Shown here one piece after another: positions 1-64,000 of a stretch of DNA of 64,000 nucleotides. Under the pieces are notes generated by a model. It did no database searches and was not told the DNA's origin. It saw only the letters and a list, made by a program, of their open reading frames with translations. Source of the stretch: an uncultured Candidatus Saccharimonas sp. (lineage in GTDB: Bacteria > Patescibacteriota > Saccharimonadia > Saccharimonadales > AWTP1-31); the NCBI GenBank assembly GCA_943354005.1, contig CALRBE010000005.1:21910-85909 (forward strand), read 5' to 3'. Positions within the stretch are counted from its first letter, which is position 1. Every line of letters begins with the position of its first letter. The position numbers were made by a program, and so were the translations under genes.

Positions 1-33
1 ATACAGATAGTGCATGTATAACTATAGAACTCT

Positions 34-582
34 TTATTTCTTGAATCCGTCTCGGGCTTCAAGTGCAAAGGCGATCATTATCGGACCAGTTATGATAGCG
101 TATACTCCGATAACCCATACAAATGCGAGCGTTCCTTGAACAGGGTATCGCCATACAAGTGTTGCTGCTAAAACAGAAGCAATAGCTGCAATGATTTGCC
201 ATGTACGAAAAGTTGCTGGGTACTTAGAATCGAGGGCTTCAATAAAATGAATAACACCGCGAATTAGTAGAGCAAGAGCTACAAACACGACAAATGTCTT
301 CAGAACAAGTAGTGGCCTCTGTAAGAGGTAAATACCAATTCCAGCTTCTAGAGCACCAAGCACAATGTTAACAAACCAGAGTTTCTTCTGTTTGCTAGAG
401 ACAAGACTTATGATTATTTCAAGGACACCTCTAATTAGTAGGTATAGCCCAAAGAAAAATGAAAGACTTAGTAGGGTCTGTCCAGGGTTAATTATTGTTA
501 CGATTCCGAATAGAAGCGTTACGATGCCTCCAATAAGAAACATCCACCAGTTATTTTTATAGATTTCAATCTCAGCCTTCAT
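34..582 (-). CDS. HdeD/DUF308-family integral membrane protein
   Basis: 182-aa ORF with 6 predicted TM helices. The N-terminus (NWWMFLIGGIVTLLFGIVTIINPG) is typical of the HdeD family. Confidence 0.65.
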   Translation of the reverse strand: MKAEIEIYKNNWWMFLIGGIVTLLFGIVTIINPGQTLLSLSFFFGLYLLIRGVLEIIISLVSSKQKKLWFVNIVLGALEAGIGIYLLQRPLLVLKTFVVFVALALLIRGVIHFIEALDSKYPATFRTWQIIAAIASVLAATLVWRYPVQGTLAFVWVIGVYAIITGPIMIAFALEARDGFKK

Positions 583-713
583 GGCATCTCCTTATAAGTT
601 AGTACTAATTTGAATTATATAACAATATTCTAATTTATCAATATATTGAGAATAATTTAAGACTAGAGTACTCTAGAAAGAGAGTATAAAATATCAAAAA
701 GAAATGAGAATTA

Positions 714-1031
714 ATGGATAATTATAAAATATTTGGATACGCAATAGTAGCACTTGGAGCTGTCATCTTTTTCGACGCAGTAAAAAATCTCTTCGGTTAC
801 GATGTTATCAGTGCCCTATGGCCATTCGCTTTCGTAATAGCTGGTATTTCTACAGCGCCAAAGCATGCGACGGCAGGACTTCTTTTGCTTTTAGCTGGTG
901 TAGCTGCACTAATCAGTAGATTTAATCTTGGAGGCACGAATCTTGGCCAGGCATTCCAAGCTCTAGTTGTAATAGCCGTAGGATTCATAATAATTTCAAG
1001 TTATGGAAAAAGTAAAAATGAATCAAAGTAA
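714..1031 (+). CDS. small integral membrane protein, function unknown
   Basis: 105-aa hydrophobic ORF. No recognisable motif. Confidence 0.45.
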   Translation: MDNYKIFGYAIVALGAVIFFDAVKNLFGYDVISALWPFAFVIAGISTAPKHATAGLLLLLAGVAALISRFNLGGTNLGQAFQALVVIAVGFIIISSYGKSKNESK

Positions 1032-1896
1032 GACAACTCGAACTCGTAATGAAAAAGCATTGAGATGGTTTAGTGCGGGTTCATCAGTACTTATCGTTAT
1101 TCTCTTACTCGTTCTACATTCAGCGTATTGGATGAACCAGAACTTTCTCAATAACCAGAATTTTTCGCAAAAGGTTAGTTCAGTCCTAGCACAAGATAGC
1201 AGCCGGGAAGCTATAGGACAAGAAGTTTCAGACCAAGTATTTAAAGATAAGCCAGTACTTGGGCGGGTAGCAGGGGATAAGCTTTCTTCTATAGTTACTT
1301 CTATCTTAGGTACAGACATTGCCAATAAAGTAGTAACAAGAGTCTCCAGCGATACTGTTTTATACCTTACATCTGCAAAACAAAAGCCTATAGAGATTAG
1401 TCTTTCTGAAATTAAACCTGTAATTGTTACATTAAGTACTGTATTAAATTCAGTAGATAAAACTAGTAATGTTTCTATCGATGCGTCTACCATTCCAGAC
1501 AAAGTAGTTTTACTTGAGCCAGGAACAATCCCATCTTTATATCGTTACAGCGTGATTCTTTCCTGGATGGTACCATTCTCCGCGATTATAGTTCTAGGTT
1601 TATTCGCTCTAATTGTAAGATTACGTAAGTTAAGTATCCGTCAAGGAATTAAACGCGCAGGCATCTTACTGCTATCTTCTTCAGTAATTGGCATGATTGT
1701 TGGTCCTATTTTCAAACCTCCTGCCGTCTCAATGCTTCAATCTGCAAGTTTACGAACGCTGACATCTAATCTCTACGATGCATTCTGGAGCCCGTTCTTT
1801 ACTCAAATGACTTACATGTTTATTCTAGGATTCATACTTATCGCAGTATCATTCATACCTCTGACTAGGCCGAGTTTTATGAAGAAATCTAAGTAG
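1003..1896 (+). CDS. membrane protein, function unknown
   Basis: 297-aa ORF with an N-terminal TM helix and C-terminal TM helices. The start could be 1003 or the ATG at 1018. Confidence 0.5.
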   Translation: MEKVKMNQSKTTRTRNEKALRWFSAGSSVLIVILLLVLHSAYWMNQNFLNNQNFSQKVSSVLAQDSSREAIGQEVSDQVFKDKPVLGRVAGDKLSSIVTSILGTDIANKVVTRVSSDTVLYLTSAKQKPIEISLSEIKPVIVTLSTVLNSVDKTSNVSIDASTIPDKVVLLEPGTIPSLYRYSVILSWMVPFSAIIVLGLFALIVRLRKLSIRQGIKRAGILLLSSSVIGMIVGPIFKPPAVSMLQSASLRTLTSNLYDAFWSPFFTQMTYMFILGFILIAVSFIPLTRPSFMKKSK

Positions 1897-2983
1897 TAGC
1901 TTCTACTTCATTAGGTAATTCATCTTGTCCCGACTTTAGGTATACCTGTATTGTAGTTACGATTATGATCATTACTACTGGACCAATAATGATGCCAATA
2001 AAACCGAACATACCTATACCTGCAAAAACAGATAGGATAGTGAGTGCTGAGTTAAGCTTGGCCTCTTTTGGAACCATTTTAGGACGGAGTACATTATCGA
2101 CATTAGTTGTAATAAGGAAGTGACTTAATAGTAGTGTAAGACCCTGCCAATAGTTTCCGATAAGTAGATTGATTATTCCGAATGGAATTATAAGAATCCC
2201 ACCACCAAGTGGAATAACGGAAAGAGCAGTAAGAATCAGCCAGAAAAATGCAAAATAATGAACACCGCACACATAAAGAAAGAATGCGCCAACAAAACCT
2301 TGGAGCACTGCGATTATAAACTGCCCACGAACCATTGCTCCCGTCATTAGGCCTGCACGCTTAAGATATAGCTCGGTCACATCGCTACCCATTGGATTTA
2401 GTTTTTTAAGCATAGCAACTAGAGTATCTTTATGTAGTAGGATAGAGACAAAAACGTAAATGTATATAATAAATTGAGTAATTATTCTTGGGATACTGCC
2501 GAGCGATGACTGTAACGCACTCAGTATAGTGTTAGCAATAGTGGACAAGTTATTTTGGAGTGATTTAGTTACATTCTCTGCTGACAGAGTTATGCCACCA
2601 CCTGGTAATTGATCAAGTAGCCTATTGATCTGATAGATAAAATCATTAAAGTACTGATTAAAATCTGTTGAGCTTGAAATCTTAGATATATCTTTAATGA
2701 TTTGGCTAAGCTGGACTATGGTTACGGCGCTGATTAGGAATACCGGAATAATAAAAACTAGCAGGCTAATAAGAAATGTTACGTTGGCTGCTATATTTTT
2801 ACGCTTTGTTTTCCTAAGAATGTAATCGTATACAGGATAGAATATGAATGATACTATTGCGGCTACCGCCAAAAGACCTACATAATTTCTTAAGAATAGT
2901 GCACCAACAACTAGGGCAATAATAACGGCTATAGATAGAGCTTTTTGCTGAGGCTTAGTGAAGACTATTTTTACGTGATGCAT
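1889..2983 (-). CDS. AI-2E family transporter (PerM/UPF0118)
   Basis: 364-aa polytopic ORF with the family-typical layout and a C-terminal GPVVMIII segment. Confidence 0.75.
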   Translation of the reverse strand: MHHVKIVFTKPQQKALSIAVIIALVVGALFLRNYVGLLAVAAIVSFIFYPVYDYILRKTKRKNIAANVTFLISLLVFIIPVFLISAVTIVQLSQIIKDISKISSSTDFNQYFNDFIYQINRLLDQLPGGGITLSAENVTKSLQNNLSTIANTILSALQSSLGSIPRIITQFIIYIYVFVSILLHKDTLVAMLKKLNPMGSDVTELYLKRAGLMTGAMVRGQFIIAVLQGFVGAFFLYVCGVHYFAFFWLILTALSVIPLGGGILIIPFGIINLLIGNYWQGLTLLLSHFLITTNVDNVLRPKMVPKEAKLNSALTILSVFAGIGMFGFIGIIIGPVVMIIIVTTIQVYLKSGQDELPNEVEATT

Positions 2984-3306
2984 TATTTTTCCTCGTACTT
3001 TTTAATCCGACGGCGAGCAATTGTTCCCTTCAATAGGATATTAACTAGAGATGCAATAATTGCTACTCCAACTAATAGGTAAAGACACGTGAATAGCTTT
3101 CCGAAAGTAGTTTTTGGTGCAATATCTCCATAGCCTACGGTCGTAAGGCTAACTACGCAAAAGTAGAATGAATCAACCCAAGACCATTTTTCAATTGCAT
3201 GGTAGGCCCATGTACCAAATAGTAGGGTGAAAATTGCAACTGCAGAAATAAGTCTGAACCGTTTTACTGTTAATTTAGCTTCGTCAAGATTAAATGTTGG
3301 ATCCAT
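2983..3306 (-). CDS. minimal two-TM potassium channel
   Basis: 107 aa with the canonical selectivity filter TTVGYGD between two TM helices and no RCK domain. Its stop overlaps the downstream start (TAATG). Confidence 0.8.
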   Translation of the reverse strand: MDPTFNLDEAKLTVKRFRLISAVAIFTLLFGTWAYHAIEKWSWVDSFYFCVVSLTTVGYGDIAPKTTFGKLFTCLYLLVGVAIIASLVNILLKGTIARRRIKKYEEK

Positions 3307-3344
3307 ACCTGTAAGTATACAGCAATAATGCTCTTCTCTTTTTA

Positions 3345-3818
3345 CTACTTTTTAGCTAATTCTTTAAGATCTTTAATAATTTGAGCGGCGTGTGTCACAG
3401 GATTGACTCCGAGGTACTCCTTGGCGATAAATCCATCAGGGCTAATTAGATATGTATTCCTACTAATACTTCCTTTGGTCATTCCTAGAATGGTTGTCTC
3501 CTTCCATGATCCATAAGCTTCTATTGTGGTATGCTCGGTATCGCTGAGTATCGTGAAATTAATATTATGCTTTTTCGCAAAATTTGCATGACTTGCTACT
3601 GAATCTTTGTTAACTCCTACAACAACTGCATTTCCATATTCGGCAATTGCATCTCTTTCGTCCCTAAAGTTACAAGCTTCTTTTGTGCATCCTGGAGTAT
3701 TATCTTTAGGATAAAAATAAAGAACTATCCAGCGCCCGGCAAATTCTTTAAGTGTTCTTATCTTCCCCTCTTGATCTGGTAGTGAAAATTCTGGTGCTTT
3801 TTTCATATCTTTCTCCAT
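3345..3818 (-). CDS. bcp: thioredoxin-dependent peroxiredoxin Bcp
   Basis: 157 aa. PGCTKEAC peroxidatic/resolving Cys motif in an AhpC/TSA fold pattern. Confidence 0.85.
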   Translation of the reverse strand: MEKDMKKAPEFSLPDQEGKIRTLKEFAGRWIVLYFYPKDNTPGCTKEACNFRDERDAIAEYGNAVVVGVNKDSVASHANFAKKHNINFTILSDTEHTTIEAYGSWKETTILGMTKGSISRNTYLISPDGFIAKEYLGVNPVTHAAQIIKDLKELAKK

Positions 3819-3848
3819 TATATTTTATCTTTCTGCTATAAATATACT

Positions 3849-4562
3849 ATGAATACACTACAACATGCAGATGATTTTAAAAAAATACTCTCAAGTTATG
3901 AAATGTCTACTGAATCGAAAGGGCTACTTGCTCAAACAAAGTTTGTAATGCTTTCTGCTATTAGTGCTTCCGGACGCAACACTATAATCGAAGAACTACT
4001 TAAGACGGATCAGTTTTATCCAGTAGTATCAGATACAACCAGAGAAAAACGTATAAATGATGGTATTGAAGAAGAAAGCGGTAAGCAATATTGGTTCAGG
4101 AGTGAAGAAGAAGTTTTGGAGCGATTGAATCAAGGTAAATACATCGAAGCAGCTTTAATACATGACCAGCAAGTATCAGGCCTCAGTATTGAAGAATTCG
4201 AAAAAGCAGCTCAAGCAGGGAAAATTGCTATCAGCGACCTTGAAGTGCAAGGAGTTGACGTTATTATGAAAGCCAGTCCAACCAGCATTCCTATTTTTGT
4301 CGTTCCTCCTAGTTATGATGAGTGGATGAAGCGCTGGGCCAAGCGCGGTGTAATTACTGAGACTGAAAAGCAGCATCGAATAGAAAGTGCTCAAAAAGAG
4401 TTATACACAGCGCTGCATACAGATTATTACCATTTTGTAATTAACGATGCTTTACCAGAAGTCGTACAAGATATTATAGACATTTCTCTAAATAAAAGTG
4501 TTAAGGATAAAGAAATAGCTGCTCGTAGCGTAGCAGAGAGAATACTGGATAGGCTCCAGTAA
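3849..4562 (+). CDS. guanylate-kinase-like protein with divergent P-loop
   Basis: Shows GK-like TTR..R..E..G..YWF...EE and YIEAA motifs. The P-loop reads SASGRNT instead of GxxGxGK. Confidence 0.5.
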   Translation: MNTLQHADDFKKILSSYEMSTESKGLLAQTKFVMLSAISASGRNTIIEELLKTDQFYPVVSDTTREKRINDGIEEESGKQYWFRSEEEVLERLNQGKYIEAALIHDQQVSGLSIEEFEKAAQAGKIAISDLEVQGVDVIMKASPTSIPIFVVPPSYDEWMKRWAKRGVITETEKQHRIESAQKELYTALHTDYYHFVINDALPEVVQDIIDISLNKSVKDKEIAARSVAERILDRLQ

Positions 4563-4569
4563 GGGCAAT

Positions 4570-4596
4570 TTGGCAGTCATTGACGTTAAGTGCTAA
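4570..4596. promoter_or_regulatory. CIRCE operator overlapping the hrcA promoter
   Basis: TTGGCAGTC-N9-AAGTGCTAA versus the consensus TTAGCACTC-N9-GAGTGCTAA. The left arm coincides with a -35 (TTGGCA). The right arm overlaps the -10 (TAAAAT, 4594-4599), which sits 6 nt before the ATG at 4606. Confidence 0.75.
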
Positions 4597-4605
4597 AATA
4601 TAGCC

Positions 4606-5316
4606 ATGTTAAGCGATAGACAACAACGAGTTCTTCAAGCAATTGTTGAGCAATACGCCGAAGTAGCAAGCCCCGTAGGCTCTACACTTATGGCAAAATT
4701 ATTTTCCGTGTCCTCTGCCACAATTCGTTCTGAAATGTCCATCCTGGAGCATCAGGGATACATCATGCAGCCTCATACTAGTGCTGGTAGAATACCTACC
4801 GATAAAGGTTACCGCTTCTACGTAAATAACTTGAGCATTGACCAGCCTGAAACTGTTGCTGAACGCAGGGCCGAGAAGGCTCTAGCGACACGTGTCGTAA
4901 ATGGCGGCATGAGCGACCAGATCATCAAGAATGCAGTAGATACGCTAGTGGATCTTACGCACAATCTTGGATTAGCAACAATTGGCGACCAGTTATATAT
5001 GAGTGGTCTATCTAATCTTTTTGGGCAACCAGAATTTATAAACAATGAACAGGTACGTGAAGTAGCTCGTCTGCTAGATAATCTAGAGCCATGGCTTTAT
5101 GAAGCTGCCCCAAACGAACCTTTAAGTGTCTACATTGGACAAGAGAATCCCGTTGGACGAAGTGCAGGATGCTCACTTATCGTTAGCCGTTTTCGTAGCA
5201 ACTACAGTGACAGCAGCTACATAGGCGTCCTTGGGCCTACTAGGCAAAGCTATAGAGACGTTATGATGTTAGTTCGTAGAACAGGTGAAGCATTAGAGGA
5301 GGCATTATATGGCTAA
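4606..5316 (+). CDS. hrcA: heat-inducible transcription repressor HrcA (short form)
   Basis: N-terminal wHTH (RQQRVLQAIVEQYAEVASPVGS), position upstream of grpE-dnaK, and adjacent CIRCE sites. It is 236 aa versus about 340 aa typical. Confidence 0.8.
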   Translation: MLSDRQQRVLQAIVEQYAEVASPVGSTLMAKLFSVSSATIRSEMSILEHQGYIMQPHTSAGRIPTDKGYRFYVNNLSIDQPETVAERRAEKALATRVVNGGMSDQIIKNAVDTLVDLTHNLGLATIGDQLYMSGLSNLFGQPEFINNEQVREVARLLDNLEPWLYEAAPNEPLSVYIGQENPVGRSAGCSLIVSRFRSNYSDSSYIGVLGPTRQSYRDVMMLVRRTGEALEEALYG

Positions 5317-5806
5317 AGAACAAGTAAAACCAACACCATTACCAAAAGAACCAAAAGTAGACCACACGGCTTTACTACGTGAAGAGGTTGAAATGCTCAC
5401 TGAAGCAATTCAGCGAGAACGCGCTGATGCTATGAATATGCGTCGCCGTCATGATGAACAAATCATGAATCTTAAATCAACTCTAAAGGCAGACGTAGTT
5501 AATGACCTACTACCTGTTATCGATAACTTTGAACGAGCATTGAAGCATGTTCCGGAAGAGCTTAAGGAAAATGACTACGTTAAAGGCGTACAGGGCGTTG
5601 TAGCGCAATTCGATAAAACACTAGCCGACATGGGAGTTAAACGTATACAAACAATAGGCCAGGACTTTAATCCGCATTTTCATGAAGCTGTTGGCATTGA
5701 AGAAGGGGAGGGCGATAAAGAAATTGTTTCTGAAGAGCTTCAAGCTGGATACCAGATTGGCGACACAGTTATTCGCCACGCAATGGTAAAAGTCACCAAA
5801 CAGTAA
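5309..5806 (+). CDS. grpE: nucleotide exchange factor GrpE
   Basis: 165 aa with a GrpE C-terminal pattern (FNPHFHEAV...GY..GD.VIRHAMV). Overlaps the hrcA stop. Confidence 0.9.
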   Translation: MAKEQVKPTPLPKEPKVDHTALLREEVEMLTEAIQRERADAMNMRRRHDEQIMNLKSTLKADVVNDLLPVIDNFERALKHVPEELKENDYVKGVQGVVAQFDKTLADMGVKRIQTIGQDFNPHFHEAVGIEEGEGDKEIVSEELQAGYQIGDTVIRHAMVKVTKQ

Positions 5807-5814
5807 GTAGTAAT

Positions 5815-5841
5815 TTGGCACTCTTGACACTAGACTGCCAA
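5815..5841. promoter_or_regulatory. CIRCE operator 1 upstream of dnaK
   Basis: TTGGCACTC-N9-GACTGCCAA inverted repeat. The spacer contains TTGACA (5824-5829). Confidence 0.7.
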
Positions 5842-5862
5842 ATTTATTATGGTACAATTGTA

Positions 5863-5889
5863 TTAGCACTCAATAAGCTAGTCTGCTAG
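5863..5889. promoter_or_regulatory. CIRCE-like operator 2 upstream of dnaK
   Basis: TTAGCACTC-N9-GTCTGCTAG. The left arm is perfect and the right arm matches the consensus at 6/9. Confidence 0.5.
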
Positions 5890-5944
5890 CCTACTGCGTA
5901 CTACCTAAATTGATAATAGATAATAAATAATTGGAGAATATAAA

Positions 5945-7864
5945 ATGGGTAAGATTATTGGTATCGATCTCGGTACAACTAACAGTGCAATGGCCGTAAT
6001 GCAGTCAGGTAAGCCTGAGATTATTGCAAATAGCGAAGGAGCACGTACTACTCCTAGCGTTGTAGCTTTCAATAAAAATGGTGAGCGTCTTGTTGGCCAG
6101 GTAGCACGTCGCCAGATGGTAACGAACCCGTCTAACACAATCTACGAAGTTAAGCGTCTAATTGGTCGAAGCTGGGAAGACAAAGAAGTACAGCGTGATA
6201 TCAAACTCATGGGCTACGAAATGGTTAAGAGTGGTAAGAGCGTTAAGGTAAAGATGGGTGACAAAGAATATAGCCCTGAAGAGATGAGCGCTATGATTCT
6301 TAGCAAGCTCAAGGCTGATGCAGAAAGCTTTACAGGTGGCCCTGTCACAGAAGCCGTTATCACAGTTCCGGCATATTTTGACGACTCTCAACGTCAAGCA
6401 ACTAAAGATGCTGGTAAAATTGCTGGTCTTGAAGTAAAAAGAATTATTAACGAGCCAACTGCTGCTGCACTTGCTTACGGGCTTGATAAGGGAAGCAATA
6501 AAGATGAAAAGATTGCCGTCTTTGACCTTGGTGGTGGTACATTTGACGTTTCAATCCTTGAGCTAGGAGACGGTGTCTTTGAGGTAAAGAGTACTAACGG
6601 CGACACTCATCTCGGTGGTGCTGACTTTGACCGTGTAATTGTTAACTATCTAGTTGAAGAGTTTAAAAAAGACAGTGGCGTAAATGTTATTAATGACAAA
6701 GCTGCCATGCAACGACTTCGTGATGAAGCAGAGAAAGCTAAAATTGAGCTCTCTACAACTAACGAGGTTGATATTAACCTACCGTTCTTAACTGCTGATT
6801 CAGACGGACCTAAGCATTTCGAACATAAGCTAACTCGAGCAAATCTTGAGAAGCTTGTTGGTGACCTAATCGATAAGACTGCTATTCCTTGCGAAAAAGC
6901 TCTTAAGGATGCCAAGTTAAAAGCTAGTGACATTGACGCTGTAGTCCTTGTCGGTGGAATGACTCGTATGCCATCAGTGGTTGAAAAGGTTAAGAAAATA
7001 TTTGGTAAAGATCCAATGCAGGGTGTAAACCCTGACGAAGTAGTAGCTATCGGTGCAGCTATTCAGGGTGGAGTCTTACAGGGAGATGTTAAGGATGTTT
7101 TACTACTCGATGTAACTCCTTTGTCCCTCGGTATTGAAACACTCGGTGGTGTCGCTACGAAGCTTATCGAACGAAACACTACGATTCCTAGTAGTAAGAG
7201 TGAAGTATTTAGTACTGCCGCAGATAACCAAAATCAAGTTGAAATTCATGTTGTTCAAGGAGAACGTGAATTTGTTGCAGACAATAAGAGTCTAGGACGA
7301 TTCGTACTAGATGGTATCCCAGCTGCTCCTCGGGGAGTGCCTCAAATTGAAGTTACATTTAATCTAGATGCAAATGGTATCCTTAACGTTTCAGCAAAAG
7401 ATAAAGGAACAAGTAAAGAGCAATCTATCACTATCCAGGGCAGCAGCGGTCTTTCTAAAGAAGAAGTTGAGAAGATGGCTAAAGAAGCAGAAGCACATGC
7501 CGAAGAAGACAAAAAGAAGCGAGAATCAATTGATGCACGTAACCAATTAGACAGTTCTATGTATCAGGCTGAAAAGATGAAGTCAGATAATAAAGAAAAG
7601 ATTTCAGAAGAAGATGCAAAAGCTATTGATGCAGCAGTTGAAACAGCCAAAAAAGTAGCTGAAGACAAAGATGCTGACAAGGATACGCTAGAGAAGGCTG
7701 CAAAAGAATTATCTGATGCAATTATGCCTATCGGTGCAAAAATGTACGAAGCTGCAGCCAAAGAAGAGTCAGAAAAGAACTCTGACGAAGACTCAAAAGA
7801 CAAAGACGAACCTGTAGAGGGTGAAGTTGTCGAAGACGATAAAGACGAAAAAGACGAGAAATAA
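5945..7864 (+). CDS. dnaK: molecular chaperone DnaK (Hsp70)
   Basis: 639 aa with [17 protein letters not shown] and [10 protein letters not shown] signatures. An SD (GGAGAA) lies upstream. Confidence 0.98.
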
Positions 7865-7875
7865 AACTTCATTAA

Positions 7876-7908
7876 GGCTAGCACCTAAACCCATGCAAGT
7901 GCTAAGAT
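7876..7908. promoter_or_regulatory. CIRCE-like inverted repeat overlapping the dnaJ promoter
   Basis: GGCTAGCAC...GTGCTAAG with arm spacing 1 nt longer than canonical CIRCE. The right arm overlaps TAAGAT (7903-7908), 8 nt before the ATG at 7917. Confidence 0.45.
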
Positions 7909-7916
7909 AAACATCA

Positions 7917-9014
7917 ATGAGCAAGCGCGACTATTATGACGTGCTGGGAGTCGGCAAGACTGCCAGTGACGATGAAATTAAAAAAGCCTTTAGAAAAAAA
8001 GCTATTGAGCACCACCCAGATAAAGCGGGTGGTGATGAGTCTAAGTTTAAGGAATTGAACGAGGCCTACGAAGTTCTAAAGGATGATCGTAAGCGACAAC
8101 GATACGATCAGTTTGGTCATGCAGGCGTCGGTAGTAGTGCAGCAAGTGATGGTGGTAATCCATACGCCGGATTCGGCGGTGGACAAAATGGTAATTTCGA
8201 TTTTGGCGATCTAGGATTAGGAGATATTTTTGGCAGTTTCTTCGGAGGCGGTCAGCAGCGCCAACAGCAGTCTCGTGGTCGCGATGTAGAAACTTCAGTC
8301 GACCTGACTTTTGAAGAAGGTATTTTTGGTAAGGAACAAAAGATAAAGATTGCTATTGATGACGTCTGTGAACATTGTAAGGGCACAACAGCTGAACCTG
8401 GACACGATCTCAAGACATGTGACACTTGTAAGGGCAGTGGCCAGGTTATGCGGGTAACTCGAACGGTATTTGGAGATATTCAGCAAGCAACAGTCTGTAA
8501 TTCATGTAAGGGTTCTGGAAAAATACCAGAGAAAGAATGTACTGTCTGTCATGGCAAAGGTACTGCCCGTAAGGATCAGACTATTAATCTGAAAATACCG
8601 GCTGGTATTGATGACGGTGCAACTATTCGTTTGAGAGAGCAGGGTGAGGCTATCGCACGAGGCTCTAAGGGAGATCTCTATGTACATATACGCGTTAAGC
8701 CGCATAAACACTTTACAAGGGAAGGCGACTTGATTCTAAGTGAAGTGAATGTCCCAATGGTAGACGCCGCTCTTGGCACCGAAATCGAAGTAGCAACTGT
8801 AGATGGCCCAATACGTATGAAGGTGCCAGCTGGAACCCAGAGCGGTACTGACTTTAAACTTTCAAGCCATGGTGTTCCTCACATGAGAGGAAGTGGTAGA
8901 GGAGCGCATATCGTAACAGTTACCGTGGTGACTCCAACAAAACTAAGTAAGCATCAGCAAGAATTACTAAAAGAATTTAAATCTAAATCAAACAAGCGAA
9001 GTTTTTTTAACTAA
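7917..9014 (+). CDS. dnaJ: molecular chaperone DnaJ
   Basis: J domain (HPD), a G/F-rich region and four CxxCxGxG zinc-finger repeats. Confidence 0.95.
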   Translation: MSKRDYYDVLGVGKTASDDEIKKAFRKKAIEHHPDKAGGDESKFKELNEAYEVLKDDRKRQRYDQFGHAGVGSSAASDGGNPYAGFGGGQNGNFDFGDLGLGDIFGSFFGGGQQRQQQSRGRDVETSVDLTFEEGIFGKEQKIKIAIDDVCEHCKGTTAEPGHDLKTCDTCKGSGQVMRVTRTVFGDIQQATVCNSCKGSGKIPEKECTVCHGKGTARKDQTINLKIPAGIDDGATIRLREQGEAIARGSKGDLYVHIRVKPHKHFTREGDLILSEVNVPMVDAALGTEIEVATVDGPIRMKVPAGTQSGTDFKLSSHGVPHMRGSGRGAHIVTVTVVTPTKLSKHQQELLKEFKSKSNKRSFFN

Positions 9015-9244
9015 CGAAGTAAACGGGTAATCAGAAAAGCAATTCCGACAAGTGCGATGACTGCAATGAGTGCTAGAGCACGCTTCTTAGGCATTGATCC
9101 CGAGTTATCTTCCATCCCAGGGGTGTTCTCCTGTATTTGCTGACCTGCTGGTACTCCTGGAGTAGCAGGCATTTGTGGCGCCATTGGCGTTTGGTCTACG
9201 GGCTGCTCTGATTTTTGTTGAGGTGCTGGTTGGTCTTGATCCAT
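9011..9244 (-). CDS. small Pro/Gln-rich C-terminally anchored membrane protein
   Basis: 77-aa ORF with a low-complexity N-terminus and one C-terminal TM helix. No homology is recognisable. Confidence 0.35.
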   Translation of the reverse strand: MDQDQPAPQQKSEQPVDQTPMAPQMPATPGVPAGQQIQENTPGMEDNSGSMPKKRALALIAVIALVGIAFLITRLLR

Positions 9245-9307
9245 AGTGAGTCCTATTTAGTTACTTCGCTTAAGCATAAACATTTATTACCAATCATGCA
9301 ATACCTA

Positions 9308-9952
9308 CTATATTCTGTAGGCACCCTTATTCTCAAAGTGTTGCTGCTTTTTGTTATGCAACATTTGTTTATCTGCTTCGCCTATAACGTCATGGTAGGA
9401 CGAATGTATATTTGGATCGAAAATTGCATAACCTCCTGAGATACCTATGTTATCGATACTACCGAATTCATCACGATTATACTCGTAGATTAAACTACTT
9501 GTTCTATCTATGACATTTTGAGCAATAATATGTTTTTCTTCGGTTGCTTCTGCAGTATTAAGAAGGACTATAAATTCGTCGCCACCAATCCGGGCCACTA
9601 AATCATTTTTCTTAGTGTTCTTTGCGATCATTTCTCCAACGCTCTGCAAGTAAACATTGCCGATCTCATGACCGCAAGTATCGTTTACCTTTTTAAAATT
9701 CAAAAGGTCAAAAAATATTGCAACAAAAGGCTTATCTTTTTCAACCCACTGATTTCCAATAGTTTCCACAGCATTACTATTAAGCAGTTTTGTAGTGTGA
9801 TCTATATTCGCTTCTTCTGTTTTTAGTCTTAATTCTTCTTCAAGTTGTACTACCCGGCAGACAAGTGCACCCGTAATTTTTGCCATATCGTAGGACATTG
9901 CATAAAGACGTTGTTCTTCTGGTGATTCAAAATAGTTTTGCTCTGATTCCAT
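9308..9952 (-). CDS. GGDEF-domain diguanylate cyclase
   Basis: 214 aa with an intact RIGGDEF active site. The N-terminus is coiled-coil only. Confidence 0.8.
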   Translation of the reverse strand: MESEQNYFESPEEQRLYAMSYDMAKITGALVCRVVQLEEELRLKTEEANIDHTTKLLNSNAVETIGNQWVEKDKPFVAIFFDLLNFKKVNDTCGHEIGNVYLQSVGEMIAKNTKKNDLVARIGGDEFIVLLNTAEATEEKHIIAQNVIDRTSSLIYEYNRDEFGSIDNIGISGGYAIFDPNIHSSYHDVIGEADKQMLHNKKQQHFENKGAYRI

Positions 9953-10118
9953 AGAATTACCTTAAGCAAAACCCAAGGTATAAATGTAATGCAATACAGT
10001 GGGTTCGCTATTAGCTCCGTATACCCCAAGCGACCAAATATAAGGTATACATCATTACTTACGTTACATTCGTAACTAAGCTAATTTTATACCCAATTAA
10101 ATTAATTTAAAAGTACTT

Positions 10119-11642
10119 TTATAGGTCATGTAAGACAGTTATTCGTGCACCAAGGCTGTTAAGGCGTTCTGCAATATCTTCATATCCACGATTTATGGTA
10201 TAGACATTTCGTAGCATCGAAGTACCTTTAGCGGCTAGCATTCCAATTAGTAGCAAGCTCGCTGGTCTAAGTGCCGGCGGACATACAACGTCGGCTTTAG
10301 TGAATCGAGTTGGACCGTTAATGTATATTCGGTGAGGATCCACTAGCTCAAGGTTAGCACCAATTTTTGTTAGTTCAGTGTAATATATCGCGCGATTTTC
10401 AAACATCCAGTCGTGAATTAGTGTTCTGCCCTTAGCTACTGCAGTAATAGGTACAAAATAGGGAATACTATCCGGATTTATGCCTGGCCAAAGGTTAGGA
10501 TGCAGTTTGTCTTTTGGCGCCGTAAGCCCGCCATTGTGCTTTTCGATAGTAAGATCAACAAGATCTGTAATGTTGTTTGTTGCTTTATATCGTTCGGATA
10601 TTTTATAGCGGAGCCCCATAACTTTAAGTTTATATAGTTCTAAACCTATCCAATCTATTGGAACCCGCTTAATCGTAATTTTAGAGTTCGTCGTAATTGC
10701 TGCTGAGATAAAGAACATAGCTTCGATAGGGTCTTCACTCGGTGCAAAAGTCACATTCTTTTTTATATTGGGAACTCCTGTGACTGTCAAAACAGATGAT
10801 CCAATACCTGAAATCTTAACCCCCAATTTTTGAAGGAAAAAGCACAAGTCCTGGACCATATAGTCAGCACTCGCGTTTTGAATTATGGTTGTACCATTTG
10901 TACCTGAAGCTGCAAGAAGAGCATTATTGGTAACTGTGTTGCCTGCTTCGTATAGCATTATGCGATCTGCTGTAATTCTTTTTTTAACTTTAACTTCGTA
11001 ATGCCCAGTTAATGTTCGGACGCTTACCCCAAAGTTTTCAAGCACGAGTAAGTGAGGTTCTATTGTGCGCGTACCAAGCTTACACCCACCAGCATATGGA
11101 ATATTGAAATGGTTATAGTCATGCATAAGGGAACCGATCAGCATTAACACACTACGTGTTTTTCGTGCTGAAGTGCTATTAATATCCTTAAGATTTAGCT
11201 GGGCTGGTCGTCGAATTTCGAGATCATTACCAGGCAGCCATTTTACCTTTACTCCAATACTCTCAAGTACTTCGATAATACGATTGACCTCTTCAATACG
11301 TGGGAATGCCTTGTAACGCGTTACTCCATGGTTCAATAGGCTAGCGCAAAGCAGAGCTACGGCTGCATTCTTACTAGTCTTAAGCTCAATGCTTCCGCGC
11401 AATTCATGGCCGCCCTCTATTCGTAGGTTGATACCACCCTCCCCTATCTGAATTAATGACTTATTAAGCACATCACTGATACGGCCTAATGTTTCAACAC
11501 TTAAGTTTTGTTTACCATGTTCAATACGATTAACTGCAGATTGGCTTGTCTGAAGTTGTTTTGCAAAAGCAGCCTGTGTTAGGCCCCGTTCTTGCCGTAT
11601 CTGGTAAATTAGACGACCAATTTTTTCATTTGCAGATGACAT
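10119..11642 (-). CDS. murA: XRE-type HTH domain fused to UDP-N-acetylglucosamine 1-carboxyvinyltransferase MurA
   Basis: The N-terminal ~65 aa form an XRE HTH (LTQAAFAKQLQTSQSAVNRIEHGKQNLS). The rest aligns by eye with full-length MurA (TSKNAAV, catalytic Cys in YAGGCKLGTRTIEPH, INRGYEDIAERL). The ATG at 11642 is preferred over the TTG at 11648. Confidence 0.85.
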   Translation of the reverse strand: MSSANEKIGRLIYQIRQERGLTQAAFAKQLQTSQSAVNRIEHGKQNLSVETLGRISDVLNKSLIQIGEGGINLRIEGGHELRGSIELKTSKNAAVALLCASLLNHGVTRYKAFPRIEEVNRIIEVLESIGVKVKWLPGNDLEIRRPAQLNLKDINSTSARKTRSVLMLIGSLMHDYNHFNIPYAGGCKLGTRTIEPHLLVLENFGVSVRTLTGHYEVKVKKRITADRIMLYEAGNTVTNNALLAASGTNGTTIIQNASADYMVQDLCFFLQKLGVKISGIGSSVLTVTGVPNIKKNVTFAPSEDPIEAMFFISAAITTNSKITIKRVPIDWIGLELYKLKVMGLRYKISERYKATNNITDLVDLTIEKHNGGLTAPKDKLHPNLWPGINPDSIPYFVPITAVAKGRTLIHDWMFENRAIYYTELTKIGANLELVDPHRIYINGPTRFTKADVVCPPALRPASLLLIGMLAAKGTSMLRNVYTINRGYEDIAERLNSLGARITVLHDL

Positions 11643-11655
11643 ATTCAAGTAATAT

Positions 11656-11671
11656 ATACCTTATAAGGTAT
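11656..11671. promoter_or_regulatory. perfect 16-bp palindrome (candidate operator) in the murA-glyA divergent region
   Basis: ATACCTTATAAGGTAT is its own reverse complement. It abuts the putative -10 (TATATT on the minus strand, 11651-11656), 8 nt upstream of the murA ATG. Confidence 0.5.
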
Positions 11672-11773
11672 CTATGCAAGCTTACTATGAAACTGAAAGC
11701 CTATAATGAGAACAACAAATACTAGCCTATTAGCCTGCTACCTTGTACTCTATATAGAGCAACGGAGGACATT

Positions 11774-13054
11774 ATGAAAGATATTAAAATAGCCAAACTA
11801 ATAGAAGCCGAAGAAAAGCGACAGCGCGAAGGCCTTGAACTTATCCCAAGCGAAAATTATGTTAGCAGAGACGTACTTACGGCGCTAGGCAGCGTTTACA
11901 CCAATAAGTACTCTGAAGGGTACCCAGGAAAGCGCTACTATGGAGGCCAAGAAAATACTGACATCGTAGAAGCACTAGCAATTGATAGAGCTAAGGAACT
12001 GTTCAATGGAGATCATGCAAATGTACAGCCGCACTCTGGTGCCCCTGCAAATATTGCGGTGTATCAGTCATGGCTCAATCTAGGAGATACAATTATGGCT
12101 ATGAGGCTTGATCATGGCGGTCATTTGACTCATGGTCACCCAGTTACTTCAGTATCAAAGGCTTATAACTTTGTGCGTTATGGAATGAAAGACGTTGAAA
12201 CAGGCGAGATTGACTATGATGAAATGCGGGCGATTGCACTTAAGGAAAAGCCTAAAATAATTATTGCAGGCTTCAGTGGATATACTCGCTCACTAAATTA
12301 CGATAAATTCGCTGCAATAGGTGAAGAATGCGGCGCACTTCTTATGGCCGATATGGCACATGTTGCGGGACTGATTGCAGGCAAGGCTTTACCGAATCCT
12401 TTGGATCACGGATTCCAGGTACTAACCAGTACGACGCATAAGACTTTGCGGGGACCACGCGGCGGACTCATAATCAGTAAAGGGATAGTAGGTAATTCCT
12501 TAAAAGCTCCTGAAAAGATAATTGAAAATCTACCGACTCTTATAGACCGGGAAGTATTCCCAGGATATCAGGGTGGGCCACACATGAATAATATAGCCGC
12601 TAAAGCAGTGGCATTCAGGGAGGCCTTACAGCCCGATTTTGGGGTCTATGCAAAGCAGGTGATATCTAATGCTCAGACACTAGCAAAAGCTCTTCAAGGC
12701 AAGGGATTTAAGCTAGTAACGAACGGTACTGACAACCACATGGTACTTATTGACATGCCTAAAAGTTTTAATGGAGTCAATGGTAGAGAAGCGCAAGAAA
12801 TTTTAGATATGATTGGTCTGAATGCGAACTGTAATGCAATTCCTGACGACCCACTTCCACCTTACCGTCCTAGTGGTCTACGTTTAGGCACGCCTGCAAT
12901 TACTACACGTGGGCTAAACGAGGAACACATGGGCTTAATAGCTGCTTGGATGCATGAAGCAATTACCAAGCGTAATGATCAAAATGCATTAGCCCAAATT
13001 AGAGCTGCTGTAACTGAATTTTCACTACAGTTCCCACTTCCTAGCGACCGTTAA
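11774..13054 (+). CDS. glyA: serine hydroxymethyltransferase
   Basis: 426 aa with the PLP-lysine motif TTHKTLRGPRGG. An SD (GGAGGA) lies upstream. Confidence 0.97.
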   Translation: MKDIKIAKLIEAEEKRQREGLELIPSENYVSRDVLTALGSVYTNKYSEGYPGKRYYGGQENTDIVEALAIDRAKELFNGDHANVQPHSGAPANIAVYQSWLNLGDTIMAMRLDHGGHLTHGHPVTSVSKAYNFVRYGMKDVETGEIDYDEMRAIALKEKPKIIIAGFSGYTRSLNYDKFAAIGEECGALLMADMAHVAGLIAGKALPNPLDHGFQVLTSTTHKTLRGPRGGLIISKGIVGNSLKAPEKIIENLPTLIDREVFPGYQGGPHMNNIAAKAVAFREALQPDFGVYAKQVISNAQTLAKALQGKGFKLVTNGTDNHMVLIDMPKSFNGVNGREAQEILDMIGLNANCNAIPDDPLPPYRPSGLRLGTPAITTRGLNEEHMGLIAAWMHEAITKRNDQNALAQIRAAVTEFSLQFPLPSDR

Positions 13055-14118
13055 TATTGAGATGCTTCTACTAGCTCTGGTTCTTGTTCTAGTTCAACTC
13101 CAAACTTTGTATGAACCTCTTTAATGATCCTGTTTCTGAAATGCAGTAGATCTGATGTAGATTCTGCTTTTTCATTAACTAAGACCAAAGGCTGCTTATG
13201 CCACGTAGCCATACCTGTCTTTACATCATGAAAGTTTTTGAAGCCGGCATGTTCAAGGAGCCAGGCAGCAGAAAGTTTTATTTTACCATCTTTTAGTTTC
13301 CAATGGGGGATGTGCGGATATTTTTTATGTAGGGCATTAAACTTTGTATTACTAATAATTGGGTTGGCAAAGAAGGATCCATTGTTGGCAACCGTTTTAG
13401 GATCTGGCAGTTTGCTGGAGCGAACTGCAATGACTATTTCCCGAATGATTCGGGGAGTAAATTTTTTGATATTCATGGTGTCTATATAAGTCTGCAGGGA
13501 AGGGTAAAAAGGGGGCTCGGGATTCTTATGATACAGCCTGAAGCAGAGTGCAGTGATATAGAATCGTCCTTTGTCCGTTGTTTTGAAGCGACTTGTTCGG
13601 TAGCCAAATCCACATTGATCTGCTGGAATAACAACAAATTTCTTTGAATGAGAATCGTATGCTTCGACACTAATAAGAGTATCGGCAATCTCTTGTCCGT
13701 AAGCACCAACATTCTGAACGGGAGTAGCACCTGTTGTTCCGGGAATTAAAGACAAAGCTTCGATACCATGCAGTTTATTGGCAACGGTTTTTGCTACGGC
13801 CTTATCCCAATCTTCTCCTGAGCCGATGGTAACATAGCTATGTTCGTGATCTTCTTTCTCGACTTTATATCCAATAATCTTATTGACGATTACAAGTCCA
13901 TCGAAGCCTTTGTCGCTCCATATAAGGTTACTGCCCCCACCAATCATAATTACCGGAAGCTTTCGCTCATTGGCCCAGTCTAATACGTGTGGAATATCAG
14001 ATTTATCCTTAATGTTTGTGAGGTATTTAGCTTCACCGCCGAGACGCATTGTAGAATAACGCGCCAGTGAAACATTTTTTCGAATATACATAAGCTTATA
14101 GTACTCGAGATTAGTCAT
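13051..14118 (-). CDS. murB: UDP-N-acetylmuramate dehydrogenase
   Basis: 355 aa with YSTMRLGGEA and GGGSN FAD-binding motifs, type II MurB length. Confidence 0.9.
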   Translation of the reverse strand: MTNLEYYKLMYIRKNVSLARYSTMRLGGEAKYLTNIKDKSDIPHVLDWANERKLPVIMIGGGSNLIWSDKGFDGLVIVNKIIGYKVEKEDHEHSYVTIGSGEDWDKAVAKTVANKLHGIEALSLIPGTTGATPVQNVGAYGQEIADTLISVEAYDSHSKKFVVIPADQCGFGYRTSRFKTTDKGRFYITALCFRLYHKNPEPPFYPSLQTYIDTMNIKKFTPRIIREIVIAVRSSKLPDPKTVANNGSFFANPIISNTKFNALHKKYPHIPHWKLKDGKIKLSAAWLLEHAGFKNFHDVKTGMATWHKQPLVLVNEKAESTSDLLHFRNRIIKEVHTKFGVELEQEPELVEASQY

Positions 14119-14205
14119 GTTCGTATAGTCTTAATGGAAATATTCTGAAAAAAATAACAGATAGAGTACCTTGCTCTTAACGGAGGTAAAGCGTAAAATA
14201 GTAGT

Positions 14206-14775
14206 ATGAGCAAAGAAGAAGGTGTAAAAAAACCGTTTAGTGAACTTGGAGAAAAATTAAAGCTGTACAGAGAACGCCGTAAGCGTTCGCTAGCTGAAGC
14301 TTCTGGGGCTGTTGAAATTGAAGCAGCTTCTTTAGAATCTATCGAAAAAGGTGAGCGTCGTCCTGACGAAGAGATCTTATCTCTGCTTATAAGCTATTTC
14401 GAAATAGAAGAAGAGTACGCCTCTAAACTATATAGATTAGCGGGCTACAACGACTCCCTAATAGGAGGTGTTGACCAGGCGGCTTTTGATATTTCTCAGC
14501 CTATTGCAATGCTTATGCCAGTAGACCTAAGAATTGTCTACACTGACACGGCTCACGTAATGGTTAATAACTTTGGTGTTGTTATGAATTTCATGCAAAC
14601 TAACGGTAATGGCGGTCAACCGCTGGCAGTATCTAGGATAGGAATGAGTAAAGAGCATGCCCAATCTCTAATTAAAATGCTCCAACAATCCCTAAAGCAG
14701 GCAGAAAATCAAGAAGCCCCAAAGAAGCCTAGGATTAAAAAGAATACACAAGACAACAAAAAAACTGATGCATAG
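14206..14775 (+). CDS. HTH (XRE-like) domain protein
   Basis: The N-terminal LGEKLKLYRERRKRSLAEAS...IEKGERRP resembles an XRE HTH. The C-terminal part is of unknown function. Confidence 0.5.
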   Translation: MSKEEGVKKPFSELGEKLKLYRERRKRSLAEASGAVEIEAASLESIEKGERRPDEEILSLLISYFEIEEEYASKLYRLAGYNDSLIGGVDQAAFDISQPIAMLMPVDLRIVYTDTAHVMVNNFGVVMNFMQTNGNGGQPLAVSRIGMSKEHAQSLIKMLQQSLKQAENQEAPKKPRIKKNTQDNKKTDA

Positions 14776-14785
14776 TTTAGTAAGT

Positions 14786-14814
14786 TTGCTTAATTTGTAA
14801 TTAAAGCGTATAAT
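14786..14814 (+). promoter_or_regulatory. sigma70-type promoter for tRNA-Arg
   Basis: TTGCTT-17 nt-TATAAT, about 40 nt upstream of the tRNA 5' end. Confidence 0.5.
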
Positions 14815-14851
14815 CACCCCTGTTATTACGATTACTTTGTCGTAATAATCT

Positions 14852-14928
14852 GCACCCGTAGCTCAGCGGATTAGAGCATCTGTCTTCGGAACAGAGGGTC
14901 GGCGGTTCGAATCCGTCCGGGTGCACCA
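14852..14928 (+). tRNA. tRNA-Arg(TCG)
   Basis: Folds by hand into a cloverleaf: acceptor GCACCCG/CGGGTGC, anticodon loop CTTCGGA, T-loop TTCGAAT. CCA is encoded. Confidence 0.9.
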
Positions 14929-14944
14929 TTAATCATGATATTTA

Positions 14945-14973
14945 AAGCCCCACCATTTTTAGGGGACTTTTTT
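14945..14973 (+). terminator. probable intrinsic terminator after tRNA-Arg
   Basis: AAGCCCC...GGGGACTT hairpin (one bulge) followed by a T-run. Confidence 0.4.
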
Positions 14974-15191
14974 ATTTAGATAAATGTGGTTCCCATAATT
15001 GAGCAAACGATAACGAAGTTGATTAGAAAAAGCAGATCGATCACTTCATTAGTTTTATAAACCATCTTTTTACTTTTTGGCTTAGATGGCTTACTATTAA
15101 ATAGTTACGCTAAAGTAAAAATTGATTGTTATTTCGAGAGTAAAATTTACCTACTATAAGTGTAATTAAGTAAAAATATAGGAATAAAAAT

Positions 15192-15752
15192 ATGAAAATT
15201 GCTGTGTCTAAAACCCGCGAAAAGTATCCTTTGAGTCCTAAAAAAGTTATTAAAAAGACGCTGACTCATACATTATGGTGGTTTATTCTGGTTGGAATCG
15301 GAGCAGTGATAGCTATCATAGCGGCTTTTGGAAGCAGTAATCCAGGCGTGGCATTAATTGTGATAGTTGTAGCTGCCATTCTTGACCTGATAGTCTTTGG
15401 GCTCACCTACTGGTATCAAATGTGGTACTTCGCTGTATATTTCTATGAAATTGATGATGACTACGTCAGTATTCGCAAAGGGCCTATAACACCTAATGAA
15501 ATAACTGTCCCCTTTGAACGTATACAGGATGTTTATGTTGACCAAGACTTGCTAGACAGAATATTTGGTTTGTACGATGTCCATATTTCTAGCGCAACTA
15601 TTAGCTCTGGCGCTGCAGCACATATTGACGGCGTGGCTAAAGAATCAGCTGATGGACTCAAATCACTCCTTTTACAAACTGTTAGCGCCAAGATGAAGCG
15701 AGGCGCAATGAATCAAACACCAAATCAAGCTACCCCCGCGCAACAACAATGA
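15192..15752 (+). CDS. YdbS-like bacterial PH-domain (bPH_2) membrane protein
   Basis: Two TM helices followed by a bPH-type motif (ITVPFERIQDVYVDQDLLDRIFGLYDV). Confidence 0.65.
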   Translation: MKIAVSKTREKYPLSPKKVIKKTLTHTLWWFILVGIGAVIAIIAAFGSSNPGVALIVIVVAAILDLIVFGLTYWYQMWYFAVYFYEIDDDYVSIRKGPITPNEITVPFERIQDVYVDQDLLDRIFGLYDVHISSATISSGAAAHIDGVAKESADGLKSLLLQTVSAKMKRGAMNQTPNQATPAQQQ

Positions 15753-16330
15753 ACCCTAGTGAACCAACCCAACAGTCTACTACCGCAGCTGCTGCTAATA
15801 CAGCGGCTAGACCAAGCATTACAGAGAAAAACTATCCCATCAGTATACGTTGGGTGTGGGCAAATGTAGCCATTAGTTTAGCTGCTTTCCCTCTTTATTT
15901 TTTATACCTTATTACTGAAGTGGGTTTTGTATTTTCATTAATAACCTCGCTGTTGGTAGTAACCATTAATATAACTGTGGTAATTATGCAGCGTAAATAT
16001 TATCATTTCGAATTTGGCGACCAATATATAACCATTCGACAGGGTGTTATTAAAAGACAGGAACGACACTTACCGTATGGTGTTATTCAAAACGTCATGA
16101 TAAAGAGAAGCCTGAGCGACCGCCTATTTGGATTAGCCACAATTAACGTACAAAATGCCGTGCAGCAAGGGAAACTGGGCTACAGAGAATCGGCAGACAC
16201 AACAATAGGCTCGAGCGGAACTGACTTTAACTTACCTGGCCAGACACCCAAAAACGCAGAGGTATTACGAAAGATTGTTCTAGAAAAAATGAAAGAAAAC
16301 CCTGACTGGGGAATACACGCTGGTTTATAA
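15749..16330 (+). CDS. YdbT-like bacterial PH-domain membrane protein
   Basis: 4-nt overlap with the upstream gene. Has TM helices plus LPYGVIQNVMIKRSLSDRLFGLATI. Confidence 0.6.
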   Translation: MNPSEPTQQSTTAAAANTAARPSITEKNYPISIRWVWANVAISLAAFPLYFLYLITEVGFVFSLITSLLVVTINITVVIMQRKYYHFEFGDQYITIRQGVIKRQERHLPYGVIQNVMIKRSLSDRLFGLATINVQNAVQQGKLGYRESADTTIGSSGTDFNLPGQTPKNAEVLRKIVLEKMKENPDWGIHAGL

Positions 16331-16528
16331 AAAATATCAAAACTGTATAGGTAGATAAGGTAGTTGATGGTTTATGCAGCTGTTGAACAATTATAAGCAA
16401 GGAACATGGACCTAACCTTATCGGGTAAATATCTGTCAGGAGCAGGTATTTAATAAAATAAAGACTTATTCTGACTAATTCTAAGAATATATTTAATAAA
16501 TTCAAATGACCTCTGCTACTATTGATAA

Positions 16529-17869
16529 ATGGATTTATTACTTGATAAAGATATATATACTAACCAAATAGAATACTTCTTCTCACTACATGGTCCTCGT
16601 TTTGATTACATGAATAACTCCATGGCCAAGTCTTTATCTAAAAGATTCGGTAAAGAGTTTAGGCCGATACGAATATTGAACGCATGGCCTAGCAAAGAGT
16701 ATGATAATGGAAATTATGTTATCTTGAACAAAAAGAGCTATACGCTTCGTAAAGATCTTGGTAAGCCGGTCGTGTATCTACCAGATTATGAAGATGTGAA
16801 TATAGAATTTATGCAGAACAAGACTATTCAGGATATTGCGAATCAGTTACTTGAAAAACAAAAAACAGTCTATGTTTATCCGTTTACTACTTCGTTCCTT
16901 GATTTGCCGCCAGATATTTTCACAGTTCTCGGACCTGATAGTAAGTTAGTGAAAAAATATGATGATAAAGTTTGTCAGACAGAATTGTTTGAATCGCTTG
17001 ATTTACCTCGTAATAAAGTACGGGTTTTTAAGGATGAGGCGGCACTTTTGGCAAACGAATCGGATATCATTCCATGTTACTTGAGTGCTGCATACACATC
17101 AGGTGGTAATGAGAGTGGTTTGATTAACGATTCCGAAATGCTTCATGAGTTTTTAGCCCGACTAAGACCCGTAAATAAGAGGAGTCATTTCTTAGTTGCT
17201 GACATTTTTGAAGATCTGGTACTTGCACCGAATGTTAACGCCTTAATAACAGCACAAGGTAAAACGTATGTCCTTGTAGTCGCAGACCAGATACTGCAGG
17301 GCAACCGTTACCTCGGCAATCTCTACCCGTCTATTGTCGATAAAAAGCACTTGAAACTAATTTACGACACGACAAAAAAACTTGGAGACTGCTTGGCTAA
17401 AGAAGGCTACAGAGGTTTATTTGGTTGTGACTTCCTGATAAATCAAAAAGGAGATCTAGTAATCGTAGACTTAAACCCTCGTCATCAAGGAGGATACGCC
17501 TGTAATGGATTAGCTTTGAAACAAAAAAGTATAAACCTAGCTGATATTGAATTAGCCACTTATGAGGGTGATGAAGTCAGAATTTCGCAGAAAGAGCTCG
17601 ATGAAGAATTAGACTTTGCGTGGTCGCACAGCAAGCTAGTACCCGCCAAAAAAGGTCAGATTATCCATAATGAATACATTCTTAATGATATTGAAAAACC
17701 CTTTCAAACAATAGGCGAATCTTTTGCGGCCGAATTCTACAAGAAGGGGTCTGTATTTATTGAGGGGTATATAGGCTATCAAGTGCAGACTGCAAAAGCT
17801 CGTAGTGAGCTAGAATTAAAGATGCTGCACATCAAAGAACAATACGATTCCCAAGTTATGAGACACTAG
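16529..17869 (+). CDS. ATP-grasp domain protein (unknown ligase)
   Basis: 446 aa. The C-terminal GLFGCDFLINQKGDLVIVDLNPRHQGG is an ATP-grasp Mg/ATP-site pattern. Confidence 0.6.
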   Translation: MDLLLDKDIYTNQIEYFFSLHGPRFDYMNNSMAKSLSKRFGKEFRPIRILNAWPSKEYDNGNYVILNKKSYTLRKDLGKPVVYLPDYEDVNIEFMQNKTIQDIANQLLEKQKTVYVYPFTTSFLDLPPDIFTVLGPDSKLVKKYDDKVCQTELFESLDLPRNKVRVFKDEAALLANESDIIPCYLSAAYTSGGNESGLINDSEMLHEFLARLRPVNKRSHFLVADIFEDLVLAPNVNALITAQGKTYVLVVADQILQGNRYLGNLYPSIVDKKHLKLIYDTTKKLGDCLAKEGYRGLFGCDFLINQKGDLVIVDLNPRHQGGYACNGLALKQKSINLADIELATYEGDEVRISQKELDEELDFAWSHSKLVPAKKGQIIHNEYILNDIEKPFQTIGESFAAEFYKKGSVFIEGYIGYQVQTAKARSELELKMLHIKEQYDSQVMRH

Positions 17870-17963
17870 AAAGTACGGAATATTAGTATTCTCGACTATG
17901 CTATAACAAAGTATTACGAATAAAACTTACTTCACCTTGTAGTATTATTACCACATTATATCT

Positions 17964-18875
17964 TTACCAGCCACCACTTGAACCTCCGCCGCCAAAGCCA
18001 CCGCCGCCAAAGCCACCAAAGCCACCTCCATCACCACCTATGCCTCCACCACCTGCCCACCAGCTAGGCGATCTATGTTGTGCCTTTCTTTGTGCATAAT
18101 TTAGTGAAACTGCTCTATCCAGGAATAGACCCAATGCTACCAATACTCCAGTTGCTATAAGTCCTGTAATAATTAATCCCGAAATGATACCAATAACGAC
18201 ACCTGTCACTCCTCCTATAGCTCCACCTGCCCACCAACTTTTTGAGCGTGCTAAGATCGATGAAAGCCAAATGCCTCCGACGAACACTATAATGTAAAAA
18301 AACACAAAGTAATCATATATTGACCCTGATGAATTCTGTTTACCTAATGCTGCATCGTACTCATTGTCTATAGCAAGCTGAATTGAATTTAAACCAGCAC
18401 TTATTCCTTCAAAGTACTTTTCATTTCTGAACTCTGGAGATATGACGTTGCGAATAATTTGACTTGAACGAGCATCAGTTAAAGCTCCCTCAAGCCCGTA
18501 ACCAACCTCAATACGAATCTTTCTATCGTCTTTGGCGATAAGAAGCAGTACACCATTGTTTTTCTCTTTTGTACCAATGCCCCAATCACGAGCTACACGA
18601 ATGCTATAGTCTTCTAGAGAATCATTACCAATAGTTGGGATCATGAGTATGGCAATTTCATTGGAGCTTTTTACCCGTGAGGCTGAGATTGATTCTGCAA
18701 GTTTATTTTTCTGATCCGGTGTTAACGTTCCGGTCGTATCAACTATTGGAATATCTGTAGGAGCAGGGGGTACATCAAGAGCAGAGACGGATGATGACAA
18801 GCCTGCGAAAACAACCGCAAAAAGGAATACAGATATTATAATCCTAGTCTTGGTGAATATATTACCAATAGTCAT
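17964..18875 (-). CDS. TPM-domain (YgcG-like) protein with Gly-rich C-terminus
   Basis: Signal peptide, TPM core (NNGVLLLIAKDDRKIRIEVGYGLEG), TM helices and a GGGFGG tail. Confidence 0.8.
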   Translation of the reverse strand: MTIGNIFTKTRIIISVFLFAVVFAGLSSSVSALDVPPAPTDIPIVDTTGTLTPDQKNKLAESISASRVKSSNEIAILMIPTIGNDSLEDYSIRVARDWGIGTKEKNNGVLLLIAKDDRKIRIEVGYGLEGALTDARSSQIIRNVISPEFRNEKYFEGISAGLNSIQLAIDNEYDAALGKQNSSGSIYDYFVFFYIIVFVGGIWLSSILARSKSWWAGGAIGGVTGVVIGIISGLIITGLIATGVLVALGLFLDRAVSLNYAQRKAQHRSPSWWAGGGGIGGDGGGFGGFGGGGFGGGGSSGGW

Positions 18876-18884
18876 AGCTTATAT

Positions 18885-19487
18885 TTAGAAAGTTACGTCT
18901 GGGGCTTTTTCGCTGCCTGGATCGGCTTCAAAATAAGTGAACTTATCAAAGTTAAATACCCCAGCAGTTACATTAGATGGGAATCGCTGAACTTTTGCAT
19001 TATATATAGCGGCCGAATCATTAAAGTCTTTTCGAGCAACTGCTATGCGGTTTTCTGTACCTTCTAACTGAGCCTGAAGGTCACGGAACGCTTCTACTGC
19101 TTTAATCTGCGGGTAACTTTCAACTGTCACTAGGAGTCGACTTAGGGCAGAACCAAGTTCACCTTGAGCAGCTTGGTATTGCTTGAGCTGCGCATCTGTT
19201 ACTTTTGTTGGGTCTATTTGAATGCTTGTTGCTTTTGTTCGGGCTTCAACAACTTGAAGTAGTGTGGTCTGTTCAAAATTAGCTGCACCCTTAACGGTAC
19301 TCACTAGATTAGGTACTAGATCCGATCGTCGCTGATATTGAGTCTGGACATTACCAAAAGATTTACGTACATCTTCTCGATTATTTACAAGACCGTTATA
19401 ACTGCCAGTAATTAAAATTAGTACTAAAGCAATTACTCCGGCAATAATGCCCGGTATTAACCACTTATTTGTTTTAGCTTTTTTCAT
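18885..19487 (-). CDS. lemA: LemA family protein
   Basis: The ATG at 19487 is preceded by AAGGAGGA. Has an N-terminal TM helix and LemA motifs (YNGLV, QYQRRSDLVPNLV). Confidence 0.85.
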   Translation of the reverse strand: MKKAKTNKWLIPGIIAGVIALVLILITGSYNGLVNNREDVRKSFGNVQTQYQRRSDLVPNLVSTVKGAANFEQTTLLQVVEARTKATSIQIDPTKVTDAQLKQYQAAQGELGSALSRLLVTVESYPQIKAVEAFRDLQAQLEGTENRIAVARKDFNDSAAIYNAKVQRFPSNVTAGVFNFDKFTYFEADPGSEKAPDVTF

Positions 19488-19589
19488 AATATCCTCCTTT
19501 AGTATATTAACATAAGAGAAAATATTATATATAGCCATGGGCTGTTTATAATTTCACGCTGACAAACATAACCGTTATAATGAGTGGAT

Positions 19590-21209
19590 ATGACTCAATC
19601 ACCTAATCCTGAAATTAATCCACGCATTATTGTTGCTTCAATCGCCGGGATGAGTCTACTTTTGGTATTTAATTTTCTAACTAACCAAACTTTCAGCGAT
19701 AACCCTTTTCTTGTTCTCGGTACTGCTTTTGCTATTCTGCTCTTTGCTGGAGTGCACCTACTTCCTAGCGTCCGTCCCCACGTTTCTAAAGCAGCTTCAC
19801 TTTACGCTTATCATTGGATACTATGCTTCGTCCTGATTTTTATCGTTCCTACATTATCATATTTCCTTTATATCTGGGTCCTACTGATATATCTAACGTA
19901 TTTTAGTTATAAGGCAAAAGGTGTTGTCTACAGCGCCATTGCGTTATGGGCAGCACTAGTCATGGGTGTTCAATACCAAGATAATGGCCTTACAGTTAGC
20001 TCATTTAGCAAGATTGTTCCACAGTATATCCTGCTGCTTATAGTTAGTCTTGTTTTGACACAGCTGGTTTTCTCCAATGTACGAAAAAGAAATGATATGG
20101 AAACTAAGGTGGATCAGGTCGAGCGTGAGCGCAAGCGATTGCTCGGTCTAATAAACACAATGTATGACCCGGTCATTACTACGGATGGTAAAGGATTCAT
20201 TCTAGCCTACAACGCAGCCGCACTTAATTTGTTGGATACCCATATGACGTTAACCGGTAAGCATATTCGAAATATACTGAAGCTTAAAGATGCGAAGGGC
20301 AATAATGTAGATATACTTCATGAACTTGAAGGCACTATGAATATTCAGAGACGTAAAGATCTAGTATTGCCTGTTGGCCCGGCGGATCACATATCACTAG
20401 ATCTAAGTATCAGCACAATAATGGGAGCATCACTTTTCTCTAAGAAAGAGGGCTACACATTATTACTAAGAGATATTACTAAAGAGAAGTCTCTCGATGA
20501 AGAAAAAGATTTGTTTATATCTGAAGTTAGTCACGAGCTTAGAACTCCAATTACGATCGCAGAAGGTGAATTATCCATGGGTATGTTACTAGTAGACAAG
20601 CCAAAACCTGCAATGGATGAAATCAAGGAGTCAGTCACAAAGGCTCATAGTCAGGTCGTTTTCCTAGCAGACATGGTTAATGATCTGACTGCATTATCTA
20701 GAGCAGAGCGTAGTGATAAAAAGATGGAAATTCAGACTTTTAAGGTTAGCGACATCATCAAAGATGTAGAGCAGCTTTATACTGCTCAAGCTGCAAAGAA
20801 GGGGCTTTATTTTAAAACTAGTGTCGATCCAAAAATAGATACAATTTCAACCAATAAACTATATTTTAAAGAAATTATGCAGAACTTCGTAACAAACGCG
20901 ATCAAGTATACGCAGCAAGGCGGCATTACTGTAGCTGTAAGGACTGAGGGTCCAGATGACATCGTGGTAGCTGTAACTGATACAGGTAACGGAATTGCAA
21001 AGAGCGAACAATCTAAAGTATTTGATAAATTCTGGCGCTCAGAAGATTCACTTACAAGATCTACTAATGGTACTGGACTTGGTCTATTTATTACTGCAAA
21101 GCTAGCACGTCATATCCATGGCGAGCTAAGCCTAGATTCAGAGCTTAAAAAAGGATCTACCTTCTCGCTAAAAGTTCCAAAAATACTACAAAACGAAGAC
21201 TTAAAATAA
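19590..21209 (+). CDS. membrane sensor histidine kinase
   Basis: Polytopic N-terminus, a PAS-like segment, the H-box SHELRTPIT, and N/G boxes (NAIKYT, DTGNGI, GTGLGL). No response regulator is adjacent. The track start is a GTG at 19584. Confidence 0.85.
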   Translation: MTQSPNPEINPRIIVASIAGMSLLLVFNFLTNQTFSDNPFLVLGTAFAILLFAGVHLLPSVRPHVSKAASLYAYHWILCFVLIFIVPTLSYFLYIWVLLIYLTYFSYKAKGVVYSAIALWAALVMGVQYQDNGLTVSSFSKIVPQYILLLIVSLVLTQLVFSNVRKRNDMETKVDQVERERKRLLGLINTMYDPVITTDGKGFILAYNAAALNLLDTHMTLTGKHIRNILKLKDAKGNNVDILHELEGTMNIQRRKDLVLPVGPADHISLDLSISTIMGASLFSKKEGYTLLLRDITKEKSLDEEKDLFISEVSHELRTPITIAEGELSMGMLLVDKPKPAMDEIKESVTKAHSQVVFLADMVNDLTALSRAERSDKKMEIQTFKVSDIIKDVEQLYTAQAAKKGLYFKTSVDPKIDTISTNKLYFKEIMQNFVTNAIKYTQQGGITVAVRTEGPDDIVVAVTDTGNGIAKSEQSKVFDKFWRSEDSLTRSTNGTGLGLFITAKLARHIHGELSLDSELKKGSTFSLKVPKILQNEDLK

Positions 21210-21271
21210 TTGCACAAACAGAGGTAACATGTTACTATTTACAACGTCTCAACTTAAACAATGAGACTTAA

Positions 21272-21348
21272 GGGCCAGTAGCTCAGCTGGTTAGAGCACC
21301 TGCCTCTTAAGCAGGGTGTCGAGGGTTCGAGTCCCTCCTGGCCCTCCA
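21272..21348 (+). tRNA. tRNA-Lys(CTT)
   Basis: Cloverleaf by hand: acceptor GGGCCAG/CTGGCCC, anticodon loop CTCTTAA, T-loop TTCGAGT. CCA is encoded. Confidence 0.92.
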
Positions 21349-21393
21349 ATACGCTTATGTTAATTTAGTATATGGTTTCCTATAATTCAAATT

Positions 21394-21705
21394 ATGACAA
21401 AGAAAAAAGAAAATAAATCTGCAAGTATTAAAACAATTGATGTAATCGGATTTTTGACCGCATTAATATATATGCAGTCAGTGCTTACCGTAGCTCATCA
21501 CACAAGTATGTGGGTACACGATGGTTCAACTCACACAGTAGGACCACCGGCAATACCTGCGCTTGTTACTGGACTACTGATTGTTGCTTACTCTACTTAT
21601 AAGAATAAATTGTCATTCACGACATTGAATGTGATAACGCTTACTATTATTGCAACTGCAAGTTTATTCTGGCTTTCAGGATTACGAACTAACTTTTATT
21701 TCTAA
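21394..21705 (+). CDS. cassette 1: small 3-TM membrane protein
   Basis: 103-aa ORF. TATAAT (21381-21386) lies 7 nt before the ATG and there is no SD. Confidence 0.55.
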   Translation: MTKKKENKSASIKTIDVIGFLTALIYMQSVLTVAHHTSMWVHDGSTHTVGPPAIPALVTGLLIVAYSTYKNKLSFTTLNVITLTIIATASLFWLSGLRTNFYF

Positions 21706-21724
21706 ACTTTCGCTACTAGATATA

Positions 21725-21770
21725 ATAGTTGCAATAGCGTCTACTATGGCCCTCCATACCGCTTATGCAT
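21725..21770 (+). repeat. tRNA-Lys 3'-end-like junction repeat R1
   Basis: ATAGTTGCAATAGCGTCTACTATGGCCCTCCATACCGCTTATGCAT. GGCCCTCCA plus CGCTTATG matches the tRNA end and flank at 21340-21359. Confidence 0.8.
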
Positions 21771-21798
21771 AAAACAGAGGTAATTTGCCTCTGTTTTT
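21771..21798 (+). terminator. intrinsic terminator attached to R1
   Basis: AAAACAGAGG-taatttg-CCTCTGTTTTT. Near-identical to the hairpin behind tRNA-Lys(TTT) at 37331-37358. Confidence 0.75.
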
Positions 21799-21813
21799 GA
21801 TATACTGTTGCAC

Positions 21814-22728
21814 ATGGACGAAGACAAAAGACATAATAGTGAACAAAAAAAAACGACTCAAGAACTAGTAGAGCAATTTGGTGTTGATTATCCGATTGAA
21901 GACATAGATAGCCCGGAAAATCCTCGGCTCGGCGAGGTTGCTGCTCTCGATGCCGAACTTAATGGAAGCCACCAATCATTAAGCGAAGAAGAGTTTAGAG
22001 AAATAGTTGAAAACGGTGGTGTAATTATTAGTCATGTAGGACCTGGTAATAAACTGATAAGTGAAGCGAGCTTAATGTTAACTAGCGTCGAAGGGGGCTC
22101 TAGTCCGCTACAGAGAGGCTTGCCAGAATGGCTGGCTTACTGTGATGGATCCGCTGTTTCTAAGGATTACAGGGGCAAGGGTCTCCAGAAGCAACTATTG
22201 AATGCCAGAGAAGCAGTGGCAAAGGAGGAAGGTAAATTAGCAATTGCGGCGTCCGTGAGGCAAAGAAATGTCACAAGTATCAAATCAATGATTAAATGTG
22301 GTTATATAATGATAGCAGATTCACCTCATTATTATGGCGATGAAGTAAAAGATGCGCGTGTAGTGATGCTCAAGGACTTTGAGTTAGGTAATCCATTCAA
22401 AGATCTAGACAGCGATCACGAGATGCTAGAAGATAGCTTGCGTGGAATCGTCGAGCCTAGTGGTATACAAGAAAAGCTAGCTAGCGGTTCAGATGTTATT
22501 TCAATAGCAGTTCAGCAGAGCGACGAAGTAGACGAAGTCTACAATCAAGCGGTAGCAACATTGTTAAGGAATGGCTATATAGGAGTAGCTTGTAATGATA
22601 TAGACATCGGCGATAGTGATAGCGAAAGATCCGATGCGATGACATTCGTAAAACTGGAATCGTTACCACTAGACGTTGCTGAAGCGATCAAGCTTAGGCA
22701 GGAAGAGATCCAATCTATTGTTGGATAA
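21814..22728 (+). CDS. cassette 2: GNAT-family acetyltransferase-like protein
   Basis: GNAT motif A (DYRGKGLQKQLL). TGaTATACT lies 7 nt before the ATG at 21814. The track start is a TTG at 21808. Confidence 0.6.
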   Translation: MDEDKRHNSEQKKTTQELVEQFGVDYPIEDIDSPENPRLGEVAALDAELNGSHQSLSEEEFREIVENGGVIISHVGPGNKLISEASLMLTSVEGGSSPLQRGLPEWLAYCDGSAVSKDYRGKGLQKQLLNAREAVAKEEGKLAIAASVRQRNVTSIKSMIKCGYIMIADSPHYYGDEVKDARVVMLKDFELGNPFKDLDSDHEMLEDSLRGIVEPSGIQEKLASGSDVISIAVQQSDEVDEVYNQAVATLLRNGYIGVACNDIDIGDSDSERSDAMTFVKLESLPLDVAEAIKLRQEEIQSIVG

Positions 22729-22734
22729 CCGGTT

Positions 22735-22774
22735 CAGTTGTAACAGCTTTTTCTATGGTTTCCCATGATAGCAT
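22735..22774 (+). repeat. junction repeat R2 (degenerate)
   Basis: CAGTTGTAACAGCTTTTTCTATGGTTTCCCATGATAGCAT aligns with R1 (GTTGCAAtAGC...CTATGGCCCTCCAT). Confidence 0.5.
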
Positions 22775-23055
22775 AGCTGTAGACTAAAATATGCGTACAA
22801 AATTTAAGGTATAAAAAATATGCCGATAGTCTCACCGGGCTCTCTAAGCATGAGAATTTTAATTCAAAGTTTATCGATACGCTAGTCTGTGCATTTAAAT
22901 ATACCAGCCTTAGGTTGGTAACCGTGACTCATTCAATTGTTAAAGTAACTTCCTTGATCATCAGGACTTGGATGCTTGTATTTATAATAGGTGAATTATT
23001 ACTATAAAACGGTAGTTTTATCTGTTATGCTGAAAGAGTAAATCAAAAATAAATC

Positions 23056-23373
23056 ATGCCAGAACAAAAAAAACACTATTCCTTTAATCATTATTTGCTT
23101 CGTAGAAAAAGTAGACATATCGTTGATATGTTGGCCTATGCAGTCGGTGTAGGCGGCAATATAGCCGTCATTCCACAAATAATCAAGGCATGGGAAAGTG
23201 ATGCACCCGGTTTAGCTATACTAACTTGGGTACTATTTATTGCCATAGGTTTTATATGGCTGGCTTACGCAATCCAGCACAAACAGAAGCCACTCATTGT
23301 GGCCCAGATAGTTAGTATTTCATGCAACATGCTGGTGGTTGGCGGTTGGATATTTAACAATATAATACGCTAA
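23056..23373 (+). CDS. cassette 3: SemiSWEET/PQ-loop 3-TM transporter
   Basis: 105 aa with a PQ motif (VIPQIIKAW) in a 3-TM layout. Paralog of 37058-37315. Confidence 0.7.
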   Translation: MPEQKKHYSFNHYLLRRKSRHIVDMLAYAVGVGGNIAVIPQIIKAWESDAPGLAILTWVLFIAIGFIWLAYAIQHKQKPLIVAQIVSISCNMLVVGGWIFNNIIR

Positions 23374-23380
23374 TCCTTTC

Positions 23381-23408
23381 ATGATAGCATCTACAATGGC
23401 CCTCTAAA
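23381..23408 (+). repeat. junction repeat R3
   Basis: ATGATAGCATCTACAATGGCCCTCTAAA. Belongs to the same AGCATCTAC-N-ATGGCCCTC subfamily as R1 and R4. Confidence 0.65.
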
Positions 23409-23488
23409 CTTGAATTTAGAGACATAGTATTGTATTATAATCATATGTTCATAATACCCATAGTTCATAACACCAAGAAGAGCCTAAA

Positions 23489-23555
23489 GCCCCAGCCGTA
23501 GCGCTCTGATTTTTCATGCAACTCAGCCCCATCGCTACGGCGAAGGGGCTTTTTT
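23489..23555 (+). promoter_or_regulatory. leader RNA hairpin/terminator-like element upstream of the GNAT-M23 pair
   Basis: GCCCC-A-GCCGTAGCG ... CGCTACGGC-GAA-GGGGC-TTTTTT. A second GCCCC (23526-23530) could pair alternatively with the same GGGGC. Confidence 0.4.
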
Positions 23556-23580
23556 AATTTAACCTAATTACGAGGAATAT

Positions 23581-24558
23581 ATGGAAAATACATTTAATCA
23601 AACGAGCTCAATTGGAGCGGCTTGGCCCCCTGCCTTAGCGACTAATGAACGGCTTCGAGGCTTTTACACAGATGGAATAATCACAAGTCAACAAGAGGCT
23701 GATATCATAACAGAGCACGTAGAGAGTGCAATTGATGACATGCTGTGTTCGGACCAGACAAGTCGAATTAGTATACGAGTTGTGTCAGAAATTGGCTCAC
23801 TCGCACGGCTTGCATTCGATCGAGCCAACATCGAAGCAGCATTACCTATAAATAACACTGATTTGGTCATTGCATATATTGGTGCAAACCAAGATAACAG
23901 ACAGATGAGTACGAATCGTTTAACTGCCCATCAAGCGCTTCTACATAGTCTTAGGCTGCGTAATCACGTTAGCCATAATACTGACTTAGATATTAGAATA
24001 GTTGACAATCAAAACACGACGCAGCTGGTGCCGGCTTTTACGCAACTATACAGAAGCTTTGGCTATGACCGAATTGAAACAGAGCAAATACTTAGCGACA
24101 GTAGCAATTTAATTATGTATCATCAAGATGGTGATGTAGTTGCCTCAACGGCAATGGCCGAGAAAGCTACCATAGAGATAAATGGCCTTGGTAAACTAAC
24201 GCTTGTGGAGATTACCGAAGCTAGTACCCACCCTGATTACAGAGAGCGCGGGCTTTATCGGGCAGTATCAAGTTATTTGATACGTCATCTTATGTCACTG
24301 CATAGAGACGGAGGTATTAACATGGATGCTCTCTATGGCGAGAGTAATTTAACTATGCCAGGTGTGGTAATAGCTGCACATCAGAACGGACGTCGTTTTA
24401 GTTATTTTGATCGTGACGATCTAGGATCTCATAATGTGAGTTTCGGTATATTGCCACAGAATTTTGCGGTTGCCGATGGCAGTGAAACACGAGACTATAA
24501 TGATTTTGCGGTATCATATGTGCCGCTGCAAACAAGGAGAGATCAAAATGCTGTCTGA
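23581..24558 (+). CDS. cassette 4a: GNAT-like acyltransferase domain protein
   Basis: 325 aa. The C-terminal half has a GNAT motif A-like segment (HPDYRERGLYRAV). An SD (GAGGA) lies upstream. Confidence 0.55.
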   Translation: MENTFNQTSSIGAAWPPALATNERLRGFYTDGIITSQQEADIITEHVESAIDDMLCSDQTSRISIRVVSEIGSLARLAFDRANIEAALPINNTDLVIAYIGANQDNRQMSTNRLTAHQALLHSLRLRNHVSHNTDLDIRIVDNQNTTQLVPAFTQLYRSFGYDRIETEQILSDSSNLIMYHQDGDVVASTAMAEKATIEINGLGKLTLVEITEASTHPDYRERGLYRAVSSYLIRHLMSLHRDGGINMDALYGESNLTMPGVVIAAHQNGRRFSYFDRDDLGSHNVSFGILPQNFAVADGSETRDYNDFAVSYVPLQTRRDQNAV

Positions 24559-25225
24559 ACCATTGGCAGGTCTTTTTGACCGTTCAAAGCTTATAGCTTT
24601 GGATTTTGCCAAAATTACTAAGAATATTCCGCCTGAACTAGATATTCAGCAATACTTCGAAAACCTCAATAATCACGGGGATAATCCTCGCCTGCCAGAA
24701 AATCGTCAAAAGTTTAATAATCGTGCGCTTGATTTCTGTGCTAGTAGATATTTGGTGGGAGCCTACGGTGAAGACCGGATTGCCATGTTAAGCGACACGC
24801 CAGCGGGCGAAGAAGGCAGGACTATACATATGGCTATAGATATATTCTCAAAAGAACTCGAACCAGTATACGCTCCTTGTGACGGAGAAATAATTGTAAG
24901 CAACTATGAGGAAGGATTTGGTGAGTACGGCAACTACCTGATCATAAGGCCTTATGCGGCTGATTACTACATCTTTTTAGGTCACCTTGGATCGAACCGA
25001 ATGGGAGTCGGGCCAGTTAAGAACGGCCAAAAAGTAGCACATTTAGGCGATCACGCTAATTGTGAAAATGGTGGATGGTCACGGCACCTCCATCTGCAAA
25101 TACTCAAAGTATTGCCCCCTAAAAAGTTAACCCCGCAAGGCTACTCAACAAAAGAGGATTTTGCAGCTAACTCCAGGCTGTACCCTAACCCTCTCGATTA
25201 CTTTCCTGGATGGCGGTTGCAATAG
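24548..25225 (+). CDS. cassette 4b: M23/LytM-family metallopeptidase-like protein (no signal peptide)
   Basis: HxxxD (HMAID) and HxH (HLHLQ) motifs. The ATG at 24548 is preceded by AAGGAG and overlaps the upstream stop by 11 nt. The track ORF from 24464 was trimmed. Confidence 0.7.
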   Translation: MLSEPLAGLFDRSKLIALDFAKITKNIPPELDIQQYFENLNNHGDNPRLPENRQKFNNRALDFCASRYLVGAYGEDRIAMLSDTPAGEEGRTIHMAIDIFSKELEPVYAPCDGEIIVSNYEEGFGEYGNYLIIRPYAADYYIFLGHLGSNRMGVGPVKNGQKVAHLGDHANCENGGWSRHLHLQILKVLPPKKLTPQGYSTKEDFAANSRLYPNPLDYFPGWRLQ

Positions 25226-25258
25226 CATCTACGATAGCCCTCCAATATTCCTATGCTT
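25216..25258 (+). repeat. junction repeat R4
   Basis: GTTGCAATAGCATCTACGATAGCCCTCCAATATTCCTATGCTT. The stop codon of the M23 gene is the TAG inside this repeat. Confidence 0.8.
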
Positions 25259-25303
25259 AAACTACTCCAAATGAGGAGCTTAATATTTGTTATAATTCTA
25301 AAT

Positions 25304-25648
25304 ATGAAATATTCACTACCTTTTCTTGGACAAGACGTCAAAGTGGAGATTGACCGTCAACTTGGAAGTAAGCATCCAAAGTATGACTTTGTTTACCCTA
25401 TCAACTATGGCTTTGTACCCGGAACAGAGGCACCTGATGGTGAAGAGATTGATGCCTATGTGCTAGGTGTAGATGAGCCAATAAAAGAGTTTGCCGGACA
25501 TTGCATTGCAATTATCCATCGCACTAACGACGACGATGACAAGTTAGTGGTCTGTGAGCCAAAAGTAAACTTTACCGACGATGAGATACGTGAAGCTACT
25601 AAGTTTCAAGAAGAATGGTTTGAGTCCGAGATCGTTCGCCCAAAATAG
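25304..25648 (+). CDS. cassette 5: family I inorganic pyrophosphatase-like protein
   Basis: YPINYGFVPGTEAPDGEEIDAYVLG matches the PPase core. TGtTATAAT lies 7 nt before the ATG at 25304. The track ORF from 25253 was trimmed. Confidence 0.65.
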   Translation: MKYSLPFLGQDVKVEIDRQLGSKHPKYDFVYPINYGFVPGTEAPDGEEIDAYVLGVDEPIKEFAGHCIAIIHRTNDDDDKLVVCEPKVNFTDDEIREATKFQEEWFESEIVRPK

Positions 25649-25684
25649 TTGAGATAGCCAAGACAATAGCCCTCCATACGAATT
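25645..25684 (+). repeat. junction repeat R5
   Basis: ATAGTTGAGATAGCCAAGACAATAGCCCTCCATACGAATT. Its TAG is the cassette 5 stop codon. Confidence 0.8.
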
Positions 25685-25888
25685 AAATATGATTAATAAT
25701 AATCAATAAGCATATGCATAAACAAATTACTTTTGTTTTAAGCATATCTGTATGATTTTAAATCCTTGCATCTAACATAAACAACACCCAACGCTCATGC
25801 TCAAAAGATAATTGTTGTAGTTTAATACTACATTGTTAAACCTAACTGCATTGTTATACACTAATATTATTAATAAGGAGTGAATAGT

Positions 25889-26308
25889 ATGAGTACGAAT
25901 AAACTAGGTCGTTTTGTTTCGTTAATTGCAATCGTAACAGTATTAAGTTTTGGTTTGTTCCCCGTTACAGTAGATGCATACTCCACATCTAGATGCGAAA
26001 TCGTAACTAAAACATCGAACACAAATCCTGGTTCGGCTGATGTTTCTTTGACGATTACCAATAATTCAAATAAAGAATTAACAACTAAATCTTCAGTGGT
26101 TAAGACACAGACTTTCAAGGGGAGTGGCCTGAGTGTGCAGTCCTCTAGCGATATTTCTTACCTGTTCTACGAACCATTATTGCCTGGCCAAGCACGTACT
26201 ATGTCACTAGGATCTCAAGCAATACCCGAACCATATAAAAGAGTCCGACTTGCCGTTAAAAGCATTTCACCTAAGTTTACATGTTCAACAGTTGTTAAGG
26301 GTCTTTAA
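25889..26308 (+). CDS. cassette 6: secreted protein, unknown function
   Basis: The ATG at 25889 lies 8 nt after AAGGAG. Has a signal peptide (FVSLIAIVTVLSFGLFPVTVDA). Confidence 0.55.
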   Translation: MSTNKLGRFVSLIAIVTVLSFGLFPVTVDAYSTSRCEIVTKTSNTNPGSADVSLTITNNSNKELTTKSSVVKTQTFKGSGLSVQSSSDISYLFYEPLLPGQARTMSLGSQAIPEPYKRVRLAVKSISPKFTCSTVVKGL

Positions 26309-26677
26309 TCTGAATCGCTTATAACTCCAGATTATGAATGGAATATTAAACCTGGCGATCCTGGTTGTGTCAATAATAATTGCGATACCGAAAACCCACG
26401 CAGCGCAGTAGCACTAAGTGCAGATAGGAAAGTTATGTGGATGGTTATGGTAGAGGGTCGCCAGACTAATTTATCTGGCTTGAGTCTGTATGATCTTACA
26501 AAAGTACTAAAAAATTTAGGCGCTTCATGGGCTATTAATCTTGATGGCGGCGGTAGTGCTGGAATGGTATTAAACAATAATCTAGTAAACGCCAGGCCAA
26601 CAGGTGATCCAAACGAAAGAAGAGTAGGCAACGTATTCGGCTTTGTTGAATTGCCTCCCCCTGCACCTCAAAAATAG
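26309..26677 (+). pseudogene. 3' fragment of a phosphodiester glycosidase (DUF2233/NAGPA-like) gene
   Basis: Encodes only the C-terminal part (RSAVALSADRKVMWMVMVEGRQ...AINLDGGGSAGMV). There is no start codon before 26435. It is in frame with the upstream ORF across the TAA at 26306-26308. Confidence 0.6.
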
Positions 26678-26719
26678 TTGCGACAGCCAAGACAATATCC
26701 CTTCAATACGCTTATGCCT
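26674..26719 (+). repeat. junction repeat R6
   Basis: ATAGTTGCGACAGCCAAGACAATATCCCTTCAATACGCTTATGCCT. CCCTTCAATACGCTTATG matches the tRNA end and flank at 17/18. Its TAG is the stop codon of the fragment. Confidence 0.85.
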
Positions 26720-26748
26720 AAAACAGAGGTTATTAGCCCCTGTTTTTT
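26720..26748 (+). terminator. terminator hairpin attached to R6
   Basis: AAAACAGAGG-ttattag-CCCCTGTTTTTT. One stem mismatch relative to the R1 copy. Confidence 0.6.
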
Positions 26749-26762
26749 GTTATAATGAATTA

Positions 26763-27359
26763 ATGCAACTGTTAAAAGAAATAACTTCGGATGAGATGAT
26801 TGGAGAGTTTCTCAAAGCCGAACTTCATTCATCACGTTTCCGCCGAGGCAGCTTGAGGGCTCTCAAAATGCTAGGGTATACCGAAAGCCTACTCGAGAAT
26901 CCAAATTATGGCGACGCTACCCAGAATGAAAAACGAGCTAAAGTTTTAGGTTTATGTAGGGGTTGGCCTGACGCAGAGCTTTTCACAAATTTTCCCAGCG
27001 ATACACATTGGTACAGGATCAATTTTTCGATAAATGAGCTTAAGCGAGTATATCGTCTAAAGAGTAGTTCAGATATGGCAGATAGTGAACGATCGCTCCT
27101 TGCTACGGCAAGACTTGTTATGAAGGGTCAAGCCGTACATAACATTAACAACGAACTCATCTACGAGATTCGCAAAAAAATTGAAGCAAAAGAACAGCTT
27201 CCTCCAATAATTATAGTAGCGGCTAAACAAGAAGGTAGGAAGGTATTGGTTGAGGGACACTCTCGAGGTGTCGCCTACTGCTCTTTCGAAAGTCTATACT
27301 ATGATATACCTGCAATTATGGGCATATCAAATGATATGAATGACTGGGCTTACTTTTAG
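26763..27359 (+). CDS. cassette 7: hypothetical protein
   Basis: 198 aa. TGtTATAAT lies 6 nt before the ATG at 26763. VLVEGHSRG faintly resembles the ParB/Srx DGHHR motif (weak). The track ORF from 26643 was trimmed. Confidence 0.5.
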   Translation: MQLLKEITSDEMIGEFLKAELHSSRFRRGSLRALKMLGYTESLLENPNYGDATQNEKRAKVLGLCRGWPDAELFTNFPSDTHWYRINFSINELKRVYRLKSSSDMADSERSLLATARLVMKGQAVHNINNELIYEIRKKIEAKEQLPPIIIVAAKQEGRKVLVEGHSRGVAYCSFESLYYDIPAIMGISNDMNDWAYF

Positions 27360-27360
27360 A

Positions 27361-27400
27361 ATAGTTACAGCGACAATGCATACATCACTCCATTCACAAA
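27361..27400 (+). repeat. junction repeat R7 (degenerate)
   Basis: ATAGTTACAGCGACAATGCATACATCACTCCATTCACAAA, starting 2 nt after the cassette 7 stop. Confidence 0.5.
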
Positions 27401-27516
27401 CACGTTTAAGCTCCTCTTACTATGGAGTTTCTTCTATTTACTGATACACTTAAAACTATAAACTAAACGTAAGGATTATTATTAAAAATCAAAAAGGGTT
27501 TACTGTTGTCGTTGTC

Positions 27517-28239
27517 TTGATTGTTGTAGTCGTGATTTTCCTAACTTTAGGGATTGGAATATTCGCGTTTGGGCGCATAAGTGCTGGCAGTAAAGTTAAT
27601 GCCGATTCAACCACTGTCGAAAATTTAGAAAAGGCTCGTCTACAGCTTGCAGCAGCTGTTACCGAGTCAAAAACAATTCCCGATTCAGTAACTACCGCAG
27701 AGGGAGTCAGCTATGAACGAAAGGATAATCAAACCGCCGAACTTTGTGCATCCTTTGGTGTTCCCCGGGGTGGTAAGAATGATAATTTCGTAAGTCCTGT
27801 TGACGCGTTCAAGATGCTATTTTCCGCCAAGACCACAACTTCAAAGGTATATCGAGATGATGTAGACTTTGCTAAGCACTCTAAGGGTCGCAACTGTTTC
27901 GAGATTAGCTATGCTCCAATCAATGATGCTTACCAGGAGCAGTACAGAAATACCAAGAAGAACTGGACCGTATGTGATTCACTCAGACAATATGTTGCCA
28001 AGTTTACTGGTCAAACCATTAAAGGTTTTACTATCGGTGGACCGTTGACAACCAACCCTGGTATGGGTGGAGGTAATGGTGTCCTTGGTCAAGATGTTGA
28101 TGCATACGACGCATCCTGCAAAAAGATTCCTGTGTCTTCACTTAAGGTTGGCGACAAAGTTGAAATATATTTTGAAGATGGACCAAAGAATGGCAGCGAG
28201 CAAGTGTACTTTGTAAAAGCGCTTAAAAAAGAATATTAG
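27517..28239 (+). CDS. cassette 8: pilin-like N-terminus, secreted/anchored protein
   Basis: The track start is a TTG at 27517. The in-frame upstream codons read I-K-N-Q-K-G-F-T-V-V-V-V-L from an ATT at 27481, which lies 5 nt after AAGGA. This resembles a prepilin leader, but position +5 is V rather than E. Confidence 0.5.
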   Translation: MIVVVVIFLTLGIGIFAFGRISAGSKVNADSTTVENLEKARLQLAAAVTESKTIPDSVTTAEGVSYERKDNQTAELCASFGVPRGGKNDNFVSPVDAFKMLFSAKTTTSKVYRDDVDFAKHSKGRNCFEISYAPINDAYQEQYRNTKKNWTVCDSLRQYVAKFTGQTIKGFTIGGPLTTNPGMGGGNGVLGQDVDAYDASCKKIPVSSLKVGDKVEIYFEDGPKNGSEQVYFVKALKKEY

Positions 28240-28269
28240 CAATCCTGCTTTTCTGCTGAAACTAAAAAT

Positions 28270-28318
28270 ATAGTTGCTATAAGCTCCACGGTTTAACTCC
28301 AAAGGTGCCAAAACAGAG
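28270..28318 (+). repeat. junction repeat R8 (degenerate)
   Basis: ATAGTTGCTATAAGCTCCACGGTTTAACTCCAAAGGTGCCAAAACAGAG. Retains the ATAGTTGC head, the CTCCAA core and the start of the AAAACAGAG hairpin. Confidence 0.55.
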
Positions 28319-28333
28319 ACCAGTTAGTTCTAA

Positions 28334-28856
<523 letters not shown>

Positions 28857-28906
28857 ATAAATAAACTTATCAAATATGAGGAGTTTTTTGCTGATATAGT
28901 ATAGTT

Positions 28907-29380
28907 ATGTCAGATAAACGATCTTCTGTAATGGTATTGCCCGTCGTTGGTGATAAAGTATTGCTTCAGTGGTTTGAAAGTAACGGTCAGACTATGTGGG
29001 ATGGCTTCGGGAGTTTTTACCCAAATGGTAATGATTCAAAAGTGATTGCTCAGAAAGTCTTTGCTAATACTTTCAAGGAAAGCATAAGCCCCGAAAATTT
29101 AGTTGAACGTGCTAAATTAAAATACTACATCAGTAAACCATCGGGTCTAGTCGATCTTGACATAACTATTTACTTTGCAAATCTTTCAACTACGTCTTTG
29201 AGCGGTAAAAATACTAAATGGTTTGATGAAACAAACGTACCTTACAACCAAATGCATGTTGCAACTGGAAAATGGCTACCCATACTACTGAAAAAGCCAG
29301 AGTTACTTAAGGCAATTCTACGAGTTGATCAGCCTGGTGATCATACAAAGGGAGTTGTTATTGAATTCACGACACAGTGA
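28907..29380 (+). CDS. MTH1-like Nudix-fold protein with degenerate Nudix box
   Basis: VLPVVGDKVLLQ...WDGFGS resembles the MutT/MTH1 N-terminus, but the REx2EE residues are absent. TGaTATAGT lies 6 nt before the ATG. Confidence 0.45.
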   Translation: MSDKRSSVMVLPVVGDKVLLQWFESNGQTMWDGFGSFYPNGNDSKVIAQKVFANTFKESISPENLVERAKLKYYISKPSGLVDLDITIYFANLSTTSLSGKNTKWFDETNVPYNQMHVATGKWLPILLKKPELLKAILRVDQPGDHTKGVVIEFTTQ

Positions 29381-29480
29381 AGACAGTAATGTGCTACTAC
29401 TTGATGGTGTTAAAAAATAGATAACTGTTAGTTACTGTTATGCATTATATTTTTAGTTCAATTAATGTATAGTTCTTTTA

Positions 29481-29870
29481 ATGAATACAGAAACAAAATT
29501 AACACATAAAGACTTACCAATTTATTCCTTTGAGAATGAAGCAGATTTCTGGAATTGGTTGTCAAAAAATTATCAACAAACGACGAGCTTTTGGCTTCGT
29601 TTTTACAAGAAAGAATCAAAAGTACCATCCATTCATTACGATGAATCGGTAGATGTAGCGCTTTGCTTTGGTTGGATTGACGGACTCGCAAATAAATACG
29701 ATGAAGAATCTTACCTAGTTAGGTATACACCACGAAGACCAAAAAGTGTATGGTCCAAGATCAATGTAGCCAAGGTCAATAAACTAATTGATCAGAAAAG
29801 AATGCAGCCCAGTGGACTAGCGAAAGTTGATGCGGCTAAAGAAGATGGTAGATGGAAAGATGCTTATTAA
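29481..29870 (+). CDS. YdeI/OmpD-associated family protein (possibly C-terminally short)
   Basis: WLRFYKKES...ALCFGWIDGL...YTPRRPKSVWSKIN...GRW pattern, 129 aa. Confidence 0.6.
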   Translation: MNTETKLTHKDLPIYSFENEADFWNWLSKNYQQTTSFWLRFYKKESKVPSIHYDESVDVALCFGWIDGLANKYDEESYLVRYTPRRPKSVWSKINVAKVNKLIDQKRMQPSGLAKVDAAKEDGRWKDAY

Positions 29871-29957
29871 TTTTAAAAACCTTAATAAGACTATTTATTA
29901 TTAATGTAATATTTACTAAACATTAGCAATACACTTTCCGTCTGCTACACTTTACTC

Positions 29958-30272
29958 ATGAACAAAGACCCAGCAATAACTAATGCAGATAAGTATAAAG
30001 TAATATTTGAAAACGATAGAATACGAGTCTTAGAATATAAAGACAAGCCTGGAGATAAAACTACACCCCATCATCACCCAGATACCTTCACATTTACTTT
30101 AAGCGCTTTTGAAAGAAAACTTTACGTGGACGGTAGCGAAAAAATTGTTAAAAAGAAATCTCATGAAGCAGGCTGGCAGCCCGAACAAGATCATGTTGGC
30201 GAGAATATAGGAGATTCCGATACACATACACTACTCGTAGAGCTTAAGGAGCCTCGACCAGTCGAAAAATAG
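29958..30272 (+). CDS. small cupin-like protein
   Basis: 104 aa with a His-rich PHHHPD motif and beta-rich composition. TGcTACACT lies 6 nt before the ATG. Confidence 0.45.
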   Translation: MNKDPAITNADKYKVIFENDRIRVLEYKDKPGDKTTPHHHPDTFTFTLSAFERKLYVDGSEKIVKKKSHEAGWQPEQDHVGENIGDSDTHTLLVELKEPRPVEK

Positions 30273-30393
30273 ATATAATTGACCTCTTTGGTACAATAGA
30301 GCTGATGTCTCATATTGATAATCCACTATCCGACAGTATCATAAAAAAGTTACTTAGTATAAGAATATCAGAATTAAAAAAAGGAGACCAAGA

Positions 30394-30891
30394 ATGAGCC
30401 AGCAAACAAGAGAACACTATATGCTAGAAGCTATTAAGGCTGCTAAGGAAGCCGAGCTTGAGGGCGGGGTAGCAATTGGGGCCATTATTGTCGAAGAATC
30501 AACTGGTAAGGTTATTGCACACGGCGGCAGTACTGCAAATCATACAAATGATCCTACTGCCCATGCAGAGGTTAATTGTATTAGAGAGGCAGCACAAAAG
30601 CTAAAAACCAATAATCTACAAGACTTCACTATTTATACGACCCTTGAATCATGTCATATGTGTTTAAGCGCTGCTGCATGGGCACGTATACCACGCATTT
30701 TTTTTGGAGCCTACCATAAAGATGTCGACTCATCATTGATAGATGTTAAAGGAAAATTTCTTGACGAAGAAGAAGCTAAACGCATGAACCTACGCGATGA
30801 TACTAGTATGGTTGCCAAGGGCGGCATTTTAGAAAAGGAATGCTTACAGTTACTTGCATCCTACAATAAACAACATAAAACAAAATCTTAG
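30394..30891 (+). CDS. CDA-fold nucleoside/tRNA adenosine deaminase (TadA-like)
   Basis: HAEVNCI and SCHMCLSAAAW zinc-binding motifs. An SD (AGGAGA) lies upstream. Confidence 0.8.
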   Translation: MSQQTREHYMLEAIKAAKEAELEGGVAIGAIIVEESTGKVIAHGGSTANHTNDPTAHAEVNCIREAAQKLKTNNLQDFTIYTTLESCHMCLSAAAWARIPRIFFGAYHKDVDSSLIDVKGKFLDEEEAKRMNLRDDTSMVAKGGILEKECLQLLASYNKQHKTKS

Positions 30892-30902
30892 GAATTCTTT
30901 AT

Positions 30903-31163
30903 ATGCAGAGAATGATTATCGATGTTCGTGAACCAGAAGAATTTACAAAAGGCCACGTTCAGGGTGCAATTAACGTGCCTCCAATTGATATCATGCAAGG
31001 AGCTGCAGCGCTTAAAGACGTTCCAAAAGACACAGAGATTATTTTGTACTGCGTTTCGGGTAGCAGGTCTAATGTTTCAAAACAAATTCTTGAAACACAG
31101 GGTTTCACGAAAGTTAGTAATGGTATTAATAAAGACCAAGTACAGTCCAAATACAGATCTTAG
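30903..31163 (+). CDS. single-domain rhodanese sulfurtransferase
   Basis: 86 aa with the active-site loop YCVSGSRS. Confidence 0.8.
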   Translation: MQRMIIDVREPEEFTKGHVQGAINVPPIDIMQGAAALKDVPKDTEIILYCVSGSRSNVSKQILETQGFTKVSNGINKDQVQSKYRS

Positions 31164-31939
31164 GTATTTCGAACGCTTAGTCCTAAGCCCTTGAACTCAT
31201 TACTTATGAATGTTGGCTCATGCTCAGTGCTTAAACTATCATCATATACATAGCCTAATTCACTAAACTTTTTCAGTTGAGATGGTTTTTGAATCTTATT
31301 TAAAATAGCCCAGCGAGCGAAAGTTCCCCGTGCAATTTTAGAGTGCACTGCTATATTCTTGGTCGTTCCTGCTTTTTTGTCCCTTGTTAAGAAGCGTGGG
31401 CTGTAAATTAACTCTGGGTTAATATATTTTGTTAGAACCTTACTATATTCAATAGAACTAAGATTAAGAATTATTTCATTATCGAGTAGGTCTGCAATAC
31501 GCGATCCCCAATAGTTATACAAAGATGGTACAGAATATCCAATAAGTTTGTATCCCATTTCAAGTCTGTATGGCATGATGCCGTCCAAGGGCCTAATAAT
31601 GCCATATAGTCCAGACAGAAACACTAAGTGTTTGTCTGCATACGAACGCTCATCTTCGGTCATGGTTGAGGCTTGAAGTCCACTGAATATGTCTCCACGA
31701 AAGCTATCAATCGCAATGGACTGCTTAGATGTTTCGATACTCCACTTTGTAATCTGATTCTTTATTTGTAGTGCAAGAGGTTCCGATACATGCATAATTT
31801 CTTGTAGTAGCTTAGTATTAAGTGTACGCATGTAGCCTTGCAATACTTCTGAATCACTAATAAATATTGGACTTCGAAGACTGGAACTGGCTATAGGCTT
31901 TGACTGCATTGTCTTTGATGAATGAAGGACGTATATCAT
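31160..31939 (-). CDS. yaaA: YaaA/UPF0246 peroxide stress protein
   Basis: 259 aa from the ATG at 31939, with TGgTATACT 6 nt upstream. DSFRGDIF and YRLEMG motifs are typical of YaaA. The longer track ORF was trimmed. Confidence 0.75.
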   Translation of the reverse strand: MIYVLHSSKTMQSKPIASSSLRSPIFISDSEVLQGYMRTLNTKLLQEIMHVSEPLALQIKNQITKWSIETSKQSIAIDSFRGDIFSGLQASTMTEDERSYADKHLVFLSGLYGIIRPLDGIMPYRLEMGYKLIGYSVPSLYNYWGSRIADLLDNEIILNLSSIEYSKVLTKYINPELIYSPRFLTRDKKAGTTKNIAVHSKIARGTFARWAILNKIQKPSQLKKFSELGYVYDDSLSTEHEPTFISNEFKGLGLSVRNT

Positions 31940-31999
31940 GGATATAGTATACCAACTAGAGTGAGTGAAAAAGTAGTAAATCACGGTATACTGATTTAT

Positions 32000-32884
32000 A
32001 TGAATGAATATAGTTCCATAACAATTATTTATAATCATGTTAGTACTGGGGCGAGCGAAACGAATGCACGTGCATTCGCTAAGAAGCTTGAAAACACTAA
32101 GTACAAAGGTAAAATATCACTAATCGCTACTGAACATGCTAACCATGCCTTTAAAATTGCCAAAGATATCACGAGCCGTGAAGCCAATCCATTAATTATT
32201 TCATCTAGCGGTGACGGTGGGTACAACGAAGTGATCAACGGGGCGCTTGAGGCATCCTCAAGTAGTAATCATCCAGTAACAGGCCTGTTGCCTTCAGGTA
32301 ACGCGAACGATCATTATAACCAGCTACATAAACCATATGTAATCAAGCACATAGTAAACGGCACAACGCAGTGCATCGATGTTTTAAAAATAGAAGCACG
32401 GATAGGCGGTAAGCCTTGGCATCGCTACGCCCATTCCTATATTGGGTTTGGCTTATCTTCTGAAGTAGGGAAGGCCCTAAATGAAGTTGACCTAAATTCA
32501 ACTAACGAACTACTCATATTTCTAAAAACATTCGTAAAGAACAAACCTTTTACAATTATTGTCGGAGATCATGCACTTGAATACCAGAGCATAATCCTCA
32601 GTAACGTAGGAAAAATGTCAAAGGTCCTATCTTTGTCTAAAACGGCTCAAGTAGATGACGGACTATTCGAAATATTCACCTCAGATGCTAACGTCGTTAA
32701 ACTGATGAGTTCTCTTGTTAAATCAGTTGCAGGGATTATGGCACATGAAGCGCGAACTAAAACGTATTCATGTATAACGACTAATCCGCTCAATATTCAA
32801 TTAGATGGTGAAATATTTACTATAGATGCAGATAGTGAAATACAGATCAAATCATGTCATAAAGCTCTCTACTGCGTTATCTAG
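32000..32884 (+). CDS. diacylglycerol/lipid kinase family protein (YegS/BmrU-like)
   Basis: SSSGDGGYNEVINGAL corresponds to the DAGK catalytic GGDGT motif. TATACT lies 7 nt before the ATG at 32000. Confidence 0.65.
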   Translation: MNEYSSITIIYNHVSTGASETNARAFAKKLENTKYKGKISLIATEHANHAFKIAKDITSREANPLIISSSGDGGYNEVINGALEASSSSNHPVTGLLPSGNANDHYNQLHKPYVIKHIVNGTTQCIDVLKIEARIGGKPWHRYAHSYIGFGLSSEVGKALNEVDLNSTNELLIFLKTFVKNKPFTIIVGDHALEYQSIILSNVGKMSKVLSLSKTAQVDDGLFEIFTSDANVVKLMSSLVKSVAGIMAHEARTKTYSCITTNPLNIQLDGEIFTIDADSEIQIKSCHKALYCVI

Positions 32885-33026
32885 ATTTGTGTTTATATAA
32901 GGGCAGCATTACAATAGCAAATAACGCTAAACTACGGCGTAAAAAGGTATTGCTTAAAATACAAAAGTATGTTAAAATATGCTCTAGTAAAAATGATTAA
33001 ACGATAAGGGCAGGGAAGTTATTGTA

Positions 33027-33518
33027 ATGGTTTCAAAAAAGGTCTCAGAGAAAGAAATTATTGGAAGAGCTGAATCAATGGACTTTGTTGATTTGGGCAT
33101 TCTTGGCGTACCTGCAAAGACCGATACTGGGGCTTTTAGATCCTCTGTGCACGCCTCAAGCATTAAACTTAATGACGACAATACCCTTAGCTTCAACCTA
33201 TTAAAAGGCCATCCAGCCTGCAATTACGAAGTAGAGCGTATAACTACAAAGAGATTTTCTCAAATTGAAGTAACTAATTCATTTGGAAACCGAGAAAAAC
33301 GTTATGAAGTAAAGTTACGTGTCCGCCTCGGTACTAAAACACTCCTCGCCAGCTTTAGTCTTGCGGATCGTAAGAATAATGTATACCCTATCCTCATAGG
33401 GCGTAAATTATTGAATAATGATTTTATTGTTGATCCAGCGATCACTGGCATTAACCGTAAAGAGCTTAAAAAGCAATTAGGAATTGACCTACCTCACGAT
33501 GAGGAAGAAAGTAGTTAA
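33027..33518 (+). CDS. RimK-associated retropepsin-like ATP-dependent zinc protease family protein
   Basis: The C-terminal YPILIGRKLL..FIVDP pattern and the position immediately upstream of rimK. Confidence 0.6.
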   Translation: MVSKKVSEKEIIGRAESMDFVDLGILGVPAKTDTGAFRSSVHASSIKLNDDNTLSFNLLKGHPACNYEVERITTKRFSQIEVTNSFGNREKRYEVKLRVRLGTKTLLASFSLADRKNNVYPILIGRKLLNNDFIVDPAITGINRKELKKQLGIDLPHDEEESS

Positions 33519-33520
33519 AT

Positions 33521-34423
33521 ATGAACATTGCAATCTTATCCCGAGGAGCAGGAAACTACTCTACAAAAAGACTAAAGGAAATAGCTATTGAACGCGGACA
33601 TAATGTTCGTGTAATTAACCATGCTGAATGTTATGTTACTGTTGAAAAAAGTCGTCCAGTTGTTCGCTATCGTGGAGAGGATCTTACTGATATTGACGCA
33701 ATCATTCCTCGAATCGGCCAAAGTATTACTAAGTATGGTACGGCTATTGTGCGGCAATTTGAAATGCAGGGTGTATATACGACCGCTAGTTCTATAGCTA
33801 TCAATCGATCTCGAGACAAGCTTCGTTCTATGCAAATACTCGCACGTGCAGACGTTGGAATTCCAAAGACTGTGTTCGCTAGAGAGACAACTGATCTAGA
33901 TGACGTTGTAGAGCAAGCCGGTGGCGCACCACTTATAATTAAAGTTGCACGTGGAACACATGGCAACGGCGTCGTGTTAGCTGAAACAAAGAAAGCTGCT
34001 CAGGCGGTAATGCAAGCCTTCTATGTAGAAGGAGTAAACTTTTTAGTACAGGAATTCGTTCAAGAATCTGCTGGTACGGATATTCGTGCTTTTGTTGTTG
34101 GCGGCCGAGTAGTGGCAAGCATGAAACGACAGAGTCTTGATGATGACTTTAGATCTAATCTTCACCAAGGTGGTGAGGGTACTATCGTCAAGCTTACTGA
34201 CGAAGAACGAAAAACTGCTCTTCGTGCTGCAAAAGCTATGGGTCTTTCAATCTGTGGTGTTGACATGATGCGATCCGAAAGAGGACCACTTGTCCTTGAA
34301 GTTAATCCAAGCCCTGGTTTTGGTATCGAAAAGGTTACAGGACGTAACGTGGCTGAAAAAATAATCGAATATATCGAACAAAACGCAAAAGCAAAACGCC
34401 GCAAAGACCGCATCGGCGCCTAA
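33521..34423 (+). CDS. rimK: RimK-family alpha-L-glutamate ligase (ATP-grasp)
   Basis: 300 aa, MNIAILSR..., with ATP-grasp motifs (IIKVARGTHGNGV, GVDMMRSERGPLVLEVNPSPG). Confidence 0.9.
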   Translation: MNIAILSRGAGNYSTKRLKEIAIERGHNVRVINHAECYVTVEKSRPVVRYRGEDLTDIDAIIPRIGQSITKYGTAIVRQFEMQGVYTTASSIAINRSRDKLRSMQILARADVGIPKTVFARETTDLDDVVEQAGGAPLIIKVARGTHGNGVVLAETKKAAQAVMQAFYVEGVNFLVQEFVQESAGTDIRAFVVGGRVVASMKRQSLDDDFRSNLHQGGEGTIVKLTDEERKTALRAAKAMGLSICGVDMMRSERGPLVLEVNPSPGFGIEKVTGRNVAEKIIEYIEQNAKAKRRKDRIGA

Positions 34424-34464
34424 TAACACACACTATACCTTGTAGACCATGCTAGAATAGTGGT

Positions 34465-34953
34465 ATGAATCCGCTTATTCTTATTGCCTTAATTGCTATA
34501 GTACCTATTGCCTTGATGCTTTTATTCCGCACTAAGGCAGCACTTGTTTTTATGGCACTTTGTGCAGGCAGTATCCTGGCAACTTTTTCCAGTAAGGCAG
34601 TCCTTGACCTTACTCAGATGTTCTATTCAAACTATAGCTACGTAGCAGAATCTTTCGTACTTATTACGCTACTTTTACTCCCTGCTCTACTAACGATTGT
34701 ACTTTTGCGACGAACTGTAACTGGCCCAACATTTATAATTAATATTGTTCCCACTATTTTGACGGGAGTGACAGCTTTATTACTAGTGGTTCCGCTATTG
34801 CCTCCTGGTGTCCGATTTTCAATCTTCAAGACAGAAATTTGGGGCCAATTGGTGCAATATCAGGGCGTAATTGTAGGTGCGGCAGTATTCATGAGTTGTT
34901 TACAGCTTTGGTCTAGCAGCAAAGGCCTTAAGCATAAGAAGCGGCATAAGTAA
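34465..34953 (+). CDS. integral membrane protein, unknown function
   Basis: 162 aa with 5 TM helices. TGcTAGAAT lies 6 nt before the ATG. Confidence 0.5.
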   Translation: MNPLILIALIAIVPIALMLLFRTKAALVFMALCAGSILATFSSKAVLDLTQMFYSNYSYVAESFVLITLLLLPALLTIVLLRRTVTGPTFIINIVPTILTGVTALLLVVPLLPPGVRFSIFKTEIWGQLVQYQGVIVGAAVFMSCLQLWSSSKGLKHKKRHK

Positions 34954-35015
34954 TCAGTAAGACATTATCCAATCACGATTTCAATGTATGAGCAATCTGT
35001 AATAAAAGGATAACA

Positions 35016-35363
35016 ATGGTAGAAATTTCTTTTAATCAAGATAAGCTCATTATAAATGTAAAGGGAATAACAAAAATATTCTCACTGAGGAGCGAATTGA
35101 CCGTAAATATTAAAAATGTAATTAGCGTAAAGGCAACTTTGGGCGCAATGAAGATGCCAAAAGGATTAAGAGCTCCAGGAACAGCAATTCCAGGTATATT
35201 TTATGCTGGAACCTTTTATGACGGGGGCGATATAGTATTTTGGGACGTACGGCACGCCGATAAGGCAATTGTAATTGAGCTTAAAAACGAAGACTTTAAA
35301 CGCCTTGTCGTCGAAGTTGAAAATCCATCCGATACAGTAGCAATGATACAAAATAAAATTTAA
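35016..35363 (+). CDS. small PH-like domain protein
   Basis: 115 aa. The pattern GIFYAGTFYDGGDIVFWDV...AIVIELK is reminiscent of bacterial PH domains. Confidence 0.4.
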   Translation: MVEISFNQDKLIINVKGITKIFSLRSELTVNIKNVISVKATLGAMKMPKGLRAPGTAIPGIFYAGTFYDGGDIVFWDVRHADKAIVIELKNEDFKRLVVEVENPSDTVAMIQNKI

Positions 35364-35391
35364 GACTATTGTCACTTATTGGTGCAGTCAG

Positions 35392-36000
35392 CTATTCACT
35401 AGGAAGAACGTCCGCCTCAATTTGACTCCACACAGTCTCTATTAGCTGAAGCTGTCCTGCATCTTTTGGTGCAGTACTAGAATGGCTATTGCCATCAAAT
35501 GTGTCAATGTAAAGACCGCCAGAGGAAATAACATTTGAACTAATATACGACCTATCCGGTAAGGTTTCAGTAAATGAAGCTAACTGGCTTGAACCCGAAC
35601 CGCTATATCCAGCTAATGGACCCGATACCATTAGTTCTTGTGGGCTATCGATAATTTCAGTAACTTTTCTTACTTCATCTATTATCACAAGTGTACGATC
35701 GCCTGTTTTTTCATCAATATGGAAATAAACACCAGGAGGTCTGATTTTCTCAGTTAACATATTAAACTTTGCATCAGCTGACGGATCATCTATGACGCTC
35801 CTACTTATCCCAGGCTCATCTATAATTACGGAACCGTTAATAGTTTCATTTCTGGACTGCAATTCCGCGACCGTGTCCAACAGGCTACCTATAGAGTTCA
35901 CTAAGTTATCTCTTGTATACTTGTACTCCTGCGTTCTATCTTGCTCGCCCTGTTTGCGCATACCGTTACTAGGGATATCTTTTCCATCATGATCATTCAT
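35392..36000 (-). CDS. hypothetical protein
   Basis: The ATG at 36000 has TGcTATACT 6 nt upstream. The track start is a GTG at 36042. No motif is recognised. Confidence 0.45.
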   Translation of the reverse strand: MNDHDGKDIPSNGMRKQGEQDRTQEYKYTRDNLVNSIGSLLDTVAELQSRNETINGSVIIDEPGISRSVIDDPSADAKFNMLTEKIRPPGVYFHIDEKTGDRTLVIIDEVRKVTEIIDSPQELMVSGPLAGYSGSGSSQLASFTETLPDRSYISSNVISSGGLYIDTFDGNSHSSTAPKDAGQLQLIETVWSQIEADVLPSE

Positions 36001-36255
36001 ATGCCTAGTATAGCAAACAAAATAAACTTCACTTCGTGACACGTCGACTATATTTTTTTAGATTTCGAAAAAAGGAAATAAATTATATATTTTGGTGATC
36101 AAATTGATAACAGGTCAGAGCAACACCAGTACAATATCCGCATCCGAAAGAATCTATGTTCTCTTAGTCTTTATGCTATACTCAGCCCACAGAGACCTTT
36201 TGGAATATCTAGAATAAAAATTTAATAACTTAGCGAAACAACAAGGAAATAACTA

Positions 36256-37029
36256 ATGCTCTATCGTAATTTAAAAAATCAAGCACAACAATTCTTAGGA
36301 AATTATAAATCCAAAAATCCAGCAACATTCGCCGCAGCTCAACAAGCAATTGGCGGACTGCTAATACTGGACGGCTTTATTGGCATAGACAATCCATTCG
36401 GGGGTAAAAAACGCAGTGGTATTTTTGGCTCGCTGATTGGTATTTTCATAGGAGTGGTATTTATTGCTGGATCAGGCTTTATAGGAAGCGTAATGGGCAT
36501 TAATAAGCTAACTGCGACTTCTACGGCTACGGTGGTTAGCGTAAGCCAGCCTTCTTATACAAGCACAGACAATACTAACAGCTCTAACAGTGGCTCATGT
36601 ACTGTCCAAGCGAAGTATTCAGTTAGTGGTAAGGAATATTCACAGACGGCTAAAAGTGGGTCTAGTAGCGCTTGCTCATTAGCTCAGGGACAAACAATCA
36701 ACATTAACTACGACCCGAACAGTCCCGGGGCATTCGCATACGATCTTGATTCAGCCAAAACTGCCCTCAAAATATTACCTATCATTGGATTATTAGTAGT
36801 AGTTTCTAGCTTAGTAACCTTTGCTATTCGCTTATTCAGCATCATATTTGGGTGGAAGCTACTTAAAAGCGGTCGTGCACTTGCTAAGACATTACCGGCT
36901 GGGACTAACATATCCACTATAAAGGGCGAAATAAGTCAAAACTTTGCTAAATCAGTATTTGGTATGGGGGACAACGATAATCACTCTGCTACGCCAAAAC
37001 CACATTCTATGAAGAAACAACAAAAATAG
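36256..37029 (+). CDS. DUF3592-like membrane protein
   Basis: TM helices flank a beta-rich insert (ATVVSV...CTVQAKYSVSGKEYS...NINYDPNSP). Confidence 0.5.
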   Translation: MLYRNLKNQAQQFLGNYKSKNPATFAAAQQAIGGLLILDGFIGIDNPFGGKKRSGIFGSLIGIFIGVVFIAGSGFIGSVMGINKLTATSTATVVSVSQPSYTSTDNTNSSNSGSCTVQAKYSVSGKEYSQTAKSGSSSACSLAQGQTININYDPNSPGAFAYDLDSAKTALKILPIIGLLVVVSSLVTFAIRLFSIIFGWKLLKSGRALAKTLPAGTNISTIKGEISQNFAKSVFGMGDNDNHSATPKPHSMKKQQK

Positions 37030-37057
37030 TTAACTAATTAGTTTAATCCGCCAATTA

Positions 37058-37315
37058 CTAATTTATCAATATACCAAGTACTACAAGGCCTTGAGAGGTG
37101 ACCCATAGTGCACCTGATAGAATTAGGGGCTTATCCTTTTGTATTATTCCGTACGCAAACCAAATTATTGAAGTCATGGTGTAAAAAGCCCAGGTTATAA
37201 GAGAAACCCCTTGTGAACCTGACGAATTCCATACGGCAATAATTTGAGGAATTGTAGCAATAGGCTCAACTGTAGCAAATACAAGCATGAACTTTTCGAA
37301 ACTATTTTTTTTCAT
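37058..37315 (-). CDS. SemiSWEET/PQ-loop 3-TM transporter
   Basis: 85 aa from the ATG at 37315, with TGtTACGAT 6 nt upstream and the PQ motif TIPQIIAVW. The track ORF extension runs into the tRNA and its terminator. Confidence 0.7.
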   Translation of the reverse strand: MKKNSFEKFMLVFATVEPIATIPQIIAVWNSSGSQGVSLITWAFYTMTSIIWFAYGIIQKDKPLILSGALWVTSQGLVVLGILIN

Positions 37316-37330
37316 ATATACATCGTAACA

Positions 37331-37358
37331 AAAACAGAGGCAATTTGCCTCTGTTTTA
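37331..37358 (-). terminator. intrinsic terminator after tRNA-Lys(TTT)
   Basis: The minus strand reads AAAACAGAGG-caaattg-CCTCTGTTTTT. Confidence 0.8.
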
Positions 37359-37371
37359 ACAATATGCATTT

Positions 37372-37448
37372 TGGAGGGCCCAGTGAGACTCGAACTCACG
37401 ACACCCTGCTTAAAAGGCAGGTGCTCTAACCAGCTGAGCTATGGGCCC
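37372..37448 (-). tRNA. tRNA-Lys(TTT)
   Basis: The reverse complement folds as a cloverleaf: acceptor GGGCCCA/TGGGCCC, anticodon loop CTTTTAA. CCA is encoded. Confidence 0.92.
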
Positions 37449-37575
37449 GTTTTAGTAAATAACTCCTTATATTATCGATATTTTTCGCAAATTGTCAATG
37501 GCTTGAGTTACCACTGTAATAAAAAAATATGGGGCAACAATAAATGCTGTCCCATATTTAATTTATGCATCTTTG

Positions 37576-38289
37576 TTATTTTTTGTTGACTACGTAGTTG
37601 TAAAGTACTGCAAATGCTGCTGAGTACATAACTGTGAAATAGATAGCAAAAGGAATACCAATGATTGTAATGGCAAGTAGTGTCATGGCGAGTGTCAATC
37701 CGAAAATTCCATATACTTTACTAACATGACCTTTTGACATATTCCAACTAGCTTGTACTGCATCTACTCCACCCATATTCTTATCGATTACAAGGTAAGG
37801 TGCAAACACTAGTCTAGGTATTACGAAGAATGCCGGGATTAGAAAGAGTAGAATGCTAGCAAAAGCTGCTAATCCAATAATAAAGATTGCAATGAAATAA
37901 TTGACTATATATTTGCTGATACTTTTTAATGATTCAGAAACACTAATTTTTTTATTATTAACTCCTGCTAAATAAACCACAGTAGTAGCTATTGAAATTA
38001 CGATTAATAGTAAATTACTCAATAGGGAGGCTAATAAGTATGGCACTGCGTTCGGATTAGAGGCTCGTAAAAAGCCTGGGATGTTAAGAATAATTGATGC
38101 AAGGTACAATACAACAAATGTATTGATGTTGCACATAATCGCTGCCTTAGAATATTTATAGATTTCCCAAGCGCCAGGCCAATCTGTAATTTTTGGCAGT
38201 TGTGCGACTGCAGGCGATGTATTATTTGGCGGCTGCGCGGCTGCAGGCACTGTATTATTTGTTGTTTGTTGAGTTGTTTGTTCAGCCAT
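37576..38289 (-). CDS. polytopic membrane protein with Pro/Thr/Asn-rich N-terminus
   Basis: 237-aa ORF. Has a short N-terminal duplication (NNTVPAAAQPP / NNTSPAVAQLP). Confidence 0.5.
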   Translation of the reverse strand: MAEQTTQQTTNNTVPAAAQPPNNTSPAVAQLPKITDWPGAWEIYKYSKAAIMCNINTFVVLYLASIILNIPGFLRASNPNAVPYLLASLLSNLLLIVISIATTVVYLAGVNNKKISVSESLKSISKYIVNYFIAIFIIGLAAFASILLFLIPAFFVIPRLVFAPYLVIDKNMGGVDAVQASWNMSKGHVSKVYGIFGLTLAMTLLAITIIGIPFAIYFTVMYSAAFAVLYNYVVNKK

Positions 38290-38457
38290 GTATAACCTAC
38301 ATAATTTACGTATTATTACACTAAGATTAGTCCTGCTGCTTATCTAAGTCAACAATAACCCGAAACCTGTCTTTCTGTATGTGGAGTGTGCAAGGGGTAG
38401 TCAAAACATACTACCGATGTTAAAATAATTAATATACCAACAGATTGGAGAGTAGAC

Positions 38458-39189
38458 ATGTCAGGACATTCTAAGTGGTCAACGATTAAGCGACAAAAGG
38501 GAGCAAAAGATGCTGCCCGGGGAGCAATATTTACACGTCTCGGCAGTGCTATCGCTATTGCTGCCCGCACTGGAACGGATCCAGACATGAACTTCTCTCT
38601 ACGTCTGTCCATTGATAAGGCTAAAGCTGCCAATATGCCTTTGGCAAACATTCAACGATCAATTGATCGCGGAAGTGGAAAGCTTGGCGGTGAACAGATC
38701 CAGGAAATCATGTACGAAGGTTATGGCCCCGGGGGAGTAGCAATTTTAGTAGAATGTGCCACAGACAATATTAATCGCACCTATCCAGAAGTAAGGCTAG
38801 CTTTTAATAAACATGGCGGCAATATCGCAGAAAAAGGTGCTGTTGCTTTTCAATTCGATCGAAAGGGCATGATTCGCATTCAGGGTGGTGGTGACGACGT
38901 TATGCTACAAGCCTTAGATGCTGGCGCTGAGGATATGGTTGAAGAGGGTGACGAAAGCGTTGTTTATACCGATCCAAAAGAACTTGCAAAAGTACGCGAT
39001 AGTTTGAAAAAAATAGGAATTGAAATAACAGAAGCAGAGCTAACATATATCCCTAATACAACTATTGAAATTACTGAAGATAGTACTGCTGGCAAGATCA
39101 TGAGACTCATGGACGCGCTTGAGGCTCAAGACGATGTTACGAATACCTACGTTAACTTTGATATAGCCGACGACGTTACCATCGACTAG
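38458..39189 (+). CDS. yebC: YebC/PmpR family DNA-binding regulator
   Basis: MSGHSKWSTIKRQKGAKDAARG signature, 243 aa. Confidence 0.95.
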   Translation: MSGHSKWSTIKRQKGAKDAARGAIFTRLGSAIAIAARTGTDPDMNFSLRLSIDKAKAANMPLANIQRSIDRGSGKLGGEQIQEIMYEGYGPGGVAILVECATDNINRTYPEVRLAFNKHGGNIAEKGAVAFQFDRKGMIRIQGGGDDVMLQALDAGAEDMVEEGDESVVYTDPKELAKVRDSLKKIGIEITEAELTYIPNTTIEITEDSTAGKIMRLMDALEAQDDVTNTYVNFDIADDVTID

Positions 39190-39238
39190 CTGATAGCACT
39201 GTCGCGAGCTATAATGACAGCATAATGGTAAGTAGACA

Positions 39239-39718
39239 ATGAGAATATTGGGAATTGATCCAGGAACTGGTATCTTGGGTTTTGGCGTTATTGATGTTGA
39301 TAAATCTTCCAAGATGAAGCTTGTCGATGCTGGAGTAATAAGAACTCCAGTTCACGAAGATGACTCTGTTCGACTGCTTACAATATATAATGAACTAAAA
39401 TCAATTATTCTCGAATTTAAGCCTGAAGTAATGTCTGTCGAAAAACTTTTTTTTGCACGTAACGTAACTACGGCTATGACTGTTTCACAGGCCCGGGGAG
39501 TAGTGTTGCTGCTAGGGATGCAGCACGAGCTAGAGCTACACGAATTTACTCCTATGCAAATAAAACAAGCAGTGACAGGCTATGGCGGGGCTGATAAAAA
39601 ACAGATTCAAGAAATGGTTCGCGTACTACTGCAGCTTAAAGAAATACCTAAGCCCGATGACGCAGCAGATGCATTAGCGGCCGCAATATGCTGCAGTATG
39701 ACTTTACGAATCTCTTAA
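39239..39718 (+). CDS. ruvC: crossover junction endodeoxyribonuclease RuvC
   Basis: MRILGIDPGT... and C-terminal DAADALA motifs. Confidence 0.93.
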   Translation: MRILGIDPGTGILGFGVIDVDKSSKMKLVDAGVIRTPVHEDDSVRLLTIYNELKSIILEFKPEVMSVEKLFFARNVTTAMTVSQARGVVLLLGMQHELELHEFTPMQIKQAVTGYGGADKKQIQEMVRVLLQLKEIPKPDDAADALAAAICCSMTLRIS

Positions 39719-39763
39719 TATAGATTTACTGTACAATACAATAAACCAAGTAGGGGAGTAGAT

Positions 39764-40339
39764 ATGATCGCATCATTAACAGGAATAGTTACAGAACATG
39801 CTGATAAAATGATAATCCTGGATGTTCATGGCGTAGGCTATGGAGTATTAGTCACGTCTACCGATCAGGGGGTGTTGTCAGCTGGAAAAGAAGCAAAGTT
39901 GTATATTTATGAAAATATCAAAGAAGATACCTACGACCTTATTGGCTTTAGGCTTAAAACTACTAAACATCTTTTCGAACAGCTTCTTCAGGTTAAGAAT
40001 GTTGGGCCTAAAGTAGCGCTCTCAATCCTAGATATTGGCTCGGACGAACGAGTAAAAGAATCAATAGCCAATGGGGATGTTAAATTTCTTCAGACTGCAA
40101 AAGGTGTCGGTAGACGTGCTGCAGAACAGGTTGTTGTGGAACTGCGCGATAAAGTTGGTGTTAGTGTTGGTGCTGCTGCGGACAACATAGTGCACCGCGG
40201 AGGAATCGAAACGCAGGATGAAGCTATTCAAGCGCTCGTAGCTCTTGGCTACAGTGATGCCGATGCACACACAACTCTAACTGGTATACCGAAAGATCTT
40301 CCGCTCGAAGAACGTATCCGACAAGCACTTAAAAAGTAA
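39764..40339 (+). CDS. ruvA: Holliday junction helicase subunit RuvA
   Basis: MIASLTG...GVGY start, HhH motifs (VGPKVALSIL, KGVGRRAAEQ). Confidence 0.93.
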   Translation: MIASLTGIVTEHADKMIILDVHGVGYGVLVTSTDQGVLSAGKEAKLYIYENIKEDTYDLIGFRLKTTKHLFEQLLQVKNVGPKVALSILDIGSDERVKESIANGDVKFLQTAKGVGRRAAEQVVVELRDKVGVSVGAAADNIVHRGGIETQDEAIQALVALGYSDADAHTTLTGIPKDLPLEERIRQALKK

Positions 40340-40340
40340 T

Positions 40341-40955
40341 TTAAATTGTACCGAGTTCAATCGGTTCTAGTAAAACTCCCCCGATTTTTGTCAGAAAAGA
40401 ATTAAGAATGAGCTCACGTCTTCGAGTCATCTCTTCGGTTTCCGTAGCTAGATCAAGCCAGCCAAATATTATATTCTGGGGAGTATCTTGAAATTTAGTT
40501 GCTCCAAGCATCTTAGCTGTACGCTTAAATTCAGTAGGTAAAAATTGATCTTCTTTAATCGTTCTGAGTTCTAATGATAATCCGCGAATACCTCGATATT
40601 CACCTTTTCTTTTGTTGAAGCCTTGAGATCTTGCCTCTAATTCAATTGGAGTGCGAGATTTACCAAGACGCTCACCAATAGGTAGAAATTTTATATCATA
40701 AGGCACTGCTGCAATCTGCTTGTCTGCAGGTGATTGGCTTAGCATCTCTTCTATGGTGACGTGCTCAGGATCATTCTTTACCCTATCCATAACAGCAACA
40801 CTAGATTCAACACTCATAACACGAAACCTTCTTATAGGGCCTAATTCGAGCGGCCTAATATAACTCTCAGAATCACTTAAATCATGAATCACTTCGTTGA
40901 GCTGGTCTATATAGGCAATGTCTAAAGGACGGTAAAAATCGGGTTTATGAATCAT
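40341..40955 (-). CDS. hypothetical protein
   Basis: 204 aa from the ATG at 40955, with TGgTACAAT upstream. The longer track ORF would overlap ruvB. Confidence 0.45.
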   Translation of the reverse strand: MIHKPDFYRPLDIAYIDQLNEVIHDLSDSESYIRPLELGPIRRFRVMSVESSVAVMDRVKNDPEHVTIEEMLSQSPADKQIAAVPYDIKFLPIGERLGKSRTPIELEARSQGFNKRKGEYRGIRGLSLELRTIKEDQFLPTEFKRTAKMLGATKFQDTPQNIIFGWLDLATETEEMTRRRELILNSFLTKIGGVLLEPIELGTI

Positions 40956-41051
40956 AATAAGTATATTGTACCATAATCTATGAATAATTACAATAAGCTT
41001 GAAAGGTAAGTTTATTCGACGCTCTTCTTGTAATAACGTAAAATAATAGGT

Positions 41052-42062
41052 ATGGCAATTGAAAGAATAGTAAGTGCAATGGCGGTTGATGAGGTTGAAG
41101 TTGATCAAGAGCTTGACCAGACTCTTAGACCGAAGGATTTTGATAATTACATAGGCCAAAAACGACTGAAACAAAATCTGAAGCTTGCCATTGATGCTGC
41201 AAAAAAAAGAGGTGAGCAATTAGACCATATTCTTCTGTACGGTCCTCCTGGGTTAGGCAAGACTACAATGGCTAGTGTTATCGCTCACGAGATGGGAGCC
41301 CAGATAAGAATTACAAGTGGCCCGGCGATTGAACGTGCCGGTGACCTTGCAAGCCTACTGACTAATTTGCAAGAAGGCGACATTTTATTTATTGATGAGG
41401 TCCACAGACTTCACAGGACTGTAGAAGAAATTCTCTACAGCGCAATGGAGGACTTTAAACTGGACATAATGTTAGGTAAAGGACCGAGCGCCAAAAGTCT
41501 ACGGCTTGATATACCTAAATTTACTCTTATTGGAGCAACAACCCGAACCGGAGCTCTTGCTGCACCATTACGTGATCGCTTCGGTATGATTCACAGGCTA
41601 GAATTTTATTCAGACGAAGAGGTCTCACAGATTATTCGAAGGGCGGCTCAGATTTTACAGATCTCTATTACTCCCGATGCTTCTGAACAACTTGCTTTAC
41701 GATCACGATTAACCCCTCGAATTGCAAACCGACTGCTAAAGCGTGTTCGCGACTATGCTGATATAAATGGCGACGGCATCATTGACGCCAGTATTAGTCA
41801 GAAGGCGCTAGAACTACTTGAGGTTGATGAGTTAGGACTAGATCCCGGAGATAGAATGTTGCTTCTGGCAATAATTGATAACTACAATGGTGGTCCTGTT
41901 GGTGTTGAGACATTAGCCGCTTTAACCGCTGAGGAACGAAGTACTATTGAAGACTTTTACGAGCCGTACCTTATGCAAATAGGTCTAATAGAACGAACCT
42001 CACGCGGACGAAAGGTCACCCCTAAAGCCTATCGTCATCTTGGTAAAAAACAGGGCCAATAA
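41052..42062 (+). CDS. ruvB: Holliday junction helicase RuvB
   Basis: Walker [10 protein letters not shown] and Walker B FIDEVHR. TAAAAT lies 7 nt before the ATG. Confidence 0.97.
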
Positions 42063-42083
42063 TATAGCTGGTAATGCTATAAT

Positions 42084-42758
42084 GTGCGTAATATGGAACA
42101 TCAATCATCTAAGCAAGATTTTAGTATTACTCTAAATAAAATAAATCCAAATGAAAAAGTAGTCGCTGTTATCAAAAGACATCCTTTTGGCATCATTAAA
42201 CTATATATATCTGCTGTCCTCGGACTGATATTGGCCGGTGGATTACTGCTATTCGTAATGAGCGATCTTGTTCCTAGAGAAGATAACCCAGATATTTATG
42301 CGATAATAGGAGCTTTAACGGTTGTTGTCGTGGGCTTCATGATCGTCATCATGCTAATAGCTACAATAATCTATTACAAGAGTAGTTTTGTGATAACTGA
42401 CCAGTCAATAAAACAGACGTTACAGATTAGTCTGTTCAACAAAAAAATATCCCAGCTTAACGTTGCCGAAATTCATGATGTTACTGTAGAAAAAAAAGGT
42501 GTTCTACCTACTTTCTTTAACTATGGAAGGCTACTAGTGGAAACTGCTGGAGAGCAAGAGAACTTTCACTTTGACTATTGTCCAAACCCAGATCATTACG
42601 CAAAGATAATCCTTGATGGCCGACAACTTTATATTTCTGGACACGAGTTAAAAATGCAGGCGCCTCATCCTCAGCAACCCCAAGCTCCACAACAACAATA
42701 TGCACAACCTCAGTACGAAGCTCCTCAGCAACCCCAAGCTCCAAATCAATACCAGTAG
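42084..42758 (+). CDS. bacterial PH-domain membrane protein with Q/P-rich tail
   Basis: TM hairpin plus a bPH-like segment. The start is either the GTG at 42084 or the ATG at 42093. Confidence 0.55.
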   Translation: MRNMEHQSSKQDFSITLNKINPNEKVVAVIKRHPFGIIKLYISAVLGLILAGGLLLFVMSDLVPREDNPDIYAIIGALTVVVVGFMIVIMLIATIIYYKSSFVITDQSIKQTLQISLFNKKISQLNVAEIHDVTVEKKGVLPTFFNYGRLLVETAGEQENFHFDYCPNPDHYAKIILDGRQLYISGHELKMQAPHPQQPQAPQQQYAQPQYEAPQQPQAPNQYQ

Positions 42759-42760
42759 AA

Positions 42761-43210
42761 CTAGTTGGTATTGTTCCTAGTGAATGTACCAGATCCTTCT
42801 AGGGTCGCAGTTAATACATACTGTGTACAATCTTTTGCTGTATTGTCGCAAGGAGTATTGTCTGCTGATTTTACGTCATAAGCATAGATATTTTTAGTAG
42901 GCTTATCCACCAACTCTTCATTACTTCCTTGAGGATCCTTAAGCCAGTCATTCTCCATTGATTTTAGCGCTGTCTTACGCCATGCGGCGTCATTCATATT
43001 TGCAAGTGTTGGGTACTTAGCATTTTGCGCAAAGTAGCTCTCAAGTTGCAAATAGATTGCTTTTATGTCATTTTGACGTTCATTGTTACGTTCTTTCTGC
43101 TTAAAGCTACTCGATGTAGAGAGCAATAAGAATGAAAGAAAACCAATAATTAGGATAACCACCATTAGTTCAATGATCGTAAATCCTCTTTCTTCTTTGC
43201 GTAATTTCAT
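42761..43210 (-). CDS. type IV pilin
   Basis: Class III signal MKLRKEERG|FTIIELMVV with Glu at +5, and a C-terminal Cys pair. Confidence 0.9.
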   Translation of the reverse strand: MKLRKEERGFTIIELMVVILIIGFLSFLLLSTSSSFKQKERNNERQNDIKAIYLQLESYFAQNAKYPTLANMNDAAWRKTALKSMENDWLKDPQGSNEELVDKPTKNIYAYDVKSADNTPCDNTAKDCTQYVLTATLEGSGTFTRNNTN

Positions 43211-43273
43211 GTTTAACCTTTCGTGAGTATATTGAATGTTCTATTGTTCATTATAAACGTAAGAAATTCATGG

Positions 43274-45034
43274 TCAATATGCGGATTGTTGAGACCGCTC
43301 TATTTCATCAAGTGTTGTTAGTCCACGAAAAACTTTAATAAGACCATCAATTGCAAAAGGTATCATCCCTTCTTCAATAGCGCGAGCTGTAATATCTTTA
43401 GTGTCTGTACCCTTTACAATGGACGCTTTAAGGGTTGTGGACATTTGCATTACTTCAAAGATACCAATGAGTCCTGTAAATCCGGTTTCATTACAGCTGT
43501 CGCAACCTTCAGGGTTAGGCTCCCATATCGACTGTATTTTATTATTTGTAGTTACGAGGCTATCGCTACCCCCGATGCCCGAAGAAGCGGCTGCTTTTTC
43601 AATCAAGTGAATATCTTCAAAAGAATAGAGAGGGAATTGCTCTATAATAGCTTGGACTCTTTTGACAGTCGTTTCATCGGCAGGTACTTTGATCCTGCAG
43701 TTCTGACATAAGGAACGAACAAGTCGCTGCCCAATGATACAACGGAGGACGTGTGCGATATCATGATTTTGTATAGATAAACTCCTGAGCTTAGAAACAG
43801 CCGCTGGAGCTGAAGAAGCCACTATACCACTACAGATTAGTTGACGATCTTCAGAAGCTGCAATGGCATATTTTGCAGTTTGAGAATCCTGTAGCCTCTG
43901 AAGAAGAATTATGTCCGGATCTTGTTTTACGCTGGCTGCAAATGCTGTACTCCAGGACATGCCATTTTTCTTTCCCACCGTAACATGTGAAATGTAAGGC
44001 TCCGAAAATGATAACTCATCTTCTATAGCTATCATCGAGACGTGCGTTGAGTGCATTGTACGAAGGAATGAATGAAGCGTTGATGTTTTACCTGATTTAC
44101 CAGGTCCAGCTACTAAAATGAGCCCATTGTTGTGCGAGAGAATACTCTTAGTTCTTGTCAGCGCTGGCCCCCAGAGACCAAGCGATTCAAGACTTGGGAT
44201 AGAAGAAGTTCTAGCTTGCATGTGCAAATAGATTTTTTGTCCATCTAGTACTGGTAGGACTGACACATCAATCTGAAATTCGGTATCTTCGTGCATGTAC
44301 TGAAAAAAACCTTCTTTTGGTTTCGTTCTATTATCTTTACTTAAGTTTGCTAAGTCATTCATTAGAAAATCCGACAGAGCACCGTACTGGCCTGAAGATA
44401 ACGGATGAAAACCTTGCAATCTACCATCTATACGAAATCTTATTTGCGCATGATTATCATAAGGCTCAATATGAATATCTGTAGCGCTTAGATTAAGGGC
44501 TTGTTTCAGAAGCTCATTTATTAATTCTTCACCTGAGCCTGAGTTTTTTCCGATAATAGGCATTTTTTTTATTTTAACTATTGGCCCTATTTGACTATCG
44601 AGACTTCGATATTGATTAAGCCATCTTTCAATGCCGGCTTGAGTAGCTAGATTTACCTGAATTGATTTTTTAGTGTACTTCTCAATTATTCTTATAATAT
44701 TGTCATCTAGCTTTTCAGCGCATGCCACGTTGAAACTTCCATCAGTATTGATACTAAATACGACTGCACTATACCTTCGAGCAATACGTTCAGGTATTTT
44801 CTTGAGAAGTTCAAGATTTATCGATAGCAAATCCAAGTCGATGTACGGCATCTTGATGTGACGCGCGTATAACTTAACCAAATCCGCCTCACTGACGAGA
44901 CCAGACATTGTTACGATATCCTGCATAGGCCTATTAGTAGCCTTCTCTTGAGCGCGCAAATCCGCAACCTGATCCTCAGAGAGTTTACGGGTTGTTGCAA
45001 CTAATTGTAGGACTAACGTATCGGATATTCGCAT
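43274..45034 (-). CDS. PilB/GspE-family type IV pilus ATPase homolog (catalytic motifs divergent)
   Basis: T2SSE N-terminal domain, Walker A GPGKSGKT, and a tetracysteine motif CQNC...CDSC. The Walker B region reads DPDIILLQRLQD and the His-box region reads EDRQLICSGIVASS. Confidence 0.8.
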   Translation of the reverse strand: MRISDTLVLQLVATTRKLSEDQVADLRAQEKATNRPMQDIVTMSGLVSEADLVKLYARHIKMPYIDLDLLSINLELLKKIPERIARRYSAVVFSINTDGSFNVACAEKLDDNIIRIIEKYTKKSIQVNLATQAGIERWLNQYRSLDSQIGPIVKIKKMPIIGKNSGSGEELINELLKQALNLSATDIHIEPYDNHAQIRFRIDGRLQGFHPLSSGQYGALSDFLMNDLANLSKDNRTKPKEGFFQYMHEDTEFQIDVSVLPVLDGQKIYLHMQARTSSIPSLESLGLWGPALTRTKSILSHNNGLILVAGPGKSGKTSTLHSFLRTMHSTHVSMIAIEDELSFSEPYISHVTVGKKNGMSWSTAFAASVKQDPDIILLQRLQDSQTAKYAIAASEDRQLICSGIVASSAPAAVSKLRSLSIQNHDIAHVLRCIIGQRLVRSLCQNCRIKVPADETTVKRVQAIIEQFPLYSFEDIHLIEKAAASSGIGGSDSLVTTNNKIQSIWEPNPEGCDSCNETGFTGLIGIFEVMQMSTTLKASIVKGTDTKDITARAIEEGMIPFAIDGLIKVFRGLTTLDEIERSQQSAY

Positions 45035-45189
45035 AACTATTATCTAGTATAAGCCATAACTCTTTTGCTATGAAAATAACCATAAGCAATTAACATTGCA
45101 ATAGAGCTTGCTATACTATTTAGTACACAACGTAGTGATGCGATGTGAAAACGAAAAAACATAGGTTTTATAAGTAGGAGGGTAGAAAA

Positions 45190-46227
45190 ATGGCAGATAA
45201 AAAAGTTAAACAAGAAAAAGTCGCAAAGACTGAACCAGCGGAAACTGGAAAAGCTAAGGCCCTTGGCCTGGCTCTTGAAGTAATTGAAAAACAGTTCGGT
45301 AAAGGCTCCATTATGAAAATGGGGGATGCGCATAAGCAAAAAGTCGAGTGTATCCCAACCGGTAGCCTCTCTCTAGACATTGCACTAGGCGGTGGTATTC
45401 CTAAAGGCCGAGTTGTTGAGATATATGGACCTGAATCAAGTGGTAAAACGACATTAACACTTCATGCAATCGCTGAAGTTCAACGTATGGGTGGCACAGC
45501 GGCATTTATCGATGCTGAGCATGCACTTGATCCTGCGTATGCCAAGCGTATTGGCGTAGACGTTGAGAATCTACTTCTCAGCCAACCGGACAATGGGGAG
45601 CAAGCTCTCGAGATTGTTGAGACACTAGTCCGCAGTAATGCAGTTGACCTTATTGTCGTCGACTCAGTCGCGGCTCTTGTGCCTCGAGCTGAAATTGAGG
45701 GAGATATGGGAGATAGTCATATGGGACTACAGGCTCGACTTATGAGCCAAGCACTCCGTAAGCTAACAGGAGTCATTAGCCGATCAAAAGCTACGGTTAT
45801 ATTTATTAATCAGATTCGTATGAAAATCGGAGTTATGTTTGGAAACCCTGAAACTACAACAGGTGGAAATGCACTTAAATTCTACGCATCAGTTCGAGTA
45901 GATATTCGACGCATTGCACAGATTAAACAGGGCGAAGCTATTATAGGTAACAGAACGCGAGTGAAGGTTGTAAAGAATAAGATTGCTCCGCCATTTAGGC
46001 AGGCTGAATTCGACATTATGTACAATCAAGGTATTTCACGTAGTGGCGATGTATTAGATCTTGCTGTGACCCATAATATTGTCGAAAAGTCAGGAGCTTG
46101 GTTTGCTTATAATGACGCCAAAATTGGTCAAGGACGTGAAGCAACAAAGAAATATCTTGAAGAGAACCCTAAAGTTCTAGATGAATTAGCTAAAAAAGTT
46201 ACTGAAGCCGTAACAAAAGAAGCATAG
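45190..46227 (+). CDS. recA: recombinase RecA
   Basis: GPESSGKTT and the [10 protein letters not shown] pattern. An SD (AGGAGG) lies upstream. Confidence 0.98.
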
Positions 46228-46348
46228 TCACACTTCACTACAAGGAGATACGGTATGAGATGCGACCAACGCGAGTTAGAGCAAAAAACTGAAACTCAGG
46301 TAATCGCCGAAGAAGCCACTATAATCCTTGGCGAAAACTAGTATCTAA

Positions 46349-46945
46349 ATGCGTATTACAGCTATTAAGCAACAGGTCAAAGACCATAGCCGCTATTCGG
46401 TATTTGTTGACGATGTGTTTTCATTCGGCCTTAGTGAATCCGCGCTAATAGATAGTGGCATCAAAAAAGGTCAAGATATTACAGAACAAGAACTCGTAGC
46501 CTACAAGGACACCTCAGTCCTCGATATTGGATACAATAAGGCGCTTGGTCTAATCTCCAGAAGATTGCGAAGCGAATGGGAGATACGAGAATATCTAAAA
46601 ACAAAAGCATATGATCCTGAACAAATCGATCAGATAGTTGAACGCTTGACTAAGCGCAACTGGCTTGACGATAGTAAATTCGCAACTATGTGGGCTGAAA
46701 ATAGACGTCAGCTCAAATCTGCCAGTCATCGTCGAATTACCCAGGAGCTTAAGATAAAACGTGTCTCAGAAGATATTATTCGTTCTGTTCTTGAAGCCGA
46801 TGATCATGATGATATTTCAATGTTAGGCGAACTAGTAGTTCGTAAGCGTCGCCAAACCCGTTACCAAGATGACCAAAAGCTACTTGCCTACCTTATACGC
46901 CAAGGCTATAACTATCAGGATGTAAAACAGGCCCTAGATATTTAA
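46349..46945 (+). CDS. recX: regulatory protein RecX
   Basis: 198 aa with the RecX helical-repeat pattern (RSEWEIREYL, WLDDSKFA), positioned after recA. Confidence 0.8.
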   Translation: MRITAIKQQVKDHSRYSVFVDDVFSFGLSESALIDSGIKKGQDITEQELVAYKDTSVLDIGYNKALGLISRRLRSEWEIREYLKTKAYDPEQIDQIVERLTKRNWLDDSKFATMWAENRRQLKSASHRRITQELKIKRVSEDIIRSVLEADDHDDISMLGELVVRKRRQTRYQDDQKLLAYLIRQGYNYQDVKQALDI

Positions 46946-47514
46946 CTAGCAGGTTGGGTGTTAAAAATTGGGACTGTTTCCTCAGCTTTTTCTACCGCAT
47001 CCTGGACAATGATCTCTTTATTGGTTATCTCAATTACTTGGTTGCGATCAATGCTGAGCGTTCCACCCATGAAGTGTTTGACAAGTGACTGACTCGAATA
47101 GATTTTCTTAATCATCATTGATTCTGGATCTACGGCATAATCCACTACCTTGCCTAGGCGTTTCTTGCTTTGGGTCCTAACCCTTTTACCAATGATCTCA
47201 AAATGGAGGTCAATAATCTTCTTAAGTCGAACTAGATCTTCGGGCTCTGCAAGGTCAGCGTGGTCATCAATAATAAGACCGGCAGTAAGCACGTCACGAA
47301 TATCTTTATGGAGAAGGACAAGCTGCTTACTTCGTTCTAATGAATCAGCGCAAAAAAATCCTTCAATGCGCAGATTGTTTGGATTAATAATAGCTTGCGT
47401 GGCAGTAGCAACCTGGCTGCTGGTACGTAAGCTCATAACTGGTCGTTGTAAGATCATTTTACTAAGCACTAACATAACAAGGTTTAGTATACATCTAGCC
47501 TGCAATTCATGCAC
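46942..47514 (-). CDS. PRC-barrel-like domain protein (start uncertain)
   Basis: IGKRVRTQSKKRLGKVVDYAVDPES..IKKIY resembles a PRC barrel. There are several candidate starts. Confidence 0.4.
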   Translation of the reverse strand: MHELQARCILNLVMLVLSKMILQRPVMSLRTSSQVATATQAIINPNNLRIEGFFCADSLERSKQLVLLHKDIRDVLTAGLIIDDHADLAEPEDLVRLKKIIDLHFEIIGKRVRTQSKKRLGKVVDYAVDPESMMIKKIYSSQSLVKHFMGGTLSIDRNQVIEITNKEIIVQDAVEKAEETVPIFNTQPAS

Positions 47515-47559
47515 TACCCTATTGCGATAACAGAGAACAACAGGTAATATTCATGCTAT

Positions 47560-48030
47560 ATGACAACTGATATTCACAGACTCATAAATACTCAAAGCGC
47601 TCTTGAAACCGAAGCTGTAGGTAAAAAAATTGGCTCGCATTTTAAAGGTGGTGAAGTTATTGAGCTGATAAGCGACTTAGGTGGCGGTAAGACTGCGTTG
47701 ACTCGAGGACTGGCCGAAGGTCTTGGTAGCACTGACCGAGTTATGAGCCCTACATTTACGATAAGCCGAGTGTACTCATCGGGCGCATTGCAAATGGTGC
47801 ATTATGACTTTTATCGCCTTGACGATCCAGGACTTTTGCGTCACGAGCTCGTAGAATCTCTAACCGATGACAGAACTATTACAGTTATTGAGTGGGCACA
47901 TGTCGTGAAGGATGTATTACCTAAAGAGCGGGTTACTATTAATATTAGAAAGACTGGAGAAGAGGCGAGGGAATTTAGTATTCATTATCCAGAAAGTTTA
48001 AGCTATCTCATGAAAGGCCTAGAAACTTAA
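47560..48030 (+). CDS. tsaE: tRNA t6A37 biosynthesis ATPase TsaE
   Basis: GDLGGGKTALTRGLAEGLG P-loop and SPTFT motif. Confidence 0.9.
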   Translation: MTTDIHRLINTQSALETEAVGKKIGSHFKGGEVIELISDLGGGKTALTRGLAEGLGSTDRVMSPTFTISRVYSSGALQMVHYDFYRLDDPGLLRHELVESLTDDRTITVIEWAHVVKDVLPKERVTINIRKTGEEAREFSIHYPESLSYLMKGLET

Positions 48031-48032
48031 CT

Positions 48033-48425
48033 ATGATCATTCTTGCACTTAGAACAGATAAACCAGAAGCTGAAATTGCACTATACGACGACTCAAAACT
48101 AATTGATAGCGTAAGTTGGGAAGCACACCGACAATTGGCAGAAACGATCCATCATAAGATTAAGGATCTATTAAGCTCACAGGGTAGTGATTGGTCCAAT
48201 ATCGAGGGCATCATTATATATAGAGGACCAGGTAGCTTTACGGGGCTTAGGATTGGTATGAGCGTGGCTAATGCACTAGCAAGTAGTCTGCAAATCCCTA
48301 TTATTAGCGAATCAGGAGAAGCATGGCTGGAAGAATCTTTGCAAAAAATTATAAATGGAAGTGACCAAAAGGTTGTTGTACCGGAGTACGGCAGCGAGCC
48401 ACACATTACGAAGCAGAGAAAATAA
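48033..48425 (+). CDS. tsaB: TsaB-like protein (N-terminal domain only)
   Basis: GPGSFTGLRIG motif. 130 aa versus about 230 aa typical. Confidence 0.75.
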   Translation: MIILALRTDKPEAEIALYDDSKLIDSVSWEAHRQLAETIHHKIKDLLSSQGSDWSNIEGIIIYRGPGSFTGLRIGMSVANALASSLQIPIISESGEAWLEESLQKIINGSDQKVVVPEYGSEPHITKQRK

Positions 48426-48597
48426 AGAAGCTTTATAAATCCTTTTGACAGAGAGACTGTGCTATTCTATAGGTAGGTTTTTATTAAAATCTGCGAATTT
48501 TTACTATAATTATAATTTTTGACAAGACAGTTACCCGTACGACTAAAGAAGTGATAGTGATGTCATTACGGTGCTAACAGATAGAAAGGACTAATAA

Positions 48598-50112
48598 ATG
48601 GACCCAATTACCATTGGACTAGCAGTGGCTGGGCTTGCTGTTGGATTTGGAGCAAGCACTACATTAAGCAAGAGAAAAGTCAGCACAGCACAAGATGCAG
48701 CTGAAAAAGAACTTAAAAAAGCTCAGAAAGAGGCCGACAAGAAGCTAGAAGAAGCTCGAGAAGAGGCCCAACGTGTAGCAGAGCAGTCTCGCAAGGATGA
48801 GCAATCTCGTCGTCGAGAAATTAAAGATATTGAACAGCGTCTTTTAGAACGCCAAGAATCTCTTGATAAGAAGCTCGATCAGCTCGATAAACGAAATGAG
48901 GCTTTACGCAAAGGCGAAGATGAAGTAGAAGATCTTAAGAACGAGATTCGTGAAATTCGTCGCAAGCAACAAGAGAAGCTAGAAAAAGTTGCAAAACTAA
49001 CTAAAGAAGATGCAGCTGAAAAGCTTATTAAAATGACTGAACGAGATATAAAAAATGATCTCACAGGACTTGTTATCAAACTTCAAAATGAAGCAAAAGA
49101 AACAGCAGATGAAAAAGCCGCTGTTATCATTACGACTGCCATGGAACGAATGGCAAGCGAAGTGACTGCAGAGAGAACAGTAACTGCAGTTAAGCTTGAA
49201 GATGAAGAAATGAAGGGCCGCATAATCGGGAAAGAGGGCCGTAATATTCAGTCACTTCAGCGTGCAACTGGCGTTGACATTATGGTTGATGATACTCCGG
49301 GTATGATCATATTAAGCTCTTTCGATCCTGTACGACGCGAAGTTGCTCGTCAAGCTCTAGAGATGCTCTTAAAGGACGGACGAGTTCATCCTGGACGAAT
49401 TGAAGAGATTGTTGAGAAAGCCCAAAAGAACGTACAGAAAGACGTTATACGGGCAGGTGAAGATGCAGCACGCGAAGTTGGAGTTATAGGTATACCTAAA
49501 GACATACTTCAGCTCCTTGGTGAACTAAAGTATCGAACTAGCTACGGCCAAAACGTACTTAAGCATTCAACTGAAATGGCACATATCGCTGGTGTTATAG
49601 CTGAAGAAGTTGGAGCAGATGTGCGCATTACAAAGTATGCAGCATTAGTACATGACCTTGGTAAGGCTCTTACTCACAAGGTTGAAGGCAAGCATCACCA
49701 CATTAGTGGCGAAGTATTACGTAAGTACGGTGCCCCAGAACAAGTTGCACAAGCCGCTGAGCAGCATCATGACGATGTGGAGGCTACAAGTGTCGAAGCA
49801 ATCATTATCCGTGTTGTTGACGCAATTAGCGCATCACGACCTGGAGCACGAAACATTAGTGCTGAAAACTTTGGTGAGCGTATGAAGGAACTTGAGAACA
49901 TTGCAAACGGATTCGAAGGCATTGATAAGTCATATGCGATTAGTGCAGGTCGTGAAGTGCGTGTCTTTGTCCGTCCTCAAAATGTCGACGATCTTTCTGC
50001 AATTCGCCTCGCTCGAGACATTGCTAACAAAATTGAGAGTACAATGCAGTACCCAGGTACTATCAAGGTCAATGTTATTCGTGAAACCCGTGCTATAGAG
50101 TTTGCAAAATAA
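48598..50112 (+). CDS. rny: ribonuclease Y
   Basis: N-terminal TM helix, coiled coil, KH (GKEGRNIQ) and HD domain (LVHDLGK). Confidence 0.95.
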   Translation: MDPITIGLAVAGLAVGFGASTTLSKRKVSTAQDAAEKELKKAQKEADKKLEEAREEAQRVAEQSRKDEQSRRREIKDIEQRLLERQESLDKKLDQLDKRNEALRKGEDEVEDLKNEIREIRRKQQEKLEKVAKLTKEDAAEKLIKMTERDIKNDLTGLVIKLQNEAKETADEKAAVIITTAMERMASEVTAERTVTAVKLEDEEMKGRIIGKEGRNIQSLQRATGVDIMVDDTPGMIILSSFDPVRREVARQALEMLLKDGRVHPGRIEEIVEKAQKNVQKDVIRAGEDAAREVGVIGIPKDILQLLGELKYRTSYGQNVLKHSTEMAHIAGVIAEEVGADVRITKYAALVHDLGKALTHKVEGKHHHISGEVLRKYGAPEQVAQAAEQHHDDVEATSVEAIIIRVVDAISASRPGARNISAENFGERMKELENIANGFEGIDKSYAISAGREVRVFVRPQNVDDLSAIRLARDIANKIESTMQYPGTIKVNVIRETRAIEFAK

Positions 50113-50157
50113 TATATATTTGGCTCGCATATCACCCATTTGATATAGTGTAAGCAT

Positions 50158-50880
50158 ATGCGAGATATACTATTATTAAAGATTCGATTAAGCTGGTACT
50201 TCGTTATATTATTCCTACTCTTTGTCGGATTGGCATTGATATTGCCAAGGCAAAATTTTGCAGGTGGAGCCCTGACTCTATTTTCCGTAAACTCATTCCT
50301 ATACGGGTTTTATATATCCCCAATATTAAGTGAGCAGAAGAGTCGTATTAATGAGTTACATAGATTAGTTAGATCTGAATCCAACGCCATCTTTGCTATG
50401 GTTCTAAGCACTAAAGAGTATCCAGAAAAACTAGGTTCAGATATCAGGAATATGTTTACAAACTATGTAAAAAGTAATACTCGTAATCATCGAAAAGTTG
50501 CAGAAGTTGCGTATGAACGTATTATTACTTATTGCGTAGAATACAAGGGAAAGAATGAAAAAGAAGTAGAAGCATTGTTAGATAAACTCGTTGCTAATCA
50601 GCAAAATCGTACAATGCTTACAATGCAGCTAGAGGATAAGGTATACAGCAATGAATGGATGATTATCCTGATGCTTTTTTCAATTACTCTCTCTTTCGTC
50701 CTTCTTTTGGATACGGGTACAAGCTTCATCTTGCGGATTGTTACTGCATTACTATGCACAGGACTTACGATGCTTCTAATTATTCTTCTGAAGCTCAGTA
50801 CTTTGACTCATAAGAAAGCCCGCCAAATCTGGAAGCCCATGGAAAAGCTTATTGACAGTAACTACTACAGGACTGATTAA
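50158..50880 (+). CDS. membrane protein (DUF4239-like), unknown function
   Basis: 240 aa with TM helices at both ends. TGaTATAGT lies 8 nt before the ATG. Confidence 0.45.
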   Translation: MRDILLLKIRLSWYFVILFLLFVGLALILPRQNFAGGALTLFSVNSFLYGFYISPILSEQKSRINELHRLVRSESNAIFAMVLSTKEYPEKLGSDIRNMFTNYVKSNTRNHRKVAEVAYERIITYCVEYKGKNEKEVEALLDKLVANQQNRTMLTMQLEDKVYSNEWMIILMLFSITLSFVLLLDTGTSFILRIVTALLCTGLTMLLIILLKLSTLTHKKARQIWKPMEKLIDSNYYRTD

Positions 50881-50938
50881 TTTTTGTACTGTACGTACCG
50901 CTGTTAACAGGTTATAATAGTGCAGTTACACGTGGCAT

Positions 50939-51015
50939 CGGGGTGTGGCGCAGTTGGCTAGCGCGCGCGGTTTGGGACCGCGAGGTCGAAGGTTCGAGTC
51001 CTTTCACCCCGACCA
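50939..51015 (+). tRNA. tRNA-Pro(TGG)
   Basis: Acceptor CGGGGTG/CACCCCG, anticodon loop TTTGGGA. CCA is encoded. TATAAT lies at 50913-50918. Confidence 0.92.
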
Positions 51016-51060
51016 GAAGAAACTTTACTTAAATCCACCATTTATTCAAATGGTGGATTT
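51008..51060 (+). repeat. direct repeat copy A (tRNA-Pro 3' end, flank and terminator hairpin)
   Basis: CCCGACCAGAAGAAACTTTACTTAAATCCACCA-tttattcaaa-TGGTGGATTT. Confidence 0.85.
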
Positions 51061-51094
51061 AGTTTTTCTAGCTCTGTTAAATGCTGTCGTAATA

Positions 51095-51670
51095 TTATTG
51101 TTTCTGAGTTCTTTGTCTTGCAGTTAGAATAGTGGCACTCATAAGAATGTTTACTAGCATTATGTAGACTGGGTATGAAAGATTAGTCCAGCTATAGGAC
51201 TCAAAGGCGAACAATGCTATTAGTGCCCCGAAACCCGACCAAGCGAACGTGGTCCATGTTTCTTCAAAGGGTTTTTGCCAAGAATGCTTAAACGTTGGTA
51301 AAGCACCTATTAGATCTATGGTTAATGCTGCGTAAACTGCTATAAGAGGCGTGTTAAAAATTTGCCATAGAATGAGTCCAACCACTGCTGCAAGCTGGCA
51401 CATTACATCGAATTTAGTGTACTTAACATACCCATGCCTCAGCCCAAGTATTACGACTAATGCTGTCGCTATCCCTGCGGCACCAGTAAAGAAAGCGGCA
51501 CGATATTCGTTAGCTGAGATAAGAGCTGCCGTTGCTAGCCCAGTGAGCAATGTCCAAGTTAACCAAGACACGATGTTAGGCTTTGTTTTGCCCTTAAGAA
51601 TGTCACGAATATAAGGAATTACTGCACTAATAGTAATAACAGCCGATAACAAGAGTAGAATGTCTTTCAT
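51095..51670 (-). CDS. polytopic membrane protein, unknown function (sole gene between the tRNA-Pro repeats)
   Basis: 191 aa from the ATG at 51670, with TGcGATATT 6 nt upstream. The track ORF to 51859 starts at a TTG inside the repeat-B hairpin loop. Confidence 0.55.
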   Translation of the reverse strand: MKDILLLLSAVITISAVIPYIRDILKGKTKPNIVSWLTWTLLTGLATAALISANEYRAAFFTGAAGIATALVVILGLRHGYVKYTKFDVMCQLAAVVGLILWQIFNTPLIAVYAALTIDLIGALPTFKHSWQKPFEETWTTFAWSGFGALIALFAFESYSWTNLSYPVYIMLVNILMSATILTARQRTQKQ

Positions 51671-51822
51671 CTCTATAATATCGCACATATATACTAAGTT
51701 TTCAATCTGAACCATCATTGTTTTTGAACTACAAGCTTTTCTAAGATCATCTAGGATACTTTTAGCTTCGTCTGAGTATTCTACTAACAGATGGTTCAAT
51801 AGTTCGTATAGGGTATGTTCGA

Positions 51823-51875
51823 CCCGACCAGAAGAAACTTTACATAAATCCACCAGCAAATTGTATGGTGGATTT
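51823..51875 (+). repeat. direct repeat copy B (partial tRNA-Pro 3' end, flank and terminator hairpin)
   Basis: CCCGACCAGAAGAAACTTTACATAAATCCACCA-gcaaattgta-TGGTGGATTTTT. 42/53 identical to copy A, with the differences confined to the hairpin loop plus one other base. It is preceded by GTTCGA, which matches the T-loop. Confidence 0.85.
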
Positions 51876-51962
51876 TTATATACATAATCTTAATTACCAC
51901 TGTATATAAGAAATACAGCATTTATTGAATTTAAGCACTACAATTAACTGTATAATACAAGA

Positions 51963-53258
51963 GTGGTGAGAGCTATAAACAGGAAATATGTAGTCTTATG
52001 CGGTTTATTGGTCGCTGTTTTATTTTTTGTCTCTTACATTGATACGATGCAAAGATTTATTTTTGCTGATAGTGATGATGAGCCATACTCGATATTTATT
52101 ATTGCTGGTCAATCTAACGCTGAGGGAACTAACTCATTCAGAAGTCAGCTCCCAGCCGGTACAGGATTCGATAAGCAAGATCATCCTGCAGATGTGGACA
52201 CCAAATTTTGGTGGGCTGGAGCAGATGGAAAAGGACCAAGCAGCGCTGTCGATTGGCTGACTATTTTTAACGGTGAGAGTGTCGCTGGATGGATTGACTC
52301 TGGTTCGGGTGTAACGCTTAATAAGTTAAAAAATTTGAACAGTACTCAGCGCGGGGGACTTTTTGGTTCTGAACTGGGTGCCGGCCGAACGTTATACGAC
52401 AAGGGACGACGTAAAGTTATTATCCTTAAAGTTACCTACGGCTTTCAGTCTCTTGCACAATCTACGAGCCAGTTTATTCCATATGATTGGAACTCAGCCG
52501 ATGCACAAACAAGACAGAAGAGTTACTATAGATTGAAAACAGAGTATGATCAGCTTACTGAGCAGTTACGATCTCAAGGTAAGAAATACACCATTGACGG
52601 ATTCCTATGGATGCAGGGCGAAACCGACACACTACAAACTGAGTATGCAGCTGCTTACAAACAAAACTTACTTAGTCTGACACAGGCAATCCGCAATGAT
52701 TTCAAGCTACATCCCGCGGCGCATATTGTACTAGGAAAAATATCATTAAAGCAGTGCATCGAGGAGTCTTACCCTGTAACAGGCAACTACTGTGGCGCGC
52801 CGTGGGCTGGAAGTCTTGACCCTCTTGCTTTTTCAGTTACTGAATCTCAACAAGCAGTGTATGCTGACAGACATAGACAAGTACGAGATGCAATGCAATT
52901 TGTCGCCGATAACGACCAGGCATATAAGCAAAAGGTAGACGTCGTAGAAACAGGAGACTTAAAGCGAGGTTATGACAGTATACACTTAACCGAATCAAGC
53001 CAGCTTGAACTTGGCAAAAGGTTCGTCAACATGTATTCACTACCAAAGCGCTATAACTCAGACGATCCGATTCCTGGTAGAAATTTAGATTATGACCGAG
53101 ATGGTGTCCTAAACTCAGCAGAAGATACTGGCCGGGGCCAGGGTTGTCCATTGAGTTATAACGCGGTAAATAACGGAAATTTAGGTGACGATGATTCGGA
53201 CTGCGATGGCTTTCCTAACTACCTAGATAAGATTAATGGCATAGGTAGCGGACTATGA
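51963..53258 (+). CDS. secreted SGNH/SASA-like (sialate O-acetylesterase family) esterase with C-terminal TSP3-like calcium-binding repeats
   Basis: IIAGQSNAEG and WMQGETD motifs. The C-terminal DYDRDGVLNSAED and DDDSDCDGFPNYLD are Asp-rich repeats. The GTG start lies 6 nt after TATAAT. Confidence 0.65.
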   Translation: MVRAINRKYVVLCGLLVAVLFFVSYIDTMQRFIFADSDDEPYSIFIIAGQSNAEGTNSFRSQLPAGTGFDKQDHPADVDTKFWWAGADGKGPSSAVDWLTIFNGESVAGWIDSGSGVTLNKLKNLNSTQRGGLFGSELGAGRTLYDKGRRKVIILKVTYGFQSLAQSTSQFIPYDWNSADAQTRQKSYYRLKTEYDQLTEQLRSQGKKYTIDGFLWMQGETDTLQTEYAAAYKQNLLSLTQAIRNDFKLHPAAHIVLGKISLKQCIEESYPVTGNYCGAPWAGSLDPLAFSVTESQQAVYADRHRQVRDAMQFVADNDQAYKQKVDVVETGDLKRGYDSIHLTESSQLELGKRFVNMYSLPKRYNSDDPIPGRNLDYDRDGVLNSAEDTGRGQGCPLSYNAVNNGNLGDDDSDCDGFPNYLDKINGIGSGL

Positions 53259-56200
53259 AAATAAAAGATATAGTCCTTCGTCAATGCAACAAGCTCCGCA
53301 AGTCCATAAAACAAATAAATAATAAAAAAATGCGCATTGGACTAATCATTGCTGGAGGTTTTTTTATATTGTTGTCGGTAATTATCTATGCTGTTCAACA
53401 TAATAAAAAACCAGCAAAGATTAAGAATGACATTATTATTGTTTCTGATGCAAAGACGGAAACGAGTAACGTTAATGCGAGTCCCGGCGAAAAAGTCACG
53501 TGGCAAAAAAGCCTAAAATTAAATTATCCATCCGATGCAGTAGACGGAAGTATTATTGAAGAAATAGATGAGAACCAGGAGTTCAATGGTCAATTAAATT
53601 TGCCAAAAGGTTGGACAGCGGAGTATTCGATTGATTCTAGGTCTACGGCTGCCGATAGTCGCGTCTATAGCTCAACATTACCAAATGATCCAACTACCGT
53701 AACGTTTATTAAAATTAAGACTGGTACTACTGACGATTTAAACCCTGTCTCTCAAAAGGCTCTAATTCAGCCTCTTGATGAAAGACAATTAATAACCAAC
53801 GGCAATGTACCCTCATCCCCGATTATTTATAACGATAAGGTATTTATAATTTATAAAGCAGTGCGGGCAACTACCTCCTCTGTCTCTATGGACTGTTTTG
53901 ATTTAAAAACGTACGCAAGCTGTAGCGACGTCACATTTCCAACTTATTTATCCGCAGATGGAACTAATGAAGTGCCCACTGCTCTAGGTACTGGAACCAG
54001 GAACATCAGCACTCCTAAAGATCTACAGCACGTCTTAGACTCTGATACGGGTAAGTTGTACATACCAGGTCAAAGCGGCAATAACTATGGGGTTACTTGT
54101 ATTAACTTATCCTTATTTCAAAATTGTGGATTCACAATATTAGGTTCGAGCACTGCTCCTACGGGTTCTAATCCCGCTCTAATATCAGGCTTTGTTCAAT
54201 TGGGTACTAAACTGTATGGACACGCCAATGATGCCGATCGAACTTATCAAACGGTTGTTTGTTTTGATCTTGAGACCAATGCTTCATGTTCTGGTTACAG
54301 CGCGACGTCTAATGCTGCAACCCTAACATATAAATTGTCTGAACATGCAGGTTCGTATGAGACTACTGGAAAACACGTTGTGAGCGGCGATAAAATGTAC
54401 TGGCTTGTAAACTATCGAACTGGCAACACAAGTATCCCAGAATTTTTTGCCCCGACTGGGACTCAGCGTGATCAAGGTACTCGTCTAGCTTGCTATGACG
54501 TTGTATTAAATCAGGTATGCACAGGGTGGCCTCTTAATGGCGGTCCGGCTCGGTATTTTACTGGACTTGGTACTGAACGGCCGTATGGACTATTCACATG
54601 GAAAAATCCTGGGGGGACCGATAAGGGGATATGCTTGTCGGCAGGCCTCGCAGGTTTTTATTCAGCGTTCGATCCAGGCATCAGTTGTTTCGACCTTTCT
54701 ACAGGAGCAGCATTAAGCGATCCCAGCTCACCTACGCTGTTTCCATCGCAATGGCTATATTTTCCATGGACGATGTCTTCGGATATTACAAATATAACGA
54801 ATGAAGCGGACGGGCATCAACGATCTTACTTCGCTTTATATAAAACTGCTGACGGTGCACTTACATCGGCTCGCACAGGAGGTGCAACAATATGTTACGA
54901 CTGGGATAAGCCAGGATTATGTGATGATTTCCCAAAAATAAAATATTGGAACGAGATTAACGACGGTAATAGTGGTGACGTGGGATATGCTGCAGACGGT
55001 TCATGTATGTGGGGTATTGGGGCATCTGGATATGTGTGGACATACAATAAGACCACTGCTGAATCTCCTTGCAGAACAACGAAAACTACGCAAACCGTCA
55101 GTCTTAATGCAGACGATTTTTACTGTGACGGCAATACCCATTCGTTTAATTGGAAGCGCGCTAAGTTATCGAACGCCAGCATGTATGATTTCCAAAACTA
55201 CTACGTGACAGTTAAAAATAGCGCCGGCCAAATATTAATACAAAAACAGGACATAAAAGAACTAGGTTATCTTGATTTATCGTCGATACCGTATGTAGGA
55301 AATGAACAATTGATCATCGATGTTGAGTCAACGGTATACAATACTAGTCCTTGGGCAAATGGTAACCTTCCGTATGCGACAGTTGTAGCTGATGCGGATG
55401 AAGCTCAGTATTGTTACGAAACAAATACTAAAAGTTATTGTGATATTGCTGGCATAGCGTCATTATCTAGTGCAGTAGTAAATATTCCAGACGATAGTTT
55501 AATAGATAATACGATAACGGAAGTTGTAGTAGATCAACCTGCTCAAACCCAATGTTTTAAAGATGTAAAACTCTCAATCACCAAAGATCGAACAAGTATA
55601 ACTAGAGGGGATAACATAACGTATAGTCTTAATATACAGAATAAGGCAAATATTGATCCTGAGGGGAGGGGGAATATAACTGGTGCGACCGTTGAGGCCA
55701 CAATACCAAGTGGTTTGGCCTATGTCAGTTCGTCAGCTGGTGGTTCCGTTGAAGGAAGTAAGGTAGTTTGGAATAACCAGACTTTCGTGGCGGCTTCAAG
55801 CTATGAAAAAACAGTAACGTTTAAGGTCCCCGCCACAGGTCTTGTGCCGCAAGAAAAGCCCAAAAAAGGAGTGGTATATGCTGCTACTTCACAGCAGAAT
55901 ATAGCTTTTAATGCAAACATCATATTTGATGGTGATACGTATCAAGCGGACAATAGCTCAGGCGATACAGGTGTCGTTCTTTCTATTACAACCCCAGAAA
56001 CTACAGCCCCAACAACCCCAGAAACTACAGCCCCAACCACCCCAGAAACTCCAGAAACTACAGCCCCAACAACCCCAGAAACTCCAGAAACTCCAACCCC
56101 TCCTGAGACGACTGCAAACATAAGGACGGGACCAACTCCGTATACGCCGCTTGTATTACAACGGTTTATTCCTTCAGTCCTAGAAAAGCCGGTAGAATTT

Positions 56201-57520
56201 ATATTCAGGACATTTAATCTAGGTGCTTCTGCGGTTCCAGTAGCCATAGCAAAAGCATCACCGTTCTTGCTTATCAGCATCTTGATAATACTGGCAATCT
56301 TCTATGGCATACAGGCTCTCATACAAAAGAAAGTGCGTCTAGAGTTTGCGGCCTTAAAAGAGCGCTTTAAACAGACTGAAACTCAAAGAAAGAAATTCAT
56401 CGATCTATCCACTCACTACCTAAATACACCGATTGTTACTATGAAGTCTACTGTAGAACTATTAGGCTTTGATAACGCGATATCTAAAGAGACTAGCTCT
56501 GCGATAAGCACTAGACTCAATAAGCTTTCCCAGGATGTGAGTACTATACTCGAAAATTCTCAAAAAACTGAGGTTTCGAACGGGCTCCAGGCTCAGACTT
56601 TAGAGGACACAAGTTTACTCAAATTTAGTTCAAAGCGTGCGGTAATCGTACCTTTAGTAAGCGTTCTTTTACTCGCAATATTTGTGAATGTACTTTTTGT
56701 ATGGACTAAGAAGTTTACCATTAATCCAGCTGTTCTTTCGACGCAACTTATAGTGTATCTTGCTGGTGCGTTTGGCCTATTGCTAGCTTACAGGAATCTT
56801 TTCCAGCAAAGACTTGTCACCTCATACGCCAACCAAGAATTAAATCTTGAAAAAGAGGTGTTCAATGCTCAGACAAGTCTCATTCGTGAAGGTAGCGGTG
56901 TAATACAAGATGATATCCTAGAAATTGATCGCTATGCACAGCAAATTCAGGCAGTTCCAAGAGGAAAAACTTTCAGTAACGGGCTTTCATCAATTAAGTA
57001 TATTGTTTCAAAAATGGCCTTTTTGAGTGCTATCGAAACTCAAACCTCAGCCATTGCTTTGGATACAACACAGTTTGAACATATTGTTTCTGAGGCTGTT
57101 GAAAAGTATCGTGAATTTGCACAATCAAAACAAATTCGATTCTCAACTATGATACAGCCAGATATCACTGCCCAAATTGATGAAGTGAGCTTAAGACATG
57201 TTCTATCTTCATTGATGGATAACGCAATTAAATTTTCAAAAGCCGGAGACAGTATTGATGTTGCAGTAAAAGGCGATAAGAAAGAAACACATATTACCGT
57301 ATCTGATACAGGTGAAGGTATTGAGGCTCAAGCTAAAGAAAAGATATTTGCACCTTTTTCAAGGGCTACAGACACCCAGCAATTAAATTATGAAGGTCTA
57401 GGCCTTAGTCTTTATACAGATAAGATAATCACAGATAAATATAATGGATCGATTACATTATCAGAAAATCCTGGCGGAGGCACTATAGTCAAAGTTGCTC
57501 TGCCTTCCAAAATAGAATAA
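53255..57520 (+). CDS. giant membrane sensor histidine kinase with ~950-aa extracytoplasmic region
   Basis: N-terminal TM helix, Cys-motif repeats, a DUF11-like repeat domain, a PT-rich linker, TM helices, an H-box-like STHYLNTPI, and an HATPase_c domain (DNAIKFS, DTGEGI, GLGLSL). ATGA overlap with the upstream gene. Confidence 0.8.
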   Translation: MKIKDIVLRQCNKLRKSIKQINNKKMRIGLIIAGGFFILLSVIIYAVQHNKKPAKIKNDIIIVSDAKTETSNVNASPGEKVTWQKSLKLNYPSDAVDGSIIEEIDENQEFNGQLNLPKGWTAEYSIDSRSTAADSRVYSSTLPNDPTTVTFIKIKTGTTDDLNPVSQKALIQPLDERQLITNGNVPSSPIIYNDKVFIIYKAVRATTSSVSMDCFDLKTYASCSDVTFPTYLSADGTNEVPTALGTGTRNISTPKDLQHVLDSDTGKLYIPGQSGNNYGVTCINLSLFQNCGFTILGSSTAPTGSNPALISGFVQLGTKLYGHANDADRTYQTVVCFDLETNASCSGYSATSNAATLTYKLSEHAGSYETTGKHVVSGDKMYWLVNYRTGNTSIPEFFAPTGTQRDQGTRLACYDVVLNQVCTGWPLNGGPARYFTGLGTERPYGLFTWKNPGGTDKGICLSAGLAGFYSAFDPGISCFDLSTGAALSDPSSPTLFPSQWLYFPWTMSSDITNITNEADGHQRSYFALYKTADGALTSARTGGATICYDWDKPGLCDDFPKIKYWNEINDGNSGDVGYAADGSCMWGIGASGYVWTYNKTTAESPCRTTKTTQTVSLNADDFYCDGNTHSFNWKRAKLSNASMYDFQNYYVTVKNSAGQILIQKQDIKELGYLDLSSIPYVGNEQLIIDVESTVYNTSPWANGNLPYATVVADADEAQYCYETNTKSYCDIAGIASLSSAVVNIPDDSLIDNTITEVVVDQPAQTQCFKDVKLSITKDRTSITRGDNITYSLNIQNKANIDPEGRGNITGATVEATIPSGLAYVSSSAGGSVEGSKVVWNNQTFVAASSYEKTVTFKVPATGLVPQEKPKKGVVYAATSQQNIAFNANIIFDGDTYQADNSSGDTGVVLSITTPETTAPTTPETTAPTTPETPETTAPTTPETPETPTPPETTANIRTGPTPYTPLVLQRFIPSVLEKPVEFIFRTFNLGASAVPVAIAKASPFLLISILIILAIFYGIQALIQKKVRLEFAALKERFKQTETQRKKFIDLSTHYLNTPIVTMKSTVELLGFDNAISKETSSAISTRLNKLSQDVSTILENSQKTEVSNGLQAQTLEDTSLLKFSSKRAVIVPLVSVLLLAIFVNVLFVWTKKFTINPAVLSTQLIVYLAGAFGLLLAYRNLFQQRLVTSYANQELNLEKEVFNAQTSLIREGSGVIQDDILEIDRYAQQIQAVPRGKTFSNGLSSIKYIVSKMAFLSAIETQTSAIALDTTQFEHIVSEAVEKYREFAQSKQIRFSTMIQPDITAQIDEVSLRHVLSSLMDNAIKFSKAGDSIDVAVKGDKKETHITVSDTGEGIEAQAKEKIFAPFSRATDTQQLNYEGLGLSLYTDKIITDKYNGSITLSENPGGGTIVKVALPSKIE
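55988..56113 (+). repeat. tandem coding repeat (TTPETTAP/TPE units)
   Basis: ACCCCAGAAACTACAGCCCCAACA-type 24-nt units with 9-nt CCAGAAACT sub-repeats, encoding a Pro/Thr/Glu linker. Confidence 0.85.
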
Positions 57521-57567
57521 TAAATAGGATCAATACTTTATTGGTAGTCTAATGTACAATAAAGGTT

Positions 57568-58191
57568 ATGATAAAAATAATTCTTGCCTTAGGGCCGATA
57601 CTACTGATGCTTGTAGTATCTGAATATTTTTGGCGTAAAAAACTAGTTCGCGGTGAGTCATCCAGAAAGCTACTGCACATTATAATCGGAGCATACGTTG
57701 CCACTTGGCCCGCTTTCTTATCCTTTAGTGCAATTCAAAATATAAGTGCTGCATTCCTTGTCGTTGTTCTACTATCTCAGCGATTTAACATTTTTAAGGC
57801 AATCAACGATGTAAAACGTAAGACATGGGGCGATGTGCTCTACGCATTAGGCATTGGTCTGGCTGCAACACTTACTCGTGATCCTTGGATTTTTGCAGTT
57901 GCGATTCTATTCATGAGCCTGTCTGACGGAATGGCTGGGCTTGTTGGGAGCCATTTCGGAAAAAACAGTCGCTATACTATTTTTGGCAACAAAAAAAGTA
58001 TAGTTGGTACACTTGCATTCATCCTATGTTCATTTGCGATTCTTATAGGTGTTCAATCTGTCCACTCATTAGCTATAACGCCACTCATGTTCATTGTCTT
58101 GCCTTTTATGGCTGCAGCCTTAGAGAATCTTGGGGCACTAGGTAGCGATAATATTCTAATTCCTGTACTTGTTGTTTTAGCGCTAAGCTAA
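57568..58191 (+). CDS. polyprenol/dolichol kinase - CTP-transferase family membrane protein
   Basis: 207 aa, polytopic, with SSRKLLHI and SDGMAGLVG motifs. TACAAT lies 7 nt before the ATG. Confidence 0.55.
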   Translation: MIKIILALGPILLMLVVSEYFWRKKLVRGESSRKLLHIIIGAYVATWPAFLSFSAIQNISAAFLVVVLLSQRFNIFKAINDVKRKTWGDVLYALGIGLAATLTRDPWIFAVAILFMSLSDGMAGLVGSHFGKNSRYTIFGNKKSIVGTLAFILCSFAILIGVQSVHSLAITPLMFIVLPFMAAALENLGALGSDNILIPVLVVLALS

Positions 58192-58192
58192 G

Positions 58193-60052
58193 TTAGCTTA
58201 AGATAACGTCGTCTTTGACGCTGCGCCATGGGCCATGTGCTCTTAACGCATATACGATTACGACTACATCAACTAGCTCTTGTATAGCAGCTCCATAGAT
58301 AGGGAGGAACTTTCCAGTAGCGAATATGAACATTAGTATTGTACTGAGAGCAATACCAGTCATGATTGACTGCTTTGCGATACGAATCGTACGCTGTGCA
58401 ATATCTACTCCAACTGCAACCTGACCAAGACTATCGAGCATAATAACAACGTCTGCCGATTCGCTGGCAGCAGTTGAACCCCGTGCTCCAAGTGCGATAC
58501 CAACATCTGACGCCGTAAGAACAGGAGCATCATTAACTCCGTCTCCTACGAACCCAATTGGCTTGTATTGAGCTTTATCAATAGCCATGAGTTTGTCTGC
58601 AGGCATTGCATCTGAAATAACTGTCTCAATGCCTAATTTTTTAGCTATAGCCTGTGCAGTAGTCTTGTTGTCTCCAGTTATCATGAGTAATTCCTGGACG
58701 CCGAGTCTCTTAAGTCTTTCTAGAGTCTCTTTTGCATCATCACGTAAGGCATCTTCAAAAGTAATTATTCCAGCGAGCTTGCCATCTATAGCGACGTAAG
58801 CTGCTGTAGTATTAATACTTTTACTATTAAAGCTTTTGGGCATGACTACATTTTCATCTTCAAGAAGGCTTAGTCTTCCAACCAGAATATTTTTACCAGC
58901 AATTACAGACTTCAGGCCTCTTCCTGCGATTTCTTTTACGTGCTTAGGCTTCGTAAGGGCTATTTTACGGGACTTAGCCAGATCGACTATAGCACTTGCC
59001 AAAACGTGAGTTGAGACTTGCTCAAGCGTCCCTGCGAGCTTCAAGACTTCAGATTCGCTAAACGAGTTATATACAGTAATTTCTTTAACTTCAGGTATTC
59101 CGCGAGTCAACGTTCCAGTCTTATCAAATCCCATTGTTTTCATTCGAGCTAATTGCTCTAGAGCAGAACCATTCTTTACAATAATTCCGTGTTTCGCTGC
59201 TCGGCTCATTCCAGAGATTAGGGCAATTGGAGCACCAAGAATTAGAGGGCAGGGCGTTGCTACTACAAGTACCTGGAGAAAGCGTAGGCTATCGCCACTG
59301 AGCGCCCATGCTCCGAAGGCTATCGTAAATGCTAATAGCGTAAATGGTACAGCGTAACGATCGGCCATTCTTACAAAAGGTGATTTACCTGCTTGTGCTG
59401 CTTTGACTAGTTTAATTATTTGGCTAAACTGACTGTTCTCTGCAGTTCTTAGGGCTTTTGCAGTAATCGAACCATCGATGCTTACCGAACCACTTAGTAG
59501 ATCTTGACCAACGATTTTACTAACAGGAAGACTTTCACCCGTAAGGCTTGATTCATCAAAATCTGATATTCCCTCAAGGACTATGGCATCAACAGGAACA
59601 ACTTCACCGGGTTTAATAATTATCTTATCGCCAACAACTACCTGACCAACTGGAATATCAAGTTCTTTGCGTCCGCGAATAACGTGAGCCATCTGAGGCG
59701 CTCTATCAAGTAGTGCGGTCAATTCAGCTTGTGCACGTCTTTCAGCATAGTCCTCTAAGGCTGCTCCACCAGTCAGCATAAAGACAATTATAATTCCGGC
59801 CCAGTACTCCTTAAACAGGATTGAGCTCAGGATTGCAGTAACTGCCAAGATATCGACACCGTATGTTCCAACGCGTATATCCTGTACCATCCCCCATACA
59901 AGCGGCACAGTATTAAGTAGGGCGCTTGTTGCTAGAACTATGTAGGCTGCAGTCGTTTGTCCTAGGAGCTCCAGGATACCTGCTAAAAGTACAGTTACTA
60001 TTACAAGGCCAAATTGTTTATATTCTTTAAAAAATGTAATAATTTTTTTCAA
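58193..60052 (-). CDS. P1B-type heavy-metal-translocating ATPase without N-terminal metal-binding domain
   Basis: DKTGTLT, TGES and GDGVNDAP motifs. The TM motif is TPCPL in place of CPC. The TTG start is preceded by GGAG. Confidence 0.85.
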   Translation of the reverse strand: MKKIITFFKEYKQFGLVIVTVLLAGILELLGQTTAAYIVLATSALLNTVPLVWGMVQDIRVGTYGVDILAVTAILSSILFKEYWAGIIIVFMLTGGAALEDYAERRAQAELTALLDRAPQMAHVIRGRKELDIPVGQVVVGDKIIIKPGEVVPVDAIVLEGISDFDESSLTGESLPVSKIVGQDLLSGSVSIDGSITAKALRTAENSQFSQIIKLVKAAQAGKSPFVRMADRYAVPFTLLAFTIAFGAWALSGDSLRFLQVLVVATPCPLILGAPIALISGMSRAAKHGIIVKNGSALEQLARMKTMGFDKTGTLTRGIPEVKEITVYNSFSESEVLKLAGTLEQVSTHVLASAIVDLAKSRKIALTKPKHVKEIAGRGLKSVIAGKNILVGRLSLLEDENVVMPKSFNSKSINTTAAYVAIDGKLAGIITFEDALRDDAKETLERLKRLGVQELLMITGDNKTTAQAIAKKLGIETVISDAMPADKLMAIDKAQYKPIGFVGDGVNDAPVLTASDVGIALGARGSTAASESADVVIMLDSLGQVAVGVDIAQRTIRIAKQSIMTGIALSTILMFIFATGKFLPIYGAAIQELVDVVVIVYALRAHGPWRSVKDDVILS

Positions 60053-60159
60053 TGTCTTCTCCTATTTACTCTAGTATAACAGGGATCATATGGTCGATAC
60101 CATTGATTCCAAGAAACGTATGCATTAAAAATGGCCAGTATTACTGACCAGTTTTTTTG

Positions 60160-60237
60160 TGGGGCGAGCTATGGGGATCGAACCCACGGCCTCCGGAACC
60201 ACAACCCGGCGCTCTAACCAACTGAGCTAAGCCCGCC
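60160..60237 (-). tRNA. tRNA-His(GTG) with encoded G-1
   Basis: The reverse complement folds as a cloverleaf with anticodon loop TTGTGGT. An extra 5' G lies opposite the C73 discriminator. Confidence 0.88.
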
Positions 60238-60295
60238 ATATCACAGTGAAGTATATCTGTTATTGAACAATTTGACAACAGCTTTGTAGCATACA

Positions 60296-61141
60296 ATGAC
60301 ATATACTGTAACAATGACAAATAGCGAAAAACCACCTGTAGATGCCATGAATATTGCTGCAGTATATGATTTTTACAAAGATAATAAAATTAATCAGCCT
60401 ATCGTAAAGTTCGCACACTTCGTATTAGGTACAGCTATGCGATCTGAAATTACTTATTGGGACGAAGATGGGCCCGAAGTTCTTGGTGATGCTATTGAAC
60501 AGGGCAAGGGAATCATATTTGCTGCCAATCATAGAACGAATAACGATCAATACGTGCTCGCTGCCTTGCCAGCTCAAATAGATCAACTCGAATCAATGCA
60601 GGGTACAACTTTTATTCCATCAAAAACCGATCTCTTTAAAAGTAAGCCTTTGCGCTGGGCCGTTGAGCAACTAGGAGCCATCCCTGCATATAGGGCTAAA
60701 GATTTTACGGAAGAGCAGGCAATACTACGACGTTATGCCACTGATGATTTAATTGATGTATCAGTGCATAGACTTACTAACGGACAAAATATGGCTTTTT
60801 TTCCAGAAGGTACACGTAATACAGAAAAACCTAATGAAGTTCAAAAACTCCATCGCGGCATTGCCGACATAGTCTGCAGAGCACAGGTCGATCGAGACTT
60901 TCTTATTCTTCCGATTGGCATTGCATATGGAGAAGATAAACCTGAAGGGGCTTCGATAACCAAATCATTAAAGGCTCCTGCAGTTAAAATTCGTAACGCA
61001 TGGGCACCTAGCGTACACATTGGGCAACCCTTAGAAACTCCTATATCAGGATCCGAAGAATTGAAAGCCAGTTTACAATTAGCACTACAAGAAAGTGTTA
61101 ATGTAGCTATCGACAATCGATCAAAACGTTATGTGCGCTAA
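60296..61141 (+). CDS. plsC: lysophospholipid (1-acyl-sn-glycerol-3-phosphate) acyltransferase
   Basis: HX4D motif (NHRTNND) and FPEGTR. The alternative start at ATG 60314 has TATACT 6 nt upstream. Confidence 0.8.
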   Translation: MTYTVTMTNSEKPPVDAMNIAAVYDFYKDNKINQPIVKFAHFVLGTAMRSEITYWDEDGPEVLGDAIEQGKGIIFAANHRTNNDQYVLAALPAQIDQLESMQGTTFIPSKTDLFKSKPLRWAVEQLGAIPAYRAKDFTEEQAILRRYATDDLIDVSVHRLTNGQNMAFFPEGTRNTEKPNEVQKLHRGIADIVCRAQVDRDFLILPIGIAYGEDKPEGASITKSLKAPAVKIRNAWAPSVHIGQPLETPISGSEELKASLQLALQESVNVAIDNRSKRYVR

Positions 61142-61719
61142 TTTCCTAGGTTAGTCATCTTTGAAAAATCGCTAAAGTACTGGCTAGCAAGAGTCAGGTA
61201 ATCTTTAGATTGCGACTTGTCTCCTGGAAAACACTCACCATCTGTAACTATAGAAGATGATGAATACCACCAGTCTCCAACCTTAACTTTTTTTACTTCG
61301 ATTTTGTTTAGATTAAATGGAACCGAATAGTCTATTCCTGGATTCTCATCTTTGTGTCTGTATACGGCAGCAGCTACGAATGGTAGGGTACAACTATTTT
61401 CTTTCGGACTAAAACCATCGACGGATATATATCTTTGCTCAACACTTGCACCTGTAGATGGCACAATGAATGATGAATCTCCAACGACAGTGTCGAAGCT
61501 AGTATAAAAACTCCCAGACCTTGTTACAGGGAACTTAATCCCCCATTCACTATCTGAAATTATGGATTCGGTAGTATCAATCTGATTAGTATCATCTGTA
61601 TTAGGTTTAGAATTTTGACGGCTGAAAAATATTAATATAAGTATAAAAATAAGCACAAAAACAATAGCACTAATAATAATTATTTTTCGTCGTCCTGAAT
61701 TTTGTGGATCATTTTGCAC
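61138..61719 (-). CDS. N-terminally anchored exported protein, unknown function
   Basis: 193 aa with a GTG start and a single TM helix. Confidence 0.45.
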   Translation of the reverse strand: MQNDPQNSGRRKIIIISAIVFVLIFILILIFFSRQNSKPNTDDTNQIDTTESIISDSEWGIKFPVTRSGSFYTSFDTVVGDSSFIVPSTGASVEQRYISVDGFSPKENSCTLPFVAAAVYRHKDENPGIDYSVPFNLNKIEVKKVKVGDWWYSSSSIVTDGECFPGDKSQSKDYLTLASQYFSDFSKMTNLGN

Positions 61720-61765
61720 GTTATACCACCTTCCGTGTAATGAGTAAATATTATGATAACAATAT

Positions 61766-61842
61766 TGGTGCCCCGGGCAGGATTCGAACCTGCGACCTTG
61801 AGCTTAGAAGTCTCCTGCTCTATCCAGCTGAGCTACCAGGGC
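61766..61842 (-). tRNA. tRNA-Arg(TCT)
   Basis: Acceptor GCCCTGG/CCGGGGC, anticodon loop CTTCTAA. The anticodon stem has only 3 Watson-Crick pairs. Confidence 0.75.
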
Positions 61843-61896
61843 ATATCAATATAATAAAGTACGGATAAGCCTTATAGCTTATAAGATTCGTAAATT

Positions 61897-61971
61897 TGGT
61901 GCGGGTGGAGAGAATCGAACTCTCGTCCTAAGTTTGGAAAACTTATATACTAGCCGTTGTACGACACCCGC
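61897..61971 (-). tRNA. tRNA-Gly(TCC)
   Basis: Acceptor GCGGGTG/CACCCGC, anticodon loop TTTCCAA, T-loop TTCGATT. Confidence 0.9.
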
Positions 61972-62021
61972 AGTAGCACCATTATACCAATATCTTTATC
62001 TGTTAGCTAGTCCCTGAGATC

Positions 62022-62654
62022 TTACTTCTCGACGTAATCAAATCTACCAATACGGCGCCTTGTAATCATACTTGGTCTTGCATACGGGTTAGGAGGTAGC
62101 GGTTGAGGGTTTATTTTGTACCACTGATCTTTGTTTACTGGCAATAGTGAGCGGGCTTGCATATCGGTCATATGAGAGTCTTCTGTTTCAAATACTTGCA
62201 TTGGAATGGCTGAATGTACGGCTTGTCGCTCCCCATTTGCCATTTCCATAGTGCGACTCCTTTGCTCCATAACCTTGTCTTGGATATGTGAAGTAAATTT
62301 TCGAAGTTCAATTTGTTTAAAGCTCTTAAACTTTAGATCCTTGCTAAAGCTACGTAAATGCATTGTCGCGCCAAGAAAGTAATGGGCGAAGTCTACTTCC
62401 GCAACCATGTCATAGCGTATATCTTCCACGGTTAGGAACATGGGTTTCTTATCCACTAAGAGCACGCGGTAGTTTGTCGCACATAATAACGCAGTACCAC
62501 CTTCATACCTTCCAAAAACAATATCTTGGAGGATCTCACCCTCACGCATTATTTTTGGCAATTCCCGTAATTCTGGTTTATACCAGAAGGGAATAGAGCC
62601 CGCTAAGTTGTTAATTTGTCTCCTCACCACTTCAGTACTTACCATGATTCGCAC
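62022..62654 (-). CDS. PH-like (YokE-type) domain protein
   Basis: GEILQDIVFGRYEGGTALLCATNYRVLLVDKKPMF is a bacterial PH-like pattern. 210 aa. Confidence 0.5.
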   Translation of the reverse strand: MRIMVSTEVVRRQINNLAGSIPFWYKPELRELPKIMREGEILQDIVFGRYEGGTALLCATNYRVLLVDKKPMFLTVEDIRYDMVAEVDFAHYFLGATMHLRSFSKDLKFKSFKQIELRKFTSHIQDKVMEQRSRTMEMANGERQAVHSAIPMQVFETEDSHMTDMQARSLLPVNKDQWYKINPQPLPPNPYARPSMITRRRIGRFDYVEK

Positions 62655-62721
62655 CTCCGTTTACATCTATAATTATATTGATTAGATCCAATACAATAAG
62701 TGATAATAAACTTTTCTATAT

Positions 62722-62737
62722 TGTGATAATAATCACT
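62722..62737. promoter_or_regulatory. CRP/FNR-type binding site candidate
   Basis: TGTGA-TAATAA-TCACT versus the CRP consensus TGTGA-N6-TCACA. Its centre lies about 36 nt upstream of the ATG at 62766. Confidence 0.5.
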
Positions 62738-62765
62738 TTTTAATATTTTATGACATAATATAGCC

Positions 62766-63416
62766 ATGTTGGCATCTGAGATACAGCGAGACAATCTTAA
62801 AAAGGTCTTTGAAAAGGGATCACGGTTAACCTATAAAAAAGGTGAATATATTATTAGGCCTGGAGAAACTCCAAGTTCTGTATACTTTATTGAATCCGGT
62901 GTTGCAAAAGCCTATGCGATTACAAAATATGCAGAAGAGAACGTTTTAATTTTACGAAAGAATAATGAAATTTTTCCTCTAATTTGGTCGCATACTGGGC
63001 AGGAAAGGGGCGTCATCTATGAAGCTATAACGCCTCTTGTAGCCTGGAAGCTACAGCGCTCTATATATGAAGAGCATCTATTGAGCGACTCTGATCTACT
63101 CTTGCCTATTCTAGATATGACAACTGAAATGTATCGTATTCATTCTGAGCGAATTATGACCCTCGAATATCGAACCGTACGAGAAAGGCTTATTTCTTTC
63201 CTACTCCAGTTAGCAAAAAGATTTAGTGAAAAAACAGAAGATGGGGTACTTATTACCGTACCGCTTCGTCAGGCAGATATTGCAAGTTCAGTTAATGCTT
63301 CCCGTGAGAGTGCCACAAGGGAGCTTAACGGCCTAGACCAAAAGGGACTTATAAAACTTCAGAAAACAGGCATTTTGCTTTGTGATATTCCAAAATTAAA
63401 ATCTTTCCTAGAATAA
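62766..63416 (+). CDS. Crp/Fnr family transcriptional regulator
   Basis: cNMP-binding-like N-terminal domain plus a C-terminal HTH (RQADIASSVNASRESATREL). CATAAT lies 6 nt before the ATG. Confidence 0.8.
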   Translation: MLASEIQRDNLKKVFEKGSRLTYKKGEYIIRPGETPSSVYFIESGVAKAYAITKYAEENVLILRKNNEIFPLIWSHTGQERGVIYEAITPLVAWKLQRSIYEEHLLSDSDLLLPILDMTTEMYRIHSERIMTLEYRTVRERLISFLLQLAKRFSEKTEDGVLITVPLRQADIASSVNASRESATRELNGLDQKGLIKLQKTGILLCDIPKLKSFLE

Positions 63417-63475
63417 AGACATCAGCACTATTAGACAATTGTCATACTAGTATAAAAATGGTTTAATTAAGTATT

Positions 63476-64000
63476 ATGAAATTACTAAATGGGCTTGATG
63501 TTGCAAGCTATATTAAAAACCGCCAACTAGCTGATTCTCGTGCATTGATACAGGCCCACGGCGTCACGCCAAAGCTTGCTATAATTCGCACCAACCCAGA
63601 TCCCGTAGTAGACAGTTACATGAAGCTGAAACAATCTTATGGTGAAGAGATTGCTGTTGATGTTGATGTACATACAATTAAGCAAGATGATGCAATCAAG
63701 ACCATTGAAATGCTCAATAAGGATAAAGACGTTCATGGAATTATCGTCCAAATTCCCCTTCCCGACCCTTCTCAATCAGATGTTATTTTAAATACTGTGA
63801 AACCCACTAAGGATGTTGACGGCCTTTCAGATGATTCAGTATTTGATGCTCCAACTCCAATCGCGATTACATGGCTTCTTGCGGCTTACAACGTAGACCT
63901 TAAAGATAAAAAAATCTTAATAGTCGGCCACGGTAGACTCGTAGGTAAGCCGTTAGAGAAATTATGGAAGACTACAAACCTTGACGTTACGGTTGCAACC
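63476..64000 (+). CDS. folD: bifunctional methylenetetrahydrofolate dehydrogenase/cyclohydrolase FolD (3' end beyond the window)
   Basis: Hand translation gives MKLLNGLDVASYIK...LAIIRTNPDPVVDSYMKLK...VHGIIVQIPLP...KDVDGL. The frame is open to the window edge and absent from the ORF track because there is no stop. Confidence 0.85.
   Translation, partial: MKLLNGLDVASYIKNRQLADSRALIQAHGVTPKLAIIRTNPDPVVDSYMKLKQSYGEEIAVDVDVHTIKQDDAIKTIEMLNKDKDVHGIIVQIPLPDPSQSDVILNTVKPTKDVDGLSDDSVFDAPTPIAITWLLAAYNVDLKDKKILIVGHGRLVGKPLEKLWKTTNLDVTVAT

Follow-up and report, generated by a model that had tools for sequence, protein, structure and literature searches.

The gene for MurA, the fosfomycin target that catalyses the first committed reaction of peptidoglycan synthesis, encodes a protein with a built-in, predicted DNA-binding domain in the Saccharibacteria genome from which the 64-kb stretch of DNA analysed here (the window) derives, and likewise in many other lineages of Patescibacteria (CPR). 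A palindrome that is conserved among genomes lies at the gene's own promoter as its putative operator, and we consider it probable that the protein, hereafter HTH-MurA, is bifunctional, acting both as a competent MurA (UDP-GlcNAc enolpyruvyl transferase) and as a repressor of its own gene. The original prediction had suggested an autoregulating enzyme of this kind, a view that the conservation of the operator at the gene's own promoter supports on comparative grounds.

The fusion of an XRE-type HTH to a full-length MurA was confirmed by a Pfam scan, in which HTH_3 was found at residues 12-63 with 54.6 bits, clearly above the cut-off of 23, and EPSP_synthase (PF00275) at residues 76-494, matching model positions 2-417 of 417 with 128 bits. 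The HTH_3 domain exceeded the Pfam gathering score in distant fused homologues as well, and 11 HTH columns were invariant across 50 sequences from Patescibacteria and Nonomuraea. In the AF2 model the HTH region forms helices at residues 4-18, 23-29, 34-41, and 49-59, the predicted recognition helix being TSQSAVNRIE. The mechanical listing of open reading frames placed the gene at 10119-11648 on the minus strand; the motif M-x-x-x-N-E-K-I-G occurs at the ATG in all 80 Saccharibacteria orthologues, supporting the ATG at 11642-11640 as the true start and arguing against a start downstream of the HTH. Since no alternative start would detach the HTH, and since it is conserved as well as the enzyme, the comparison supports that the HTH is genuinely part of the MurA protein, the identity of which is 72-97% among Saccharibacteria. 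The MurA alignment begins at residue 72-73, and the HTH is joined to this part via approximately 10 residues, for which AF2 gave a pLDDT of approximately 50 (residues 61-70) and below 50 (residues 64-68), compared with approximately 90 or more over most of the MurA part. With a linker of such low confidence, the position of the HTH relative to MurA is not confidently defined in the AF2 model, and no structural coupling could be read from it. The features of the locus are collected in Table 1.

Table 1. Coordinates of the HTH-MurA gene, its domains, its putative control elements and a syntenic neighbour in the window.
Feature	Position	Strand	Remarks
HTH-MurA fusion CDS	10119-11642	-	507 aa; ATG 11642-11640, stop 10119-10121; start supported by 80 orthologues
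XRE-type HTH_3 domain	11454-11609	-	Residues 12-63; Pfam 54.6 bits, cut-off 23
HTH-MurA linker	11427-11462	-	Short, approximately residues 61-72; low AF2 pLDDT
Full-length MurA domain	10134-11426	-	Residues 73-503; nine core residues intact, D369 equivalent is Ala
Putative palindromic operator, 16 bp, ATACCTTATAAGGTAT	11656-11671	.	Family consensus ATAYCATATATGRTAT
Inferred -10 hexamer TATATA	11653-11658	-	In the register where orthologues have TATAAT
Inferred -35 TTGCAT	11674-11679	-	Weak; matches TTGACA at 3/6 positions
Gap between -10 and ATG	11643-11652	-	10 nt only, no Shine-Dalgarno
HTH_31-DUF3467 protein gene	14206-14775		Syntenic in 61/80 Saccharibacteria loci and in L087

The enzyme part scored 320.2 bits against the NCBIfam MurA subfamily NF006873 (cut-off 297) and 301.5 bits against the equivalog TIGR01072, which is below the cut-off of 392.7, and PDB MurA chains aligned to the fused protein over approximately 430 residues with E-values down to 7e-52. 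The lysine of TSKNAAV (K91, codon 11370-11372) and the cysteine of GGCKLG (C187, codon 11082-11084), on which the claim of a catalytically intact MurA had been based, aligned with K22 and C115 of E. coli MurA, a reference sequence that aligns to the window gene as the PDB chains do. The equivalents of all nine E. coli core residues (K22, N23, R91, C115, R120, D305, R331, R371, and R397) are present; an alignment of 121 database homologues belonging to the Patescibacteria form contains 113 other fused proteins in which they are likewise intact. The fused MurA is thus predicted to be catalytically competent, and at the sequence level a complete set of core active-site residues and a DNA-binding domain are combined in one polypeptide. 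Asp369 of the TDLRA motif is replaced by Ala (CPPALRPA) in the fused protein; the same Ala is found in MurAs of the clade that lack the HTH (P0122, P0124, P0125, and P0132) and in the Nonomuraea protein, and is therefore a trait of the clade and not a defect of the fusion. No second MurA homologue was found in the 64-kb window, nor within 4 kb on either side of the gene in 80 loci.

The palindrome ATACCTTATAAGGTAT is located exactly where it was originally reported, and lies 13 nt 5' of the orthologue-supported ATG; the distance of 8 nt given earlier holds for an alternative TTG only. No further copies of it were found in the window, even at 3 mismatches. Two perfect 16-bp palindromes were observed in the window versus 1.44 expected from shuffles, so the palindrome alone is not significant, and its meaning as a putative operator comes from comparison with other genomes. 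An orthologue alignment anchored on the operator showed T-A-T-A-a-T at motif positions 13-18 and a TTG approximately 16-17 nt upstream of the -10. In the corresponding register of the window the inferred -10 begins with the 3 nt that close the operator, and TATATT at 11651-11656 is an alternative -10. The murA promoter was missed in a scan for consensus promoters, because its -35 matches only half of the consensus, and the assignment is based on the comparative alignment. As assigned, the operator occupies the promoter spacer and overlaps the -10. A murA mRNA with little or no leader is therefore predicted; the neighbouring glyA has a GGAGG. The right arm of the operator, TGRTAT, together with the following AAT, makes up an extended -10 (TGnTATAAT), and hence only the left arm and the symmetry exceed what a promoter alone explains.

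Most orthologous promoters, in which absence of the palindrome would have spoken against it, were found to carry the operator. At least 9 of the 10 operator positions were matched in 141 of 166 HTH-bearing loci (Saccharibacteria, metagenome relatives of the Patescibacteria form, and Nonomuraea), approximately 12-13 nt 5' of the start, compared with 2.7% of random 120-nt windows and 0/5 close MurA relatives that lack the HTH. By group, the operator was found in 72/81 Saccharibacteria loci, 61/75 HTH-bearing metagenome loci and 3/3 Nonomuraea species. Among the 80 species-level Saccharibacteria loci, ATAYC-N6-GRTAT was perfect in 53, located 11-15 nt upstream of the ATG, and 70 loci agreed with it at no fewer than 9 of the 10 positions, while only eight perfect matches were found elsewhere in 672 kb. 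Symmetry extends to the six positions at the centre, on which the selection did not depend (A/T, T/A, A/T). The left arm accompanied extended -10-like sites in 40/53 cases upstream of murA versus 15/431 elsewhere (Fisher p = 1e-34). In Nonomuraea, with a G+C content of 69%, the AT-rich ATCTCATATGTGAGAT is located 12-13 nt 5' of the start in three species, although the upstream gene is co-directional; the operator is similarly kept despite a co-directional upstream gene in L087, L088, and Saccharibacteria loci such as L002, L005, and L066. Taken across genomes, these comparisons support the palindrome as a conserved, putative operator at the gene's own promoter.

The operator variants ATCTCA/TGAGAT and ATAGCA/TGCTAT change symmetrically, and their left arms no longer resemble a -10. 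In raw counts, uncorrected for phylogeny, the ATAGCA half-site occurred with a [T/S]TQS start of the recognition helix in 13/15 loci, compared with TSQS in 90/93 loci with other operators, and the ATCTCA half-site occurred with a His in the helix 1-2 loop in 9/16 loci versus 1/83 others. The latter pairing is present in Nonomuraea and absent from its nearest relatives. Thus, in the aligned loci, operators that vary symmetrically go together with particular residues of the HTH, from which we predict sequence-specific, dimeric DNA binding by the fused HTH.

In the window, murB lies two genes away from the fused gene. Upstream of murA, 79 of 80 Saccharibacteria loci have glyA as the divergent neighbour. 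At loci with an additional gene between these two, the distance from the operator to murA is still 12-14 nt, and control shared with glyA is therefore not indicated; the palindrome had been noted earlier to lie in the region shared with this divergent gene. A 10-nt half-site match upstream of the GGDEF gene does exist, at 10039-10048 and not at 10036-10045 as previously given. It was rejected as a second operator, since a partner arm is missing and the sequence forms one side of a stem in an RNA aptamer resembling the c-di-GMP-II riboswitch; the GGDEF gene, moreover, follows murA in only 2/80 orthologous loci. The window holds nine further 9/10 matches to the operator pattern, roughly as many as the background rate in the loci predicts. 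All loci together contained 194 such sites versus approximately 50 expected, with 108 at fused-gene promoters, and the excess beyond these promoters is partly a coding artefact of the peptide N-I-S-L-D-M. This conserved peptide also accounts for ATATCAGCCTTGATAT, a candidate second operator at +143 to +158 within the gene in some loci, which was rejected as a coding coincidence and is absent from the window gene. A wider regulon was not found in the window or in the flanks of the loci.

A small derived clade of HTH-MurA paralogues has lost R91, C115, and R120 and kept the HTH, and most of these catalytically degenerate paralogues have kept the operator. They retain a full-size MurA-like domain, including D305 and R331. 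In three of these loci (L082-L084) the operator is located in a divergent intergenic region common to a plain murA, which is followed by murB in L082 and L084, and the pseudoenzymes precede Mur-ligase or Ddl genes. Since HTH and operator have been kept, the regulatory role appears to be selected for independently of catalysis, and the pseudoenzymes are consistent with a role of the MurA-like domain as a sensor.

In the mechanism that we propose, two HTH domains would bind as a dimer to the palindrome arms ATAYCA and TGRTAT, the centres of which are 10 bp apart. MurA is usually monomeric, and dimerisation of HTH-MurA on DNA is therefore an assumption. The DNA binding itself is suggested by the comparative data, and XRE regulators are typically autoregulatory dimers binding palindromes, according to PMC12565409. 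As the bound palindrome would fill the spacer and overlap the -10 of the murA promoter, binding would be expected to exclude RNA polymerase and thereby to reduce transcription of the putatively leaderless murA mRNA; repression as the sign of regulation is suggested by this position of the operator. The ligand state of the MurA domain may in addition tune DNA binding and so couple the precursor pool to murA expression. We put forward tentatively, as a reading with a reasonable though not a leading chance of being correct, that the MurA domain combines its enzymatic role with that of a metabolite sensor, the affinity of the fused HTH for the operator being set by whether the domain is open or closed (UDP-GlcNAc, PEP, UDP-MurNAc); UDP-MurNAc, a feedback inhibitor, would be among the candidate ligands.

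Homeostatic autorepression could also operate without any sensing of metabolites, the fusion merely capping the level of MurA and the MurA domain perhaps serving as a scaffold for dimerisation. This is possible but rather unlikely in our view: a single operator per locus, at the gene's own promoter in window and flanks, and a low-confidence AF2 linker with no sign that the HTH touches the active-site cleft would fit it, but the full-size MurA-like domain of the dead paralogues suits a ligand sensor better than a scaffold, the paralogues of L082-L084 adjoin plain murA ahead of Mur-ligase or Ddl genes, and the enzyme-repressor fusions BirA, PutA, and NadR are ligand-controlled. That the window protein is itself a pseudoenzyme regulator, with the real MurA elsewhere in the genome, is the most improbable of the explanations considered. 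Such paralogues are known in related lineages, the TIGR01072 cut-off is missed and the D369 equivalent is Ala; against this, the nine core residues are intact, as in the other fused proteins and in the clade's MurAs without an HTH, where Ala likewise occupies position 369, the protein is highly conserved across Saccharibacteria, and no second homologue was seen in the window or within 4 kb of the 80 loci.

The palindrome could alternatively reflect promoter architecture only, an extended -10 of murA being mirrored by a -10 of glyA, with the HTH serving another role such as protein-protein contacts, as does the HTH of RodZ. The composite TGnTATAAT, the nearly constant divergent glyA and a left-arm flank that is often T/A-rich, so that its opposite strand may resemble a -10, are all compatible with this view, which we nevertheless regard as improbable: the operator survives next to co-directional upstream genes (Nonomuraea, L087, L088, L002, L005, and L066), its symmetric variants are not -10-like on the left, HTH residues co-vary with the operator class, and the palindrome is missing in the five HTH-less relatives. 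Slightly less probable still is that a separate regulator binds the palindrome and the fused HTH binds elsewhere. The HTH_31-DUF3467 protein would be a candidate, given its synteny (Table 1), but the operator accompanies the fused gene without that neighbour in Nonomuraea and L082-L084, it tracks the fused HTH (141/166 versus 0/5), and its class follows the residues of the fused HTH.

The bifunctional reading of HTH-MurA has a close parallel in BirA, the E. coli biotin protein ligase and bio-operon repressor and the classic model of an enzyme-repressor, which binds as a dimer to a palindromic operator overlapping a promoter and the DNA binding of which varies with the state of its active site. 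Both are enzymes with an N-terminal DNA-binding domain and a palindromic operator at a promoter, but the HTH of BirA is of the winged type, the enzyme families differ, and the target of BirA is the bio operon and not its own gene; dependence on a ligand has been demonstrated for BirA, whereas for HTH-MurA we only infer it. PutA, which has a ribbon-helix-helix domain and represses its own gene, and NadR, an HTH fused to NMN adenylyltransferase and kinase, similarly combine a metabolic enzyme and a transcriptional repressor in one polypeptide, in other pathways; both are said to be examples of "trigger enzymes", reportedly a term of Commichau and Stuelke. To our knowledge no enzyme-repressor is known for peptidoglycan synthesis, and the literature searched contained neither such a case nor a description of an HTH-MurA fusion.

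Canonical MurA (E. coli, E. cloacae; PDB 1UAE, 1NAW, and 5UJS) shares the nine catalytic residues and the alignment of approximately 430 residues with HTH-MurA, which differs by an extra N-terminal HTH and linker of 72 residues in place of no DNA-binding domain, by the Ala at D369 and by its TIGR01072 score below cut-off. The known control of canonical MurA is post-translational, through UDP-MurNAc feedback and, in Firmicutes, ClpCP/ReoM proteolysis, and we know of no case of MurA itself acting at DNA. Autoregulatory XRE/Cro/CI repressors (434 Cro, SinR, and the HipB/HigA antitoxins) resemble HTH-MurA in the HTH_3 fold and in a palindrome of approximately 14-16 bp at their own promoter with half-sites one helical turn apart, but they have small C-terminal dimerisation or sensor domains where HTH-MurA has a complete enzyme, catalytically intact by alignment. 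Residues 6-65 of HTH-MurA match the N-terminal part of the PRK08154 model with 26.9 bits, far under the cut-off of 204. Members of this family, annotated as anaerobic benzoate catabolism regulator, presumably consist of an XRE HTH and a shikimate-kinase-like domain, which would make them a comparable XRE-HTH-enzyme fusion of a neighbouring pathway with a different enzyme domain; this architecture is not visible in the scan, the match gave no evidence of a shared origin past the generic HTH, and the family is, as far as we know, uncharacterised too. MraZ, cited in PMC8871954 as a dcw-cluster-encoded DNA-binding regulator of peptidoglycan-precursor genes, is comparable as a conserved DNA-binding protein controlling such genes; murA is discussed there for synteny only. 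HTH-MurA differs from MraZ, a non-enzyme of another fold that recognises direct repeats and has no regulatory role at murA.

HTH-MurA and its putative operator would provide a concrete example of gene regulation in the very large and poorly understood Patescibacteria. Few regulators are recognisable in this group. HTH-MurA, which also appears to have been passed to the actinomycete Nonomuraea, would join the small class of enzyme-repressors represented by BirA, PutA, and NadR, and would do so in an essential pathway. The series from bifunctional enzyme to pure regulator, which ends in the pseudoenzyme paralogues beside a plain murA, may illustrate how an enzyme can give rise to a sensor domain, and the consensus ATAYCATATATGRTAT, together with the co-variation of HTH and operator, offers ready predictions of binding specificity. 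If the MurA domain is indeed a sensor, the peptidoglycan-precursor pool would directly control murA transcription and, in lineages with the pseudoenzyme paralogue, murA-murB and the Mur-ligase genes as well, and many lineages of Patescibacteria would possess an apparently ancient transcription factor that senses cell-wall precursors.

The start of the HTH-MurA gene was placed at the ATG at 11642-11640, since the 80 orthologues retrieved, which come from genomes of Saccharibacteria species representatives, without exception start at this aligned position and open M-x-x-x-N-E-K-I-G. The 507-aa product has two domains, and a Pfam scan, with HTH_3 clearing its gathering score, bore out the original prediction of an HTH joined to a full MurA. 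The C-terminal 430 residues were assigned to MurA subfamily NF006873 (NCBIfam, 320 bits versus a cut-off of 297), while the protein fell below the cut-off of the stricter equivalog TIGR01072 (301 versus 393), and it aligned end to end with solved MurA structures (best E = 7e-52). Alignment with E. coli MurA showed that K22, N23, R91, C115, R120, D305, R331, R371, and R397 are all kept, consistent with the catalytic site having been read as intact. The D369 position is Ala, a lineage trait, since it is common to HTH-less MurAs of the same clade. An AlphaFold2 model (50-sequence alignment; mean pLDDT 88) gave N-terminal helices at residues 4-18, 23-29, 34-41, and 49-59, a low-confidence linker at 61-70 and a confident MurA body. 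No second MurA homologue was found within the 64-kb window, and murB lies two genes from murA.

The palindrome ATACCTTATAAGGTAT was confirmed exactly where it had been predicted. Perfect 16-bp palindromes number two in the window against 1.44 in shuffles; taken alone, the palindrome carries little weight. Among the orthologous promoters, 53 of the 80 Saccharibacteria loci have a perfect match to the pattern ATAYC-N6-GRTAT at 11-15 nt before the start, and 70 match at no fewer than nine of ten positions, with only eight perfect occurrences elsewhere in 672 kb. The aligned sites yielded the consensus ATAyCATATATGrTAT, and its six centre positions, unused in site selection, are symmetric too. Since TATAAT follows in register, sharing its first three bases with the end of the right arm, and is preceded at about 16-17 nt by a weak TTG, the operator would occupy the promoter spacer and overlap the -10, which is the placement of a putative repressor site. 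The inferred -10 is separated from the murA ATG by only about 10 nt without a Shine-Dalgarno (window 11640-11658), a spacing shared by most orthologues, so that the murA mRNA should be leaderless or nearly so; divergent glyA has GGAGG. A consensus promoter scan of the window did not call the murA promoter, because its -35 (TTGCAT) fits three of six positions only, and no further operator-like sites above chance were found in the window.

Coordinates of features in the window and in fetched genomic loci (L-numbers)
Feature	Location	Strand	Remark
HTH-MurA ORF	10119-11648	minus	mechanical listing, TTG start
HTH_3	residues 12-63 of HTH-MurA		Pfam, 54.6 bits (gathering score 23)
EPSP_synthase	residues 76-494 of HTH-MurA		Pfam
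Palindrome ATACCTTATAAGGTAT	11656-11671		upstream of HTH-MurA start; exact match
Palindrome GAATGCACGTGCATTC	32062-32077		sole other perfect 16-bp palindrome in window
glyA	11774-13054	plus	convergent with murB
murB	13051-14118	minus	convergent with glyA
HTH_31 + DUF3467 gene	14206-14775	plus	second small regulator in conserved block
10-mer TATAAGGTAT	10039-10048		exact position
c-di-GMP-II riboswitch match (RF01786)	9989-10069	minus	full-length; 47.2 bits (gathering score 53.5), E = 1.3e-9
GGDEF diguanylate cyclase gene	9308-9952	minus	directly downstream of c-di-GMP-II match
RF01786-like matches, other Saccharibacteria	L001 5574-5656; L002 8824-8903; L005 8907-8984; L068 8872-8951		
Nonomuraea fused genes	L081 4001-5530; L089 3001-4530; L090 about 3070-4599		catalytic residues intact
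Pseudoenzyme fused genes	L082 3001-4503; L083 3001-4506; L084 3001-4530; also L085, L087, L088		

A 10-nt half-site near the GGDEF gene had also been proposed. The 10-mer TATAAGGTAT is present, but we rejected it as an operator half-site since it lies within the c-di-GMP-II riboswitch match, where ATACC and GGTAT are the two strands of one RNA stem. Full-length matches in the window and four other loci (46-51 bits, all below the gathering score; E 1e-9 to 5e-7) look like a divergent Saccharibacteria class of c-di-GMP-II riboswitch, putatively controlling a c-di-GMP synthase. In the Saccharibacteria set, murA is followed by the GGDEF gene at just 2/80 loci.

The gene order murB-glyA-murA is kept in most Saccharibacteria loci, and in the window the 3' ends of glyA and murB overlap by 4 nt (13051-13054). 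The palindrome had been placed in a region shared with glyA, and divergent glyA is indeed the upstream neighbour in 79/80 loci; however, where a gene is inserted at the glyA/murA junction, the operator stays 12-14 nt from murA. Both domains were present in all of the best 120 database homologues listed (75-97% identity), and wider homologues were drawn from 50%-identity representatives and a second word-indexed search, fused proteins of about 500-510 aa being source-named Paceibacterota, Parcubacteria, Liptonbacteria, Taylorbacteria, Colwellbacteria, Doudnabacteria, and Patescibacteria group. All nine catalytic residues are kept in 113/121 aligned homologues. A profile of fused proteins was used to fetch 80 metagenome loci, and in 61 of the 75 with an HTH and enough upstream sequence the operator scored at least nine of ten, its median distance to the start being 12 nt. 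Over all groups it was found in 141/166 HTH-bearing loci versus 2.7% of random 120-nt windows from the same loci, and in none of five close HTH-less MurA relatives (L112, L122, L137, L171, and L172). The homologous protein P0130 (529 aa; Logan contig of 6.9 kb) has intact MurA catalytic residues and an N-terminal extension of about 80 residues that matches no HTH model, and may be a decayed fusion.

The operator occurs in the symmetric variants ATATCA..TGATAT, ATACCA..TGGTAT, ATAGCA..TGCTAT, and ATCTCA..TGAGAT, the joint change of both arms being what a site for a homodimer would show. In the recognition helix, the motif TSQSA[VI][NA]R[IM]E.G.QN is nearly invariant. In raw counts that ignore shared ancestry, [T/S]TQS accompanies ATAGCA half-sites in 13/15 loci versus TSQS in 90/93 others, and a His in the helix 1-2 loop accompanies ATCTCA half-sites in 9/16 loci versus 1/83. 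The actinomycete genus Nonomuraea also has the fusion, in a cluster of 246 members at 90% identity that shares 54% identity with the window protein; the fused gene is always flanked on one side by a Formyl_trans/ECH_1 fusion gene and on the other by a phage-type integrase (L081, L089, and L090). Three Nonomuraea species (G+C about 70%) carry their own operator variant, the AT-rich palindrome ATCTCATATGTGAGAT, at 12-13 nt before the fused start, where it overlaps the end of an upstream gene of the same orientation. RQHRG is paired with ATCTCA in Nonomuraea, and RQ[ANS][RK]G with ATATCA or ATACCA in its nearest relatives. The G+C of the Nonomuraea fused gene is that of the host (68%), and its occurrence there suggests that it was transferred horizontally between Patescibacteria-like organisms and Actinomycetota. 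In the closest relatives, metagenome loci at 64-66% identity (L144, L153, L157, L161, L165, L169, and L170), an operator-like palindrome ATATCAGCCTTGATAT is fixed inside the coding region at +143 to +158. This site, which the window gene lacks, falls on the conserved peptide N-I-S-L-D-M and is probably a coding coincidence, though it may be a second operator.

A small clade (P0126, P0133, P0138, and P0286-P0289) and other distant fused proteins (P0143, P0146, P0166, and P0171) no longer have R91, C115, and R120, nor in most cases R371 and R397, and all retain an HTH_3 match or the conserved recognition-helix motif. The operator is kept in five of seven such loci examined, the exceptions being L085 and L086. 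A plain murA-murB pair runs divergently from the pseudoenzyme gene in L082 and L084, and in L083 the opposite strand carries a plain murA plus a Mur ligase gene; in all three the fused gene heads Ddl or Mur-ligase genes, with the operator in the short shared intergenic region. The adjoining plain MurA is itself unusual (PGIIQA, YENGL). These paralogues have probably become pure regulators from an enzyme ancestor, and since the regulator outlasts loss of catalysis, they indicate that the predicted regulatory role of the fusion is real; they also suggest a sensor role for the MurA-like body.

The right arm of the operator doubles as an extended -10 (TGnTATAAT), so that the palindrome could reflect promoter architecture only. 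The left arm, however, stands beside extended -10-like sites in 40/53 cases upstream of murA versus 15/431 elsewhere (Fisher p = 1e-34), and is no general companion of such sites. Another regulator could bind the palindrome, for example the HTH_31-DUF3467 protein, whose gene is syntenic with murB, glyA, and murA in 61/80 Saccharibacteria loci and in L087, or the window HTH-MurA could itself be a pseudoenzyme. Context independence, co-variation of HTH and operator, and the pseudoenzymes retaining the HTH tie the putative operator to the fused HTH and count against all three readings, each of which we regard as very improbable. We consider it likely that HTH-MurA is a bifunctional MurA and autorepressor, a dimer of which would bind the operator overlapping its own -10 and limit transcription of the predicted leaderless murA mRNA. 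A response of DNA binding to UDP-GlcNAc, PEP or UDP-MurNAc is a tentative proposal, to which we give somewhat less than even chances, and plain homeostatic autorepression seems a little less likely still.

The HTH-MurA fusion is already in public databases, as UDP-N-acetylglucosamine 1-carboxyvinyltransferase (NCBI, JGI) or in some cases "helix-turn-helix domain-containing protein" (UniRef or NCBI), and full-text literature searches found no paper describing the fusion or its operator. Its nearest known systems are canonical MurA in sequence and, in function, the enzyme-repressors BirA, PutA, and NadR as well as autoregulatory XRE repressors. HTH-MurA would represent a trigger-enzyme-type repressor for the committed step of peptidoglycan synthesis in many Patescibacteria lineages.

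Follow-up and report, generated by a model that had tools for sequence, protein, structure and literature searches.

Recombinase relics at a duplicated tRNA-Pro 3′ end in Saccharibacteria: a probable eroded integration site of serine-integrase elements

Introduction

Why should the 3′ end of a tRNA gene, together with the sequence that follows it, recur about 0.8 kb downstream with a single gene in between? This question is raised by a locus of Saccharibacteria lying within a 64-kb stretch of DNA, which was analysed at its full length and is called the window. The original prediction read the arrangement as an attL/attR footprint, left when DNA was inserted site-specifically at the tRNA-Pro 3′ end, and it took the insert to be a 0.8-kb mini-cassette mobilised in trans. 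Comparison with related Saccharibacteria leads to a different answer: the locus would be the eroded integration site of mobile elements that carry a large serine recombinase (LSR) and insert at the tRNA-Pro(TGG) 3′ end in these bacteria, a reading to which we assign a probability of roughly 0.7.

The two repeat copies and their hairpins

The sequence at 50939-51015 on the plus strand was identified as tRNA-Pro(TGG) by both ARAGORN and Rfam (RF00005, 65.5 bits). A repeat search returned a direct repeat of 58 nt (51003-51060 versus 51818-51875) with a spacing of 815 nt, in agreement with the earlier proposal that the tRNA-Pro 3′ end and its flank are duplicated 815 bp apart. The repeated unit comprises the final 8 nt of tRNA-Pro and 45 nt of flank, and its left and right copies, A and B, are identical at 45 of 53 positions instead of the 42 of 53 first counted. 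As had been described, all differences but one fall in the hairpin loop (seven mismatches in the loop and one in the flank), and the stem AAATCCACCA/TGGTGGATTT is present in both copies. The exact 21-mer CCCGACCAGAAGAAACTTTAC occurs at 51008 and 51823 only, and none of 100 shuffles matched. Hairpin A has a folding energy of −19.5 kcal/mol (z −6.2) and hairpin B one of −13.8 kcal/mol (z −4.2); in a terminator scan hairpin A, followed by TTTTT, passes and hairpin B does not. Rfam searches of the window and four loci returned tRNAs only, with no RNA family for the hairpins or the 150-nt element. A one-off misassembly of the two-copy arrangement is unlikely because the same arrangement is found, 100% identical, in an ERZ27280309 contig and because GCA_965017735.1 is 99.8% identical, its contig beginning at window position 51502 and covering the copy B side only.

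The pieces of the locus are given below. Their individual identities and the architecture of the attachment sites are considered very probable on the comparisons with relatives that follow.

50939-51015, plus strand: tRNA-Pro(TGG), whose 3′ end would be the left half of the attachment site (B arm of attB)
51010-51015, unstranded: core CGACCA of attL, located by comparison of naive tRNA flanks, attL, attR and attP in relatives
51016-51066, minus strand: P′_A, relic of the last ~17 codons of an LSR gene in the integrated form (attL form), consisting of a 14-nt flank, hairpin A (51029-51062) and AGTTTT
51095-51670, minus strand: surviving gene, an ORF for a 191-aa polytopic membrane protein of a Saccharibacteria-wide family
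51677-51705, minus strand: promoter-like site TTGAAA-17-(TG)GATATT, from a sigma-70-like consensus scan only, inside the recombinase-tail relic
51688-51822, minus strand: P arm, relic of the 46-codon C-terminal tail VEHTLYELLNHLLVEYSDEAKSILDDLRKACSSKTMMVQIENLVY, which is specific to the unintegrated (attP) form of the LSR
51823-51830, unstranded: second copy of the tRNA 3′ end, CCCGACCA, with the core CGACCA at 51825-51830
51831-51882, minus strand: P′_B, second LSR 3′-end relic, consisting of a flank, hairpin B (51845-51875) and TTTATAT, and truncated after ~19 codons

Recombinase relics in the window

The repeat had been described as a tRNA end joined to a terminator. By homology, the flank and hairpin are instead the leftover 3′ end of an LSR gene and do not represent a terminator of the tRNA: other Saccharibacteria related to this one have them as the last ~20 codons of a ~615-aa LSR gene that converges on tRNA-Pro and reads into it. 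The share of the tRNA in the repeated unit is 6-8 nt only, and the remainder corresponds to the LSR 3′ coding end, that is, the P′ arm of attP. The terminator-type hairpin is in the first place a coding segment (NPPY..LVDL), which is conserved throughout the recombinase family, and hairpin A now probably terminates transcription in both directions, that of tRNA-Pro and that of the convergent gene.

The flank and hairpin were found downstream of tRNA-Pro in loci L001, L002, L023, L037, L040 and L080, with one covarying stem pair in the hairpin of L023. In L001 and L037 they are located inside ORFs of 613-625 aa that read into the tRNA and match the Resolvase and Recombinase domains (plus a weak Zn-ribbon) and phrog_95 "integrase"; matches to PF00239, PF07508, weakly to PF13408, and to phrog_95 were obtained for L001, L025, L037 and L040 and for the proteins P0001/P0017. 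Most of the LSR homologues (n=392) end in ...STGR followed by GERTRTFDLxVPNRAR, the latter being encoded antisense to the tRNA, and a minority carry other tails after ...GR. Full-length LSR genes overlap the tRNA-Pro 3′ end in 7 of 80 species loci (L001, L024, L025, L037, L040, L042 and L062), short LSR relics are present at tRNA-Pro in L002, L023 and the window, and in L082 a genuine tandem array contains a P-core-P′ junction in its interior. The recombinase gene has a neighbour coding for a small HTH protein (HTH_17), and a terminase small subunit gene is found in one relative; at least some members of the element family are phage-like. A scan of viral contigs with P0017 returned no relatives.

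On the minus strand, P′_A translates as LEKLNPPFE*MVDLSKVSSGR and then continues with GERTRTFDLAVPNRAR into the tRNA, copy A thereby encoding the integrated-form C-terminus ...VSSGRGERTRT. Residues 584-618 of P0001 match copy A in tblastn at 74% identity (E 2e-12). The loop of copy A is derived, since strain L083 retains NPPYNLLVDL and shows that copy A originally had the loop of copy B. The loop GCAAATTGTA of hairpin B is identical to the loop of the L082 attP, and among all P′ arms the nearest relatives of copies A and B are each other.

On the same strand, P′_B reads YVYKNPPYNLLVDLCKVSSGR followed by VEHTL... without stop or frameshift, in frame and contiguous with the P arm, and therefore 51688-51882 reproduces the 3′ end of an attP-form LSR gene. 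Residues 586-634 of the attP-form protein P0017 match the P arm and copy B in tblastn at 55% over 51 aa (E 1e-5), the window P arm is 76-85% identical in nucleotides to its counterparts in L022 and L100, and copy B together with the flank on its left can be aligned to the natural attP of L081 and L082. The tail coding sequence shows a dN/dS of 0.05-0.14. On these alignments, copy B and the 135 nt on its left are an intact attP-type junction (P-core-P′). The GTTCGA preceding copy B, which had been attributed to the T-loop of a partial tRNA with a ~10-nt deletion, instead represents the LSR-tail codons V-E (GTC GAA on the minus strand), and the sequence around it, GTATGTTCGA, is conserved in 12 other genomes without an adjacent tRNA body. 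An assignment of 51787-51822 as a homologue of the LSR codons SNLRAGNDSIPVI just inside P′ was also considered, and was dropped in view of the tail homology in 12 other genomes and the tblastn match.

The tail stop codon is lost in the window P arm, and the 254-aa ORF at 51095-51859, which gene callers return for this place, is therefore an artefact, a fusion of the recombinase-tail relic with the membrane-protein gene. The insert had been said to lack a recombinase; this holds for the whole 64-kb window, across which tblastn detected no recombinase and only the terminal ~17-19 codons (twice) and the 46-codon tail remain.

Attachment-site architecture

Throughout the family, attB, attP, attL and attR have no sequence in common other than CGACCA, and therefore the crossover must fall inside it. 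The T-loop motif GGTTCGA of tRNA-Pro is located at 50991-50997, 12 nt before the core, and in the window P arm AGTTCGT occupies 51801-51807, with 17 nt separating it from the core. The distance from RGTTCRN to CGACC is 12 nt in four tRNA-Pro genes and 17 nt in all 10 P arms compared, the window included. For serine integrases, the attB motif recognised by the zinc-ribbon domain is 5 bp more central than its attP counterpart (PMC3783163), and the 12- versus 17-nt offset of the candidate motif matches this 5-bp shift, which is typical of LSR sites. A symmetric counterpart of the recognition motif was sought in the right half-sites (P′ and B′), and none was convincing.

In the relatives, attR junctions, consisting of the P arm, CGACCA and a naive terminator in that order, are present in L001, L040, L042, L062, L065 and L082; the attP of L081 and L082 consists of P plus P′, and attL of the tRNA plus the LSR 3′ end. 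In the window, 51008-51066 constitutes attL and 51688-51882 a further att junction, and within the 64 kb no attR or second P arm follows downstream. Site-specific integration into the tRNA-Pro 3′ end, as proposed from the outset, is thus retained, but the attL/attR pairing is not, because copy B is an attP-type junction and no attR is found.

The membrane-protein gene

The sole real gene between copies A and B is 51095-51670, which confirms the single opposite-strand gene reported earlier, and a consensus scan likewise recovers its promoter-like site, TTGAAA-17-GATATT. The predicted −10 element ends 6 nt before the ATG, which suggests that the transcript may be leaderless. Homologues of the 191-aa protein are numerous (n=234), although searches of Pfam and PHROGs with it gave no match, and an exact-sequence look-up found none as called, the protein being present only as the 217-aa call P0121. 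Its AlphaFold2 model has a pLDDT of 93.1, and the best PDB matches of the model are cystinosin and the KDEL receptor, which are weak matches (TM 0.51-0.64, E 0.02-0.7). PQ-loop and SWEET-like transporters have a 7-TM fold of two three-helix bundles and a PQ-type motif, and an invariant P19-Y20 of the 191-aa family occupies the position where PQ would be. The predicted fold is probably of the PQ-loop/cystinosin-KDEL-receptor-like type, and the protein could be a small transporter.

The closest homologues of the gene are convergent to tRNA-Pro in two other lineages, adjoining it in L084 and ~1 kb off in L090, and neither locus has att relics; more distant homologues are found in ordinary chromosomal contexts. 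The neighbours on the 5′ side of the gene differ among the window, L083, L084 and L090. The gene may be either cargo of an element or a resident, and it is not clearly an import. As a separate observation, a 97%-identical strain departs from the window on the right side.

Origin of the locus

How the relics came to their present arrangement could be explained by the following course of events. The attP of the element sits inside the 3′ end of its own LSR gene, with the P′ arm formed by the last ~20 LSR codons, including the inverted repeat encoding NPPY..LVDL, and the P arm formed by the further 46-codon tail. On integration, a crossover in CGACCA would fuse the LSR gene to the tRNA antisense strand, which would create attL and the new C-terminus ...GRGERTRT..., and would leave the tail behind as attR at the opposite end of the element. 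Copy A is the attL of one such element. A tandem pair of elements would yield attL plus an internal P-core-P′ structure, and deletions would then have removed the LSR body and the rest of both elements, the survivors being two short LSR-gene ends, the tail and one membrane-protein gene with its promoter in the tail relic.

This order of events, with tandem integration (a double lysogen, or "accretion") preceding the deletions, is held with a slight preference only. The finding that copies A and B are mutually closest and that A once had the loop of B fits two copies of one element type, and the LSR pseudogene pieces at both flanks suggest that full-length elements have decayed. A route by which att-flanked elements lose their recombinase, with accretion, is well documented (PMC5704250). 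Several points stand against the scheme, among them the distribution of the window-type P arm described below. If the membrane gene is a resident, its position between the P′ and P arms would need an extra rearrangement. Moreover, tandem arrays of different elements need non-canonical attP × attL or attP × attR recombination, homologous recombination, or dimer integration.

The main alternative is that the segment moves, or moved, as a small unit, and it draws on the distribution of the window-type P arm. This arm was met in 13 instances, with an intact tail ORF in 10 of them. The search for an intact element with such an arm was negative: none of the 13 loci concerned has a recombinase match, recombinases are absent from each of the five islands with both ends visible, and none of 10 true P-arm loci from a metagenome scan has a recombinase match. 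A search of 5.8 billion proteins for an intact LSR with the window-type tail gave three small ORFs only. All islands in which the lineage was seen lack a recombinase, measure 0.8-3 kb and differ from one another in cargo (the window, L022, L102, L112 and L120), and L065 shows another one-gene interval, of ~0.75 kb, between tRNA-Pro and a P arm. The intact tail ORF in 10 of 13 instances is not easily explained by plain decay and therefore leaves room for non-autonomous elements. It is conceivable, if rather doubtful, that the P-arm lineage with the tail GRVEHTLHELLNHLLEYSDEAKSILDDLRNACNP..ENLVY marks non-autonomous islands of 0.8-3 kb, consisting of an attP half-site or full attP and changing cargo, which would be moved in trans by the LSRs of full-length elements at tRNA-Pro. 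More broadly, since attP sits in the recombinase ORF, integration would trade a conserved 46-aa tail for one encoded antisense to the tRNA, and it is likewise conceivable, if rather doubtful, that this exchange is a built-in switch of recombinase activity or directionality.

Applied to the window, this alternative holds that a ~0.8-kb circle (attP P-core-P′_A plus the membrane gene) was integrated by an LSR acting in trans at a tRNA-Pro that already had an old P′ relic, namely copy B, and that it may still be mobilisable. Beyond the P-arm data, the observed structure is exactly that expected from attP × (tRNA core) integration of such a circle, L002 has tRNA-Pro and only one relic, which is truncated where copy B is (GGATTTTTATAT), and the concept of a CIME (cis-mobilisable element) is known for other integrases. 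The empty site would be recognised by a junction of the tRNA body and P′_B (...TCCTTTCACCCCGACCAGAAGAAACTTTACATAAATCC) and the circle by a junction of the P arm and P′_A (...GTATGTTCGACCCGACCAGAAGAAACTTTACTTAAATCC...ATTC loop). Neither junction was seen in four same-species contigs, of which L095, L096 and L097 are identical and L098 ends inside the tRNA; an exact 21-mer scan of JGI metagenome contigs gave no match at all, and neither source held a second copy of the unit. The search for an empty site, which had been suggested as a check, was thus successful in part: L002, from a related species, is empty-like, with tRNA-Pro, a single hairpin and the downstream genes, but there is none in the same-species contigs.

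Further points weigh against the small-unit explanation. The target would be attL-type and the present flanks are attL plus attP-type, pairs that serine integrases do not normally recombine (PMC3783163). In addition, P′_A and P′_B are both truncated LSR coding sequence, which indicates descent from full-length elements, and the 64-kb window is devoid of a recombinase. The trans-mobilised mini-cassette of the original prediction is therefore left without evidence, with no empty site or circle junction in the same-species and metagenome contigs searched, a non-canonical site pair, and flanks that are LSR pseudogene pieces; we regard movement of the segment as a non-autonomous element as unlikely.

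The remaining explanations fare much worse. A local duplication by unequal crossing-over, slippage or gene conversion, which would have copied the tRNA-Pro flank and terminator past a resident gene, could draw on the position of the membrane gene close to tRNA-Pro in related lineages that have no att relics and on the recent remodelling of the copy A loop, which shows that hairpins do change by local events. A tandem event, however, would double the whole 815-bp unit and not just 53 nt, the reading frame of copy B runs on into a 46-codon LSR tail that is found at attR/attP sites of 12 other genomes and that copying of the tRNA flank within the locus could not produce, and the 17-nt motif spacing of P arms is present; such a duplication is very improbable. 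Scarcely credible is the idea that copy B is the remnant of a second tRNA gene, tRNA-Pro(CGG), with its body deleted and its homologous terminator kept: about 25 of 80 related loci do have tRNA-Pro(CGG) downstream of tRNA-Pro(TGG), often at 0.1-5 kb, and in L021 both tRNAs share a 54-nt 3′ flank including a hairpin, but the sequence left of CCCGACCA is not tRNA-like and encodes the LSR tail, and the flank and hairpin are LSR coding sequence. Just as implausible is a classical tyrosine-integrase island whose attL/attR are tRNA 3′ direct repeats and whose integrase has been lost, because, although tyrosine integrases usually insert at tRNA 3′ ends and other partial tRNA-Pro 3′ copies of 17-25 nt are present downstream of tRNA-Pro in relatives, the tRNA repeat here spans only 6-8 nt versus the usual 15-60 nt, the adjoining recombinases in relatives are serine-type, and no tyrosine integrase is found next to these sites in any locus examined.

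Relation to known systems

Read as an eroded serine-integrase site, the locus is comparable to LSR prophages and integrative elements of the phiC31, Bxb1, A118/LI and SPbeta type. The resemblance extends to the Resolvase and Recombinase (plus zinc-ribbon) domains, which are found in the relatives only, to a short core common to attB and attP with element-specific arms and the motif 5 bp farther out in attP, and to the small HTH gene beside the recombinase, with a terminase small subunit gene in one relative. The differences are that the target here is a tRNA 3′ end, which is restored on integration, that attP appears to lie inside the ORF of the recombinase itself, integration exchanging its C-terminal 46 aa, and that the window itself has no recombinase. 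To our knowledge, characterised serine integrases mostly target protein-coding genes.

Tandem double lysogens, such as lambda dilysogens, have the order attL-prophage-attP-prophage-attR. The window likewise has a complete internal attP downstream of attL, whereas its copies have shrunk to lengths of tens or hundreds of bases and it lacks attR. In Mx8 intP/intX and in the integration-dependent immunity of mycobacteriophages, attP lies within a gene of the element and integration replaces the 3′ end of that gene; those cases concern tyrosine integrases or repressor genes, in contrast to the serine recombinase considered here. A parallel in terms of decay may be drawn with CIMEs and tandem accretion in the ICESt1/ICESt3 family (PMC5704250), in which an att-flanked segment with its integration genes deleted likewise adjoins what is left of a further element, both lying in a row at a tRNA 3′ end. 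CIMEs differ in having tyrosine integrases and in being bounded by attL and attR, from which a related integrase can excise them singly or with a neighbour; the recombinases considered here are serine-type, and on the right the window has a P-core-P′ (attP-type) site instead of P-core-B′.

Conclusions

The "recombinase-free cassette" suggested by the bare arrangement was in all likelihood a false lead, and the segment is better regarded as a probable scar of serine-integrase elements. Across Saccharibacteria, tRNA-Pro(TGG) is a recurrent landing site for such elements, and the stretch between tRNA-Pro and the conserved 207-aa/ATPase/tRNA-His block is a hot spot of gene flux in these small genomes. 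The defined attB/attP pair, with its core CGACCA and with attP in the integrase gene, is a candidate tool for a phylum in which genetic manipulation is difficult.

The repeat at tRNA-Pro(TGG)

The window derives from the Saccharibacteria (TM7); each of the top 80 relatives of its RNase Y gene is from a Saccharibacteria or Patescibacteria MAG. The last 8 nt of tRNA-Pro(TGG) and 45 nt of flank recur 815 nt downstream, in the following arrangement:

50939-51015, tRNA-Pro(TGG)
51008-51060, copy A of the repeat (tRNA 3′ end, flank and hairpin)
51095-51670, minus strand, membrane-protein gene
51688-51822, P arm
51823-51875, copy B of the repeat

The original prediction of a duplicated tRNA 3′ end, with exactly one real gene between the copies, was borne out, as was its placing of all but one difference in the hairpin loop (seven of eight, the other in the flank), while its identity of 42/53 became 45/53 on recounting the two 53-mers. 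The exact 21-mer CCCGACCAGAAGAAACTTTAC is confined to copies A and B, with an expectation of 0 from shuffles. Both hairpins fold stably, and only hairpin A has a terminator-like score. The arrangement of copy A, gene, and copy B is 100% identical in contig ERZ27280309, and a GCA_965017735.1 contig, which begins at window position 51502, is 99.8% identical on the copy B side.

A large serine recombinase family and its att sites

Among the tRNA-Pro 3′ flanks of all related loci, the flank of 14-16 nt is kept, together with the AAATCCACCA..TGGTGGATTT hairpin, in six distant species (L001, L002, L023, L037, L040, and L080) and, in a diverged version, in L025; the remaining flanks are unrelated. 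In L001 and L037, they lie inside opposite-strand ORFs of 613-625 aa that end within the tRNA and match Pfam Resolvase and Recombinase, weakly a zinc ribbon, and a PHROG "integrase" (E 2e-40). These ORFs are large serine recombinases. The flank and hairpin, previously read as a tRNA flank with a terminator, are thus recombinase 3′ coding sequence, the hairpin arms being codons for NPP and (L)VDL of KLNPPYxLLVDL, a motif conserved at the C-terminus. At the tRNA-Pro 3′ end, overlapping recombinase genes of full length occur in L001, L024, L025, L037, L040, L042, and L062, and short relics in L002, L023, and the window.

Most of the 120 recombinase homologues inspected end in STGR followed by GERTRTFDLxVPNRAR, in which the residues after GR come from antisense tRNA-Pro (acceptor and T arm); such homologues represent genes as they stand once integrated. 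Other tails, of 42-53 aa, come after GR in six homologues (P0015, P0017, P0021, P0063, P0103, and P0111). The DNA alignment of natural attP sites in L081 and L082 shows the P arm, then CGACCA, then the flank and hairpin, indicating that the 3′ end of the recombinase gene contains attP and that integration swaps the C-terminus. Searches with the tails revealed attR junctions of integrated elements in L001, L040, L042, L062, L065, and L082, each composed of a P arm, CGACCA, and a naive tRNA flank or terminator; in L040, tRNA-Pro(CGG) lies 20 nt past the flank. CGACCA is the only sequence common to attB, attP, attL, and attR. The motif RGTTCRN stands exactly 17 nt from CGACC in 10 of 10 P arms (AGTTCGT, 51801-51807, in the window), whereas the tRNA T-loop GGTTCGA stands 12 nt from it. 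An outward displacement of the zinc-ribbon-domain motif by the same 5 bp, in attP compared with attB, is a hallmark of serine-integrase sites (PMC3783163). The tail is real coding sequence, since its dN/dS is 0.05-0.14 over 32 codons (window, L099, and L100).

Recombinase relics in copies A and B

On the minus strand, copy A reads LEKLNPPFE*MVDLSKVSSGR and then GERTRTFDLAVPNRAR into the tRNA. Judged by sequence similarity (74% to P0001, E 2e-12), it is the C-terminus of an attL-form recombinase, with the gene joined to antisense tRNA. Copy B reads YVYKNPPYNLLVDLCKVSSGR and then VEHTLYELLNHLLVEYSDEAKSILDDLRKACSSKTMMVQIENLVY with no stop or frameshift between, and together with its left flank is the C-terminus of the attP form, which has its own tail (to P0017, 55% over 51 aa with E 1e-5). 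This copy had been proposed as attR, but with 51688-51822 it forms a P-core-P′ junction, and the preceding GTTCGA, taken for a T-loop remnant, represents codons V-E of the recombinase tail. The insert does lack a recombinase, whose body is nowhere in the 64-kb window. We are confident that these parts have been correctly identified.

A 254-aa ORF (51095-51859, minus strand) called as a gene in public assemblies L095 and L097 is an artefact in which the stop-less recombinase-tail relic is in frame with the 191-aa membrane gene. P0121 (217 aa) is over-extended in a similar way.

Proposed tandem integration and decay

The locus is a real, specific structure of a known kind, an eroded serine-integrase footprint at a tRNA gene with tandem accretion; site-specific integration at the tRNA-Pro 3′ end, as first proposed, is upheld, with both copies as att-site relics of serine-integrase elements. 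L082 is a real tandem array, providing an example of attL and attP in a chromosome: its first part has a P arm (P0015-type tail), the core, and P′ with a full recombinase gene and cargo, and its second part a P arm (P0017-type tail), the core, and a naive terminator. The window resembles a heavily deleted array of this kind, in which the left element would have shrunk to the P′ relic of copy A, one gene, and the P arm, and the right element to about 19 codons of the P′ relic of copy B. The nearest P′ arm to copy A is copy B, and vice versa, and in the 97%-identical strain L083 the gene-adjacent copy still has the copy B loop; copies A and B were therefore almost the same at first, in keeping with a pair of elements of one type, such as an integrated dimer. 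The loop change in copy A is recent, and it created a perfect 14-bp stem and introduced the in-frame stop codon. Att-flanked elements whose recombination genes have decayed away (CIMEs), with tandem accretion, have been described for other integrases (PMC5704250); the window locus is alike, but with serine-type integrase relics. We place the probability of tandem integration followed by deletions at roughly 0.55.

The original idea that the 0.8-kb unit is a trans-mobilised mini-cassette appears unlikely, although the P-arm lineage of the window has 13 instances (window, L022, L099, L100, and nine metagenome loci), none with a recombinase match in its locus, the five islands of 0.8-3 kb that show both ends are all recombinase-less, and 10 of the 13 instances retain an intact 46-codon tail ORF. 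The expected empty site is approached in L002, the closest species by RNase Y, where tRNA-Pro precedes one relic only, cut short at the same point as copy B; however, same-species contigs and a metagenome contig scan yielded no empty site, circle junction, or second unit copy. Furthermore, the present attL and attP-type flanks are not a pair that serine integrases normally recombine (PMC3783163), and both are recombinase pseudogene fragments.

At window-type attR junctions, the core pentamer is tandemly amplified (L022:10694-10732; L099:8578-8600; L100:~2620-2645; L110, L112, L114, and L120), as in GTTCGA CCCGA CCCGA CCTGA CCTGA CCCAA CCCGA CCA of L022. L099 and L100 have three to four copies, several metagenome loci two, and the window one; slippage or repeated misaligned recombination at the crossover site may be responsible. 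A second recombinase-less mini-interval, in complete chromosome OZ246417.1 (L065:11587-12420), has within ~750 nt tRNA-Pro, a terminator, one 159-aa gene with no function assigned, a P0017-type P arm, and CGACCA.

The gene between the copies

The gene at 51095-51670 belongs to a Saccharibacteria-wide membrane-protein family of ~190 aa (234 matches, 55-82% identity). Its 191-aa product has no Pfam or PHROG match; the nearest structures to its AlphaFold2 model, which is a confident one (pLDDT 93.1), are, weakly, cystinosin and the KDEL receptor (TM 0.51-0.64, E 0.02-0.7), which have the PQ-loop fold in common. The gene starts 18 nt past the end of the tail relic, and other copies of the window-type P arm have different genes after the tail (L099, L100, L120, L112, and L102); this place is the position of element cargo. 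Against a cargo origin, the closest homologues are likewise convergent to tRNA-Pro in two other lineages without att relics, immediately after the naive terminator in L084-L089 and behind an OTCase gene in L090. More distant homologues are located elsewhere, and the genes that flank it on the far side are different each time. The gene could be either element cargo or a long-standing resident of the hot spot.

The variable interval and its surroundings

The whole interval from tRNA-Pro to a conserved block (207-aa gene, ATPase, and tRNA-His) varies between genomes. L083 (ERR12084956 contig), a strain-level variant 97% identical to window 51009-51777, has to the right of 51777 a gene for a 212-aa HExxH protein, a partial tRNA-Pro 3′ copy (AAATCCTTTAAACAGGCCCCGACCA), and a 207-aa gene, a homologue of which lies downstream of tRNA-Pro in L002; the window has there the P-arm end, copy B, and a SASA gene. 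The locus is therefore polymorphic within the species. Directly after copy B, 51963-57520 encodes this SASA-family carbohydrate esterase (431 aa) and a 1421-aa protein that combines a DUF11/CLIPPER repeat with a histidine-kinase ATPase domain at its C-terminus. Neither has a homologue at the matching position after tRNA-Pro in 80 related loci, and both, inside the variable interval, may be cargo of the eroded right-hand element.

In many relatives, tRNA-Pro(CGG) follows tRNA-Pro(TGG) at a distance of between a few and a few thousand nt (L040:15170-15266; L036, L071, L072, and others); none is present within the 64-kb window. The L040 serine-integrase element sits exactly between these genes, which are otherwise adjacent, e.g., 12 nt apart in L036.

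At least 12 species have a structured element of ~130-180 nt directly behind the terminator of tRNA-Pro(TGG), the window not being among the places listed:

L016:12492-12672; L052:11944-12118; L022:9640-9825; L072:11133-11308
L049, L005, L015, L029, L050, L056, L060, L063, L046, L020
L082, B′ side of attR
L112 island, both ends, 8815-8973 and 11849-12010

It begins with TTGGT and a long hairpin, in the 3′ strand of which the variable-loop/T-stem sequence of that genome's tRNA-Pro is repeated (GGTCGAAGGTTCG). A 50-60-nt hairpin (GCGCAGG-loop-CCGAGC) occupies the T-loop place, followed by the T-stem 3′ strand, acceptor 3′ strand, and CCA of the same genome, copied exactly, and by a closing second terminator. 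The element has no Rfam match, and RNAalifold on seven sequences gave 23 pairs, of which 12 show compensatory changes. Possible identities are a tRNA-like RNA not yet described, a second attB acting as a decoy, and an integrated element in miniature; a recombinase-less island in L112 has a unit of core, terminator, and structured element at each end.

At tRNA-Lys(CTT) (21272-21348, in region 21272-21800), also proposed as a cassette, the last 10 nt and 11 nt of flank (TGGCCCTCCAATACGCTTATG, 21339-21359) recur at 21747-21767 with 86% identity, enclosing a single 103-aa membrane ORF (21394-21705). The hairpin AAACAGAGG..CCTCTGTTT follows the copies and is matched by the tRNA-Lys(TTT) 3′ flank at 37372. 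No serine-recombinase relic was detected at the tRNA-Lys(CTT) locus.

Significance

Our literature search found no published description of such a tRNA-targeting serine integrase with an embedded attP and swapped tail in Saccharibacteria. The moderately new points belong to the recombinase family rather than to the window: a serine integrase of Saccharibacteria whose target, a tRNA 3′ end, is restored; an attP embedded in the integrase ORF; and a conserved swapped tail.

Follow-up and report, generated by a model that had tools for sequence, protein, structure and literature searches.

A sensor kinase with a predicted split transmitter in a Saccharibacteria genome

In canonical HisKA kinases, one DHp hairpin both carries the phospho-acceptor His and tethers the CA domain. 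In CheA (P1/P3/P4), the dimerisation four-helix bundle beside CA has no His, and the phospho-His lies on a separate helical domain that CA must reach. The HisKA_2 and HWE families have no acid at position H+1 and autophosphorylate nonetheless. Within HisKA kinases, the acidic H+1 residue is the general base for autophosphorylation, and a phosphatase role has been described for Thr or Asn at H+4 (PMC7005713).

Here we describe a membrane sensor kinase of a Saccharibacteria (TM7) genome, encoded in a 64,000-nucleotide stretch of DNA (the window, 64 kb). Its His hairpin is followed by two extra TM helices and only then by a His-less hairpin with CA; we found no description of this split wiring in the literature. 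We put at roughly 0.6 the probability that the gene product works as a membrane sensor histidine kinase, has a split transmitter and belongs to a large undescribed family. Direct support extends to its domain composition, its predicted topology and fold, its family-wide conservation and its gene neighbourhood.

Gene and ectodomain

The gene and the parts of its product up to the stalk are as follows.

53255 to 57520, + strand: sensor kinase gene, whole (ORF listing; 19 homologues)
53255 to 53392, + strand: basic cytoplasmic N-terminal tail (aa 1-27, 10 K/R) and TM1 (aa 28-46), from hydropathy and charge counts
53492 to 53764, + strand: N-terminal beta-sandwich of the ectodomain (aa ~80-170), from AF2 strands; conserved W83, K85, S86, Q108, P117 and W120
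53822 to 55084, + strand: predicted seven-bladed beta-propeller (aa ~190-610), from motifs, Cys invariance, AF2 strands and Foldseek
55097 to 55549, + strand: beta-sandwich "leg" (aa ~615-765) with invariant Cys624, Cys720, Cys729 and Cys767, from AF2 strands and Cys invariance
55562 to 55852, + strand: DUF11 repeat domain (aa 770-866), Pfam PF01345, E 3.1e-7
55991 to 56110, + strand: Pro/Thr/Glu-rich stalk (aa ~913-952), from sequence

The ORF starts with ATG and comprises 1421 aa and a stop codon. An earlier note had called its product a 1421-aa sensor kinase, and all nine motifs that it quoted are present in the protein, including DLSTHYLNTPI (aa 1050-1060), FNAQTSLIREGSG (aa 1203) and DNAIKF (aa 1322), in support of that identification. 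The 19 homologues are 32-96% identical to the window kinase, and 17 of them are full length including the kinase part. Pfam recognised HATPase_c (aa 1309-1418, E 2e-23) and DUF11 (aa 770-866, above the cut-off) in the protein, and no HisKA above threshold.

We next consider the ectodomain, in which the earlier note had seen a six-fold Cys repeat with a period of 65-75 aa. Six motifs are indeed present, beginning at aa 212, 280, 334, 411, 476 and 545, and their spacings (68, 54, 77, 65 and 69 aa) do not keep to that period. Nor is the Cys pair uniform: C-x-[DN]-x6-C fits five copies, whereas the fifth repeat (Cys478) has no second Cys. The invariant C-x-[DN]-x6-C pairs fall one each in blades 1-4 and 6, blade 5 carries Cys460/Cys478 and blade 7 carries Cys584/Cys606; a further, sixth C-x8-C pair lies at 720/729. 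None of 20,000 ectodomain shuffles reached the observed six C-x8-C pairs (maximum of four). All 18 ectodomain Cys residues are invariant across 20 homologues, at identities down to 32%, and from this invariance we predict disulfides in the propeller.

An AlphaFold model of aa 70-905 gave an all-beta ectodomain (pLDDT 84.3), and the best solved Foldseek matches of the model are the integrins alphaV, alphaIIb and alpha5 (E 8e-13, ~850 columns), followed by 7- and 8-bladed propellers. These matches, which combine a propeller with Ig-like legs, bear out the proposed propeller; the modelled strands are better accommodated by seven blades than by six. Pfam found no family in aa 180-640 even at E up to 10. 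The DUF11-like domain proposed earlier holds as well, with a score of 31.1 bits against the PF01345 gathering cut-off of 24.6, as does the PT-rich stalk. Stalk length varies among close relatives: P0001, which is 96% identical, is 11 aa shorter overall and has a visibly shorter PT repeat.

Integrin alpha ectodomains share with the window protein the order of a seven-bladed propeller, beta-sandwich legs, a stalk and a TM helix. However, TM-scores are ~0.25, identity is ~10% and there is no match to FG-GAP or any other Pfam family, so we regard the likeness as one of form rather than of proven homology. The seven FG-GAP repeats of that propeller family are unrecognisable here by sequence (Pfam, E up to 10). 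The ligand is probably a surface or glycan ligand, and our guess is that it is most likely connected with what the SASA-type esterase, co-translated with the kinase, acts on or releases (see below).

Two cytoplasmic hairpins and the membrane hairpin between them

The signalling module occupies the remainder of the protein.

56231 to 56323, + strand: extracellular juxtamembrane motif (P995, A999, P1003) and TM2 (aa ~1003-1023), from conservation in 143 relatives
56324 to 56611, + strand: DHp1, a divergent HisKA hairpin (alpha1 to aa 1072, alpha2 1078-1119), from profile, Pfam and AF2
56414 to 56416, + strand: His1054 codon CAC, predicted phospho-acceptor, from HK853 alignment and conservation
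56636 to 56794, + strand: membrane hairpin of TM3 (~1128-1150), a ~8-residue loop and TM4 (~1159-1180), from hydropathy, AF2 and conservation
56795 to 57040, + strand: DHp2 hairpin, continuous with TM4 (alpha1 to aa 1232, alpha2 1237-1262), from profile, Foldseek and conservation
57041 to 57517, + strand: CA domain (HATPase_c), Pfam PF02518 E 2.3e-23; NCBIfam kinase models from ~1240 to the end

Hydropathy places TM helices at 28-46, ~1003-1023, 1130-1148 and 1159-1180. The two extra helices that had been proposed between the H-box and the ATPase domain are seen both by hydropathy and by AF2. Basic residues mark the N-terminus (10 K/R in 27 residues) and the cytoplasmic sides of TM2, TM3 and TM4; this charge pattern puts both His1054 with its H-box and the CA domain inside the cell, the side that the proposed topology needs.

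For the hairpin that follows TM2, a DHp1 family profile run against the PDB matched HK853 along alpha1 and alpha2 (E 1.8e-4), with His1054 on phospho-His260; His1054 also aligned to the phospho-His of VicK. Pfam HisKA gave a sub-threshold but full-length match to DHp1 in 16/17 family members (E 0.012 for the window protein, 16.1 bits against a cut-off of 26.9). As in the HisKA class, the predicted phospho-acceptor His lies in a DHp H-box, here with the consensus F-x-x-L-x-x-H-Y-L-x-T-P. A HisKA-like H-box after TM2 had been noted before and is retained, with its His renumbered from 1053 to 1054. Among the 143 full-module matches that we drew from a 50%-identity library for conservation counts, His1054 is kept in 142, and no other position in the module is conserved as well; Thr at H+4 (137/143) and Pro at H+5 (140/143) are also among the most conserved. 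The H+4 Thr agrees with the HisKA class, and H+1 does not, being Tyr in 137/143 relatives instead of the usual Glu or Asp. The chemistry of autophosphorylation therefore cannot be exactly canonical.

The hairpin adjoining CA has a DHp fold and the position of a CA-adjoining DHp, and lacks a phospho-acceptor His. DHp2 alpha1 matched HK853 weakly by profile, with Gly1215 in the His column, whereas alpha2 together with CA aligned (E 2e-13) to residues 72-246 of HK853. In Foldseek, DHp2 and CA matched the DHp and CA of CpxA, HK853 and ZraS over 235-245 columns, and the best E value (3e-12 over ~240 columns, CpxA and HK853) indicates a canonical kinase-core fold. HisKA matched aa 1181-1262 in 0/17 family members, and none of the 143 relatives' alignment columns in DHp2 holds a conserved His (highest count 27/143), and a His never takes the place in DHp2 that corresponds to the phospho-acceptor; indeed, His1054 is the only conserved His between TM2 and CA in these relatives. 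No His-bearing DHp thus lies directly N-terminal to CA as it does in the HisKA class, and two TM helices intervene. The earlier description of a DHp-like helix without a His was right about the absence and misjudged the place, since Gly1215 lies about six residues downstream of the implied His position. The CA domain has intact N (DNAIKF), G1 (DTGEGI), F (FAPFSR) and G2 (GLGLSL) boxes, invariant in 18 sequences, and matches HK853, WalK and other HisKA-class kinases; the proposed HATPase_c with its N-box at aa 1322 is confirmed by Pfam. With a propeller in the model, the H-box on the cytoplasmic side and no His in the hairpin beside CA, none of the three observations that could have overturned the earlier reading did so.

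The C-terminal AF2 model is moderately confident (pLDDT 75.7, pTM 0.60; aa 1106-1124 below 50). In it, one unbroken helix (996-1072) runs from TM2 into DHp1 alpha1 and another (1158-1232) from TM4 into DHp2 alpha1, with nearly equal cytoplasmic lengths (49 and 52 residues, respectively). His1054 lies 31 residues below TM2, and its equivalent in DHp2 lies 35 below TM4. A pair of polar residues is conserved in the membrane hairpin: Asn1145 (N/D in 128/143 relatives) and Gln1164 (Q/E/H in 136/143).

Family and gene neighbourhood

A profile search with the module, whose first element is the P995/A999/P1003 motif with TM2, retrieved 758 protein clusters (474 at E<=1e-10), in which its ectodomain partners are many and varied and protein lengths run from 420 to 4413 aa. 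Distances within it are nearly fixed: 51 residues from P1003 to the His in 142/143 relatives, 19 from N1145 to Q1164 in 140/143, and 45 from Q1164 to the DHp2 box in 142/143. Mutual information over 139 sequences mostly picked up subfamily markers, and no usable contacts came out of it. Judged from these sequences, the split wiring is not a one-off: it characterises a family that numbers several hundred protein clusters or more, within which the module serves as a portable unit of signalling; hundreds of uncharacterised relatives have the same wiring in common. Given its fusion to so many ectodomains, a vestigial module is not expected.

Two genes flank the kinase gene.

51963 to 53258, + strand: upstream SASA-family carbohydrate O-acetylesterase-like protein, 431 aa, membrane-anchored or secreted (Pfam SASA E 7e-22)
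57568 to 58191, + strand: downstream polytopic membrane protein, 207 aa, with weak CTP_transf_1 similarity (Pfam E 2.6e-4, below cut-off)

The SASA stop codon and the start codon of the kinase overlap (ATGA), and a SASA gene lies directly upstream of the kinase in all 13 Saccharibacteria loci that hold upstream DNA. The 207-aa gene, whose link to the kinase is uncertain, follows the kinase in five loci (L001-L004 and L009); after it comes a P-type ATPase gene in the opposite orientation.

It had been remarked that no response regulator is nearby. Four receiver queries, run on all ORFs of 50 aa or more across the 64-kb window, found no receiver domain; as a positive control, the same four recovered 14 or 15 of 15 hybrid kinases. 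Most relatives resemble the window in this respect: a receiver gene is nearby in 2 of 19 fetched loci with the signalling module, and the window, without one, is the 20th. Response regulators do occur in Saccharibacteria (e.g., L007 and L010). A canonical kinase with a SHELRTP H-box (HisKA E 3e-9) is encoded at 19584-21209 of the same window, and several split-module paralogues are present per genome (L036 and L037).

Mechanism, alternatives and known systems

We propose that the ectodomain (N-terminal beta-sandwich, Cys-stapled propeller, leg and DUF11), monomer-sized and raised on its Pro/Thr stalk, would sense a ligand. The signal would enter TM2, which forms one continuous helix with the DHp1 alpha1 bearing His1054. 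The chain would then re-enter the membrane and cross it twice (TM3-TM4), with TM4 extending into DHp2 alpha1. DHp2, having lost its His, would support and tether the ATP-binding domain, which is intact. DHp1 may pack against DHp2, such that CA on DHp2 could phosphorylate His1054 of the neighbouring DHp1, and a response regulator encoded at another locus would then receive the phosphoryl group. The usual phosphatase function would fall to Thr1058 (H+4). The split transmitter is possibly a single-chain pseudo-dimer.

Several other readings draw on the same observations. The Tyr at H+1, next to a phosphatase Thr at H+4 that is kept just as often, would suit a protein biased toward phosphatase or phosphotransfer activity, or a pseudokinase, that autophosphorylates poorly and acts chiefly, under regulation, as a phosphatase or phosphotransfer step on a regulator that another kinase phosphorylates, or as a scaffold modulating another kinase in the manner of RetS-GacS; the SHELRTP kinase of the same window could be the phosphodonor, and the family paralogues within a genome fit this too. 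We nevertheless think such a bias unlikely: the ATP-binding boxes of CA are all conserved family-wide, which is unexpected for a pure phosphatase or scaffold, and other kinase families autophosphorylate with no H+1 acid. It is quite improbable that CA acts on a target other than His1054, either as a Ser/Thr/Tyr kinase or as an ATP switch resembling GHKL anti-sigma-factor kinases, with DHp1 as a regulatory or docking element. CA is physically attached to the His-less hairpin and the regulator gene is unlinked at most loci, as such a role would allow, but CA and DHp2 align over their whole length with the HisKA class and not with SpoIIAB-like kinases, HATPase_c_2 does not score, and in DHp1 the H, T and P are conserved almost without exception, a pattern that marks a phospho-acceptor site at which regulators dock.

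The resemblance of the ectodomain to integrin alpha chains, with its adhesin-like legs, raises the idea of a surface adhesin or anchor whose kinase part is a decaying remnant. One relative (P0019) is just an ectodomain with a simple C-terminal TM anchor, and kinase-less secreted versions occur in Actinomycetota. Yet the cytoplasmic module is conserved at least as well as the ectodomain, its helix lengths are frozen and it recurs beside unrelated ectodomains in hundreds of clusters, which argues for strong purifying selection on signalling and makes the adhesin reading very improbable. Hardly credible, finally, is an artefact, be it a fusion of two genes by misassembly or frameshift or a true His overlooked in the CA-adjoining hairpin. 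Beyond prior caution, its one argument is that Pfam alone gives no HisKA; HisKA detection does work in this genome, since the kinase at 19584-21209 scores E 3e-9. We rejected the fusion because the same uninterrupted architecture recurs in independent ENA, JGI, NCBI and Logan assemblies and in 14 species-level genomes, and the overlooked His because no DHp2 column conserves one.

The preferred reading, a working kinase with a split transmitter, can be set against four described systems. Like EnvZ, CpxA, HK853 and WalK/VicK, the window kinase has an extracellular or periplasmic sensor between two TM helices, a TM2 that leads into a hairpin with the H-box H-x-x-x-T-P, and a hairpin followed by HATPase_c with N, G1, F and G2 boxes; the fold of its DHp2 and CA superposes on CpxA and HK853. 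It differs in dividing the roles of the single canonical DHp between two hairpins with a TM hairpin between them, in having Tyr and not Glu or Asp at H+1, in lacking a HAMP or PAS linker, and in its sub-threshold Pfam HisKA match.

With CheA (class II), on a comparison from general knowledge, it shares the logic of a phospho-His placed apart from the CA-bearing unit and, of the class features, only the His-less hairpin that adjoins CA. CheA is soluble, bears its His on an HPt-type P1 held by flexible linkers and has P2 and P5 domains, whereas the window kinase has a HisKA-type His hairpin rigidly continuous with a TM helix and a membrane hairpin as connector; it has no Pfam match to Hpt, P2 or CheW-like domains, which sets it outside the CheA class. 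The intramembrane-sensing kinases BceS and LiaS have the layout of TM3, ~8-residue loop, TM4, hairpin and CA, and BceS is among the sequence matches of the CA part. These kinases keep the His in the CA-adjoining hairpin and have no preceding unit of ectodomain, TM and DHp; the window kinase is the opposite on both counts, and its His-less hairpin and 950-residue ectodomain place it outside their group. RetS and DivL, both among its sequence and structure matches, likewise have a DHp-like hairpin and CA and use no canonical His. Their partner DHp, however, lies on another polypeptide, whereas the window kinase carries its His-bearing DHp in the same chain.

Two cytoplasmic hairpins and one histidine

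We located the following features of the sensor kinase:

53255-57520, + strand: sensor kinase gene, ATG start, 1421 residues
aa 1050-1060, + strand: H-box DLSTHYLNTPI, placed by motif location
aa 1322, + strand: N box DNAIKF, placed by motif location

All motifs quoted in the earlier note were found in the 1421-residue protein, with the predicted phospho-acceptor renumbered from residue 1053 to His1054 (codon CAC, 56414-56416). Hydropathy gave four membrane helices, TM1 to TM4 (residues 28-46, about 1003-1023, 1130-1148, and 1159-1180). Ten of the first 27 residues are Lys or Arg, and TM2, TM3, and TM4 are basic on their cytoplasmic flanks, from which we predict that the N terminus is inside, residues 47-1002 outside, 1024-1129 inside, an 8-residue loop outside, and 1181-1421 inside. 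This predicted topology places the H-box and the ATP-binding (CA) domain both in the cytoplasm. A Pfam search of the whole protein returned HATPase_c at 1309-1418 (E 2e-23), DUF11 at 770-866 (E 3e-7, which passes the cut-off), and nothing else, and alignments to NCBIfam kinase models begin only at about residue 1240. No model in Pfam or NCBIfam covers either the propeller region or what we call the module (aa ~993-1270: a juxtamembrane motif, TM2, a first cytoplasmic hairpin [DHp1], TM3, TM4, and a second hairpin [DHp2]). With no Pfam family for the one and no NCBIfam model for the other, annotation at present shows just "HATPase_c".

In an AlphaFold2 model of aa 985-1421 (pLDDT 75.7, pTM 0.60), TM2 and the first alpha1 form one unbroken helix (996-1072), followed by alpha2 (1078-1119), TM3 (1128-1150), a second unbroken helix made of TM4 and the second alpha1 (1158-1232), the second alpha2 (1237-1262), and then CA. 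Judged by its profile matches, DHp1 is a divergent HisKA domain. Its single sequence found only weak PDB matches, all to kinase H-boxes (E 0.09-0.7), whereas its family profile matched HK853 and other kinases over both helices (E 1.8e-4), with His1054 on the phospho-acceptor His. Pfam HisKA aligned below threshold, over its full model length, in 16 of 17 family members (best E 8.7e-6; window protein E 0.012); as a detection control, the kinase at 19584-21209 (SHELRTP) gave E 3e-9.

DHp2 takes the normal DHp position beside CA. Its alpha2 together with CA aligns to HK853 residues 72-246 (E 2e-13), and the modelled DHp2 and CA superpose on the DHp and CA structures of CpxA, HK853, and ZraS (235-245 columns, E 3e-12). 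No canonical, His-bearing DHp lies just upstream of CA: HisKA matched DHp2 in 0 of 17 members, and a weak profile alignment of DHp2 with HK853 alpha1 ("FIansssvL" with "FIANISHEL") sets Gly1215 in the His position. The earlier description of this hairpin as His-less holds, but its His-equivalent is corrected to Gly1215. Profile-profile comparison of DHp1 with DHp2 (hhalign) detected no similarity (probability 0.2), which gives no support to a recent duplication and is compatible with an ancient duplication or a fusion. An assembly artefact or gene fusion as the source of the whole layout is ruled out by identical architecture across many independent assemblies.

Conservation and proposed working of the split transmitter

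We searched a profile of aa 993-1270, with CA left out, against 1.84 billion representative proteins and obtained matches in 758 clusters at E<=1e-3; of these, 474 reach E<=1e-10 and 92 reach E<=1e-30. The architecture is hence family-wide and not unique to this protein. Among the 150 matches listed, near-whole profile coverage was the rule save in a few fragmentary proteins, and protein size ranged from 237 to 4413 residues; the module is therefore joined to many different sensor regions. The wider family falls in Saccharibacteria/Patescibacteria, as read only from its few named members.

Conservation was counted over the 143 listed matches with a complete module. The most conserved positions are the His (142/143), Tyr at H+1 (137/143), Thr at H+4 (137/143), and Pro at H+5 (140/143). 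There is no second conserved His between TM2 and CA (highest count, 27/143), and the DHp2 His-equivalent is E, K, Q, A, G, S, D, or T and never His (0/143). Spacing is similarly fixed, with 51 residues from P1003 to the His (142/143), 19 from N1145 to Q1164 (140/143), and 45 from Q1164 to the DHp2 box (142/143). Variable length is confined to a low-confidence linker past DHp1 alpha2, and His1054 to P1133 mostly spans 75-82 residues. TM3 carries N or D in 128/143 and TM4 carries Q, E, or H in 136/143. In the window these are Asn1145 (56687-56689) and Gln1164 (56744-56746), and the pair occurs as N/Q in 67, N/E in 29, D/Q in 14, and D/H in 13 of 143; it could act as a proton, ion, or helix-packing switch.

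Several family members deserve separate mention. Six proteins (P0101, P0127, P0145, P0173, P0163, and P0175) form a subfamily of about 600-650 aa with the H-box SHYLRTP. Their small ectodomain, some 150-200 aa long, opens directly past the signal peptide with a conserved G-x-Y-G-x-C-x-Y-x(4-8)-C. At two wider-family loci, two members lie near each other (L036, 6001-8016 and 8699-10180; L037, 6001-7281 and 7507-13281), and one of these neighbours bears a giant NHL-repeat propeller ectodomain. The H-box helices of such paralogues are very alike, and they could converge on one regulator. In L007, a Saccharibacteria locus from a GTDB genome (kinase at 9752-15670), a stretch of X (masked or N bases) in the Ig-like repeats makes its 1972 aa approximate.

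We suggest that the protein is most likely a functional sensor kinase in which CA, while anchored on the His-less DHp2, transfers phosphate to His1054 of DHp1, because CA is intact, the one conserved His stands in a HisKA H-box with the phosphatase Thr, and the module is strongly constrained and reused with many sensors. The sensor signal would pass through TM2 directly to the His-bearing helix, with no HAMP or PAS between. Arithmetic on modelled helix limits gives cytoplasmic alpha1 lengths of 49 and 52 residues, as rigid extensions of TM2 and TM4, with His1054 31 residues under TM2, the DHp2 His-equivalent 35 under TM4, and CA leaving DHp2 alpha2 at about equal depth, a modelled geometry compatible with CA reaching His1054. 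Conservation of the TM3/TM4 polar pair and of an outside motif (P995, A999, and P1003) suggests that the four TM helices make one signalling bundle. HisKA kinases use an acid beside the His to activate it for attack on ATP, and Thr and His serve the phosphatase reaction (PMC7005713). The main caveat to a functional kinase is the Tyr at H+1, which may mean altered chemistry or a balance tilted to phosphatase or phosphotransfer. HisKA_2 and HWE kinases autophosphorylate although they have no acid at H+1.

An ordinary kinase bundle takes alpha1 and alpha2 from two subunits, each alpha1 coming down from a TM2. In this protein, one chain would give two hairpins, both alpha1 helices continuing from TM helices (TM2 and TM4) with near-equal lengths and frozen registers, and the TM3-TM4 hairpin would be the shortest connector possible from the top of the first alpha2 to the top of the second alpha1. 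The helix order, alpha1(down)-alpha2(up)-TM-TM-alpha1(down)-alpha2(up)-CA, has the same directions as the canonical dimer and, with TM1 counted, one chain matches that dimer's four TM helices, so one chain might form the whole four-helix bundle. We hold it possible but rather doubtful, on the model, that the protein is a histidine kinase built as a single-chain pseudo-dimer, that is, a single polypeptide providing a 4-TM and 4-helix core with one His (DHp1), one CA (DHp2), and a locked "trans" geometry. Mutual information with APC over 139 sequences, aimed at DHp1-DHp2 contacts, yielded no usable ones, its top pairs being cliques round a few subfamily markers (R1045, V1160, and K1253). If the pseudo-dimer were true, asymmetry that is only transient in normal dimers would be hard-wired, and the sensor would not need to dimerise, a fitting arrangement for giant monomeric ectodomains.

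The ectodomain and its relatives

The six Cys motifs begin at aa 212, 280, 334, 411, 476, and 545, and there are six C-x8-C pairs (214/223, 282/291, 336/345, 413/422, 547/556, and 720/729), a number that shuffling the ectodomain 20,000 times never produced. Searching for homologues yielded 19 relatives (32-96% identity), among them a protein labelled "Patescibacteria group bacterium", and in their alignment with the window protein 18/18 ectodomain cysteines are invariant, from which we infer disulfides. The AlphaFold2 structure of aa 70-905, built with the 20-sequence alignment, is all-beta (mean pLDDT 84.3), and each repeat unit consists of a strand rich in Y, F, or W and then x-C-[FY]-D-L. 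The strands and repeats fit this arrangement:

aa ~80-170, + strand: N-terminal beta-sandwich (AlphaFold2 strand pattern and repeat)
aa ~190-610, + strand: seven propeller blades (strand pattern and repeat; six noted repeats plus a degenerate seventh near Cys584/Cys606)
aa ~615-765, + strand: beta-sandwich (strand pattern)
aa 770-866, + strand: DUF11 domain, after the beta-sandwich (Pfam)

A six-fold propeller had been proposed for this region. The all-beta model and its propeller-type Foldseek matches favour a propeller, but seven blades, as read from the secondary-structure string, appear to fit rather than six. The top Foldseek matches in the PDB are the ectodomains of integrins alphaV, alphaIIb, and alpha5 (E 8e-13 to 2.5e-9, about 850 columns aligned), at low TM-scores (about 0.25) and about 10% identity, followed by designed and WD40 propellers and a Micromonospora sialidase. 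Residues 180-640 matched no Pfam family up to E 10, FG-GAP included. We read the integrin likeness of the model as a resemblance of form, not as demonstrated homology.

One relative, P0019 (1029 aa), has the whole ectodomain but lacks the kinase module, ending in one hydrophobic anchor plus a short basic tail. The sensor domain is thus able to occur as a plain surface protein. The Pro/Thr/Glu stalk (window 55991-56110) is composed of short TPET/TTAP repeats, and its length and sequence differ between the window protein and its relatives P0001 (96% identical) and P0002 (87%), consistent with repeat slippage. Relatives of the ectodomain (N-terminal sandwich, Cys-paired propeller, and leg) also occur at 24-29% identity in Actinomycetota (L015-L032; for example, L018 9827-12310), from Catellatospora species and Pseudonocardiaceae and Acidimicrobiia MAGs, and in a single MAG labelled "Melainabacteria". 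The protein from Catellatospora coxensis (827 aa) is secreted, with a signal peptide, a DUF7617/DUF11 C terminus, and neither a TM helix nor a kinase. Since Saccharibacteria live as epibionts of Actinomycetota, host-symbiont gene exchange or a common ligand is possible.

Gene neighbourhood and comparison with known kinases

At species level, the closest genome match (91% identity) is an uncultured Candidatus Saccharimonas MAG; eleven more loci at 36-49% are named Saccharibacteria, Saccharimonadales, or Saccharimonadota, and one is called just "uncultured bacterium". A gene overlaps the kinase start:

51963-53258, upstream of the kinase: SASA-family esterase gene, its stop overlapping the kinase start (ATGA, 53255-53258)

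The SASA gene stands immediately 5' of the kinase in 13/13 Saccharibacteria loci with upstream DNA, and a promoter and terminator scan at the junction of the two found nothing above chance. Its protein has a hydrophobic N-terminal anchor and C-terminal Asp-rich DxDxDG-like repeats of calcium-binding type. In five loci, a 207-aa membrane protein and, on the opposite strand, a P-type ATPase gene lie 3' of the kinase. Because the esterase is conserved and translationally coupled, the ligand is possibly an O-acetylated carbohydrate, perhaps of the host surface.

No receiver domain was found in the 64-kb window by a search whose positive control worked, in agreement with the earlier note's remark that no response regulator is nearby. 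Within +-6-10 kb of the kinase in L001-L014 and in the wider-family loci L033-L037, a receiver gene is present at just two loci. The L007 receiver is single-domain, convergent with the kinase, and within an ABC-transporter operon; the L010 receiver gene, of OmpR type, lies 3.8 kb off. The family is therefore typically orphan; Saccharibacteria nonetheless encode receivers. A second kinase in the window (19584-21209, + strand, 541 aa) is canonical, with a multi-TM N terminus, a PAS-like region, HisKA, and HATPase_c; for this kinase too the window contains no receiver gene, and LemA and TPM-phosphatase genes lie upstream of it on the opposite strand. Overall, our analysis bears out both the earlier observation and its interpretation, apart from four corrections (His1054, seven blades, Gly1215, and family-wide architecture).

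Saccharibacteria are epibionts with reduced genomes and very few regulators. The very large surface domains, the carbohydrate esterase partner, and the actinobacterial ectodomain relatives mark this kinase family as a concrete candidate for sensing the host surface. In the textbook view, a histidine kinase is an obligate homodimer whose phospho-acceptor His and ATP-binding domain are both carried by a single hairpin, whereas this family parts both roles onto two hairpins linked via the membrane. It offers a natural experiment on how CA finds its His, on whether dimerisation is necessary, and on the origin of asymmetry, and a possible scaffold for single-chain sensor engineering. Within the finite coverage of our search of the literature on Saccharibacteria/Patescibacteria kinases, His-less DHp domains, and TM insertions, we did not find this wiring described.

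The window protein has sequence and fold in common with the HisKA class, but not the defining His-bearing DHp adjoining CA or the acid at H+1. Only its C-terminal half has the layout of an intramembrane-sensing kinase, with the His missing here. CheA-specific domains are absent from the window protein, which nevertheless resembles CheA in having a His-less dimerisation domain beside CA and its His elsewhere.
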